Shown: positions 1 to 40,420 of the stretch, one piece after another
Numbering within the stretch: position 1 is the stretch's first letter
Layout: every line of letters begins with the position of its first letter
Source: Candidatus Paceibacter sp.
Lineage (GTDB): Bacteria; Patescibacteriota; Patescibacteriia; DYGC01
Direction of reading: 5' to 3'
NCBI GenBank assembly: GCA_020724925.1
Contig: DYGC01000001.1
Location: forward strand, 71,228-111,647
DNA: 40,420 nucleotides
Made by a program: the position numbers and the translations under genes
Notes under the pieces: model-generated
What the model was told of the DNA's origin: nothing
The model's input: the letters and a program-made list of their open reading frames with translations, nothing else
The model's database searches: none

Positions 1-34
1 GTTAAAAACTAAAAATCAAAAAACAGTTGGTCCG

Positions 35-514
35 GTGATTTTGGGTATTGACCCTGGCTATGGCTTGGTGGGAATTGGCGTGATTCAGAAACAAGACCGT
101 AATTGGAAATCTTTGTATCATGGTTGCATTAAAACTGATACTAAGGCTTGTTTTAGTGCTCGTCTATTGCAAATTTCCGAAGACTTGGGCAATATTATTC
201 GGCAATATCAGCCAGTGGCGGCTGTGGTGGAAAAATTGTATTTTAACCGCAACACGACCACCGCGATTGACGTGGCCCAGGCCCGAGGGGTGATTATGCT
301 GACTTTGTTGCAAAACGGCGTTCAGGTTTGCGAATTGACGCCTTTGCAGGTGAAGCAGTTTGTCAGTGGTTACGGGCGGGCCGACAAGGCACAAATGAAA
401 CAAATGATGAAGTTGTTGCTTAGCCTTGATAAATTACCTAGTCCTGACGACGCCGCCGACGCTTTAGCCTTGGCATATTGTTGGGAATCCCATTCCAAAT
501 TTTTAAAATTATAA
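35..514 (+). CDS. ruvC: Crossover junction endodeoxyribonuclease RuvC (Holliday junction resolvase)
   Basis: 159-aa ORF with GTG start. N-terminal MILGIDPGYG (catalytic Asp), EKLYF acidic residue and C-terminal SPDDAADALALA are typical of RuvC. Confidence 0.9.
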   Translation: MILGIDPGYGLVGIGVIQKQDRNWKSLYHGCIKTDTKACFSARLLQISEDLGNIIRQYQPVAAVVEKLYFNRNTTTAIDVAQARGVIMLTLLQNGVQVCELTPLQVKQFVSGYGRADKAQMKQMMKLLLSLDKLPSPDDAADALALAYCWESHSKFLKL

Positions 515-524
515 GTGATAAAGT

Positions 525-1298
525 ATGAAAAAATTATTATTTGTTATCATGGCCTTTTTTTGTGGCACGCCTCTCGCCAGTGCCGCTGATTTGGAATTTT
601 TGGGAGCACCGCATCATTGGTATTTGCCATTTCGTACCCTGTTTGATCACTTAATGCGAGGTGGCTTATCGGCCGATCATTTATTTTGGTTTGTTTTGTT
701 GATTTTAAGTTTGATGATTGTTTTGATCGCCAACCAATTGATTGGTTTGAAGTTTTTCAATATGTATTTGTTAATCATGTGGATTTTCTTTGCTAGTATT
801 TTGGGGCTTCCGTTGTTTCTAATTTCTTTGTTTATTTTTATTCTATTTTCCGCCGGTTTGAATATCATTTTTGTTAGATTTAAGTTTTTGTATTTTTCCA
901 GAATTTCCGCACACTTGGCCGTGGGAATTTTCTGTGTTTTGTTGATTTTATTGGTAGCGATGCAATTTAAAATTAACATTGATGCCACCACAATTCTTGG
1001 CTTGATTGTTTTGCTGTTTTTTACCCAACATTCAACCGTGAAAGACGCCGATCGTTTGGGTTCAGTGTGGTTTGCTTTGGTTTTAAAAAGTTTGGCGATG
1101 ACCTTATTTGTTTACTTTTTGGTTAATTGGAGTGTCGTTAAAAATCTATTCTTGTCTTATCCTGATTTGTTGTTGTTATCAATTCCGATTTTGTTATGGT
1201 TGGGTCGTCGTACCGGCTTGCGTTTATTGGAATTGGATCGTTTTTCCCGTTTGATTCGTAAGGAAATGGATGAGGATTATAAGGATTTAATTTCTTAA
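525..1298 (+). CDS. Signal peptide + ~7-TM integral membrane protein (candidate 7TM partner of the adjacent ATP-grasp protein)
   Basis: 257-aa ORF. N-terminal MKKLLFVIMAFFCGTPLASA signal-like segment followed by about seven hydrophobic helices. Ends 5 nt before the next gene on the same strand. The CDS is well supported; the family assignment is inferred from context. Confidence 0.6.
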   Translation: MKKLLFVIMAFFCGTPLASAADLEFLGAPHHWYLPFRTLFDHLMRGGLSADHLFWFVLLILSLMIVLIANQLIGLKFFNMYLLIMWIFFASILGLPLFLISLFIFILFSAGLNIIFVRFKFLYFSRISAHLAVGIFCVLLILLVAMQFKINIDATTILGLIVLLFFTQHSTVKDADRLGSVWFALVLKSLAMTLFVYFLVNWSVVKNLFLSYPDLLLLSIPILLWLGRRTGLRLLELDRFSRLIRKEMDEDYKDLIS

Positions 1299-1303
1299 GT
1301 TTT

Positions 1304-2728
1304 ATGTTGAAAAAGTTTGTTCAATTTTGGCGAGCACAGCGTAATGTTTTGGGCATTGATGCCCGAGATCTTTTGTATGTGCCCAAAAATTCCAAACAAG
1401 CGGTTTATTTGGCAGACAGCAAATTAGCTTCCAAACGGGTTTTAAAGGAAAACAAGTTACCGAGCAGCCGGGTTTTTGCGGTTATTCATAATCGTCAGGA
1501 ATTAATAGATTTTGATTGGGCAAGCTTGCCTGATTCTTTTGTTTTAAAACCCAATCGTGGCATGGGTGGTGCCGGGATTATTGTTGCCTTTCGCAAAAAA
1601 GGGGATTATTGGTTGTGCGCCGGTGGTCGGCAGGTTGATTTGGAAGGTTTAAAAACCCATATTGTTAATATTTTTGATGGTTTGTTTTCTTTATTTCATC
1701 AAAAAGACATTGCTTTTTTTGAAGAAAGAATCAGTATTGATAATTATTTAAAACAGTTTTCTTATAAGGGCATTCCTGATATCAGAATTTGGTTGTATAA
1801 TTATGTGCCGGTAATGGCGATGCTACGTTTACCAAGCGTTGCTTCCGGGGGAAAGGCTAATTTGGCACAAGGCGGTATTGGCGTTGGATTGGATTTGGGA
1901 ACAGGACAGGGTTTGCACGCAATTGTTAAAGGAAATCAGGTTATTGATACCATTAAAATTAGAAAAAGTGAGCTTTCGATTCACTCTATTAGGATTCCTA
2001 AGTGGAAAAAGATTTTAAAATTATCAATTGAAACCGCCAAGGCTTGTAAAATAAAATTTACCGGTTTGGACGTGGCGATTGATAAAAAAATCGGCCCCTT
2101 GATTTTGGAGGTTAATGCTCGTCCTGGCTTGGAAATTCAGAATGCCAACATGGCACCCTTAAAAGAACGCCTACAACGAGTCGCTAATTTGAAAAAAATG
2201 ACTACGGAAAAGGCTTTAAATATTGGAATATCTTTGTTCGGGGGAAGTGTCGAGCAGGAAATTGAGTTGTTGGCCGGTAAGGAAATTATTGGTTTAAAAA
2301 ACGAAGTTGAAATTATCTCTGAGGAAAAAAGTATTGCTAAGGTGGCGGCCCGCGTTGATAGCACCAATGCTTACACCGTGATTGATCGTGATTTGGCAAT
2401 CAAAACCGGTTTAAAAGAGGCACTCGATACTTTTAAAGAATTTAGCGAAACTTGCCCTTGTTATGATCAGGTGAAAATTGATCGTTGGGCCAAGGATGTG
2501 ATGAAAAAAGTGGCGGAAAAAACTGATTTGATTGAAGATGTTAAAATAGTTCAGACCAAGCATGGTTTGGCAGCTCGGCCGGTTTGTCGCTTTAAATTAA
2601 AACTTTCCGAGACCGAATTTGTAGTGTCGGCGTTGGTGATGTCTAGAAAGCAGGCGGCCCACAAGATTTTGTTGGGACAGGATGCTTTGAAATATTTTTT
2701 GTTTGATGTTAATAAAAAAGACAATTAA
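1304..2728 (+). CDS. Fusion protein: RimK-related alpha-L-glutamate-ligase-like ATP-grasp domain (N-terminal) + DUF785/retropepsin-like 'ATP-dependent zinc protease' domain (C-terminal)
   Basis: 474 aa. ATP-grasp motifs: KPNRGMGGAGI, GIPDIR, PVMAMLRL, GGKANLAQGGIGVGLDL, LILEVNARPGLEIQ. C-terminal ~150 aa: VAARVDSTNAYTVIDRD, HGLAARPVCRFKLKL, ILLGQDALKYFLFDV resemble the DUF785 pattern. Confidence 0.75.
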   Translation: MLKKFVQFWRAQRNVLGIDARDLLYVPKNSKQAVYLADSKLASKRVLKENKLPSSRVFAVIHNRQELIDFDWASLPDSFVLKPNRGMGGAGIIVAFRKKGDYWLCAGGRQVDLEGLKTHIVNIFDGLFSLFHQKDIAFFEERISIDNYLKQFSYKGIPDIRIWLYNYVPVMAMLRLPSVASGGKANLAQGGIGVGLDLGTGQGLHAIVKGNQVIDTIKIRKSELSIHSIRIPKWKKILKLSIETAKACKIKFTGLDVAIDKKIGPLILEVNARPGLEIQNANMAPLKERLQRVANLKKMTTEKALNIGISLFGGSVEQEIELLAGKEIIGLKNEVEIISEEKSIAKVAARVDSTNAYTVIDRDLAIKTGLKEALDTFKEFSETCPCYDQVKIDRWAKDVMKKVAEKTDLIEDVKIVQTKHGLAARPVCRFKLKLSETEFVVSALVMSRKQAAHKILLGQDALKYFLFDVNKKDN

Positions 2729-2730
2729 AT

Positions 2731-3015
2731 ATGGTTTTGAGTGCACAGCAAAAAGCTTGGCTGGAAATGAATTCCGATTTTATCGTGTCTTTTGATTTGC
2801 ATTACCATCATTTGGATGATTTGGAGAGCGTCGTGGAAAAGTTTTTAAATGATTGTTTTTTGGACCGTCATCAAAATTTGTCTTTTGTTCATGGGCATGG
2901 CACTGGTGCTTTGCGTAATAAGTTACATAAAATTTTAGATGGACATCCTTTGGTTAAAGAAACGTGGATGGGCAATAATGGTGGTATCACTTACGTTATT
3001 TTGGATTTATATTAA
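2731..3015 (+). CDS. Smr (small MutS-related) domain protein
   Basis: 94 aa. The stretch LSFVHGHGTGALRNKLHKIL carries the HGxG Smr signature. Starts 2 nt after the previous stop. Confidence 0.8.
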   Translation: MVLSAQQKAWLEMNSDFIVSFDLHYHHLDDLESVVEKFLNDCFLDRHQNLSFVHGHGTGALRNKLHKILDGHPLVKETWMGNNGGITYVILDLY

Positions 3016-3025
3016 AAAACAAAAA

Positions 3026-3523
3026 ATGAAAGCACTGATAATTTCTGATACGCACAATAATTTAGTTAATTTGGAAAAAGTTTTTCGCACCGAGCAAGAC
3101 GCGGATTTTTTAATCCATTGCGGGGATGTTAATGATCCGGAAACTTTGGAATATTTAGTTAGCAATTTTAGCAAAGAGATTTATTTATCTTTAGGAAATT
3201 GCGATCAGGCTTTGTGGTATTGGTGGCAAAAGAAAGACGATAAGCCGGGGCATATTCATGTTTTTAAAGAATGGGGTGAGGTGGAATTCGCTAACCGACG
3301 CTTTGCTTTTTCTCATTATCGTGAAGCGGTGGAGCATATTCGTCAGCAGTATGACGCGGTTTTTTATGGTCATAGCCACCAACCGTTTATTGATGATTTG
3401 CAGGGCGGGCATTGGTTATTGAATTCGGGAAACGTTGCTGGTTTGTATTATCCCCCGACTTACGCCACCTGGGATTTGGGGAAAAATTTTTTTCAACTGC
3501 ATTTGATTAACAATTTAAAATAA
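3026..3523 (+). CDS. Metallophosphoesterase, YfcE/MJ0936 family
   Basis: I use the internal ATG at 3026 (MKALIISDTHNN), not the 2939 start that overlaps the Smr gene. Motifs: DTH, HCGDV, GNCD, GHSH. Confidence 0.8.
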   Translation: MKALIISDTHNNLVNLEKVFRTEQDADFLIHCGDVNDPETLEYLVSNFSKEIYLSLGNCDQALWYWWQKKDDKPGHIHVFKEWGEVEFANRRFAFSHYREAVEHIRQQYDAVFYGHSHQPFIDDLQGGHWLLNSGNVAGLYYPPTYATWDLGKNFFQLHLINNLK

Positions 3524-3528
3524 AAAGT

Positions 3529-4323
3529 ATGGATCAAGCAATCATTCAAAAAAGTTTGGAAATTTTTGAACCATTATTGAAAAAAGTGGGTGCGGAATTG
3601 CGTCGGAAATTTTTAAATAACGATTTTCAGGTCAGTGAAAAAGCCAAACAAGAGTTGGTCACTACCGCCGACAAGCTTTCAGAAAATTATATTTTAACGG
3701 CCATTAAAGAGAATTTTCCCGATCACCATATTTTGAGTGAAGAAAGTGGGGAGTTGGAAAATGACAGTCAATCACCATATTTGTGGGTGGTTGATCCGGT
3801 GGATGGGACGACCAATTTTGTTTATCGAAATCCGTTTTTCGCGATTTCCATCAGTTTGTTTTATGAGAAAGAAGTGATTTTGGGGTTGATTTACAATCCG
3901 ATTTTGGAAGAAATGTATATTGCCAAAAAGGGCGGCGGCGCTTGGTGCAATGGGCAAGCTTTGCGCGTCAGCGACGAGCAATATTTGGAAAATCTTAAAA
4001 TGACTTATTGTTACGGTGCCGGCAAAAAGAGTCGGATGGATGCTTTGAAATTGCATTGTTATTTTAAAGAGCATGGTGATATTCGTCAGCTTGGTTCTTC
4101 CGCCTTGGAATTAGCGTTGCTGGCACGGGGTGTCACTGATGTTTTTATGGTGCCGGGAGCATTGCGTTGGGATGTCGGGGCCGGAGTGTTATTGGTGCGC
4201 GAGGCCGGCGGTAAAGTAATAGATTTTCACGGGGAAGAGTGGCATTACGATAGTACTGATATGTTGGCCGGAAATGGAAGAAGTGAAAACAAGGTCTTGC
4301 CAATTATTCAAAAATTGTTGTAA
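3529..4323 (+). CDS. Inositol monophosphatase family protein (SuhB/IMPase-like)
   Basis: 264 aa. Motifs: SEESG, WVVDPVDGTTNF, WDVGAG. Confidence 0.85.
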   Translation: MDQAIIQKSLEIFEPLLKKVGAELRRKFLNNDFQVSEKAKQELVTTADKLSENYILTAIKENFPDHHILSEESGELENDSQSPYLWVVDPVDGTTNFVYRNPFFAISISLFYEKEVILGLIYNPILEEMYIAKKGGGAWCNGQALRVSDEQYLENLKMTYCYGAGKKSRMDALKLHCYFKEHGDIRQLGSSALELALLARGVTDVFMVPGALRWDVGAGVLLVREAGGKVIDFHGEEWHYDSTDMLAGNGRSENKVLPIIQKLL

Positions 4324-4360
4324 TATACAAACAGTTTTCAATTAATAATCAAATATTTTT

Positions 4361-5839
4361 ATGGCTAAGTTTTTTGTATTTTTCGGTGTGGTGATTTTCG
4401 GTTTGCTGGGTGCCGGGGCGTGGTTTGTCTATAGTGCCACTTCTTTTCCAATGGATGATTGGCAAGGCACCGTGCAATTGCAGGTGGAAAAAGGTCAAGT
4501 TTATGTTAAACAGGGAAATTTGGAATATCAGCTGGTCAAGGAAGATTTGACTTTAGCGACCGGCGATAGCGTTAAAACCGGCGATAATAGTGCTGCCAGT
4601 ATTGTGGTGGGCGAGGGCGCGGTGATGCGTTTGGACGCCAACACCGAGTTGACCATCAATCAAGCGGAAATGTCTTCAATGTGGGAACAACAAGTGAATG
4701 TTAAGGTGAGCGAAGGTAAAATCTGGTTCAGGATTTTGAAGTTGTTCAATGACCAATCACAATGGGAAGTGGAAACTCCGACTGTGGTCGCTACCGTGCG
4801 TGGCACTGCTTTTTCTATCGGGACCGAAGAGTTGTTCGTGGGTGAAAGCCAAGTCGCGGTGAAGGATAAGCGCTTGGGTAATCGCGGCAAGGAAGTATTG
4901 GTTGGATTGGGAGAAGCGATGCAATTTGCCGGTGATGGTCGTGATAAGTTGCAAAAAATCAAATTGGGCCGAGATAAATTGGATGATAATTTAAAACAAT
5001 GGGTTGATAAGAACTTCAAGAACGATGGGAGTTTTCAAAAGTTGGCGCGGGAACGCGTTAATACCCGATTGAAAAAATATATGGGGGCGGAGCCGGGGAC
5101 TTTGAAATATAAGTTACAGCAAACCGCTGAAAATATTCGCGAGAAATTTATTGATGATGAACAGACTAAAAAGCGTTGGGAAAACTTTAAGCAACAACGT
5201 CGTTTGGCTGAAGGGGCGTGGTTGGCGGAAAAAGGTGATGCTAATCAATTGCGTGATTTCTTGAAAGATCAAAAATTGGATAAATCTTTGCGTGAAAAGG
5301 TTTTGCCGGAATTGTTGGGCGAAGAAAAATTGGATTGGCAAAAAATTATGCCGGAGCGTGAAATGCCCGATCGTATTTTTGACTGGAATCAATTTGATAG
5401 CAGTTTTCAACGTTTGAATCGTGATTTGGATTTCAATTTTGATATGAGTGGTTTGGATGCCTGGATGAAATATCAAACTGATAATCCGGAGTATTTCCGT
5501 TTGATTAAGGCCTATACTGATAAATGGTCCAATATTGATTACACTGATCCGGCGCAAATCCAAGCGATGCTTAATAGCCCGGAATATTTAAATTTAGTGA
5601 AGTTTTTCAGTCAGATGTCTGAGGACTTACAATTGCAACGACAACCGTTGAATAACGATCTTGAATTATTAAATACTCGACCGAGTGCCACGACAGGAAC
5701 GGATGAAACCGTTGCCACCACCGGCGAGGAAGTGCCAATGGAAACTTTGGAAGAAGGCCAAACCCAAGTGGTTGAAGAAGAACCGGAGCCGACTCAGGAA
5801 CCGGTTGACGATGAAATTATTTTAGATTTCACTTTTTAA
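4361..5839 (+). CDS. FecR-domain membrane-anchored protein with long charged/acidic C-terminal region
   Basis: 492 aa. N-terminal TM helix. FecR-like pattern TGDSVKTGDNSAASIVVGEGAVMRLDANTEL ... VETPTVVATVRGTAFSI. Acidic tail EEEPEPTQEPVDDE. Confidence 0.75.
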   Translation: MAKFFVFFGVVIFGLLGAGAWFVYSATSFPMDDWQGTVQLQVEKGQVYVKQGNLEYQLVKEDLTLATGDSVKTGDNSAASIVVGEGAVMRLDANTELTINQAEMSSMWEQQVNVKVSEGKIWFRILKLFNDQSQWEVETPTVVATVRGTAFSIGTEELFVGESQVAVKDKRLGNRGKEVLVGLGEAMQFAGDGRDKLQKIKLGRDKLDDNLKQWVDKNFKNDGSFQKLARERVNTRLKKYMGAEPGTLKYKLQQTAENIREKFIDDEQTKKRWENFKQQRRLAEGAWLAEKGDANQLRDFLKDQKLDKSLREKVLPELLGEEKLDWQKIMPEREMPDRIFDWNQFDSSFQRLNRDLDFNFDMSGLDAWMKYQTDNPEYFRLIKAYTDKWSNIDYTDPAQIQAMLNSPEYLNLVKFFSQMSEDLQLQRQPLNNDLELLNTRPSATTGTDETVATTGEEVPMETLEEGQTQVVEEEPEPTQEPVDDEIILDFTF

Positions 5840-5849
5840 TTTTTGATTT

Positions 5850-7799
5850 ATGAAAATCAATAAGCAAAAAATGTGGAAGTGGGGAGTCGGTTTATTTTTG
5901 ATTTTTTTGTTGTCACTTTTTTATCTTAATGATTCTTGGAAAGTTTCCAATGAACAGTGGTGGGACAAGTATTTTGCTTGCACCCCGTCCGAGGTTAGTC
6001 AAAATATTGTTTTGGTGGAAATTGATGATGCCAGTTTGGCGGAATTTGGTATTTGGCCATGGTCCCGCACCACCACCGCCGCTTTGTTGGAAAAAATCCA
6101 GTCCGGCGCGCCCGCCAAGATTGGCGTGGATATTAATTTTGTGGAAAAAACCAACACCGAAGCGGATTTGCTTTTGCAGCGTTTTTTCAATGAAAACGAA
6201 AATATTTATATTCCCATTGAGGGCGAGGGTTTGCGTTTGAATGATAATCAATGGTTGGCGCAGGGTTTTATTCGCCCTTATTATTTGTTGGGACGTACTC
6301 GTCAGGGTCACATTAATTTTATTAACTCTGATGACAATGTCGTTCGGCAGGTACCACAGAGCGTGGCTAGCGGTGCTGATCAATATCAATCTTTCAGTGA
6401 ATTGTTGGCCGGAAAAACTTGGAATAATATCACCAATCGTATTTATTTTTGCCCGGAAAAATATTTTAATCATCTTAGCGCTCTTGATGTGATGAACAAG
6501 TTGAGCGCTGAAGAATTGCAGGGAAAGTTTGCCGGTAAAGTCGTGATGGTCGGTTTGACCGTGGCGGATTTGCACGATTATGTTTATACGCCATTGTCTA
6601 CCGGTGATTATATGTATGGCGTTTATTCGCATGCCAACGCCGTCAATACTTTAATGGCTGATAAGCAATTCCATGATTTGCCTTTTTACTTGGATTTCTT
6701 GCCGTTCTTTTTGATCTTGTTGGGATTTTTAATTTATTTATTACTGACCGAATATTATACCATCACCAATGCTTCGGTTTTGGGTTTGTTGTTGTTATCC
6801 ACTTGGTGGGTGAATATGTTGCTCTTTGACAGTGGTTGGCGCTTTAACGGTTGGTATTACCTTGTCGGTTTGGTTTTGATTTATTTGTATGTGTTGGTGG
6901 TTCATTATATTTTGTTGTTTTTCGCCAAGCAGGATTTACGTCGTACATTTGGTTTCTATTTGTCGGAAAGTGTTTTGAATGAGTTGATTAACAATCCGGA
7001 TTTGGTGAAGTTGGGGGGCGTTCGTCGTCACATGACGGTTTTGTTTTCCGATTTGCGTGGCTTTACTTCTTTGTCGGAAAAATTGAGTCCGGAGCAGTTG
7101 GTGAAAATTTTGAATATTTATTTGACGGAAATGAGTGATGTCGTTTTGAATGAAAACGGTGTCATTGATAAATATATGGGCGATGCCATTATGGCTTTTT
7201 GGGGAGCGCCTTTGGATGATAAACGCCACGCCTTTAACGCTTGTGTTGCCGCTTGGAAAATGAAAAATTTATTGGTGGAATTGAATAAGAATAATGCTTG
7301 GCAGGAAGATGTCATTTTAAAATTGGGTATTGGCGTGAACAGCGGTGAAATGATTGTCGGAAATATGGGGGGCGCCAAGCGTTTTGATTACACGGTGATG
7401 GGCGATAGCGTTAATCTTGGTTCTCGTTTGGATGGTTTGAATAAGATTTATGGCAGTGAAATCATTATCAGTGAAAGCGTGCATGCTCAAGTGAAAGGCG
7501 AGTTTGTTTGCCGTGTTTTGGATAAAGTGGCAGTGAAGGGGAAGACCGAACCGGTGACCATTTATGAGTTATTGGGTCCGTTGGCGGAGGCGAACGATAA
7601 AGCTAAAGCTTTTGCCACGAACTTCGCGGCGATGTTTGATAAATATTTGGCCAAGGATTTTCCCGGTGCTTTGGAGTTATTGGAAAAGATGCCGGCGGAG
7701 GATTTGTCCGTGCAAGTCTATTTGGATCGTTGTCGTGAATATTTAAAAAATCCCCCGGCCGAAAACTGGGACGGGGTGTATGTGTTGAAGACGAAGTAG
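5850..7799 (+). CDS. CHASE2 sensor domain - TM - class III adenylate cyclase
   Basis: 649 aa. CHASE2 pattern VLVEIDDASLAEFGIWPWSRTTTAALL...IGVDINF, followed by TM helices. Cyclase motifs: VLFSDLRGFTSLSE, DKYMGDAIMAFWGAP, GVNSGEMIVGNMGG, TVMGDSVNLGSRL. Confidence 0.85.
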   Translation: MKINKQKMWKWGVGLFLIFLLSLFYLNDSWKVSNEQWWDKYFACTPSEVSQNIVLVEIDDASLAEFGIWPWSRTTTAALLEKIQSGAPAKIGVDINFVEKTNTEADLLLQRFFNENENIYIPIEGEGLRLNDNQWLAQGFIRPYYLLGRTRQGHINFINSDDNVVRQVPQSVASGADQYQSFSELLAGKTWNNITNRIYFCPEKYFNHLSALDVMNKLSAEELQGKFAGKVVMVGLTVADLHDYVYTPLSTGDYMYGVYSHANAVNTLMADKQFHDLPFYLDFLPFFLILLGFLIYLLLTEYYTITNASVLGLLLLSTWWVNMLLFDSGWRFNGWYYLVGLVLIYLYVLVVHYILLFFAKQDLRRTFGFYLSESVLNELINNPDLVKLGGVRRHMTVLFSDLRGFTSLSEKLSPEQLVKILNIYLTEMSDVVLNENGVIDKYMGDAIMAFWGAPLDDKRHAFNACVAAWKMKNLLVELNKNNAWQEDVILKLGIGVNSGEMIVGNMGGAKRFDYTVMGDSVNLGSRLDGLNKIYGSEIIISESVHAQVKGEFVCRVLDKVAVKGKTEPVTIYELLGPLAEANDKAKAFATNFAAMFDKYLAKDFPGALELLEKMPAEDLSVQVYLDRCREYLKNPPAENWDGVYVLKTK

Positions 7800-7863
7800 G
7801 ACCGGGATTCGTCTGATTAAAGGATGGACTATGATTTTGTTTTTTGTTGTTTTATTTTTGTTT

Positions 7864-7913
7864 GTCATCCTGGGTCTGAGCACTGTATGTCAGTGCGAAG
7901 AACCCAGGATCTC
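7864..7913 (+). repeat. GTCATCC-flanked hairpin repeat (family member 1)
   Basis: gtcATCCTGGGT...ACCCAGGATctc with a nested GCACTG/CAGTGC stem. Shares its flanks with the elements at 12095, 12678, 22498-22725 and 26095-26203. Confidence 0.7.
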
Positions 7914-7951
7914 GACTACGGTAGGGATATGATATTGGGATTCTTGTGTAG

Positions 7952-8004
7952 GGGCGTTGCACTGTGTCCACCGTAGCTTTTAGCGAAGGTGGATTGCAAC
8001 GCCC
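7952..8004. repeat. Nested palindromic hairpin (GGGCGTTGCA...TGCAACGCCC)
   Basis: 10-bp outer stem at 7952-7961/7995-8004. Inner stem TCCACC/GGTGGA at 7967-7972/7988-7993. The loop contains tagcgaa. Confidence 0.6.
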
Positions 8005-8054
8005 TTTTCCCGTTAATAAACATGGTCATGTTCATCAGACGAATCAGAGTTCAA

Positions 8055-8090
8055 AACAAAAAAAAACCGCCCTTTTGGGGCGGTTTTTTC
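8055..8090. terminator. Bidirectional rho-independent terminator between the cyclase gene (+) and rnj (-)
   Basis: An A-run, then stem CCGCCC, loop tttt, stem GGGCGG, then a T-run. Lies between convergent gene ends. Confidence 0.8.
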
Positions 8091-8119
8091 GTATATTTCA
8101 GTATATATTCTAAAGACAA

Positions 8120-9886
8120 TTATACCTCAATAATCACCGGCAAGACCATCGGGCGGCGCTTGGTTTTCTTGTATAAGAATAAACCTAATTCATCGCGGAT
8201 TTGTTGCTTAATGATGTTAATATCGGTGGGAGTGGCTTGGCTTTCCACGATCTTTTTCACTTTTTTACGAGCTTCATTCAACAATTCCTTGCTTTCTTTC
8301 ATATAAATGAAACCGCGGGAAATAATATCCGGATTACCGATTACGGCGTTAGAGCTGTGTTTGATGGTGGCGATCACCACGAACATACCGTCTTCGGACA
8401 TCATTTGACGGTCACGCAAGACCACTTCGGAGACGTCACCGACGCCCAAACCGTCAACCATCACATATTCTGCCGGCACGTAAGCACTCGTCAATTTGCC
8501 GATTACTTTTTGAGTATTGCCCAAGCGGGAGAATTCCATCACTTGGCCGTTGTCCGCCACAAAAATATTGCTGCGTGGCAAACCCAAGTCTGCGGCAATT
8601 TCCGCGTTGGCTTGCAATAAGAAGTGATTGGCTTCAATCGGAATATAATATTGCGGTTTAATCAATCTTAACATTAATTTGATATCTTCTTTCTTGGCAT
8701 GTCCGCCGGCGTGAATATCCATTAACTGGTAATGAATAATGCGTGCGCCTTTGCGGGTAATCAAATCCTTCAAACTTTGGATGGTGCGTTCATTTCCCGG
8801 AATAACCGAAGATGAGAAAATAACGGTATCACCTTGTTTAAAACTCAAAACTTTATGTTCTTCCGAGGCCATTTTCATTAAGAAGGCGTTCTTTTCACCT
8901 TGCGCGCCGGTTCCGATAAACACCAATTTATTATCCGGGTAGTTGGCGGCTTCGTCATTTTCAATTAAAGTTTTCGGTTTCATTTTGATATATCCCAATT
9001 GGTGGGAAATTTCCACGTTGGTTTTCATGGAGCTACCTTCCAAGACAATTTTGCGATCATAATCCTGGGCCAATTGAATCAATTGTTGGACGCGAGTGAT
9101 TTGCGAAGCGAAGGTCCCGATAATAATACGGCCCGGCGCTTGCTCAAACACTTTGCGCAACTCTTCGCCGACGATTTTTTCCGATACTTGATGGCCGGAG
9201 CTTTCGGCAGAGGTGCTGTCGCCCAAAAGTGCCAAAACCCCGCGATGTCCGATTAAGGCTAAACGGTTTAAATCGGCCGGCTTTCCATCCACCGGAGTAT
9301 AATCAAACTTATAGTCGCCGGTATGGAAAATCGTTCCCAAAGGCGTTTTCACCACGATCCCGAAAGTATCGGGAATGCTGTGATTTAAACGGACAAACTC
9401 AATAATAAAGTTTTTGCCCAAACGAATTACACTATCATCATTAATCATGGTGATTTTTAGTTTTGGCAAACCTTTGAATTCGGCGTAACGTTTTTGAATA
9501 ATGCCGGCGGATAATTCGCCGGTAAACATTGGGGGATTCCTCAATAATGGCATCAAGTGCGGAATACCGCCGATATGGTCGTAGTGACCATGGGTGATAA
9601 TTACGCCCTTAACCCAATCGATTTTGTCCTTCAAATAACTGATGTCATTGATGATATAGTCAATGCCCGGCATATTTTCTTCCGGAAATTGTAAACCCAT
9701 GTCAATTACAATGATTTCATTGTCACATTCCAATAAGGTCATGTTACGGCCGACTTCTTCCAGCCCGCCCATAACAATAATTTTTAATTTAGGAGAGTGA
9801 TGTCCGATTGGAGCGGCATCACCGGTTCGGTGCGTCTTGTAACGCCTTAATAAAGGCGTGTTGGCGCTGTTTTCTTTCGGAATCAT
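8120..9886 (-). CDS. rnj: Ribonuclease J (beta-CASP metallo-beta-lactamase RNase)
   Basis: 588 aa. Motifs: LGGLEEVGRNMT, IITHGHYDHIGG, the beta-CASP region and HAGGHA. Confidence 0.9.
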   Translation of the reverse strand: MIPKENSANTPLLRRYKTHRTGDAAPIGHHSPKLKIIVMGGLEEVGRNMTLLECDNEIIVIDMGLQFPEENMPGIDYIINDISYLKDKIDWVKGVIITHGHYDHIGGIPHLMPLLRNPPMFTGELSAGIIQKRYAEFKGLPKLKITMINDDSVIRLGKNFIIEFVRLNHSIPDTFGIVVKTPLGTIFHTGDYKFDYTPVDGKPADLNRLALIGHRGVLALLGDSTSAESSGHQVSEKIVGEELRKVFEQAPGRIIIGTFASQITRVQQLIQLAQDYDRKIVLEGSSMKTNVEISHQLGYIKMKPKTLIENDEAANYPDNKLVFIGTGAQGEKNAFLMKMASEEHKVLSFKQGDTVIFSSSVIPGNERTIQSLKDLITRKGARIIHYQLMDIHAGGHAKKEDIKLMLRLIKPQYYIPIEANHFLLQANAEIAADLGLPRSNIFVADNGQVMEFSRLGNTQKVIGKLTSAYVPAEYVMVDGLGVGDVSEVVLRDRQMMSEDGMFVVIATIKHSSNAVIGNPDIISRGFIYMKESKELLNEARKKVKKIVESQATPTDINIIKQQIRDELGLFLYKKTKRRPMVLPVIIEV

Positions 9887-9920
9887 ACGATTTTTAAGAA
9901 TTTATAGAGTAATTAAACTG

Positions 9921-11699
9921 TTACCATTTAAGTTTTTTTTGTGTTTTGATGTATAGATCAAATAGAGAATTCCATCTTCCAGAATAATTGTTGATAAATG
10001 TTTGCTGATAATTCTGAATTTCGTTGTTTAACGCATATAAGTATTTAGGTGAATATAAGAATAAGGCTGCTTGTTCTTCAAGGATTAATTTTTGTAACTC
10101 GGCATATTTTGTTTGTCTGGTTAATGTGCCGTGTGTTTGACGGGCTTCTTCAATCAGGGTATCAATTTGTTTGTTGGCCAATTGGGGAAGATTTAAACCG
10201 GGATAATCAATTTGTGTGGAGTGCCAAAATGGAAAGATGTCCGGATCGGCACCAATATTTTCTCCATAAATAATGGATTCGTAGGATCTTTCTTTAATGA
10301 TTTGTTTGATTTCATTGGTATCAATTGCTTGAATTTCGACATTTATACCAAATGACTTCCATGATTCTTTCATGGAATTGGCAAGATTTAAAATTTCTTC
10401 GGTATTGGGCACAGTAATTTTCAAACTGGCAACGGTTTCGCTACCATCAATTTGTTTTGCCCAAACCCCTTCTTCTTTCATTTGCCAACCGTTATCAACC
10501 ATTAATTGTTTGGCTTTTTCAAAATCAGGATTTTGTTGTGGTAAATCATTACTATAAGCAAATGAATTTTTTAAAATTGGACCATTTACAATTTCTACGT
10601 TTTGTCCAAAAATTTTTTCAATTAAACCGTTTTTGTCAATTGATAAATTTAAAGCTTGTCTGAAATAAGCGTTTTTAATCAAAGAATTGCTTTTGACATT
10701 GTAGAAAAGGGCAGTGTATTGCGGTAAGGTTAAAGCATAAATACTAATATTGTTTTCATCATTTTCCACAAAACTTCTTTCTTTGTTTGGTAAATTACCA
10801 AGGGCACTGATTTCTTTTTTAACAAGGGCATTGATGGCTGTTTGTTGATCATCGAAAAAACGGAAAGACATTTTTGGAATATAAGGTTTTTGCCCGTAAT
10901 ACCCATCAAAATATGTTAGCTCATAATTGGCAATGTTGCCATTATTGTCCTTGATTAATTTTTCAAATTTGTAAGGCCCGCTACCAATCGGTTTGATGTT
11001 ATATTGGGCTAAAGGAAAGTTGGCTGGTCCAATATTTTCCCACACGTGAGCCGGTAAAATACCAATGGTAAATAAATGAATAAATGGTGCGTAAACATTG
11101 TCTGTAGTAAAACTGATAGTTCGGTCATCAACTTTATCAATTTTGACATTGGCAAAATTAATGTAGTTTGGGCTTTTGTACTCCGGGTTTTGAATTAAGC
11201 TGTAGGTGAACAAAACATCGTTTACACTTAAGGGGTTGCTGTCATGAAAAGATAAATCTTCTTTAAGGGTAAAAGTGTAGGTTTTGCCGTCTTCGGAAAT
11301 TTCATATTTTTCTGCTAAATCCGGTACTAATTTTAGATCTTTATCGTATTTTAAGAGGCCACTAAAGATTAATTTTACTAAATCGGCATCAGTACTGTTT
11401 CCGGTACTTAAAATCGGATTGATATAGACAGGATCTTGGATTAATCCTTCAACAATTGTGCCACCGTAATCAGCCATCGGTTCGCTGTTGGCTTGATAGG
11501 CATATGCTAATAACCATACGCCGGAAATAGCGCTAATTAGAATTAAAACATCAATGATGAGTCTTTCCCAACGGGTTAAATATTTGCCAATGTGGCTTAA
11601 TTGCTTGAGGTTGGGGAATTTCTTCTTGTTCAAGGATTTTAAAAGTTTTTTATCCAAATGTTCAAGGGGGTCTTTTTTCTTGCTTTTGAAGAAAATCAC
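9921..11699 (-). CDS. ABC transporter substrate-binding protein, family 5 (peptide/nickel type), N-terminal TM anchor
   Basis: 592 aa with GTG start. TM helix LIIDVLILISAISGVWLLAYAY. SBP_bac_5-like stretch LLKYDKDLKLVPDLAEKYEISEDGKTYTFTLKEDLSFHD. Confidence 0.8.
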   Translation of the reverse strand: MIFFKSKKKDPLEHLDKKLLKSLNKKKFPNLKQLSHIGKYLTRWERLIIDVLILISAISGVWLLAYAYQANSEPMADYGGTIVEGLIQDPVYINPILSTGNSTDADLVKLIFSGLLKYDKDLKLVPDLAEKYEISEDGKTYTFTLKEDLSFHDSNPLSVNDVLFTYSLIQNPEYKSPNYINFANVKIDKVDDRTISFTTDNVYAPFIHLFTIGILPAHVWENIGPANFPLAQYNIKPIGSGPYKFEKLIKDNNGNIANYELTYFDGYYGQKPYIPKMSFRFFDDQQTAINALVKKEISALGNLPNKERSFVENDENNISIYALTLPQYTALFYNVKSNSLIKNAYFRQALNLSIDKNGLIEKIFGQNVEIVNGPILKNSFAYSNDLPQQNPDFEKAKQLMVDNGWQMKEEGVWAKQIDGSETVASLKITVPNTEEILNLANSMKESWKSFGINVEIQAIDTNEIKQIIKERSYESIIYGENIGADPDIFPFWHSTQIDYPGLNLPQLANKQIDTLIEEARQTHGTLTRQTKYAELQKLILEEQAALFLYSPKYLYALNNEIQNYQQTFINNYSGRWNSLFDLYIKTQKKLKW

Positions 11700-11748
11700 A
11701 AAATAAAAATTTTAAGTATTAAAGATAAGCCTTGTTAATAAGCACTTG

Positions 11749-11967
11749 TTACGATAAATAAACAATGCTGATGGCTGATCCAAAAAATATAACAGCGGTG
11801 ATGATAGTCAGTTTAAACAAGACCTTTTCTACACTGCGACGAGTACTGTAAATATTGCCTTCTCCGCCAAAGGTTTCGCTTAAGCCGGCACCCCGGTTTT
11901 GCATTAAAATCATAACCATTAACAAAATAGCGGCAATTAATTCAGTAATTTCTAGAATACGAAGCAT
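11749..11967 (-). CDS. secG: Preprotein translocase subunit SecG
   Basis: 72 aa with two TM helices and the LMQNRGAGLSETFGG motif. Confidence 0.85.
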   Translation of the reverse strand: MLRILEITELIAAILLMVMILMQNRGAGLSETFGGEGNIYSTRRSVEKVLFKLTIITAVIFFGSAISIVYLS

Positions 11968-12042
11968 AAAACAATAGTTAAGAGTATTTATAACTTATTT
12001 GTAGGATATCAAAGGGATTGTTAAAAGTCAATAAGGTTTTGC

Positions 12043-12069
12043 TTGACAGGGGAAAAGAAAATGTATAAT
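12043..12069 (+). promoter_or_regulatory. Candidate sigma70-type promoter for rplS
   Basis: TTGACA at 12043-12048 and extended -10 TGTATAAT at 12062-12069. The spacer to TATAAT is 15 nt, which is short. Confidence 0.4.
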
Positions 12070-12094
12070 ATAAACCTGTTCTAAGTTTTAGAGT

Positions 12095-12148
12095 GTCATC
12101 CTGAACCATATGCCAGTCATAGCGAAGAGACGGCTGGTTTCAGGATTT
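12095..12148 (+). repeat. GTCATCC-flanked hairpin repeat (family member 2) in the rplS leader
   Basis: gtcATCCTGAACC...GGTTTCAGGATttc. The loop contains atagcgaag. Confidence 0.65.
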
Positions 12149-12188
12149 CTTCAATTCAATCAAATTTTTTTATTTTAATAATAATCTA

Positions 12189-12512
12189 ATGATTATGGCC
12201 AGCAATATTTTAAAGGCTGAAGATGTGAAACCTGGTTTGACAGTGAAAGTTCACCAAAAAATCAAGGAATTAACTTCTAAAGGTGCGGAAAAGGAAAGAA
12301 TTCAGGTTTATGAAGGGATCGTTATGGGAGTTAAAAAGGGTAAAACCATGACAGTTCGTAAGATTTCTCACGGGGTAGGTGTGGAAAAGATTTTCCCATT
12401 TGATATGCCTGGTGTGGAAAAGATTGAATTGGTTAAAGAAGCCAAAAGCAATGTTCGTCGTGCCAAATTGAATTATTTGCGTAAATCTCCTCGTGCGATG
12501 CGCGAAAACTAG
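12189..12512 (+). CDS. rplS: 50S ribosomal protein L19
   Basis: 107 aa. Motifs: [40 protein letters not shown] and a basic C-terminus. An alternative ATG lies at 12195. Confidence 0.9.
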
Positions 12513-12534
12513 GATTTTAAAGACTTTGAAGATA

Positions 12535-12565
12535 GAAAAAACCGCCAGAAATGGCGGTTTTTTTG
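12535..12565. terminator. Rho-independent terminator after rplS
   Basis: aaaaaACCGCCAgaaaTGGCGGTttttttt. Confidence 0.8.
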
Positions 12566-12677
12566 GTGTTTTGGTATTGATGCGGGGGGAAGGGCGAATA
12601 GTCAGGATAAACTCTAGCGCGAAGTGGCTGGATTGATGGATTGTGATGGGGGATTCAATTTGTTTGGGTTACGGTCT

Positions 12678-12789
12678 GTCATCCTGAACTTGTTTCAGGA
12701 TCTCTTAATTAATCCTTATTGTTTCCCTCATCGTTTAAGGACGGAATGAAGAGTTTATTGGAGAGATCCTGAAACAAGTTCAGGATGAC
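12678..12789. mobile_element. MITE-like composite palindromic element, copy A (112 bp)
   Basis: 27-nt terminal inverted repeats (gtcatcctgaacttgtttcaggatctc / gagatcctgaaacaagttcaggatgac), each itself a hairpin. Central TCCTTA...TAAGGA hairpin. Near-identical to 22618-22725. Confidence 0.6.
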
Positions 12790-12857
12790 CCATTACACCG
12801 TTTCAGGATGACCCATTGCCACGTTTCAGCATGCCCCTTACTTAGTTCAGGATGACA
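12790..12857. repeat. Degenerate tandem array of half-elements (period ~23 nt)
   Basis: caggatgacccattacaccgttt / caggatgacccattgccacgttt / cagcatgccccttacttagtt / caggatgac. Confidence 0.6.
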
Positions 12858-12865
12858 GAAAGAGT

Positions 12866-15445
12866 CTAGACCTGCATCGAATAAACATGCGAATAGCCGG
12901 CCGGGTTCATGGTGACGCCATAAATGATTTGGGCTGATTGCATGATCACTTTATTGTGTGTAATTAGCACAATTTGGGTCAATTTGTTGATATCACTTAA
13001 AATATCGGCCAATTGTTGAGAATTGAGTTCGTCCAGGGCGGCGTCAATTTCGTCCAAAACGACAAACGGGGTCTTTTGGGTATGGACAATCGCCATAATC
13101 AAAGCCGTGGAAATTAAGGTTTTTTCACCGCCGGAGAACAAATTTAAATGTTTGATTTTCTTGCCCGGAATATAAGACTCAATGTCCACTTTGATTTCAT
13201 TATCACTGATTTCTCCTTGTAAGGCCGCTTTACCGCCTTTGAACAAAGTTTGGAAATAATCATTAAAAGTACCGGAAATCAATTTGATTTTATCGGTAAA
13301 TTCACTGTGAATGAGCTTTTTCAATTCGTTGTTGATCGCTTCCAGGTTGTTTGCACTGTTCACGAGATCGTTTTGCTCCCGATTGAGATTTTCATAGCGC
13401 TCTTTTAAAGTGTTATATTCATTAATGATATTTTCATCAATTTCCCCGATGGCCAACAGTTTGCCCTCGCACTTGGCGATTTCTTGGTTGATTTTCTGTT
13501 CGTCCAGGTTGGTGTCAAAATCGGTTAATTCTTCCGCTTGCACTTCGGCTAAATCGCTTTTGCGTGCTTCTAAAGCACGTGCTTGTTCCTGTAAATTATC
13601 CAAAATATGCTGAGCACGCATCAAATCATCTTGTTTGTGTTGGCAGATTTTTTGTTGTTCTTGGAATTGTTGTTGGGCTTTCAGATATTGTTCGTTCATT
13701 TCTTTGGCATCGCTTTCCATTTTTTTCAATTTATCATTGATGGCCAAAATCGCTTCACGCAAGGTGCTGTTATCTTGCCCCTGGTTTTTACCTTGCAAAT
13801 TACGATAATATTTTTCTTCCATTTCCAATTTGTTGATTTGCAATTTCAATTGAGTAACCGCTTGTTGTGCTTGGTGTAGTTTTTTAACGATTTCTTTTGA
13901 TAAAAATTTAAACACCTTATACCCACCTTTAATAATACCGCTGGCCTCAAAAATTTCCCCTTGCATGGTTACGATGCGCACTGGATATTGTTGCGAGATT
14001 TCTTTGGCACTGTCAATTTCCGGGCTAAGAACGGTATTGCCCAATAAAAATTGAAACAGTTCGTTGAATTGTTCATCATATTTCAAGTAGTCCAAAATTG
14101 GACGACAACCATCATATTGTTGGGTGATTTCTTGAATTTCCTTTTTGTCCGGACGTCCTTGGATTTTGTTCAAGGGGTAGAGGTGGAGCGTGCCCAGGCG
14201 TTTTTCCTTAATGTTTTTGATGATTTCCACGGCCACGTTATCGTCGCTGACCGCCAAACCGTTTAAAGTCGCGCCCAACACCGCCTCAATCGGCAATAAA
14301 TATTTTTCCTCACAGTGAAACAAGTTTTTAATAAAGCCGAGAATTTCTTTTTTTTCTTGTTGTTGTTTCTCAATATATTTTTCCACTTCACCGGGAATAT
14401 ATTCTTGCAAGTTGATGTCTTTATATTGAGAAAGTAATTTTTCTTGTTCGCTCAAGTCGGTTTTGGCATCGCGCAAACCCTTTTCGGTGCTGGACAGTTT
14501 CTCATCCAAATCCGGGATCAAACTAATGTTTTGATCGTTTAATTTACCATACAAATCTTGTTTCTCACCCAATAACTTTTGATACTCTTGATTTAATTGT
14601 AAAAATTGTTGGTTGCTGAGAATGGCGGTCAGTTCGTCCAGCTTTTCCTGTTCGGTGTGGGCGGAGCTTTTTAATTCCGTCACTTTATTGATGTAAAACT
14701 CCAAATCAGCTTGGATTTTTTCATAAGCGCTTTGCCAATCAACATATTTGCGCAAAACCGCTTGACGTTGATAATGGCGTAATTTTTCTTCCACCGCTTG
14801 ACGTTGTTGGAAACGTTTAACGTCTTTTTCCATCCATTGCAGGCGGGGCAACATTTCATTGATTAAATTATTAAGATATTGTGCTTGCTCGGTATTCTTT
14901 TGCAGTTGTTTTTGGCTGTTTTCCAGTTGCATTTGCGGGGCACGCACGCCGGTGGCGTCGGCAAAGAAATTTTGTAAATCTTCTTTATTGAAATTTAATA
15001 ATTGATGAATTGACCCCTGGGAAATAATGGAAAAACTTTTTTGTCCGATTTTCGCTTGGCTTAACAGATAATTTAAATCACTGACTTTGATCGGATTTTT
15101 ATTTAGACGATATTCTCCCTCGCCCTGGCGATAAAAGCGACGATTGATTTCAATGTTATTATAATCCAAAGGAAATCTTTTTGATTCATTATTCAAACGC
15201 AAGGCAACTTCGGCGTAATTGCTACTTTTGACTTTTGGAGAAGAAAATAGGATGTCCTGGCTTTGTTGGCTACGAATGCTTTTACTGCTTTGTTCACCCA
15301 GCACCCATTTGATAGCATCAATGATATTGGATTTTCCCGAACCGTTTGGTCCGACAATCGCCGTGATGGTATTGGGTAAGAAATCAAAAGAGGAGGGTTT
15401 GGCAAATGATTTAAAGCCGTTTATTTCTAATTTTTCCAAATACAT
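12866..15445 (-). CDS. smc: Chromosome segregation protein SMC (short-armed, 859 aa)
   Basis: N-terminal head FKSF...VGPNGSGKSNIIDAIKWVLGEQS. Hinge PIEAVLGATLNGLAVSDDNVAVEIIKNIKEKRLGTLHLYPLNKI. C-terminal LSGGEKTLISTALIMAI and VVLDEIDAALD. Confidence 0.9.
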   Translation of the reverse strand: MYLEKLEINGFKSFAKPSSFDFLPNTITAIVGPNGSGKSNIIDAIKWVLGEQSSKSIRSQQSQDILFSSPKVKSSNYAEVALRLNNESKRFPLDYNNIEINRRFYRQGEGEYRLNKNPIKVSDLNYLLSQAKIGQKSFSIISQGSIHQLLNFNKEDLQNFFADATGVRAPQMQLENSQKQLQKNTEQAQYLNNLINEMLPRLQWMEKDVKRFQQRQAVEEKLRHYQRQAVLRKYVDWQSAYEKIQADLEFYINKVTELKSSAHTEQEKLDELTAILSNQQFLQLNQEYQKLLGEKQDLYGKLNDQNISLIPDLDEKLSSTEKGLRDAKTDLSEQEKLLSQYKDINLQEYIPGEVEKYIEKQQQEKKEILGFIKNLFHCEEKYLLPIEAVLGATLNGLAVSDDNVAVEIIKNIKEKRLGTLHLYPLNKIQGRPDKKEIQEITQQYDGCRPILDYLKYDEQFNELFQFLLGNTVLSPEIDSAKEISQQYPVRIVTMQGEIFEASGIIKGGYKVFKFLSKEIVKKLHQAQQAVTQLKLQINKLEMEEKYYRNLQGKNQGQDNSTLREAILAINDKLKKMESDAKEMNEQYLKAQQQFQEQQKICQHKQDDLMRAQHILDNLQEQARALEARKSDLAEVQAEELTDFDTNLDEQKINQEIAKCEGKLLAIGEIDENIINEYNTLKERYENLNREQNDLVNSANNLEAINNELKKLIHSEFTDKIKLISGTFNDYFQTLFKGGKAALQGEISDNEIKVDIESYIPGKKIKHLNLFSGGEKTLISTALIMAIVHTQKTPFVVLDEIDAALDELNSQQLADILSDINKLTQIVLITHNKVIMQSAQIIYGVTMNPAGYSHVYSMQV

Positions 15446-15484
15446 AAAAATACGAAAATTTATTTAACATTTTTTTGTAAAACT

Positions 15485-15493
15485 ATTATAACA
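15485..15493 (-). promoter_or_regulatory. Candidate extended -10 (TGTTATAAT) for smc
   Basis: The reverse complement of 15485-15493 reads TGTTATAAT, about 40 nt upstream of the smc ATG. Confidence 0.4.
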
Positions 15494-15564
15494 TATATCT
15501 ATTTTTTTGACATGGCAAGTCAGTGGCGGAGAATTTAAAATAGAACAAAAAAGTAGAACAAGAA

Positions 15565-15593
15565 TTGTCAGCCTAAAATGTGGGTGTTATACT
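15565..15593 (+). promoter_or_regulatory. Candidate promoter upstream of recA (distal)
   Basis: TTGTCA at 15565-15570, a 17-nt spacer, then TATACT at 15588-15593 preceded by TGT. Confidence 0.4.
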
Positions 15594-15652
15594 GGGGTAT
15601 GTTAGGGTTGTGGATAAATTGGAAAAATTTTAAGTTAATTTCACATTCGATT

Positions 15653-15661
15653 TGCTATAAT
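15653..15661 (+). promoter_or_regulatory. Candidate extended -10 (TGCTATAAT) for recA (proximal)
   Basis: The same 9-mer TGCTATAAT recurs upstream of genes at 22797, 24648 and 35778. It ends 25 nt before the recA ATG. Confidence 0.45.
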
Positions 15662-15686
15662 AAATAAAAAATTAAATGCAACAAGT

Positions 15687-16709
15687 ATGGTAAAAGACAA
15701 AAAAGTGGAAGCTGACAAAGAATCTAAGACGGTTGATCCAAAGAGTAATGCTATTCAAGAAGCCTTAAGTCAAATCAAACAACGATTTGGAGAGGGTTCA
15801 ATTATGCGCTTGGGCGAACAAGGGCAAAACATTGAAACTATTACCACCGGTTGTTTGTCGTTGGACTTGGCTTTGGGAACGGGCATGCCTAAGGGGCGTG
15901 TGATTGAAATTTACGGGCCAGAATCTTCCGGTAAAACCACCTTGGCTTTACATGTCATTTCTGAAGTGCAAAAAGCCGGTGGGACAGCGGCCTTCATTGA
16001 TGCTGAACATGCTTTGGATCCGGAATATGCTAAAAAAATTGGTGTTAAAACTGAAGATTTATTGATTTCTCAACCGGACTTTGGGGAACAAGCTTTGGAA
16101 ATTCTCGAAACTTTAGTTCGTTCCAGTGCGGTGGACGTGGTGGTGGTGGATTCAGTAGCGGCTTTAACTCCGAAAGCGGAAATTGAAGGTGAAATGGGGG
16201 ATTCGCACATGGGTTTACAAGCACGTTTGATGAGCCAGGCTTTGCGTAAATTAACGGCGATTATCAGTAAAACCAATACTATTGTAATTTTCATCAATCA
16301 GTTACGTATGAAAATCGGTATTATGTTCGGCAATCCGGAAACCACGACCGGTGGTAATGCCTTGAAGTTTTACGCTTCGGTGCGTGTAGAAATTCGTAAG
16401 AGTGCACAAATCAAACAAGGCGAAAATATTATTGGTAACCAGGTTAAAGTTAAAATCGTTAAAAATAAAGTTGCCCCGCCTTTCAAACAAACCGAATTTG
16501 ATATTATGTATAATGAAGGGATTTCTGTGCCCGGTGATGTTTTGGACACCGGTGTGACGACAGGAATTATTGAGAAAAATGGCAATACCTACAAATACGG
16601 GGAAGTTCGTTTGGGCGTGGGGCGCGAAGCGGCTAAGCAATTCTTAAAAGATGATCAGAAAGTTTTGAAGGAAATTAAAAAAGCGGTGATGGCGAAGGTT
16701 AAAGGATAG
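15687..16709 (+). CDS. recA: Recombinase RecA
   Basis: 340 aa. Motifs: [19 protein letters not shown] (Walker A), [19 protein letters not shown] and [30 protein letters not shown]. Confidence 0.95.
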
Positions 16710-16847
16710 GTACGGGAATTGTAATTTGAATTTTTATTGTTTGGGGTATTATATATAATTAATAAAACATTTTTTATCCAAAAGATGTAAAAATGATTTT
16801 ATTTAAAAATTGTAGTAGAATATAAATATAATAAAAATATTGTAGTT

Positions 16848-17831
16848 ATGGTTACGGATAAATTAACATTTGTAGATTTTTGTGCTGGCATTGGAGGTGG
16901 TAGACTTGGTTTACAGAAGCTCGGTTTACATTGTCTGGCCTTTTCTGAAATTGATAAACACGCCGAAAAAACATACAGGGAATTTTTTGGACAAGAAGAG
17001 AAGAATTATGGAGATTTAATGAAAATTAATCCTTTGGATTTGCCGAATTTTGATTTGATGATTGCGGGCTTTCCTTGCCAGACATTTTCTGTTATTGGTC
17101 AAAGAAAGGGAATGGATGATCATAGGGGACAAGTTATTTATGGTTTGATAAAGATCATGAAAGGTAAAAACTTACCATATTTTATTTTGGAGAATGTGAA
17201 AGGGTTGGTTAATCATGATGGCGGCAATTCTTTGAAAGTGATTTTGAGTGAATTGGATCGTGCGGGATATAAGGTTTTTTATAGGGTTTTGAATAGCTTG
17301 GATTACGGCGTTCCTCAAATGAGAGAAAGAATTTATTTTGTTGGTATAAGAAAAGATTTAATTAAAGACAAAACTAAAGACTTTGAGTGGCCTATCCCCA
17401 TTAAAATGCCAAATATTAAAAATTATTTAATTGATGATGGGGAATTAGAGTTTGATGACAAAAAAAGGACTTATAAAACATTTTTAAATTTTATAAATAA
17501 TAAATATAATAAGGGAAAATTTGATACCGAGGAACTTTTGCGACAAGACTACCTGGTATTGGATACTAGGCAATCAGATTTGAGATTGTATAAAGGTAAG
17601 GTTCCAACATTGCGAACCGGTCGTCATGGAATTATTTATGTTCGTAGCGGTAAATTTAGAAGACTTTCTGGTTTGGAGTCTTTGCTTTTACAGGGTTTTC
17701 CGGAAGAATTGGCTAAAAAAGTTAAGGGAAAAATAATGGACATTAAGTTGTTGAGTCAAGCAGGGAATGCTATGACTGTTAGTACTATTGAAGCAGTCGC
17801 TAGAAAATTATTTGAATATATTAAATTATAA
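16848..17831 (+). CDS. DNA (cytosine-5)-methyltransferase
   Basis: 327 aa. Motif I FCAGIGGG, motif IV GFPCQTFS, motif VI ENVKGL, motif VIII QMRERIYFVG, a TL dipeptide in the target-recognition region, and motif X QAGNAM. Confidence 0.9.
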   Translation: MVTDKLTFVDFCAGIGGGRLGLQKLGLHCLAFSEIDKHAEKTYREFFGQEEKNYGDLMKINPLDLPNFDLMIAGFPCQTFSVIGQRKGMDDHRGQVIYGLIKIMKGKNLPYFILENVKGLVNHDGGNSLKVILSELDRAGYKVFYRVLNSLDYGVPQMRERIYFVGIRKDLIKDKTKDFEWPIPIKMPNIKNYLIDDGELEFDDKKRTYKTFLNFINNKYNKGKFDTEELLRQDYLVLDTRQSDLRLYKGKVPTLRTGRHGIIYVRSGKFRRLSGLESLLLQGFPEELAKKVKGKIMDIKLLSQAGNAMTVSTIEAVARKLFEYIKL

Positions 17832-17835
17832 AAAT

Positions 17836-18597
17836 ATGAGTATTGAGAATTTAATAAAAATTGGTTCTAAAACAGCCAAAGGTGGGTTCGAAAATGAAGA
17901 TGATGTAATAGCTCGTTTTAACCAATGGCAGACGGATAGTGTTGCACAAGAGTGGCTTCGTGCGATGAATTATAATGTTTCTAATATTGAATATGTTAAA
18001 GCAGTAAAGGTTCGTGGACAGTATAAGGCTGATGTACAGGTTAGGATTAGAATTATCATAAAACTTAAATCACAAGAAGATGTACAGAATTTGCAAGTGA
18101 AACTCGTTAGTAATTCACAAGGTTTTAATCAGATAGATAAACGGTGGGTTGATAAATATGTTGAGCTTTGGGGTATCCCGGAAGACGTGTCTAGAATTTT
18201 AAAAGTTTTTACGGGGGAAATAAAAACAAAGGGGAAAAAATTGAAAGATTCTCGCAGGGTTCTGTTTTCTGAAATGGACAATAATAGTCAAAGTAAGGTC
18301 ATTAAATTTTTTGAAGATAATAAAATTTTAGTTGTTTCTGATATATTGAAGGGGCGGGGCGAATTTTCTGCTGATTGGGTTCTTGTTATTGCTAAAGTGG
18401 ATGGCGATAGTATGTGGGTTTTAAAATCTATTAATGAAGTGATGAATTTTTTTGGAGGGGGCGATGTTAGGATTACCAGGCAGGGGAGTTTGAAGATTGG
18501 TAAAATTGGAATGCAAAGAAAAGGGGGGGATGGTGGCAGGAACACTGCTAATATGCTTCAGTTTAAAATTAACCCAATGGAACTTTTTAACAATTAA
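17836..18597 (+). CDS. Type II restriction endonuclease, HinP1I/MspI-like
   Basis: I use the ATG at 17836 (MSIENLIKIGSKTAKGGFENE), 4 nt after the methyltransferase stop. It has a D-X20-Q-X-K arrangement (KADVQV...NLQVKLVSN), close to the SD-X18-Q-X-K catalytic motif reported for HinP1I. The C-terminal RKGGDGGRNTANMLQFKINPMELF matches my recollection of that family. Not verified by search. Confidence 0.6.
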   Translation: MSIENLIKIGSKTAKGGFENEDDVIARFNQWQTDSVAQEWLRAMNYNVSNIEYVKAVKVRGQYKADVQVRIRIIIKLKSQEDVQNLQVKLVSNSQGFNQIDKRWVDKYVELWGIPEDVSRILKVFTGEIKTKGKKLKDSRRVLFSEMDNNSQSKVIKFFEDNKILVVSDILKGRGEFSADWVLVIAKVDGDSMWVLKSINEVMNFFGGGDVRITRQGSLKIGKIGMQRKGGDGGRNTANMLQFKINPMELFNN

Positions 18598-18687
18598 TTT
18601 TAGATCCTTTGTGGAGGGGGATTTTTTATTTGCCAAAAATATTTATAAAATGATAAGATTGGAATAATAAAAAAATAAGAATTTCTT

Positions 18688-20118
18688 ATGCGTTTATTTA
18701 ATAGCGTCAGCCGAAAAAAAGAAGATTTTGTACCTTTGAAACCGGGGGCGGTGGGGATCTATGCTTGTGGGCCGACGGTTTATCACTATGCACATATTGG
18801 TAATTTGCGGGCTTATATTTTTGAGGATATTTTGCGTCGGGTTTTAGAGATGAATGCTTATCAAGTTAAGCATGTAACAAATTTGACTGACGTGGGGCAT
18901 TTGACTGATGATGGTGATGCCGGTGAAGATAAGATGGAAAAAGCTAAACGACGTGAAGGAAAAAACAGTTGGGAAATCGCCGAATATTATATTGATGCCT
19001 TAAAGAAGGATTGGCAATCTTTGAATTTAAAAGAACCATTTGCACGACCACGTGCCACCGCTTATATTGATGAGCAAATTGAGATTGTGAAAATTTTAGA
19101 AAAGAAGGGATATACTTATAAAATCTCTGATGGAATTTATTTTGATACTTCCAAGATTAAAGATTATGGAAAAATCGCGATGTTGGATGTGGAAAATTTG
19201 CAGGCCGGAGCACGCGTGGAAATCAATCCGGAAAAGAAAAATAAAACCGATTTTGCTTTGTGGAAATTTTCTCCTAAGGATTCTAAACGTGATATGGAAT
19301 GGGATAGTCCTTGGGGCGTGGGTTTTCCCGGTTGGCACACTGAATGTTTGGCCATGTCTTTGCATTTATTAAACGGACACAAAGATTATGAGCATAGCGA
19401 ACCGTTTGATATTCATTGTGGCGGAGCAGATCTTTTGCCAGTGCATCACACCAATGAAATTGCTCAATCCGAAGCACTTGCCGGACATAAATTGGCTGAA
19501 TATTGGTTGCATAATGAGTTCGTGGTTTTGGCCGGTGACGCTAAGATGTCTAAGTCTTCAGGTAATTTTTTTACTTTGAGTTCATTGGAAGAAATGGGTT
19601 ATCATCCTTTATCTTATCGTTATTTGTGTTTGGGTAGTCATTATCGTAGTAAATTGAATTTCAGTGTGCAGGCACTAGAAGGAGCACAACGTGCTTATAT
19701 GAAAATTTTAAATTACATGGCGTTACCTACTAAAGAAAAAGGTAAGGTTAATCAAAAATATGGTCGTTTGTTTAGTGATGCTTTAAATGATGATTTGAAC
19801 GTGCCAAAAGGATTAGCTGTGGTTTGGGATTTATTAAAAAATGAGGATGTCTCTTTGGCTGACACCCAAGCAACTTTATTGAGTTGGGACGCGGTTTTGG
19901 GTTTGCGTTTACATGAAGCTAAGCAAGTGTTGCAAGAAATTGATGAGTTGCAGACCGTTCCTGATAATGTTAAAGAATTGGCGGAAAAACGTTGGCAAGC
20001 CAAGAAAGCTCGAAATTGGGAAGAGGCCGATTCTTATCGGGATCAAGTTTTATCTTTGGGTTTTGTAATAGAAGATATGGCTGATAATTATAAGATTAAG
20101 AAAAATTATGGTGAATAA
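18688..20118 (+). CDS. cysS: Cysteine--tRNA ligase
   Basis: 476 aa. Motifs: CGPTVYHYAHIGN (HIGH), GWHTEC, KMSKSSGN. Confidence 0.95.
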   Translation: MRLFNSVSRKKEDFVPLKPGAVGIYACGPTVYHYAHIGNLRAYIFEDILRRVLEMNAYQVKHVTNLTDVGHLTDDGDAGEDKMEKAKRREGKNSWEIAEYYIDALKKDWQSLNLKEPFARPRATAYIDEQIEIVKILEKKGYTYKISDGIYFDTSKIKDYGKIAMLDVENLQAGARVEINPEKKNKTDFALWKFSPKDSKRDMEWDSPWGVGFPGWHTECLAMSLHLLNGHKDYEHSEPFDIHCGGADLLPVHHTNEIAQSEALAGHKLAEYWLHNEFVVLAGDAKMSKSSGNFFTLSSLEEMGYHPLSYRYLCLGSHYRSKLNFSVQALEGAQRAYMKILNYMALPTKEKGKVNQKYGRLFSDALNDDLNVPKGLAVVWDLLKNEDVSLADTQATLLSWDAVLGLRLHEAKQVLQEIDELQTVPDNVKELAEKRWQAKKARNWEEADSYRDQVLSLGFVIEDMADNYKIKKNYGE

Positions 20119-21055
20119 AAAGAAACCGTTTTTGGTTTTGTGTCCGATGGCCGGTTTGACCGATTCTCCGTTTCGACAATTGTGTCGCGAGTGGGGGGCC
20201 GACCGTGTTTATTCGGAAATGATTAGCGTCGACGCTTTATTTTATAAATTTAAAAAGAACGAAGAGTTTTATCGTTTTCAGCCGGCAGAGCGTCCGGTAG
20301 TTTTGCAATTGTTCGGTCATAAACCAAAATTGTTTTTTGAGGCGACCAAAAAATTGGCAGAGTCGGCTTATCGTCCTGATGGTTTTGATATTAACTTTGG
20401 TTGTCCAGCCAAGAAAGTCGTGCATACCGGTAATGGCGTGGCTTTGATGCGCAAACCGGAATTGGCACGGGAAATTGTTGCCGCTACTATCTTAGCCGCC
20501 GACAAGGTGCCGGTGTCCATTAAAATTCGTGCTGGTAACGGTGATATGACCGCTTTGAAATTTTTGGAATCATTGGCTGATCTTTCTTGGAAAACCGTGA
20601 TGATTCATGGGAGAACTTATGAGCAGGGTTTTGCTGGCAAGGCTGATTGGTCACTGGCGAAACAAATTAAAAAAATTTATCCGGATAAGGAGGTAATCGT
20701 GAATGGTGGAATCATGACGCCGGAGGATGCGTACGCGGCGTGGCAGGAATCCGAGGCGGACGGTTTAGGCTTGGGGCAGGGGATTATCGGTAAGCCGTGG
20801 TTGTTCGCACAAATTAAGGATTATTTTGAAACTAAAAAATACGCTGATTTAAATTTGGAACAAATTAAAACGGTAGCACGTTATCATTTGCAAGCTTTGG
20901 TTGAAGACAAGGGGGAATCAAGTATCATTATTTTAAGAAAACATTTGGCTTGGTATTTTAAAGGATTTCCCGGTGCGGCGCAGTGGCGAGATAAGTTGGT
21001 GCGAGTATCAACGGTAAAAGAGGTGTTGGATGTTTTGGATGGAATGAATGATTAA
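20108..21055 (+). CDS. dus: tRNA-dihydrouridine synthase
   Basis: 315 aa. Motifs: LCPMAGLTDSPFRQLCREWGA, INFGCPAKKV, HGRT. Overlaps cysS by 11 nt. Confidence 0.9.
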   Translation: MVNKKKPFLVLCPMAGLTDSPFRQLCREWGADRVYSEMISVDALFYKFKKNEEFYRFQPAERPVVLQLFGHKPKLFFEATKKLAESAYRPDGFDINFGCPAKKVVHTGNGVALMRKPELAREIVAATILAADKVPVSIKIRAGNGDMTALKFLESLADLSWKTVMIHGRTYEQGFAGKADWSLAKQIKKIYPDKEVIVNGGIMTPEDAYAAWQESEADGLGLGQGIIGKPWLFAQIKDYFETKKYADLNLEQIKTVARYHLQALVEDKGESSIIILRKHLAWYFKGFPGAAQWRDKLVRVSTVKEVLDVLDGMND

Positions 21056-21065
21056 AATTTCTATA

Positions 21066-21098
21066 ATAAAAATACCCGCTTTCGTGCGGGGTTTTTTA
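21066..21098. terminator. Bidirectional rho-independent terminator between dus (+) and corA (-)
   Basis: aaaaatACCCGCtttcgtGCGGGGtttttt. Confidence 0.75.
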
Positions 21099-21119
21099 TT
21101 AAAAGAATTTTTGTATTCA

Positions 21120-22076
21120 TCAATCCAGCCATTTTTTAAATTTATAATAAATCAGGGTGATGCTGGTGATAAATAACATTGCGGCAATTACCATTAGAAA
21201 ACCATTTTCAGAATTCATAAATGGCATCCCTTTAACAGTGTTCATGCCAAAAACGGAAGCGATTACCGATAACGGCAATAAGGTAGCGGAAATCGTGGTT
21301 AAACGCTTCATTGTTTCATTGGTATTGTGTGCCAAGAGAGAGGAGTGCGTGTCGTACAAGGCAGTAATATTTTCTTTGTAGTTTTCGGCGTCATCGTGAA
21401 TATCTTTGGCAAAGCTGATAGCACTTTGAAATTTATTTGATTCTTTGTCGGAAACGGTGCAATAATTTCCTAAATTTTTATTTAATCTTTCCAGAATGGT
21501 GCGATGTGGTCTCATCAACTTATTAAAAGCAATGATGTTATTTTTTACTTTTAGAATTTCTTGAATTGATTGTTTTTGTCCGTGGTTGGCAAATAAATAT
21601 TTGTTTACTTCTTGCGTGTCTAAATTGAAATGATTTAAAATGGGAAAACAGTAATTGTATAAATTGTGAATCGTTTCGGTCAGTGTTTCGATCGGATCTT
21701 CATCAAGGTATTCCTTTTTCATGGCCGGACTGTTTTTTAGCATAAAGAAAAATTTTCCTAAAACGTCGATTTTCCCTTCTTCGATGGTTACTAAAAAATC
21801 TTTGCCAATAAAAAAATCAAATTCGGTTGGATTGATAGTTTTTGTTTCTCGGTCATAATATGGGAAAAGCAAAATCATGAAAAGATAGGAACTGTGAGTG
21901 ACCAATTTGCTACGTTGCAAGGGAGGCGCACTGTCACGTAAGTCAGCCGGATCAAACTGAAAATTACGACCCAAGTATTTAAGGGCTTTGGGACTTGGTT
22001 TGGAAATGTGAATCCAGGTAAAATTGGCACTGCTAAGGGTGTTTACCAATTCCAATTTTTGTTTTTTTGTTTTCAT
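21120..22076 (-). CDS. corA: CorA-family magnesium/cobalt transporter
   Basis: 318 aa. Cytoplasmic N-terminal domain, two C-terminal TM helices and a GMN motif (VFGMNTVKGMPF). Confidence 0.85.
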   Translation of the reverse strand: MKTKKQKLELVNTLSSANFTWIHISKPSPKALKYLGRNFQFDPADLRDSAPPLQRSKLVTHSSYLFMILLFPYYDRETKTINPTEFDFFIGKDFLVTIEEGKIDVLGKFFFMLKNSPAMKKEYLDEDPIETLTETIHNLYNYCFPILNHFNLDTQEVNKYLFANHGQKQSIQEILKVKNNIIAFNKLMRPHRTILERLNKNLGNYCTVSDKESNKFQSAISFAKDIHDDAENYKENITALYDTHSSLLAHNTNETMKRLTTISATLLPLSVIASVFGMNTVKGMPFMNSENGFLMVIAAMLFITSITLIYYKFKKWLD

Positions 22077-22102
22077 ATTTGGTTTGCTTTTTTCCGCTTT
22101 TC

Positions 22103-22111
22103 ATTATATCA
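22103..22111 (-). promoter_or_regulatory. Candidate extended -10 (TGATATAAT) for corA
   Basis: The reverse complement of 22103-22111 reads TGATATAAT, about 27 nt upstream of the corA ATG. Confidence 0.4.
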
Positions 22112-22140
22112 TAATTTTGATAAAAAAGAAGTTTTTCTTT

Positions 22141-22488
22141 ATGTTGGATGTCATTTATGAGGAAAATCGGCCCTGGGGAAATTTTCGCCAATTTTGTTTA
22201 AATTCTAAAGTGACCGTTAAAATATTGACTGTCAAAGCGAATTCTATTTTGAGTTTGCAGTATCACACACAACGTAGTGAGTTTTGGAGAGTAGTGAAAG
22301 GCGAAGGTTTTGTCGTGAGAAATGATGAAGAAATTCCCGCGCAAGAAGGTGACGAATTTTTTATTCCGCAAGGGACGAATCATCGTTTGAAAACCGGTGA
22401 TAAGGAAATGCAAGTTTTGGAAATTTCTTTTGGTAATTTTGATGAGAATGATATTGTGCGATTGGAAGATAATTATGGGAGACGGTAG
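22141..22488 (+). CDS. Cupin-domain protein (mannose-6-phosphate isomerase type II C-terminal-domain-like)
   Basis: I use the internal ATG at 22141, because the 22024 start would run antisense over the corA 5' end. Motifs: RPWGNFRQF, SLQYHTQRSEFWRVVKG, FIPQGTNHRL. Confidence 0.75.
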   Translation: MLDVIYEENRPWGNFRQFCLNSKVTVKILTVKANSILSLQYHTQRSEFWRVVKGEGFVVRNDEEIPAQEGDEFFIPQGTNHRLKTGDKEMQVLEISFGNFDENDIVRLEDNYGRR

Positions 22489-22497
22489 TCGGCGTTT

Positions 22498-22617
22498 GTC
22501 ATCCTGCCCCTGGATTAAGTCCGGGGTGTTTTAGTATAAGGGGGTTTTCTGTCATCCTGAAATTGTCTTGGGGGCAGGGTTTCTGTCATCTTGAACTTGT
22601 TTTGGGGCAGGGGTTAT
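22498..22617 (+). repeat. Tandem array of GTCATCCTG-containing units (~34-nt period)
   Basis: gtcatcctgCCCCTGGattaagtCCGGGG..., then ctgtcatcctgaaattgtcttgggggcagggttt / ctgtcatcttgaacttgttttggggcaggggttat, leading into copy B of the composite element. Confidence 0.6.
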
Positions 22618-22725
22618 GTCATCCTGAACTTGTTTCAGGATCCCTTAATTAATCCTTATTGTTTTCTCCGTCATTTAAGGAATGAAGAGTTTATTGGAGA
22701 GATCCTGAAACAAGTTCAGGATGAC
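22618..22725. mobile_element. MITE-like composite palindromic element, copy B (108 bp)
   Basis: Aligns end to end with 12678-12789, differing only by a few substitutions and a small indel in the central hairpin. The inverted repeat extends into the flanks here (ggggttat...ataacccc). Confidence 0.6.
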
Positions 22726-22796
22726 ATAACCCCATTATTTTCAGGATGACACTCACACAGTCTCATTCCCCCACATTTTTCTTGTTTTAAATTTTC

Positions 22797-22805
22797 TGCT
22801 ATAAT
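22797..22805 (+). promoter_or_regulatory. Candidate extended -10 (TGCTATAAT) for the ABC exporter gene
   Basis: TGCTATAAT ends 9 nt before the ATG at 22815, which implies a very short or absent leader. Confidence 0.45.
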
Positions 22806-22814
22806 CATTTCAAT

Positions 22815-24617
22815 ATGGGGAAAAATAAAAATACAAAATCAAAGATTTCCATTTTTAAATTGGTGTTTTTTGTTTTAAAAGAATTTTGGAAACAAAATCC
22901 GTGGTTTTATTTTTTCTTAATAGTGGTTATTTTTTTAGTGGCAATGTTGCCGTCCTTGGAACAGTTTGCGATCGGGCGAGTGATTGATCGTTTTGTGGAA
23001 ATGGCTGTAAGTGGACTTGGTTGGACTAGCACGGCGTGGTGGAGTTTATTGTCTTTAGTTGGGGTGTTTATTCTAACGGCTTTTGTCTATCGCTTGGAAA
23101 CTTTCATGCATCAGATGGATAGTAGTTTGAGTAATTTGTATTTGGACAAGATTGCTGCTTTTCCAATTTTTTTGGAAAGTGAGCCACAAAATATGGAAGA
23201 TCCGGATTTTGTATATAAATTTAGTAAGGTGCAACATAATGTTTGGCGTTTAAATCGGATTTTTTTTGATGTTTTGGAAATTGTTGCCAAGGGGGTGGCT
23301 ACAGTGGTGGTGGCGGTTTTATTGATTTCATTTAGTCCGTTGTTGGTGGTATTTTTGTTGGCTGCGGTGATTCCGGGGGCAATTGTATCTTATGTTTATG
23401 GTAAGCGCGTTTGGTCGATTTGGGATTTATCAGGTGCCAAGAAAATTTTGTACACATCTTATCGCTGGTCTTTATATCATGAGGATTTGGATAGTTTTCA
23501 AGAAATGAAAGTCAATGATTATGGTCCATATTTGATGGAGCGGGCTAATCATTATCATTATTTATTTATTAATGAGTTGATTCGTAATGAGAAAAAGCGT
23601 CTTTATTCAGAATTGTTTGCCGGTATTTTTGAAAATGTAGCGATGGGGGCAGTGTTATATTTGGTTTTGAGTTTGTTCTTGGGAGGTGCGATTACCGTTG
23701 GTACTTTTTACTTTATTTATGGTTTATTGTTATCTTTTCGTGTGTACAGTCAAGGTTTGTTGCGGCGCGTGGTGGCGGTGCAGGCTGATAAAAATTATTT
23801 GGAAACTTTTTATGAATTGCGTCACCAAAAAAGAAAAATCGTTCCCGGCCACATTCAGTTGGATAACAAGCAACCTTTGAGTATTGAATTTAAAAATGTT
23901 TCTTTCAAATATCCGAAAACCAATAAGTGGGTTTTTCAGGGTTTGAGTTTTAAGGTGTCAGCCGATGATGATGTGGCGATTGTTGGACAAAATGGTGCCG
24001 GCAAAACCACTTTGATCAAATTGTTGTTGCGTATTTATGATCCGAATAAAGGAAAGATTTTGGTTAATGGTCATGATTTGAAAAAATTGGATTTGGATGC
24101 TTATTACAAATTGTTGGGTTTGTTGTTTCAATCATTTTCCAAGCCGAGCGTGAAGGTGGAGGAAAATATTTATTTGGGAAATATTCACCGTAAATTTAAT
24201 CTTGAAGAAATTAAAGACGCGGCACGCAAAGCCGAGGCTGATGGTTTTATTGAGAAATATCCTCATCAATATGAAACTTTTTTGAACAAGGAAATGAAAG
24301 GAGGAATTTTGCCGTCGGGTGGGCAGTGGCAACGTTTGGCAATCGCCCGCGTTTTTTTCAAAAAGCCTAAGTTGATGATTTTGGATGAGCCAACCAGCGC
24401 TATTGATGCCTTGGCCGAAGAACAAATTTTTAACAATTTGTATGAATATGGCAAGGATACGACGATGTTGTTTATTTCACATCGTTTTGCTACCGTGCGC
24501 AAAGCCAAACGCATTATTGTGATCGAAAATGGTCGCATTGTGGAGCAAGGTGAACATGATGAATTGATGGTCAATGATGGTTTGTATGCCAAAATGTATC
24601 AGGCCCAGCAATCATAA
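22815..24617 (+). CDS. ABC transporter, fused permease/ATP-binding protein (exporter type)
   Basis: 600 aa. N-terminal 6-TM region. Walker A GQNGAGKTT, signature SGGQWQRLAIAR, Walker B LMILDEPTSAID. Confidence 0.9.
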   Translation: MGKNKNTKSKISIFKLVFFVLKEFWKQNPWFYFFLIVVIFLVAMLPSLEQFAIGRVIDRFVEMAVSGLGWTSTAWWSLLSLVGVFILTAFVYRLETFMHQMDSSLSNLYLDKIAAFPIFLESEPQNMEDPDFVYKFSKVQHNVWRLNRIFFDVLEIVAKGVATVVVAVLLISFSPLLVVFLLAAVIPGAIVSYVYGKRVWSIWDLSGAKKILYTSYRWSLYHEDLDSFQEMKVNDYGPYLMERANHYHYLFINELIRNEKKRLYSELFAGIFENVAMGAVLYLVLSLFLGGAITVGTFYFIYGLLLSFRVYSQGLLRRVVAVQADKNYLETFYELRHQKRKIVPGHIQLDNKQPLSIEFKNVSFKYPKTNKWVFQGLSFKVSADDDVAIVGQNGAGKTTLIKLLLRIYDPNKGKILVNGHDLKKLDLDAYYKLLGLLFQSFSKPSVKVEENIYLGNIHRKFNLEEIKDAARKAEADGFIEKYPHQYETFLNKEMKGGILPSGGQWQRLAIARVFFKKPKLMILDEPTSAIDALAEEQIFNNLYEYGKDTTMLFISHRFATVRKAKRIIVIENGRIVEQGEHDELMVNDGLYAKMYQAQQS

Positions 24618-24647
24618 ACTTGAAAGCTTTGTTATTTTTCTATTTTT

Positions 24648-24656
24648 TGCTATAAT
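24648..24656 (+). promoter_or_regulatory. Candidate extended -10 (TGCTATAAT) with no ORF immediately downstream
   Basis: Same 9-mer as at 15653, 22797 and 35778. It is followed by a long hairpin rather than a start codon. Confidence 0.4.
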
Positions 24657-24662
24657 AGTTTT

Positions 24663-24717
24663 AACGCGGTCACTGGCACCCTATTATCACTATAAAGGGG
24701 CACGGCCATACCGCGTT
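24663..24717 (+). ncRNA. Candidate small structured RNA / 5' leader hairpin (unclassified)
   Basis: AACGCGGT (24663-24670) pairs perfectly with ACCGCGTT (24710-24717). Inner TGGC/GCCA stem at 24674-24677/24705-24708. Begins about 7 nt after the candidate -10. No known RNA family recognised. Confidence 0.3.
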
Positions 24718-24767
24718 ACATGAGGACATCAAGAAATTGGTGTTTTTTTGTTTTTAAAAATATTTTG

Positions 24768-24776
24768 TGATAAAAT
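24768..24776 (+). promoter_or_regulatory. Candidate extended -10 (TGATAAAAT) for the zinc-ribbon ORF array
   Basis: Ends 24 nt upstream of the ATG at 24801. Confidence 0.35.
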
Positions 24777-24800
24777 CTTTTTTATCAAAGGAGGTTTCAA

Positions 24801-25115
24801 ATGGTAAAACATAACATCGATCTTCGTCAGTGTATGTATTGTGGCGGGAAGTTTAGTTTAGGGGAATTTAGTGGCACTTGTCCCAAGTGTTTGGTGGAAC
24901 TGGAAGCGAATGAAATTTTGGGAGCCAACGATCCGCCGGTATTTGCTGTTTTGTCCAAGAAAAAGTTTGATCGGTCTGTGGCCAATACCGAACTTTTGTG
25001 TCGAAAATGCAAAAATCCGTTTGCTTCTTGGGAGCCGTTCAGCTTGCCCCAAAATGTTTTTTGCCAAGATTGCTCGCCTGAAGAAAAGGTGGGGAGGCGA
25101 AATCGGTGGTGGTGA
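24801..25115 (+). CDS. Small zinc-ribbon protein Z1 (two CxxC...CxxC pairs), hypothetical
   Basis: 104 aa. AAGGAGG at 24788-24794, 6 nt before the ATG. Cys pairs: CMYC...CPKC and CRKC...CQDC. Confidence 0.6.
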   Translation: MVKHNIDLRQCMYCGGKFSLGEFSGTCPKCLVELEANEILGANDPPVFAVLSKKKFDRSVANTELLCRKCKNPFASWEPFSLPQNVFCQDCSPEEKVGRRNRWW

Positions 25116-25182
25116 GTCACAGCTGGTCTTTACAAAAACAAAACTTCGTGTTATTGTAAGGACAAAGGAAGGAGGTGCCGTT

Positions 25183-25425
25183 ATGGTGTCCTTATCCCAT
25201 AAACGAGCACGAAAAACCGCTATTTGTCCGCTTTGTGGCGAGACGAGTTGGCGGAGGGGTAATAATTTGATGCCGTTACGGCTTTTCCCCGCGAACAAAG
25301 ATTTGTTGGGGGAGAGTCGTTTGGTCAATATTTGCCCGGCTTGTTTGGCACAGCTTTTGGCTGTTGCCGAAGACAAGCGTTGGCTGTTCTATCTGGAGTG
25401 GCTGTATGCCAAAAACCAGCTCTAG
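25183..25425 (+). CDS. Small zinc-ribbon protein Z2, hypothetical (paralog of Z3)
   Basis: 80 aa from an internal ATG of the 24871 ORF. AAGGAGG at 25169-25175, 7 nt before the ATG. CPLC...CPAC followed by LLAVAEDKRW. Confidence 0.6.
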   Translation: MVSLSHKRARKTAICPLCGETSWRRGNNLMPLRLFPANKDLLGESRLVNICPACLAQLLAVAEDKRWLFYLEWLYAKNQL

Positions 25426-25489
25426 ACAGCGAGGGTAATTCACGAAACACCACGGCTTTTTAAAGGCCGTAAGAAATAGGAGGTTTTGA

Positions 25490-25777
25490 ATGGTTGGAAA
25501 ACATTTCTTTGCTTGTGTCGTGTGCTGTGAGGGTGAGAACCCACGGCGCTACGGCGAAGGCGAGTTCGGTTACCTGGACATCGAGCCGGTAACCGGTGAC
25601 GGGGAAATACTGTCCTCGCAACGCATTTACTTGTGTGAGGAGCACAAAAAAGCGTTGCTGTCGGTCCCGGAGGACCAGCGTTGGGATGAGTTCCAGCGTT
25701 TGCGTTTCGAGGCCCAGGACGGCGGTCCGCGGGAATACTTTCATCCCGTGGACGAAAGTGAGGGGCGTGATGACTGA
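25490..25777 (+). CDS. Small Cys-rich protein Z3, hypothetical (paralog of Z2)
   Basis: 95 aa. AGGAGG at 25478-25483, 6 nt before the ATG. CVVCC...C, then LLSVPEDQRW, which aligns with LLAVAEDKRW of Z2. Acidic tail. Confidence 0.65.
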   Translation: MVGKHFFACVVCCEGENPRRYGEGEFGYLDIEPVTGDGEILSSQRIYLCEEHKKALLSVPEDQRWDEFQRLRFEAQDGGPREYFHPVDESEGRDD

Positions 25778-25973
25778 GCCTCTCACTGAACAGAAACAGA
25801 AAACCTGTTTCCGCTGCCCCACCCCGATCCTGATCGGGCAGGTGGTGCGGGCTTTCCATCAGGGGAAGCTTGTGGAACAGGAGTTGTGCGATGCCTGCAT
25901 GGCGAAGCGCGAATATAAACTCGAAGTGCTGGCCATTCACGGCTATTGCAACATCATCCCTGAAATGGTTTAG
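25770..25973 (+). CDS. Small zinc-ribbon protein Z4, hypothetical
   Basis: 67 aa from an internal ATG of the 25596 ORF. ATGACTGA start/stop overlap with Z3 (8 nt). GAGGGG lies about 7 nt upstream. CFRC...CDAC. Confidence 0.5.
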   Translation: MTEPLTEQKQKTCFRCPTPILIGQVVRAFHQGKLVEQELCDACMAKREYKLEVLAIHGYCNIIPEMV

Positions 25974-26094
25974 GATTTCGGGGGGAGTCGGTAATTCGCA
26001 GGGTGTCTTTTAACCGAGGCGCCTTTTTTAGTTGTAAAAAATGATTTTTTGTTATAAATTTATATAGTAATTTTAAATTATTTGTCCTGTAGGC

Positions 26095-26141
26095 GAGATC
26101 CTAGATAAAAATTTTTTTACAAAAATTTTTTCTAGGATGAC
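26095..26141 (-). repeat. GTCATCC-flanked hairpin repeat (reverse orientation)
   Basis: The reverse complement reads gtcATCCTAGA...TCTAGGATctc with an AT-only apical stem. Confidence 0.65.
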
Positions 26142-26161
26142 AAGGTGCTAGCTTCGCCCAC

Positions 26162-26203
26162 GGGATTCCAGACATTTCGGCTTAGCCGAAATTCTGGAAT
26201 GAC
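26162..26203 (-). repeat. GTCATTCC-flanked hairpin repeat (variant, reverse orientation)
   Basis: The reverse complement reads gtcATTCCAGAatttcggctaagccgaaatgTCTGGAATccc, a near-perfect 17-bp stem. Confidence 0.65.
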
Positions 26204-26258
26204 GTGTTAGTCTGACCTTGTTTTTTGCAAATTTATCATTCATTCAAATATAAAAAAT

Positions 26259-28655
26259 ATGGCAATTTACGACGCCCAAAGCATTGAAAAAAAATGGCAA
26301 GACAAATGGTATTCTTCCGATGTGTTTAAAGCTGATGATCATTCCGATAAACCGAAAAAATATATTTTGGATATGTTTCCTTATCCGTCCGGCGCCGGAT
26401 TGCACGTTGGTCATCCGGAAAGTTATACCGCCACCGATATTTTGAGTCGTTATTATCGAATGAACGGCTACAATGTTTTGCATCCGATGGGTTGGGACGC
26501 TTTTGGTTTGCCGGCGGAAAATCATGCCATTAAAACCGGTATTCACCCGAAAGATAATACTGCCGATAATATTGAAAATTTTCGTCGCCAAATTAAGTCT
26601 TTGGGTTTTAGTTATGATTGGTCTCGTGAAATCAATACTTCATCTCCGGAATATTATCGTTGGACGCAGTGGTGGTTTCAATTTTTGTATAAAAACGGCT
26701 TGGCTTATAAAAAATCCGCCAAGGTTAATTGGTGTGATAAATGTCAAACCGTGATTGCCAACGAGCAAGTGGTTAATGGCAATTGCGAGCGTTGTGACAG
26801 CCCGGTGATCCAAAAAGATTTGGAGCAGTGGTTTTTTAAGATTACTGAATTTTCTCAAGATTTGATTGATGGTTTGGAAAATATTGATTGGCCGGCTTCC
26901 ACCAAAACTCAACAATTAAATTGGATTGGTCGCAGCGAGGGCGCGGAAGTGATTTTTAATGTTGGCGGTGAAGACTTGGTTGTTTATACCACTCGTCCCG
27001 ATACTTTGTTTGGTGCGACTTATGTGGTCTTGGCGCCGGAGCATTCCTTATTGGAAAAATTGGCTTCGCAAATCACCAATTGGGATGAAGTGAAAAATTA
27101 CCAAGAAGCGACCAAACGTAAATCCGACTTGCAACGTACTGATTTAAATAAAGATAAAAGTGGCGTGCGCTTGGCAGGCGTGTTTGCCATCAATCCGGTA
27201 AATCAAGAAAAATTGCCGGTGTTTATCGCCGATTATGTCTTGGCGACTTATGGAACCGGTGCCATTATGGCGGTGCCGGCTCATGACCAACGTGATTGGG
27301 ATTTTGCCAAAAAATATGATTTGCCGATGATTGAGGTTTTGCAATCGGCCGGTGGCATTGATGAGGCTGCTTGGGAAGCCGATGGCGAACATATCAATTC
27401 CGATTTTTTAAACGGTTTAAATAAAGAAGAAGCGATTAAGAAAATCAATCAATTTTTGGAAAGCAAGAATTTGGGTAAAGCCAAGGTGAATTTCCGTTTG
27501 CGTGATTGGTTGGTTTCTCGTCAACGTTATTGGGGCGCGCCGATTCCTGTGATTTATTGCGAGAAGTGTGGTGAGCAATTGGTGGATGAAAAAGATCTGC
27601 CGGTGATTTTACCGGATGACGTGGATTTTCGCCCGACCGGTGAATCGCCGTTAACGCGGTCGGAGAGTTTTCATAAGGTTACTTGTCCCAAGTGTGGTGG
27701 GGCGGCACGTCGTGAAAGTGATACCATGGACACTTTTGTTTGTTCCTCTTGGTATTATTTAAGATTTATTGATCCGCATAATGCACAAGCTTTGGCTGAT
27801 AAAGATTTATTGAAAAAATGGTTGCCGGTGGATGTTTATTTGGGCGGAGCGGAGCATACGGTTTTGCATTTGTTGTATGCGCGTTTCTTTATGAAAGCTT
27901 TACAAAAATATGGTGGTTTGAATCTTGATGAAAAATATTCTGAACCTTTTTATAAATTGCGTCATCAAGGAATGATTTTGGGAGAAGATGGCAACAAGAT
28001 GAGTAAATCCAAAGGTAATGTTATCAATCCGGATGAAGTGGTTAATTCTTACGGTGCTGATACTTTGCGTTTGTATGAAATGTTTATGGGGGCTTTGGAA
28101 GATATGAAACCATGGAATACCAAGAACATTTTGGGGGTGCGTCGTTTCTTGGAAAAAGTGTGGTTGTTGCCGGAGCGCGTGAAGGATGAAAATTTTTCTG
28201 AAGTGGAAAAAGTTTTGCATCGCACCATAAAAAAAGTCAGTGATGATATTTTGGTTTTGGGATTTAACACCGCTATCTCGCAGATGATGATTTTCGCGAA
28301 CGCCGCCAAGGACGGTTTGAATCAAAGTCAGTTGGAAAGATTTTTAAAAATTTTATCACCGTTCGCACCGCATATTTCCGAGGAAGTATGGTCAGTTTTG
28401 GGGCATGAAGATTTTATCGCGCGTGAGCCGTGGCCGACTTTTGATGAAGCCTATTTGCATGATGATACCGTGACCGTTGGCATTCAAATCAACGGGAAAG
28501 TCCGAGACAGCGTGGAGTTTTCGAAAAGCTTGGGCGAAGTGCAGGTCAAAGATTTGGTTTTATCACGAGAAAAAGTGCAGAAATGGCTGGAAGGGAAAGA
28601 AGTGAAGAAATTCATTTACATTCCTGGAAAAATCATTAATATAGTGATGGGGTAA
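26259..28655 (+). CDS. leuS: Leucine--tRNA ligase
   Basis: 798 aa. Motifs: PYPSGAGLHVGHPESY (HIGH-type) and KMSKSKGN. Zinc-binding CxxC pairs and the editing-domain region are present. Confidence 0.95.
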   Translation: MAIYDAQSIEKKWQDKWYSSDVFKADDHSDKPKKYILDMFPYPSGAGLHVGHPESYTATDILSRYYRMNGYNVLHPMGWDAFGLPAENHAIKTGIHPKDNTADNIENFRRQIKSLGFSYDWSREINTSSPEYYRWTQWWFQFLYKNGLAYKKSAKVNWCDKCQTVIANEQVVNGNCERCDSPVIQKDLEQWFFKITEFSQDLIDGLENIDWPASTKTQQLNWIGRSEGAEVIFNVGGEDLVVYTTRPDTLFGATYVVLAPEHSLLEKLASQITNWDEVKNYQEATKRKSDLQRTDLNKDKSGVRLAGVFAINPVNQEKLPVFIADYVLATYGTGAIMAVPAHDQRDWDFAKKYDLPMIEVLQSAGGIDEAAWEADGEHINSDFLNGLNKEEAIKKINQFLESKNLGKAKVNFRLRDWLVSRQRYWGAPIPVIYCEKCGEQLVDEKDLPVILPDDVDFRPTGESPLTRSESFHKVTCPKCGGAARRESDTMDTFVCSSWYYLRFIDPHNAQALADKDLLKKWLPVDVYLGGAEHTVLHLLYARFFMKALQKYGGLNLDEKYSEPFYKLRHQGMILGEDGNKMSKSKGNVINPDEVVNSYGADTLRLYEMFMGALEDMKPWNTKNILGVRRFLEKVWLLPERVKDENFSEVEKVLHRTIKKVSDDILVLGFNTAISQMMIFANAAKDGLNQSQLERFLKILSPFAPHISEEVWSVLGHEDFIAREPWPTFDEAYLHDDTVTVGIQINGKVRDSVEFSKSLGEVQVKDLVLSREKVQKWLEGKEVKKFIYIPGKIINIVMG

Positions 28656-28755
28656 ATAAAAAACTGGGACCGTTACTCAATATCGTTTTGTGAATGTTTG
28701 CAAAGCGGTTTTGCTTGACGGTCTCAGCTTGCTTTGGCATTGAAAGGAGGATTCG

Positions 28756-29088
28756 ATGCTGTATTTACAACCGGAGGAGAGTGCACATCGGTGGAGATTG
28801 TCGTTTGTTGGTACGGTTTATGCCGACGACAACTTTTTTTCCAAAGTGGAAGAAGAACAGCGAAAAATGCCACCTGGTGATCGGACTCTCATTGTTGATA
28901 TTAGAAAGTTAGAGGAAATCACCAACCCCGGGCAAGAAGTTTTGTCGCATCTTTTTCAACGGATGCATGGGCATGGCTTTCGTAAGGCCAATTTGATTGC
29001 CAGGCGCCAGCAGAAGCATGTGATCAAAATTTTTGAACGGATTTTAGATCAGGTTTTTGGTCCCGATGGGACTATTTCTTGTGAATGA
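28756..29088 (+). CDS. Hypothetical protein (G+C-rich, SD-led orphan)
   Basis: 110 aa. AAGGAGG at 28744-28750, 5 nt before the ATG. Has its own terminator at 29100-29126. No family recognised. Confidence 0.6.
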   Translation: MLYLQPEESAHRWRLSFVGTVYADDNFFSKVEEEQRKMPPGDRTLIVDIRKLEEITNPGQEVLSHLFQRMHGHGFRKANLIARRQQKHVIKIFERILDQVFGPDGTISCE

Positions 29089-29099
29089 TGGTTTGTCAT

Positions 29100-29126
29100 G
29101 GGCTTCTGTGTAGGAGCCCTTTTTTT
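29100..29126 (+). terminator. Rho-independent terminator
   Basis: GGGCTTCtgtgtaGGAGCCC (7-bp stem including one G-U pair) followed by ttttttt. Confidence 0.7.
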
Positions 29127-29169
29127 GTGTGTGGTTTCCGTTCGGACCAGGAGGGCGGAGTTTTTTGGT

Positions 29170-29197
29170 GCCACCTTTTGTACACACAAAAGGTGGC
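29170..29197. repeat. Perfect 12-bp stem / 4-nt loop palindrome
   Basis: GCCACCTTTTGTacacACAAAAGGTGGC. No U-tract follows on either strand. Confidence 0.7.
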
Positions 29198-29209
29198 GAA
29201 TATTTGTGG

Positions 29210-29238
29210 TTGATTTTTCTTGTAAAAATGCTTACTAT
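29210..29238 (+). promoter_or_regulatory. Candidate promoter of the tRNA operon
   Basis: TTGATT at 29210-29215, a 17-nt spacer, then TACTAT at 29233-29238. tRNA-Gly starts 13 nt downstream. Confidence 0.5.
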
Positions 29239-29250
29239 ATATCCAGCATT

Positions 29251-29321
29251 GCGGGATTAGTATATCGGTATTATGTCAGCTTCCCAAGCTGAAGAGGCGA
29301 GTTCGACTCTCGTATCCCGCT
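29251..29321 (+). tRNA. tRNA-Gly (anticodon CCC)
   Basis: Acceptor GCGGGAT/ATCCCGC. Anticodon arm TCAGC-ttCCCaa-GCTGA. T arm GCGAG-ttcgact-CTCGT. Discriminator U. CCA not encoded. Confidence 0.85.
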
Positions 29322-29334
29322 CCGTTCGTGTTCA

Positions 29335-29418
29335 GCCGAAGTGGCGGAATTGGCAGACGCGCATGGTTCAGGGCCATGTGGAGGTTTCTCCGTGAGGGTT
29401 CAAGCCCCTCTTTCGGCA
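29335..29418 (+). tRNA. tRNA-Leu (anticodon CAG)
   Basis: Acceptor GCCGAAG/TTTCGGC (one G-U pair). Anticodon arm CATGG-ttCAGgg-CCATG. Long variable arm. T arm GAGGG-ttcaagc-CCCTC. Confidence 0.85.
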
Positions 29419-29430
29419 CCGGTTGATGAA

Positions 29431-29507
29431 CGGGGTATAGCTCAGTTGGCTAGAGCGCATGCATGGGGTGCATGAGGTCGCACGTTCAAGTCGTGTTACC
29501 CCGACCA
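29431..29507 (+). tRNA. tRNA-Pro (anticodon GGG), CCA encoded
   Basis: Acceptor CGGGGTA/TACCCCG. D arm GCTC-agttggcta-GAGC. Anticodon arm CATGC-atGGGgt-GCATG. T arm GCACG-ttcaagt-CGTGT. 3' end ACCA. Confidence 0.85.
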
Positions 29508-29534
29508 CGTATTTCTCGCAATAATTATAAAAGA

Positions 29535-29777
29535 ATGAACAAAAAACTTTTTATTGAAATCATTGGCTGGTATGGCGCTTTGGCCATTATCGGTGCTTAT
29601 TTTTTTAACAGTTTTTCTTTTATTTCGGCTTATGATTTATCTTATCAGATTTTAAACGTGACCGGTGCGTTGGGCATGATTGCCGTCAGTTATTATAAAA
29701 AAGTTTATCAGCCAATGACCGTTAATATTGTTTGGGCGGCGATTGGCGGCTTGGCGATTATTAATTTATTTTTATAG
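29535..29777 (+). CDS. Small 3-TM membrane protein, hypothetical
   Basis: 80 aa from the ATG at 29535. The 29463 start overlaps tRNA-Pro and is rejected. Three hydrophobic helices. Confidence 0.55.
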   Translation: MNKKLFIEIIGWYGALAIIGAYFFNSFSFISAYDLSYQILNVTGALGMIAVSYYKKVYQPMTVNIVWAAIGGLAIINLFL

Positions 29778-29783
29778 TTTTTT

Positions 29784-30269
29784 ATGTTAGAAATCACAAA
29801 ATACTTTGACGAAAAACAAGCTGTTATTAAGTTAATGGAAGACTTGCAAGATTATTTGATTTCTATTGATCCACTAAACAGAACGAGACGTTTGCCGGAA
29901 TATGGAGAAGTTTATGTTAATGATTTGTTTGAGAAAATCCAAGAAAATTTTGGCGTAATTTATTTGGCTAAACTTGATGATGAGGTTGTTGGCTTAATTG
30001 CCGGGGTAATTGAGTCATCAAGCGCTATCGATGAAGTTGAAAGTGTGCCGACAAAAACCGCCAGAATATTAGAATTGATTGTCAGTGAAAAACATCGAGG
30101 GTTAAATATCGGGACATTGTTGATGGCGGAAATTGAAAAATATTTTTTAACGGAAAATTGTGATTTGATTCGCGTGGAAGTATTTGAACCCAATCATAGT
30201 GCCCATCGTTTTTATGAAAAATGCGGATATGGGGATCGAGTTATTGATATGATTAAAGTAATAAAATAA
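29784..30269 (+). CDS. GNAT-family N-acetyltransferase
   Basis: 161 aa. Acetyl-CoA motif A HRGLNIGTLLM. C-terminal FYEKCGY. Confidence 0.85.
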   Translation: MLEITKYFDEKQAVIKLMEDLQDYLISIDPLNRTRRLPEYGEVYVNDLFEKIQENFGVIYLAKLDDEVVGLIAGVIESSSAIDEVESVPTKTARILELIVSEKHRGLNIGTLLMAEIEKYFLTENCDLIRVEVFEPNHSAHRFYEKCGYGDRVIDMIKVIK

Positions 30270-30275
30270 TTTTTT

Positions 30276-31082
30276 ATGCACAACCACCACCACGAAGATC
30301 ACCAATGCAGCGCTTGCGCTGCACCCACGCTCCAACCGGCCAACTTGTGGCTGTCTGGCGTGGTCGGATTTTCTTTAGCCTTATTTTTTGCCGGCTTGGA
30401 TATTTTTTTTGCGTCGTGGTTTGAGGATGGCAGTTCTAAGTGGATGTTTATCATTCCGTTGTATGCGTTTTTGGGATTTGCCGCCGGCTTGACTTGTTGC
30501 GGCGCCTTGATCGCTTCGTTGTTGTTGTCATTGAGTAAACATTGGCAAGAACATCAGCAGGGCAAATCGTTGTTCCGACCATATTTGATTTTCATTATCG
30601 GGCGTTTGCTGGCGTTCGCGGTTTTAGGATTTATTTTGGGATATTTGGGAAAAAATGTTTTGACCGTGCCATGGCTGGGGAACGTCGTTTTGTGGACCTT
30701 GTCCGCGTTGATGATTGTTTTGGCTTTGCAATTGTTGGGCGTGGGCGCTTTTAAAAATTTTCACGTGCCCGGTTGTTATCATTGGAGTAATTCTTTGCAA
30801 CGCGGTCGAAATATTTATTCCGGCTTTCTGGGTATACTGACCGTGCTTTTGCCTTGCGCCATCACGTTGTTCGTCAGTGAGCGCGTGATTGTTAATGCCA
30901 ATCCGTGGGAGGGTGTTTTGATTATGTTGATTTTCGTGATGGGCGGGATTTTACCATTGTTGGCTTTGATTTTTTTCAGCGCCAAGTTTGCTCGCAAGAG
31001 CGATTACTTTTTAAAAATCTCTGGATTTTTTATTTTGTTTACGGTTTTATATAATATTTTGGAGAGTTTGGGGGTTTTATAA
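30276..31082 (+). CDS. DsbD_2/TauE-like polytopic membrane protein with His/Cys-rich N-terminus
   Basis: 268 aa. N-terminal MHNHHHEDHQCSAC. TM helix with GLTCCGALI, resembling the Cys motif of the DsbD_2 family. About 6-7 TM helices. Confidence 0.55.
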   Translation: MHNHHHEDHQCSACAAPTLQPANLWLSGVVGFSLALFFAGLDIFFASWFEDGSSKWMFIIPLYAFLGFAAGLTCCGALIASLLLSLSKHWQEHQQGKSLFRPYLIFIIGRLLAFAVLGFILGYLGKNVLTVPWLGNVVLWTLSALMIVLALQLLGVGAFKNFHVPGCYHWSNSLQRGRNIYSGFLGILTVLLPCAITLFVSERVIVNANPWEGVLIMLIFVMGGILPLLALIFFSAKFARKSDYFLKISGFFILFTVLYNILESLGVL

Positions 31083-31083
31083 T

Positions 31084-31611
31084 ATGATTACTGCGGAACA
31101 ACAAAAATGGCTTGATCATTTGAGTAACACAGATATTGTGTCGGTTGTCCCGTGGGATAATACCGCTGAATTGAAATTTGAATTTGTAAAAAAACAGTTG
31201 CAATTATTATTGGGAAACGATCAGCCAATTGAGCATCGTGGGGCAACCAGCCTGGGAATTTCCGGGCAGGATGAGATTGATGTTTATCTTCCGGTCCCAC
31301 CCGAAAAGTTTCGACCAACGGTTGATCTGTTAATTCCTTTGTTGGGGCAGCCGAGAAGTTGTTATGAATTAATTCGGGCAAGATTTGTACTGATGGTGGA
31401 AGGTAAGCACGTTGATATTTTTGTAGTTAATCAGAATCATGATGACTGGAAAAACGGTGAGCGGTTTCATCAATATCTTTTGTCTAATCCGGAAACGTTG
31501 GAAGAGTACCGACACTTAAAAGAATCTTTGAGCGGTCATTCGGTGCGAGAATATTATCAAGAGAAAATTAAATTCATTAATGATATAATGGAAAAAGTGA
31601 AAAATGATTAA
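31084..31611 (+). CDS. GrpB-family (UPF0157) nucleotidyltransferase-fold protein
   Basis: 175 aa. Motifs: IEHRGATSLGISGQDEIDVYLPV and FHQYLLSNPETLEEYRHLKE. Confidence 0.7.
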   Translation: MITAEQQKWLDHLSNTDIVSVVPWDNTAELKFEFVKKQLQLLLGNDQPIEHRGATSLGISGQDEIDVYLPVPPEKFRPTVDLLIPLLGQPRSCYELIRARFVLMVEGKHVDIFVVNQNHDDWKNGERFHQYLLSNPETLEEYRHLKESLSGHSVREYYQEKIKFINDIMEKVKND

Positions 31612-31629
31612 AACTTAAATATTAAATTT

Positions 31630-32310
31630 ATGCTCAAACACTTAGCGATTATCATGGACGGCAACCGCCGTTGGGCCAAAGATCAGGGTTTGCCGAGTTT
31701 TGCCGGCCATCAAAAAGGTTATGAGAAACTGAAAGAAGTGATGCACTGGTGCCAAAAGAAAGGCGTGGATACTTTGACGGTTTATGCTTTTTCCACGGAG
31801 AACTGGAATCGCAGTGAGGACGAGGTGAATTTTTTAATGACTTTATTTCACAAAGCGTTGACTGAGGAATTGGATGAATTTCATCAAGAAGGCATTCGTT
31901 TGAAAGTGATCGGCACGCGCCAACGCCTCGCTCCGAAAATTGTGCAAGCGATCGCCGACGCCGAAGAAAAAACCAAAGATAATCAAAAAGGTAATTTGAA
32001 TTTGTGTATCAATTATGGCGGACGTTTGGAAATCATAGAGGCTGTTAAGAAAATTGTTGATAGTGGTGTGAAACCAGAAGATATTACGGATAAATTAATT
32101 GCGGATAATTTGTGGATGGCTGGGCAAGCTGATCCTGATTTGATTATTCGCACCTCCGGTGAGCAACGTTTGTCCGGATTTTTAACTTGGGAATCGGTTT
32201 ACAGTGAATTTTTATTTTTAGAAAAACATTGGCCGGATTTCAGCGAAGCCGATTTTGATCAAGCGATTGAAGATTTCAATAATCGCCATCGTCGCTTTGG
32301 TGGTAATTAA
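31630..32310 (+). CDS. uppS: Undecaprenyl-diphosphate synthase (cis-prenyltransferase)
   Basis: 226 aa. Motifs: HLAIIMDGNRRWA, TVYAFSTENWNR, IRTSGEQRLSGFL. Confidence 0.95.
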   Translation: MLKHLAIIMDGNRRWAKDQGLPSFAGHQKGYEKLKEVMHWCQKKGVDTLTVYAFSTENWNRSEDEVNFLMTLFHKALTEELDEFHQEGIRLKVIGTRQRLAPKIVQAIADAEEKTKDNQKGNLNLCINYGGRLEIIEAVKKIVDSGVKPEDITDKLIADNLWMAGQADPDLIIRTSGEQRLSGFLTWESVYSEFLFLEKHWPDFSEADFDQAIEDFNNRHRRFGGN

Positions 32311-32321
32311 TTTTTATTTTT

Positions 32322-32867
32322 ATGGAAGCTTTAATTTTGACTATTTGGGGATTATTTTTGTTGTTTATTTTATATTTTTTAGTTTTTCAGCCAAGTTTTA
32401 GTGATGTTCCTTTTTTACCATCAAGTAATTCTTTGATTAAGGATATTTTGCAATACTTTCCCTTGCAGGAAGGGAAGGTTATTTATGATATTGGTTGCGG
32501 CGATGCCCGTATTTTGTTAGCGGCTTATAAAATTCAATCCAAGGCCACTTACATTGGGGTAGAAAAAAATTGGTTTCCCTTTTTATTGGCTAAGTTTAAA
32601 TTGTGGCGCATTGGTAATCCACCAAACATCAAAATTATTAGAAAAAATATGTTTGATCTTAATTATCAAGATGCGGATTTTATTTATGTTTATCTTTTGG
32701 ATAGTGTTTTAGATAAATTTTTGGATAAATTTCAAAAAGAGTTGCGAAGCGGGACAGTCTTATTGTCATCGTCCTTTCGATTTTCCCAAAAAACCGCCAC
32801 CCGAGTAATTGATTTGCCAAATAAATTTGGCACAATTATTCGTAATTTGTATGAATATCATTTTTAG
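32322..32867 (+). CDS. Class I SAM-dependent methyltransferase with N-terminal TM helix
   Basis: 181 aa. VIYDIGCGDARILL is motif I (GxGxG type). Confidence 0.7.
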   Translation: MEALILTIWGLFLLFILYFLVFQPSFSDVPFLPSSNSLIKDILQYFPLQEGKVIYDIGCGDARILLAAYKIQSKATYIGVEKNWFPFLLAKFKLWRIGNPPNIKIIRKNMFDLNYQDADFIYVYLLDSVLDKFLDKFQKELRSGTVLLSSSFRFSQKTATRVIDLPNKFGTIIRNLYEYHF

Positions 32868-32957
32868 TTGCTGCTTGTTTTTAAAAAACTTTTGTGTTTA
32901 AATAAAAAAGTCGGTTTTTGCTTTATATTCACCATTTTTTAGGAAAGGAGATTTGTG

Positions 32958-33380
32958 ATGTCAGTGCAAAAATTCAGAGCGATTATCCAGGATTGTATTT
33001 ATGTGCCCAGTAGTTTCCAGATTGTTCAACACGTGAAAAATGGTAGAAAGCCTCAGTCTTCACGTGGGGTTATCGGTCGGAGCCGTGGTCATGGCAATGG
33101 CGAAGTGATCGAGCCTTCCCAGTTCTTGCTGGCAGTGGATCTCGGTGTCCAGGAAGCGCCTTGGGAGCAGTATCCGGCGATTAATATCATGCCGGAGTTG
33201 CACGTTAAGTGGGAGCGCTTGACCGAGCGTCGGCAAGAAGCCCTGTTGGCGACGCAACCAATCTACTTGGAAGTGGAGGGGCGACGTTCCAACGGTGGTA
33301 ATTATTATTACACCGTTGATCAGGAACTGATTAACCAGTGGGTCGAAGCGGCTGAATTATGGCTTCGGCAACATCGGTAG
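32958..33380 (+). CDS. Hypothetical protein (G+C-rich, SD-led orphan)
   Basis: 140 aa from the ATG at 32958. AAAGGAG at 32944-32950 lies 7 nt upstream of it; the GTG at 32955 is only 4 nt from the SD. Has its own terminator. No family recognised. Confidence 0.6.
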   Translation: MSVQKFRAIIQDCIYVPSSFQIVQHVKNGRKPQSSRGVIGRSRGHGNGEVIEPSQFLLAVDLGVQEAPWEQYPAINIMPELHVKWERLTERRQEALLATQPIYLEVEGRRSNGGNYYYTVDQELINQWVEAAELWLRQHR

Positions 33381-33398
33381 TTTCTTGTTCATTATTGG

Positions 33399-33424
33399 CG
33401 CGAGATTGTCTCGCGTTTTTTATT
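33399..33424 (+). terminator. Rho-independent terminator
   Basis: CGCGAGAttgTCTCGCG followed by a T-run. Confidence 0.75.
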
Positions 33425-33497
33425 TTTTAAAATTTATAATTTGTGCTATTATAAAAAAGTAAAATAAAAATCAATAAAAAAATAATAAACAAACACT

Positions 33498-34091
33498 ATG
33501 CCAAAAGCCAGTAAAAAAGCGGTAAAATCCGTTAAGTCAAAAAAAATGTCAGTTTTACAATCAGCCATTAAAAATGTAGCTGGTAAGCAAGCAGTGAAAC
33601 CGGGGAAAATTACGAAGTTAAAACAGCCGGTTAAACGAGTTTTGTGTTTTGTATTAATTGGTGTTTTTGGTGTGGTGGCCTTGTGTGGAATTTTAATGTT
33701 TTATTTTAAAGATCAAAATTTGTGGTCCGGGCGTGCTGATGTGAATTGTTCTCCGCGTAAGCAAATTAACCAGCAAGTTGCTCCGGTTGGTTTGGCCAAC
33801 CCTGCTTCGGAATTTTGTGCGGAAAAAGGTGGTCAATGGAAGACTTGGAATAATACGGTTGGTGAGCAAGGAATTTGTTATTTTTCTGAAGTGCGTCAAT
33901 GTGAAGAATGGGCGATGTATCGTGGTGAATGTCCGGTTGGTGGTGCTGATTTGAGTGCTCATCTGAACAATAAGTCTAATCAATATTGTTTGATGGTTGG
34001 TGGGACAATCGTGAATGATGAAGATTGTTCTTTGCCAAGCGGCACGATTTGCAATATTTTGGAATTGCATCGTGGGATTTGCCAACCATAA
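33498..34091 (+). CDS. Membrane-anchored protein with two DUF333-like Cys-rich repeats
   Basis: 197 aa. Lys-rich N-terminus followed by a TM helix. NPASEFCAEKGGQW...GICYF...CEEWAMYRGEC and a second, shorter repeat fit the DUF333 pattern. Confidence 0.65.
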   Translation: MPKASKKAVKSVKSKKMSVLQSAIKNVAGKQAVKPGKITKLKQPVKRVLCFVLIGVFGVVALCGILMFYFKDQNLWSGRADVNCSPRKQINQQVAPVGLANPASEFCAEKGGQWKTWNNTVGEQGICYFSEVRQCEEWAMYRGECPVGGADLSAHLNNKSNQYCLMVGGTIVNDEDCSLPSGTICNILELHRGICQP

Positions 34092-34180
34092 GTTAATTGT
34101 CAGTTTGAAAATTTTTCAAATCCTAATCGTTGTTTAGATGAAGTGTTATTTTTTGCAGATAATTCTTAAATATAAAATTT

Positions 34181-35587
34181 ATGAAATGGAATTTACCGGG
34201 TTTGCTGGCAATCGGCGGGTTTGCTTTATTTGTGGCTTCTCCCGCGAGCGCCGCTTATGATTTGCCGGTTCGTATTTACGATTTGAAAAATCAAACTTTT
34301 AATGCCGATTTTATTGTTTCTTCCGATATAAATACCGGATATAACTTGGCCGGTGGTGATTTGAACGGTGATGGTTTGGCGGAAATTGTTTTGGCGCCAA
34401 TTTATAAACAAGCCGGGAAAATCAAGGTTTATTCGTCCAAAGGTGAATTATTAAGTGAGTTTTTTCCTTATCATGATACTTTCAGCGGTGGCGTGAGTGT
34501 GGCCGTCGGCGACTTGGACGGCGACGCCAAAATGGAAATTATCACCGGCGCGGGGCCGGGGGGCGGGCCGCATGTTCGTGTTTTTGATATTAATGGCAAT
34601 CCGGTGGTGAACGGCGGTTTTTTCGCTTTTGATGAAAAAACTTATCGTGCCGGTATTGAGGTGGGCGTGGCTGATGTGGATGGTGACGGGAAAATGGAGA
34701 TTAGCGTGGTGAGCGGTTACGGCGCCAAGCCGGAAGTAAAAATTTTTGGAAATGATGGTAAATTGAAAAATAATTTTAAAGTGGATAATTTTGGCAGTTT
34801 GTTTGGTTTGAAAGTGTCGCGCGTGGATTTGAGCGGTGATGGTTTTGATGAAATTGTTGTTTCCGGTAAATACGGCAGCCAGCCACGTTTTGGTGTTTAC
34901 TTGGCGGACGGCACTTTGCTGCAAAATAATGTGGTTTATAACAATTTGAATATTCAAGCCGGTATCAACGTTGTTGGTTATGACACAAACGCCGACGGCG
35001 CCGAAGAAATGATTGCCGCTCCCGGTTTTACTGGCGGACCTCATGTGAAAATTTTTAAATCAACCGGCGTTTTGGATTCGGAGTTTTTTCCAATTAATCA
35101 CGTCCATGATTATGGTTTAAATTTTGCGGTTGGCTCATTTACGGCGGCCGGCAATCAGGAAATGGCTTTTGTGCAACAAAATTCCAAAGCCAAGGAAAGT
35201 GTCGTCGGCAGATATATCGAAGTGAATGTCACTCGTCAGCGTTTTGCCTGGTATGATCAAGGTTATTTGATTGATGAAATTATTACTTCCACCGGTAAAC
35301 CCAGTACCCCGACGCGTTTGGGGGATTTCAAGATTTTGAGCAAGCGTGAGATGGCTTATGGCGGTGATGGTACGCAAACTTGGGGCATGCCCAAGTGGAT
35401 GGGGTTTTATTGGTCCGGTAATTTGCAAAATGGAATTCATGCTTTGCCATATATTGATGGTGTAAAAGAAGGACGGACTTCTTTGGGGCGAGCGGTCAGT
35501 CACGGTTGTGTGCGCTTGGCTGATGAGGAAATCGTCAAAGTTTACGATTGGGTAAAACTTGGGGATAAAATTAGCGTGGTGAAGTGA
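34181..35587 (+). CDS. Secreted FG-GAP/VCBS-repeat protein fused to a C-terminal L,D-transpeptidase (YkuD) domain
   Basis: 468 aa with a signal peptide. Repeated GDLNGDGLAEIV / GDLDGDAKMEIITGAGPGGGPHVRVF / ADVDGDGKMEI / VDLSGDGFDEIVV / YDTNADGAEEMIAAPGFTGGPHVKIF. Catalytic SHGCVRL at 35498-35518. Confidence 0.85.
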   Translation: MKWNLPGLLAIGGFALFVASPASAAYDLPVRIYDLKNQTFNADFIVSSDINTGYNLAGGDLNGDGLAEIVLAPIYKQAGKIKVYSSKGELLSEFFPYHDTFSGGVSVAVGDLDGDAKMEIITGAGPGGGPHVRVFDINGNPVVNGGFFAFDEKTYRAGIEVGVADVDGDGKMEISVVSGYGAKPEVKIFGNDGKLKNNFKVDNFGSLFGLKVSRVDLSGDGFDEIVVSGKYGSQPRFGVYLADGTLLQNNVVYNNLNIQAGINVVGYDTNADGAEEMIAAPGFTGGPHVKIFKSTGVLDSEFFPINHVHDYGLNFAVGSFTAAGNQEMAFVQQNSKAKESVVGRYIEVNVTRQRFAWYDQGYLIDEIITSTGKPSTPTRLGDFKILSKREMAYGGDGTQTWGMPKWMGFYWSGNLQNGIHALPYIDGVKEGRTSLGRAVSHGCVRLADEEIVKVYDWVKLGDKISVVK

Positions 35588-35628
35588 TGTCTTGAACTTT
35601 GATGCGTCTGATTGGATGTGATATGGGG

Positions 35629-35654
35629 AAGGGCGAATGATAATTCGCCCTTTT
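35629..35654 (+). terminator. Rho-independent terminator (hairpin also belongs to a GGGCGAAT repeat family)
   Basis: aaGGGCGAATgataATTCGCCCtttt. Confidence 0.65.
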
Positions 35655-35683
35655 ATGTTGGTACATTAATAATTAAACAGAAA

Positions 35684-35720
35684 AACGCCCGGTAAACCTT
35701 TTGGTTCACGGGGCGTTTTT
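35684..35720. terminator. Second, bidirectional-looking terminator hairpin
   Basis: aaaaACGCCCggtAAACCttttGGTTcacGGGGCGTtttt. 15-position stem with two mismatches. Confidence 0.6.
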
Positions 35721-35777
35721 AGATATTTTAGTATTAATATTTCAAGAGGTTTCGCATTTGGAGAAAACCTATTTTTC

Positions 35778-35786
35778 TGCTATAAT
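35778..35786 (+). promoter_or_regulatory. Candidate extended -10 (TGCTATAAT) for the dockerin/cohesin operon
   Basis: Same 9-mer as at 15653, 22797 and 24648. Ends 49 nt upstream of the ATG at 35836. Confidence 0.45.
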
Positions 35787-35835
35787 TATTTTAAGTTTAG
35801 AGCAAAGCGATGTTTGCGTTTTTTCAATATTAAAA

Positions 35836-36549
35836 ATGAAAAATCAGTTGCTAATTTTTTTGAGTATTTTCATTCTCCTGTCGGGGGCCGGTTTTGTTTA
35901 TGCTTCTCAGGGAACAACTTATCGTTTGGATAATCCGGAAGCAATCGGACCGACCAGCAGCCAAGCAACTACCACTTTGTATAATTTAACTTCAGAAATT
36001 GGGGATACGGTGGTCGGGCAATCCGAATCGACGGTTTATCGTTTGCGTCACGGCGTTACTTATGAAGAAGCCGGTGGCGTGATTATTGATTTTATTGCCA
36101 TTCCGGAAAAACGTTCTCCGTTGGTGGGCAATAATGATAGTCATGTGACAGTGGAAGTGCGAGCACCTGGTTCAACGATTCCGTTGTTTAGTGCTTTGGT
36201 GGATACTGATCTTGACGGCGAATACCATGGTTTGTTGTTAACTGGAATTTCTCCTGGAACTTATGATATTACTGCCAAAGCTTATTCGCATTTGCGTCGC
36301 AAGTTGAGTAGCGTGGCTTTGGGAAGTGGCACAACGGTTGATTTTTCCGCCGTCGGCACCAATCCTGTTTTGTGCGGTGATGTTAACTTAGCTTTAGGTG
36401 ATAATAAAGTGAATTCTTTAGATATGACTATTTTGGTTGGACAATGGTTTGTGAATGATGAACGCACGGATTTAAATCAAGACGGAGTGGTTAACTCCAT
36501 TGATATGACCAATATGGTTACTAATTTTAATTTAGAAGGCGATGACTAA
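35836..36549 (+). CDS. Secreted protein with C-terminal dockerin-like (double EF-hand) module
   Basis: 237 aa from the ATG at 35836 (signal peptide MKNQLLIFLSIFILLSGAGFVYA). C-terminal CGDVNLALGDNKVNSLDMTILVGQW and DLNQDGVVNSIDMTNMVTNF fit the dockerin DxNxDGxVNxxD repeats. The middle region looks like a beta-sandwich. Confidence 0.7.
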   Translation: MKNQLLIFLSIFILLSGAGFVYASQGTTYRLDNPEAIGPTSSQATTTLYNLTSEIGDTVVGQSESTVYRLRHGVTYEEAGGVIIDFIAIPEKRSPLVGNNDSHVTVEVRAPGSTIPLFSALVDTDLDGEYHGLLLTGISPGTYDITAKAYSHLRRKLSSVALGSGTTVDFSAVGTNPVLCGDVNLALGDNKVNSLDMTILVGQWFVNDERTDLNQDGVVNSIDMTNMVTNFNLEGDD

Positions 36550-39232
36550 ACTCAAACAAAAATTTTTAACGATAAGCCATGTATTTTTAAGCATGGTTTT
36601 AATTTTGTCTTCATTTACTTACGGAATTAAACCGGCCAAAGCCGCGCCCCCACCGATGTTCACGTTAACGGCGGCGGAAGCGCAGGGTGTCGGTGTGGAT
36701 GAATTTTATGAAGGCCGTTGTTTTAGAGTTAATATTAATTTACATACTGGTAACCAAGCGACCGGCGGTGCGGACGTGATTATTGATTACGATAATACCA
36801 ACGCCACAATCGTGCAGAATAACTGCGTTACGCCGGCGACTACGGTTTATTCCGGTGGTTTATATAATGTTTACCCGGTGGGTGGTAATTCCGTGACAGC
36901 CACGCAAATCAAATTGAGCGCTTATCAAAATCCGGGAAATTCTTATACCAATAACGCTTTGGCAATTTATGGTTATTTCTATGTTTTGGTGAATGATCCG
37001 GATCCGGCTTTTGATTTGAATTTTGATTATACCCCCGGTAGCACCATTGATACCAATATTGCACAGTTGGGTACCGGTGTTGATATTCTTGCTTCAGTGG
37101 AAGATTTGAGTTTGCAGTTGGTGACTGATAATGATACCCCATATTTTGATGGTCATAATCCTTTGGATGGAGCGATTAATGTGCCGGTGGAAGCGGTGAT
37201 TGCCTATAATATGAAAGACGACCAATCGGGTGTGAATAATGCGACGCGTGCTGCTACAGTTGATCAAGGAAGTGGTGCGGTAGCGGAAACTGTGACGACT
37301 AGTTGTACCACGACTAATGCCAATCGTGTACCGGTTTGTTCGGCGATTGTTAATCCGGCCGGTTATTTTCCATATTTAACTTTAATTACCGTTAATGCCA
37401 GTTTTAGTGATTTAGGAAATCCAACCGTTCACAGCGTGATTGATAGTTGGTCTTTTACCACGGAGGATGACATTCACGCTCCTTATGTGGAAAATGAAAA
37501 TCCGGCAATTGGTGCCGTCAATCAACCGGTGGGGACAAATGTGGTTTTTAGAATTAAAGATTATAAAAACCAAGCCGGTATTATTCCCGGTTTGGGAGTT
37601 GATATAAATACGGTGGTGGTCGTGGTGGATGGGATTACCTATACTGCTGCTGGTCCGAATTTCTTTACTTATGCCGGTACTCCGGAAAATTATTTGATTA
37701 CCATTGATCCGGCTGTTGATTTTCCGCCGGCCTATACCGTTAACGTATCTGTGGATGGTGCTGACTTACACGCTCCGGCCGCGAATGTGATGCCGACCCA
37801 CAATTATTCTTTTATGACCAGTGATGTCAATGCTCCTTATATTGATAATGAAGATCCGGCTCCGGATGATGTCAGTGTCAGTGCTAACAGCAATGTTGTT
37901 TTTCAGATTCATGATGTTGGTGCGGGTGTTGATTTAAATAGTTTGGTCGTGCAGGTGGCCGGTGTTACTTATACGATGGCTGGTCCAAATATTTTTACGG
38001 TTAACGCTTTGTCCGCTCCCAATGATTATGAAATCACCATTGATCCGATTGCTGATTTTGGTGGTGGCCAAGCGGTCTTGGTGGTAATTGATGCTGACGA
38101 TTTATCCGCACCGGTAAACCATATGCCGACTTATTATTATGTCTTTGGTGCTGCCGGTGCCGGTTGTCCGGTTTGTGGCGCTTGCGATTCTTGTTGTCCG
38201 GCCGCTCCGGCTTGTGATTCTTGCTGTCCGGTCGGCGGTGGTGGTGGTTCCTGCGGCGGCGGTGGTGGTGGGACAATTTATCCGTCCATTAGTAATCAAC
38301 AAATTTATCAAATAGATGAATCCAGTGTTTTAGTGACTTGGTTTAGCAACAAGAATGGCGATAGTCGTGTTTATTACGGTAGTGATTCGGTGGCTACACC
38401 AATTGCGAGTGCGGAAAATTATTCCTATGATTATCAATCGGTCATCGGCGATGATAATAAAACTTATCATTCCGTGACCATCAGTGGTTTGCAGGCCGGC
38501 AATTTATATTTCTTCCGTCCGGCTAGCTTAATGGAAGGCCAAGTTTATTTTGGTGAGGAAATGGTTATGACACCGAAGTTTTCCTCGTTGACTGTAGTTA
38601 ATCAGGAGTTTATTGATAAGGCCTGTCCGGTTTGTGCTTTGGGTTCAGTTTTGGGCTGGCAAGAAGAAAAAAATTCATCAGTCAGTTGCGAGCCGGTGAT
38701 CGTGGAAAAAGTTGTTACTCAGGATTCGTCAAAGTTTATCAGCGGTAGTACTTTAAAATTGAGTGAAGTTAATGGTTACAATTATGAATTGAGTGCGGAA
38801 TTGATGTCCATTAATTTGTTGGCTAATAATGAATTGGTTTTGCGAGGCGTAGGAAAACCAAACACCGAATTTATTTTGAACTTGGAACCGCAATTGGCAA
38901 TGTCGCCGGTTAAGGTTAATGAAAATGGTTTGTGGGAATTTAGAATCGCCAATTTGCCGGAAGATAAATTGGGGACTTATAAAGTTTATGCTTTGGAGAA
39001 TAATGATGCCGGTATTTTAGTGGAAAATTTAATCGGTCAATTTAATGTTCGTAAGGCGGTTTTAACTGAAATGTCACAAACCGGTATGACGATTGTGGAG
39101 CGAGTAAATCAAGAGATGGCAGCGATGCAAGCACAGAAAACCGTTCCTTTATATATTTACGTTTTAATCAGCGTGACGGTTTTATCAATGTTATACAATT
39201 TATATTTATTCAGAAAACAAACCAACAAATAA
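36542..39232 (+). CDS. Large surface protein: signal/TM - cohesin-like domain - 3 Ig-like repeats - Cys/Gly-rich linker - FN3/purple-acid-phosphatase-N-like domain - C-terminal TM anchor
   Basis: 896 aa. The ATG overlaps the upstream stop by 8 nt. Cohesin-like stretch FRVNINLHTGNQATGGADVIIDYDNTNATIV...IKLSAY...YFYVLV. Three ~115-aa repeats beginning D(T/A)PY(F/V/I)(D/E)... Linker CPVCGACDSCCPAAPACDSCCPVGGGGGSCGGGGGG. C-terminal hydrophobic helix followed by RKQTNK. Confidence 0.75.
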   Translation: MTKLKQKFLTISHVFLSMVLILSSFTYGIKPAKAAPPPMFTLTAAEAQGVGVDEFYEGRCFRVNINLHTGNQATGGADVIIDYDNTNATIVQNNCVTPATTVYSGGLYNVYPVGGNSVTATQIKLSAYQNPGNSYTNNALAIYGYFYVLVNDPDPAFDLNFDYTPGSTIDTNIAQLGTGVDILASVEDLSLQLVTDNDTPYFDGHNPLDGAINVPVEAVIAYNMKDDQSGVNNATRAATVDQGSGAVAETVTTSCTTTNANRVPVCSAIVNPAGYFPYLTLITVNASFSDLGNPTVHSVIDSWSFTTEDDIHAPYVENENPAIGAVNQPVGTNVVFRIKDYKNQAGIIPGLGVDINTVVVVVDGITYTAAGPNFFTYAGTPENYLITIDPAVDFPPAYTVNVSVDGADLHAPAANVMPTHNYSFMTSDVNAPYIDNEDPAPDDVSVSANSNVVFQIHDVGAGVDLNSLVVQVAGVTYTMAGPNIFTVNALSAPNDYEITIDPIADFGGGQAVLVVIDADDLSAPVNHMPTYYYVFGAAGAGCPVCGACDSCCPAAPACDSCCPVGGGGGSCGGGGGGTIYPSISNQQIYQIDESSVLVTWFSNKNGDSRVYYGSDSVATPIASAENYSYDYQSVIGDDNKTYHSVTISGLQAGNLYFFRPASLMEGQVYFGEEMVMTPKFSSLTVVNQEFIDKACPVCALGSVLGWQEEKNSSVSCEPVIVEKVVTQDSSKFISGSTLKLSEVNGYNYELSAELMSINLLANNELVLRGVGKPNTEFILNLEPQLAMSPVKVNENGLWEFRIANLPEDKLGTYKVYALENNDAGILVENLIGQFNVRKAVLTEMSQTGMTIVERVNQEMAAMQAQKTVPLYIYVLISVTVLSMLYNLYLFRKQTNK
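37127..38149 (+). repeat. Three tandem ~115-aa Ig-like (SbsA/Big_5-type) coding repeats
   Basis: Repeat starts DTPYFDGHNPLDGAINVP / HAPYVENENPAIGAVNQP / NAPYIDNEDPAPDDVSVS. Repeats 2 and 3 also share GITYTAAGPNFFT / GVTYTMAGPNIFT and ITIDP. Confidence 0.7.
38150..38272 (+). repeat. Cys/Gly-rich low-complexity coding segment with a 30-nt direct repeat
   Basis: gcttgcgattcttgttgtccgg (38180-38201) and gcttgtgattcttgctgtccgg (38210-38231) encode ACDSCCP twice. Followed by poly-Gly. Confidence 0.8.
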
Positions 39233-39253
39233 TAATAGTTTAAAATAAAAAAT

Positions 39254-40420
39254 ATGAGGCGATTTATTAAATTGAGAGCGGTGTGGAGTTTATTAATGGG
39301 ATTGAGCGTGGCTTTTCTTTTTACGGCTAACAGTGCAGGTGCCGTGCAACCGCAAACCATTAATTATCAAGGTCGTTTGTATGATTTAACAAATTCGCCT
39401 TTGTCCGGTCAGTATGATTTTCAATTTAGATTATATGATGATGCTTTGAAAACCACATTATTGTGGGGACCGGAAGAATTTACTAATCAAAGCGTGGTTA
39501 ATGGTTATTTTTCTGCGCCTTTGGGAAGTATTGAGAGTTTTTCGGTGGCCGGTTTGGATTTTACTGATCAATATTATTTGACCGTGCAGATTAAGGAAAC
39601 GGCGGCCGGTGTTTGGGATGATGAAACCGATCCGCCGGTGGCTTTTAATTCTTATGCTTACAGTTTTAATACTCAAAAATTGGATAATCCCGATGGTTTG
39701 GTGGATATTGGTTTGGGGATTGCGGCCGGTTATCAATTATCCGGTGCTGAAGCTGCTTTTGCCATCAATACTGCTCCTGGTTTTACTGGAACTTTATTAA
39801 GTTTGGCGAATGACGGTACCGAGGTTTTAAATGTTGCCGGTGATGGGGAATTGCATTGGATGGATGGCGGATATAATAGTGCTTATTTTAATGTGGAAAA
39901 TGTCGTTAATCCTTATGCCAGTGATCCTTCTTTAGCAGCAATTTTTTTGGATAGTAATAATGATCGTAGCACAATTTTTGGAAACATTGTTTATGTTCCT
40001 TCCAATATCGGTATTGGAACAATGACTCCGACCACTCGTTTTGATTTGCGCGGGCCGATGAATCTTGGTGGACAACCAACGGCGGCTCTTTCACCAATGG
40101 GGGATGGACGTTTATATTATGATAATGATACTCAAGATTTGATGTTATCTAAAAATGGTGGCGCTTATGAACCGATTATGACCACCGGCGATCAAGTTTG
40201 GCAACAAAATTTATTGGTTTTATCGCCAACCGATCCATTGGCGGAAAAAATTGAAATGTCCAAGTCGGTTAATAATTTGATTGGCATGAAGATTACCAAT
40301 ACTAATGACGTGGATAATTATGCCGGTGCCGTGATTGAGTTGAAAGGCAGTGGCGCTGATTACACTAATAATCTTTATTTTGGAAAATACGGTGATGGTT
40401 TTTGGGTACCGTCTTGGGCC
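39254..40420 (+). CDS. Secreted tail-fibre-like / adhesin-like protein (5' partial, runs off the window)
   Basis: Open frame from the ATG at 39254 to the window end (389 codons; no stop seen in my translation, and absent from the ORF track for that reason). Signal peptide MRRFIKLRAVWSLLMGLSVAFLFTANSAGA. INYQGRLYD...LSGQYDFQFRLYDD and NIGIGTMTPTTRFDL motifs, which I associate with tail-fibre-domain proteins. Confidence 0.65.
   Translation, partial: MRRFIKLRAVWSLLMGLSVAFLFTANSAGAVQPQTINYQGRLYDLTNSPLSGQYDFQFRLYDDALKTTLLWGPEEFTNQSVVNGYFSAPLGSIESFSVAGLDFTDQYYLTVQIKETAAGVWDDETDPPVAFNSYAYSFNTQKLDNPDGLVDIGLGIAAGYQLSGAEAAFAINTAPGFTGTLLSLANDGTEVLNVAGDGELHWMDGGYNSAYFNVENVVNPYASDPSLAAIFLDSNNDRSTIFGNIVYVPSNIGIGTMTPTTRFDLRGPMNLGGQPTAALSPMGDGRLYYDNDTQDLMLSKNGGAYEPIMTTGDQVWQQNLLVLSPTDPLAEKIEMSKSVNNLIGMKITNTNDVDNYAGAVIELKGSGADYTNNLYFGKYGDGFWVPSWA

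Follow-up and report, generated by a model that had tools for sequence, protein, structure and literature searches.

The four small ORFs (Z1, Z2, Z3, and Z4) located between an ABC exporter gene and leuS in the stretch of Candidatus Paceibacter sp. DNA analysed in this work (40,420 nucleotides, referred to as the window) probably constitute an accessory operon that is confined to one lineage and encodes small zinc-finger proteins, and probably represent neither an RNA gene nor recently inserted foreign DNA. Judging from the sequences, the encoded proteins would most likely form a binding module that depends on zinc and has a variable loop for recognition. The cluster is a well-described orphan family. 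The family has ~20 proteins among the billions searched, all of which come from one Patescibacteria clade and adjoin leuS.

Cluster layout and coding status

The four ORFs were verified on the + strand of the window between the ABC exporter gene and leuS, with lengths of 104, 80, 95, and 67 aa as given by an earlier reading of the letters alone (the sequence-only reading). The Z3 and Z4 ORFs share 8 nt (ATGACTGA). This overlap had also been noticed earlier and is real, with the Z4 ATG at 25770. All four ORFs carry an SD as claimed, which is perfect and 7-9 nt long for Z1, Z2, and Z3 and is GAGG for Z4. The claim that SDs are absent from the rest of the window is nearly correct, with only two of the 31 other genes having one (ORFs 28756-29088 and 32955-33380). 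The start and stop arrangement of the cluster ORFs is conserved among loci, and the Z2 stop of the relatives falls within the Z3 SD.

The homologs of Z1-Z4 have dN/dS below 1 wherever the comparison can be resolved, and their changes are in excess at third codon positions. The annotated frames stay open in 8-10 diverged loci, and in a six-frame test across relatives the annotated frame was the only one without stops that also had many synonymous changes. The antisense frames that lack stops exhibit 1-6 synonymous versus 41-46 non-synonymous changed codons. These substitution patterns show that purifying selection acts on all four ORFs as protein-coding genes. The coding status, for which the sequence-only reading had proposed dN/dS and codon-level conservation as the test, stands as substitutions follow the annotated frames. 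Two long antisense ORFs (25440-25940 and 25460-25822) were also considered and rejected because their changes are almost all non-synonymous and their frame and length vary between loci.

A consensus scan of the Z1-Z2 spacer identified a promoter-like site, TTTACA-17-(TG)TTATTGT, at 25129..25157 (+ strand). This site is likely the start of the Z2-Z3-Z4 transcript, with an activity that we infer from its sequence. The spacer is conserved at the nucleotide level in all loci, and even the loci with a deleted Z1 retain the -35 and the -10 (TGT-TATT) elements. An inverted repeat (CTTTACAA/TTGTAAGG) lies over the promoter-like site in 14 loci and is absent from L016, L023, L025, and L027. Z1 was considered as a repressor acting at the inverted repeat over the Z2 promoter, and this was rejected because L023 has Z1 without the repeat.

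A hairpin (GUGAGGGGC/GCCUCUCAC) is predicted at 25758..25786 (+ strand). It spans the Z3 stop and the Z4 start, with the Z4 SD paired and the AUG in the loop. The hairpin is predicted, with altered sequence, in the window and L012, and the L006 fold pairs this stretch otherwise. The translational coupling of Z3 and Z4 that had been claimed earlier is consistent with the overlap and with this SD-hiding hairpin, and Z4 is probably made in step with Z3 via such coupling.

A scan also identified a terminator-like hairpin with a T-run at 26000..26025 (+ strand), which ends the cluster and is followed by the promoter-like TGTTATAAA of leuS. This hairpin is conserved in all loci, where it directly follows Z4 or, in the loci that lack Z4, Z3. 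The ABC gene and Z1 are separated by a promoter, a terminator-like hairpin, and a small element that is conserved. REP-like repeats are found downstream of the cluster.

Characteristics of the four proteins

The metal ligands in the alignments are eight Cys for Z1, C4 for Z2, C3H for Z3, and C4 for Z4. These ligands are invariant with the sole exception of L027 Z2, where a ligand Cys is replaced by Arg (CPLRG) and the tail is altered. The ligands of Z1-Z4 are arranged in pairs with spacing suitable for zinc fingers, from which zinc binding is predicted. The Cys motifs of Z1, Z2, and Z4 are as described in the sequence-only reading, and the motif of Z3 is refined in that its fourth ligand is His.

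Z1 (24801..25115, + strand) is a protein of 104 aa with the SD AAGGAGGT, two CxxC...CxxC pairs that resemble a double zinc ribbon, and a C-terminal RNRWW. All eight Cys are invariant in five homologs and are also kept in the 51%-identical Z1 of L023. Z1 is coding by the frame test, with dN/dS of 0.05-0.25. Z1 is shown to be dispensable, with independent losses in L016, L025, and L027. The matches of Z1 to Pfam Zn_ribbon_6 (PF07191, 19 bits) and PF18912 (14.5 bits) are under their cut-offs of 25 and 27, respectively, and the AlphaFold2 model of Z1 has a pLDDT of 58.6, which is too low for a structure search. Profile-profile comparison detects no kinship of Z1 and Z4 with Z2/Z3.

Z2 (25183..25425, + strand) is an 80-aa basic C4 zinc finger (CPLCG...CPAC...EDKRW) and a paralog of Z3. 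The Z2 of the window is shortened by a premature TAG where the relatives carry a Glu codon, and the Z2 of the relatives is 93-102 aa with a basic tail. The remnant of this tail (TARVIHETPRLFKGRKK and a stop) lies in frame at 25426..25479 (+ strand), as identified against the Z2 tails of L006, L008, and L012, and bears the Z3 SD. The pI of Z2 is 8.4-9.7 across all lineages and its dN/dS is 0.15-0.33. The paralogy of Z2 and Z3, which had been suggested by the sequence-only reading, is confirmed by pairwise BLASTP (E=9e-5, 34% identity) and by the invariant C, C, P, C, L, R, and W of a 12-member Z2/Z3 alignment. The L009 Z3 carries a Z2-like CPICG. Z2 would have been born by tandem duplication of Z3.

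Z3 (25490..25777, + strand) is an acidic zinc finger of 95 aa and C3H type (CxxC...CxxH...PEDxRW), and its acidic tail, EY[FV]HPVDESE, is conserved. It is the only cluster gene that is present in every locus reaching its position. Its ligands are C9, C12, C49, and H52, and the His is kept in all Z3 homologs. The pI of Z3 is 4.5-5.7 and its dN/dS is 0.16-0.40. Both ends (the N-terminal knuckle and the acidic tail) are conserved and the middle is variable, with the variation concentrated in the finger hairpin/helix where the between-class dN/dS is a noisy 0.5-2.1. The medium-confidence AlphaFold2 model of Z3 (mean pLDDT 66) consists of the knuckle, a beta-hairpin (27-31/44-48), and two helices (50-57 and 61-77). 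The model appears to resemble a treble clef with its CxxC knuckle, beta-hairpin, and second ligand pair at the helix start. The Foldseek matches of this model are not significant against either PDB (best E 0.23) or BFVD (best E 0.15). An HNH nuclease was considered from weak PHROG and Foldseek matches and was rejected as there is no conserved His or Asn beyond the metal ligands.

Z4 (25770..25973, + strand) is a 67-aa C4 zinc ribbon (CFRC...CDAC) with an additional conserved C-terminal Cys and dN/dS of 0.06-0.8. Homologs of Z4 are also found in the distant loci L022 and L026. L016 retains only a 31-aa remnant of Z4, and no Z4 ORF was found downstream of Z3 in L009. Both Z1 and Z4 have been lost several times among the loci. 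The decaying copies (the truncated Z2 of the window, the L027 Z2, and the Z1 and Z4 losses) may indicate that Z3 alone is important.

Distribution of the family

The searches yielded 3+3+10 matches among 5.8 billion proteins and 11 matches among 1.84 billion representatives, where three of the 11 are unrelated zinc-ribbon repeat proteins. The repeat proteins P0018, P0020, and P0022 were rejected since the profile matches them via a CPxCG...RWYC zinc-ribbon repeat, which is a resemblance at the motif level only. The family is found in one species under GTDB. The samples that contain this organism come from activated sludge and digesters (for instance JGI 3300029893 and SRR28264341). The cluster site upstream of leuS is the same in every relative found, including those of a distant AT-rich clade. 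The loci of this clade (L022 and L026) have only Z3 and Z4, without Z2 and without the ABC gene. The GC3 of Z3 and Z4 in the AT-rich L022 is 0.28-0.33. Z3 and Z4 are the older pair because they are the sole members in the distant clade.

No relatives were found in the phage, plasmid, and viral-contig searches. The cluster neighbourhoods have no integrase or transposase, and no flanking direct repeats were found. The Pfam, NCBIfam, PHROG, and PADLOC scans of Z1-Z4 and their diverged homologs gave only sub-threshold matches to generic CxxC knuckles. The sole match in the PADLOC scan of ten proteins was Csf1 (E=0.014) for one Z2 allele. The PDB sequence and profile searches with Z1, Z2/Z3, and Z4 gave no significant match, where the best (E=0.0032) was to the His-tag/CPxCG knuckle of 2k5c. 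These findings agree with the sequence-only reading, which recognised no known family and no enzyme gene in the island: no family passes the threshold in the profile, PDB, and Foldseek searches, and no enzyme domain was found.

Allele divergence and recombination

Comparing the window to the near-identical strain L014, a divergent-allele segment was identified at 25189..25545 (not strand-specific) that covers most of Z2 and the first ~18 codons of Z3. The identity in 30-nt windows is 23-73% within this segment and 97-100% on both sides. A smaller mismatch patch is found at 25073-25124. The ABC proteins of L006 and L023 are 94% identical, and their Z1, Z2, and Z3 are 51, 39, and 49% identical, respectively. 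The Z3 of the window is 73% identical to that of L006 and 51% to that of L012, whereas the ABC protein exhibits the opposite (72% to L006 and 93% to L012). The dS of Z1-Z4 is 0.8-1.2 versus 0.16-0.5 for the flanks. These patterns of identity show that deeply divergent alleles have been swapped between strains by homologous recombination. The allele types of Z2 and Z3 reassort freely, which speaks against a close mutual adaptation of the variable parts of the two proteins.

G+C content and local base pairing

The G+C climbs along the array from 0.35 to 0.58, as had been noticed earlier. The GC3 is 0.47 for Z1, 0.57 for Z2, 0.65 for Z3, and 0.69 for Z4, and 0.39-0.43 for the flanking genes. Local pairing in 25100-25990 has z = -9.2. 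The 150-nt windows from 25050 to 26024 all lie between z of -1.5 and -7.5, and the flanking genes mostly between ~-1.7 and +2. Synonymous-codon shuffles of Z2 and Z3 from eight lineages gave z of -1.7 to -5.4 (-2.9 or lower in seven of the eight, weaker in L016). The same shuffles of 17 other genes gave a mean z of ~-0.7, where two reach ~-3.

Z2-Z4 exhibit excess local self-complementarity in every lineage, and hairpins of differing sequence are found at the same codons. The position of a Z3 hairpin is kept despite wholly different amino acids (UUCGGUUACC...GGUAACCG versus UUCCGGAG...CUUCCGGAA). The Z2 CPxCG hairpin retains its pairing through changes in the outer stem, and the conserved VHPVD motif coincides in L016 with the palindrome GUCCACCCGGUGGAC. 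The GC3 is 0.63 in predicted stems versus 0.38 outside. The base-pair registers differ between allele classes, with no single conserved fold. The excess is about equal on the antisense strand, so the pairing is not assignable to mRNA over DNA. The Rfam search of 24801-25973 gave no match at the gathering score, and permissive filters (E up to 10) gave only chance-level eukaryotic snoRNA and miRNA matches with E of at least 0.12, far under the gathering score.

Alternative explanations

A structured or dual-function RNA could be the primary product of the cluster, or the hairpins could act in DNA, for example as recombination or replication signals, with the ORFs being secondary. Such an RNA structure had been offered by the sequence-only reading as an alternative to coding, and the part of it that stands is the real local-pairing excess of the coding region, which is strong in all lineages. 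The hairpins that keep their positions where the encoded amino acids differ completely, the pairing-preserving changes in the outer stem of Z2 CPxCG, and the L016 palindrome at VHPVD are also in line with this explanation. However, the frames are conserved, the substitutions track them with the ligand residues invariant, and the SDs are perfect with a conserved start and stop arrangement. Rfam is empty even at E up to 10, the registers vary between alleles without one conserved fold, and the excess is similar on both strands, so we consider this explanation improbable. The same pairing bears on the proposal of foreign composition or decayed mobile-element cargo, in which recently acquired DNA would account for the G+C and the SDs. 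The GC3 of 0.57-0.69 versus ~0.40 in the flanks, the SD use that is atypical for the genome, the REP-like repeats downstream, and the allelic replacement that shows DNA entry at the site are in line with this proposal. It is nevertheless largely refuted and very unlikely: the extra third-position G+C is concentrated in predicted stems, the genes and their position next to leuS are the same in all relatives including the distant ones, and the AT-rich L022 has low-GC3 copies of Z3 and Z4. The site is fixed, with neither integrase, transposase, nor flanking direct repeats, no phage, plasmid, or viral-contig relatives were found, and every known member of the family comes from the same clade.

The proteins could also constitute a conflict module (toxin-antitoxin-like, anti-phage, anti-defence, or anti-host-bacterium) with a variable zinc-finger surface under diversifying or frequency-dependent selection and with Z2 and Z3 as effector and neutraliser. 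The deep allele classes that are maintained and shuffled between near-identical strains, the variation focused in the finger hairpin/helix with its noisy between-class dN/dS, the small coupled genes with opposite charge, the repeated gain and loss of components, and a weak MqsA-antitoxin match of one Z2 homolog (E=0.067) are consistent with this. We regard it as rather unlikely since no PADLOC, Pfam, or PHROG match is over the threshold, no toxin-like domain was found, and the overall dN/dS is below 1. The locus is fixed, neither patchy nor mobile, and has no phage or plasmid relatives. Z2 and Z3 are paralogous while, to our knowledge, the partners in known toxin-antitoxin pairs are not paralogs of each other; their allele types are also freely reassorted, and L022 and L026 have Z3 and Z4 without Z2. 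Lastly, the adjacent 600-aa ABC exporter and the small, Cys-rich products could suggest secreted bacteriocin-like peptides exported by this neighbour. This is exceedingly improbable as a promoter, a terminator-like hairpin, and a conserved small element stand between the ABC gene and Z1, the ABC gene is missing from the distant loci L022 and L026, which have Z3 and Z4, and neither a leader nor a peptidase domain was found. Treble-clef or ribbon spacing of CxxC pairs, as found here, is typical of intracellular zinc sites.

Proposed mechanism and implications

If the cluster is an operon of small zinc-finger proteins, Z1-Z4 would fold around zinc and would be binding proteins rather than catalysts. 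The bound partner would be set by the variable surface of the beta-hairpin and helix in Z2 and Z3, and the two paralogs, one basic (Z2) and one acidic (Z3), probably cooperate. The strong SDs in a genome mostly without them, together with the stem-rich and G+C-enriched coding sequence, would imply a stable and heavily translated mRNA. A more specific and doubtful extension is a strain-specific recognition module of episymbiotic Patescibacteria, where frequency-dependent selection against a phage or host-bacterium partner that evolves fast would maintain the polymorphism of the loops and the palindrome-dense coding DNA would promote cassette-like exchange or templated mutation.

The genomes of Patescibacteria are small and rich in unnamed genes, and four of those genes are found here to be real, zinc-dependent as predicted from their sequences, and tied to one site. 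In a set of strains that are otherwise near-identical, the cluster ranks with the DNA that diverges fastest and is recombined most. Its four proteins of 67-104 aa are a concrete, short target for what episymbionts vary between strains. In this one natural case, protein-coding sequence coincides with hairpin-forming sequence and with raised G+C at third positions, which cautions that a local G+C peak in an AT-rich genome need not mean foreign DNA or an RNA gene. The cluster would be of greater importance if the variable loops recognise a phage or host factor. If the palindrome-driven exchange is true, it would be a new route to diversify a small binding protein without reverse transcriptase or invertase.

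Comparison with known systems

The cluster can be compared with the haloarchaeal CPxCG proteins, such as the small zinc-finger protein Brz of Halobacterium salinarum (PMC2253796), which is co-transcribed with the small basic protein Brb (PMC3184054). The haloarchaeal CPxCG proteins (Brz and the HVO_2753-type, PF07754) are very small, contain CPxCG-type knuckles, lack an enzymatic domain, and work through binding or regulation, as Z1-Z4 would. The brz-brb operon also resembles Z3 and Z2 in that it combines a zinc-finger gene with a gene of a small basic protein. However, Z1-Z4 have no detectable homology to PF07754 (13.1 bits versus a cut-off of 33.2, with weak matches in 3 of 12 members). The cluster is bacterial (Patescibacteria) and its Z2 and Z3 are mutual paralogs. 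Its hypervariable alleles and hairpin-rich coding DNA have no described counterpart among the haloarchaeal CPxCG proteins.

A type II toxin-antitoxin pair also has two small genes in tight coupling whose products carry opposite net charges. Small, adjacent, co-translated genes are likewise found in the cluster, as seen from the Z2 stop in the Z3 SD of the relatives and the 8-nt overlap of Z3 and Z4. The N-terminal zinc domain of MqsA has the arrangement CPxC...(about 30 aa)...CxxC followed by a helix, which is similar to the ligand pattern and predicted helix of Z2/Z3. In contrast to MqsRA, only one of the 12 members matches PF15731, at a sub-threshold E=0.067, and the cluster has no HTH domain and no MqsR-like or other toxin domain. 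Its partners are paralogous, it occupies a fixed place on the chromosome, and Z2 is lacking in the distant clade.

Highly structured coding regions have been linked to mRNA stability and output (10.1101/549022). The cluster is similar to them in its in-ORF pairing excess, which arises largely via synonymous sites, and in its strong ribosome-binding sites. It differs in that its pairing is a computed property, the antisense excess is equal, and its alleles are hypervariable.

The double zinc ribbon domains (DZR PF12773 and Zn_ribbon_6 PF07191) have two consecutive CxxC...CxxC units as in Z1. One Z1 homolog is named 'predicted amidophosphoribosyltransferase' by JGI. ComF-type proteins begin with a double zinc ribbon, and the JGI name probably arises from this ribbon. 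Unlike the ComF-type proteins, Z1 has no phosphoribosyltransferase domain and is a stand-alone protein of 104 aa with the conserved RNRWW end.

Organisation of the zinc-finger gene cluster

The four same-strand ORFs that had been noticed between the ABC exporter gene and leuS are present on the forward strand: Z1 (24801-25115, 104 aa), Z2 (25183-25425, 80 aa), Z3 (25490-25777, 95 aa), and Z4 (25770-25973, 67 aa, ATG at 25770). The sequence-only reading of the cluster is confirmed as an observation and is right in part as an interpretation. The overlap of Z3 and Z4 by ATGACTGA is as described, and G+C climbs along the array as claimed, from 0.35 to 0.58. Third codon positions are the main seat of this rise. 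GC3 of Z1, Z2, Z3, and Z4 is 0.47, 0.57, 0.65, and 0.69, respectively, compared with 0.39-0.43 in the ABC exporter gene and leuS, and GC2 of the four genes is ordinary.

Perfect SD sequences of 7-9 nt precede Z1, Z2, and Z3, and GAGG precedes Z4. All four genes have the SD sequences attributed to them. The remainder of the window, said to lack them, does so almost entirely: among the 35 genes checked, two of the 31 outside the cluster also have one. These are two unnamed ORFs, one of 110 aa conserved downstream of leuS (28756-29088) and one of 141 aa with GC3 of 0.56 (32955-33380).

A promoter-like site (TTTACA-17-TGTTATTGT, 25129-25157) lies in the Z1-Z2 spacer. Conservation of the spacer extends to its nucleotide sequence, and loci in which Z1 is deleted still carry the -35 and -10 elements. 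The inverted repeat over this site is not kept in four relative loci (L016, L023, L025, and L027), which makes an operator role doubtful. A terminator-like hairpin (26000-26025) is conserved past the last cluster gene in every locus. A further hairpin, predicted at 25758-25786, takes up the Z4 SD in its stem and presents the AUG in its loop; it is also predicted in L012 with altered sequence and is not in the L006 fold. The proposed coupling of Z4 translation to Z3 fits this predicted structure.

The stretch from the stop codon of the ABC exporter gene to Z1 holds an element of about 92 nt (24629-24755, forward strand), with a promoter-like site of its own (TTGTTA-16-TGCTATAAT) and a pair of hairpins. 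The tetraloop of the second hairpin is of GNRA type (GAAA, GUAA, or GGAA in most relatives, GCGA in L027), and a U-run comes after this hairpin. Twenty-one loci share an unchanged 23-nt core, among them lineages in which the ABC protein has only 72% identity. No Rfam family matches the element, which may act as a small RNA or within a 3'-UTR.

Coding potential

A structured non-coding RNA had been offered as the alternative to protein-coding genes. Rfam gives no match in the cluster region, whether searched at gathering score or under permissive filters, and the substitutions follow the annotated frames. The cluster was compared with syntenic relatives of rising divergence (L014/L013, L012/L015, and L008; L016-L021; L009/L010; then L006/L007, L023/L024, L025, and L027), the most distant being L022 and L026. 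All Z1-Z4 frames are open across them. Coding selection is seen in pairwise dN/dS (Z1 0.05-0.25, Z2 0.15-0.33, Z3 0.16-0.40, and Z4 0.06-0.8) and in an excess of third-position changes. In a six-frame test, the annotated frame is the only one that lacks stops and also has many synonymous changes. Between the window and L006, the changed codons of Z3 are 21 synonymous and 26 non-synonymous with no stops in the annotated frame, and 6/41 and 1/46 in the stop-free antisense frames. Since only the annotated frames behave as coding, the long ORFs in other frames and strands are those expected of G+C-rich DNA. These substitution patterns show that Z1-Z4 are real protein-coding genes.

Protein features

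That no family had been recognised holds: nothing in Pfam, NCBIfam, PHROG, or PADLOC matches above threshold, generic CxxC knuckles alone match, and PDB profile searches are empty. The paired Cys motifs are as stated, with one exception, a His as fourth ligand in Z3. Z1 has two CxxC...CxxC units with all eight Cys invariant among homologs. Its C-terminal RNRWW is mostly kept, reading SRWW in L006 and missing from L023. The proposed paralogy of Z2 and Z3 holds (BLASTP E=9e-5), with C, C, P, C, L, R, and W invariant in a 12-member alignment. The C4 protein Z2 is basic in all cases (pI 8.4-9.7) and in most cases has a Lys/Arg tail. The C3H protein Z3 is acidic in all cases (pI 4.5-5.7), with a conserved tail EY(V/F)HPVDESE. 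Z4 is a C4 ribbon with an extra conserved Cys at the C-terminus.

Z3 was modelled with AlphaFold2 (pLDDT 66) as an N-terminal knuckle, a beta-hairpin, and a second ligand pair at a helix start, and the modelled fold looks treble-clef-like; Foldseek searches of PDB and BFVD give no significant structural match. The predicted structure of Z1 is of too low quality for use.

Distribution and gene content

The zinc-finger family is very small: a set of 5.8 billion proteins yielded 3, 3, and 10 matches. When 1.84 billion representatives were scanned in full with HMMER, 11 matched, including three unrelated proteins made of zinc-ribbon repeats. Among GTDB species, one carries the family ('Patescibacteria group bacterium'). 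The samples are activated sludge, and some contig names point to digesters. As a side observation, three long proteins outside the window (P0018, P0020, and P0022) carry a zinc-ribbon unit, CPxCG-x10-RWYC, repeated 3-6 times, and align with the C-terminal half of the Z2/Z3 profile (E between 8e-6 and 1e-3). Their likeness to CPACLAQLLAVAEDKRWLCY is at the level of a motif.

The cluster is directly upstream of leuS in every locus found. Z1-Z4 are all present in the window, L014, L012, L008, and L006. L009 has Z1, Z2, and a long Z3 with no Z4, and L023 has the same three genes on a contig that stops shortly past Z3. L016 is without Z1 and has a Z4 remnant of 31 aa. Z1 has shrunk to M-ARNRWW in L027, and only its SD and last codons are left in L025. 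The distant, AT-rich L022 and L026 have only Z3 and Z4 and another upstream neighbour. Z3 is found in every locus spanning its position. This gene content indicates that Z3-Z4 are the older pair and that Z1 is dispensable; tandem duplication of Z3 probably gave rise to Z2. In the region 25423-25479, the window Z2 is stopped by a TAG where relatives have Glu. The remainder of its basic tail is still readable in frame at 25426-25479, so the TAG is a recent nonsense mutation. In L027, a Cys-to-Arg change affects a zinc ligand of Z2, and the tail of this protein is altered.

Allele hypervariability

On either side of 25189-25545, L014 and the window share 97-100% identity. This segment, which covers most of Z2 and about the first 18 codons of Z3, is replaced in L014 by a sequence of only 23-73% identity, and the Z2 encoded there has 32% identity to that of the window. 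L006 and L023 are 94% identical in the ABC exporter and 51%, 39%, and 49% identical in Z1, Z2, and Z3. The gene trees conflict: window Z3 is nearest to that of L006, though the L006 ABC protein is only 72% identical, and L012 Z4 shows 84% identity to L006 Z4 and 46% to window Z4. In the comparison of the window with L012, dS rises from 0.16 in leuS to 0.50 in the ABC gene and 0.8-0.96 in Z1-Z4. The N-terminal knuckle and acidic tail of Z3 are conserved (pN about 0.1-0.2). Its hairpin/helix region has diverged strongly between allele classes (pN 0.4-0.5), with noisy ratios of 0.5 to 2.1. The divergence, mosaic identity, and conflicting trees show that deep allele classes persist in the population and are swapped through homologous recombination.

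Excess pairing and possible roles

The fold of 25100-25990 has z = -9.2 against dinucleotide shuffles. All 150-nt windows from 25050 to 26024 have z of -1.5 to -7.5, compared with mostly -1.7 to +2 within the ABC gene and leuS. Under a synonymous-codon shuffle within each gene, which leaves protein and codon usage unchanged, z for Z2 and Z3 is -1.7 to -5.4 in eight lineages. Seven of them, among which is the AT-rich L022, are at -2.9 or lower, and L016 shows a weaker effect. The value for Z4 is about -2 and that for Z1 about 0, and 17 other genes average about -0.7 (two reach -3). Hairpins of differing sequence recur at the same codons, for example at the Z2 CPxCG codons and at the Z3 F(G/R)...P stretch, whose encoded peptides differ completely. 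GC3 is 0.63 at predicted paired and 0.38 at unpaired third positions, a contrast that exceeds control genes in a partly circular test, as minimum-energy folds favour G-C pairs.

The simplest reading of this excess would be a stable, strongly translated mRNA, with the G+C peak a consequence of stems and not a mark of foreign origin. The antisense strand has about the same excess and pair registers vary between allele classes; the selected object could therefore be mRNA or DNA, and an RNA-first or DNA-hairpin role may be a second function of the cluster. The earlier suggestions of a foreign island or decayed mobile element are unsupported, since phage, plasmid, and viral-contig searches find no relatives and no mobility genes lie near the cluster. 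The cluster is a lineage-specific orphan operon encoding small zinc-finger proteins. Its proteins most likely act by binding, and the variable Z2/Z3 finger surface is likely the specificity determinant. A conflict role, whether toxin-antitoxin-like or in phage or host interaction, is a less likely possibility.

Other features of the window

REP-like hairpin repeats occur at 26095-26141, 26165-26205, 12677-12860, and 22534-22733, and several end in ..GGATGAC. The first two, past the Z4 terminator, are shared by the window and L014. L009 has related versions and L012, L006, and L008 have none, so the cluster-adjacent repeats are recent insertions. A cluster of tRNA-Gly(CCC), tRNA-Leu(CAG), and tRNA-Pro(GGG) lies at 29251-29507 (forward strand); Rfam at gathering score calls the first two alone and ARAGORN calls all three. 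A DNA methylase and R.HinP1I-like restriction enzyme pair (16848-18597, forward strand, GC3 0.28-0.30) lies between recA and cysS. The related contigs L009 and L010 lack the pair and have cysS directly after recA; this restriction-modification insert is strain-variable.
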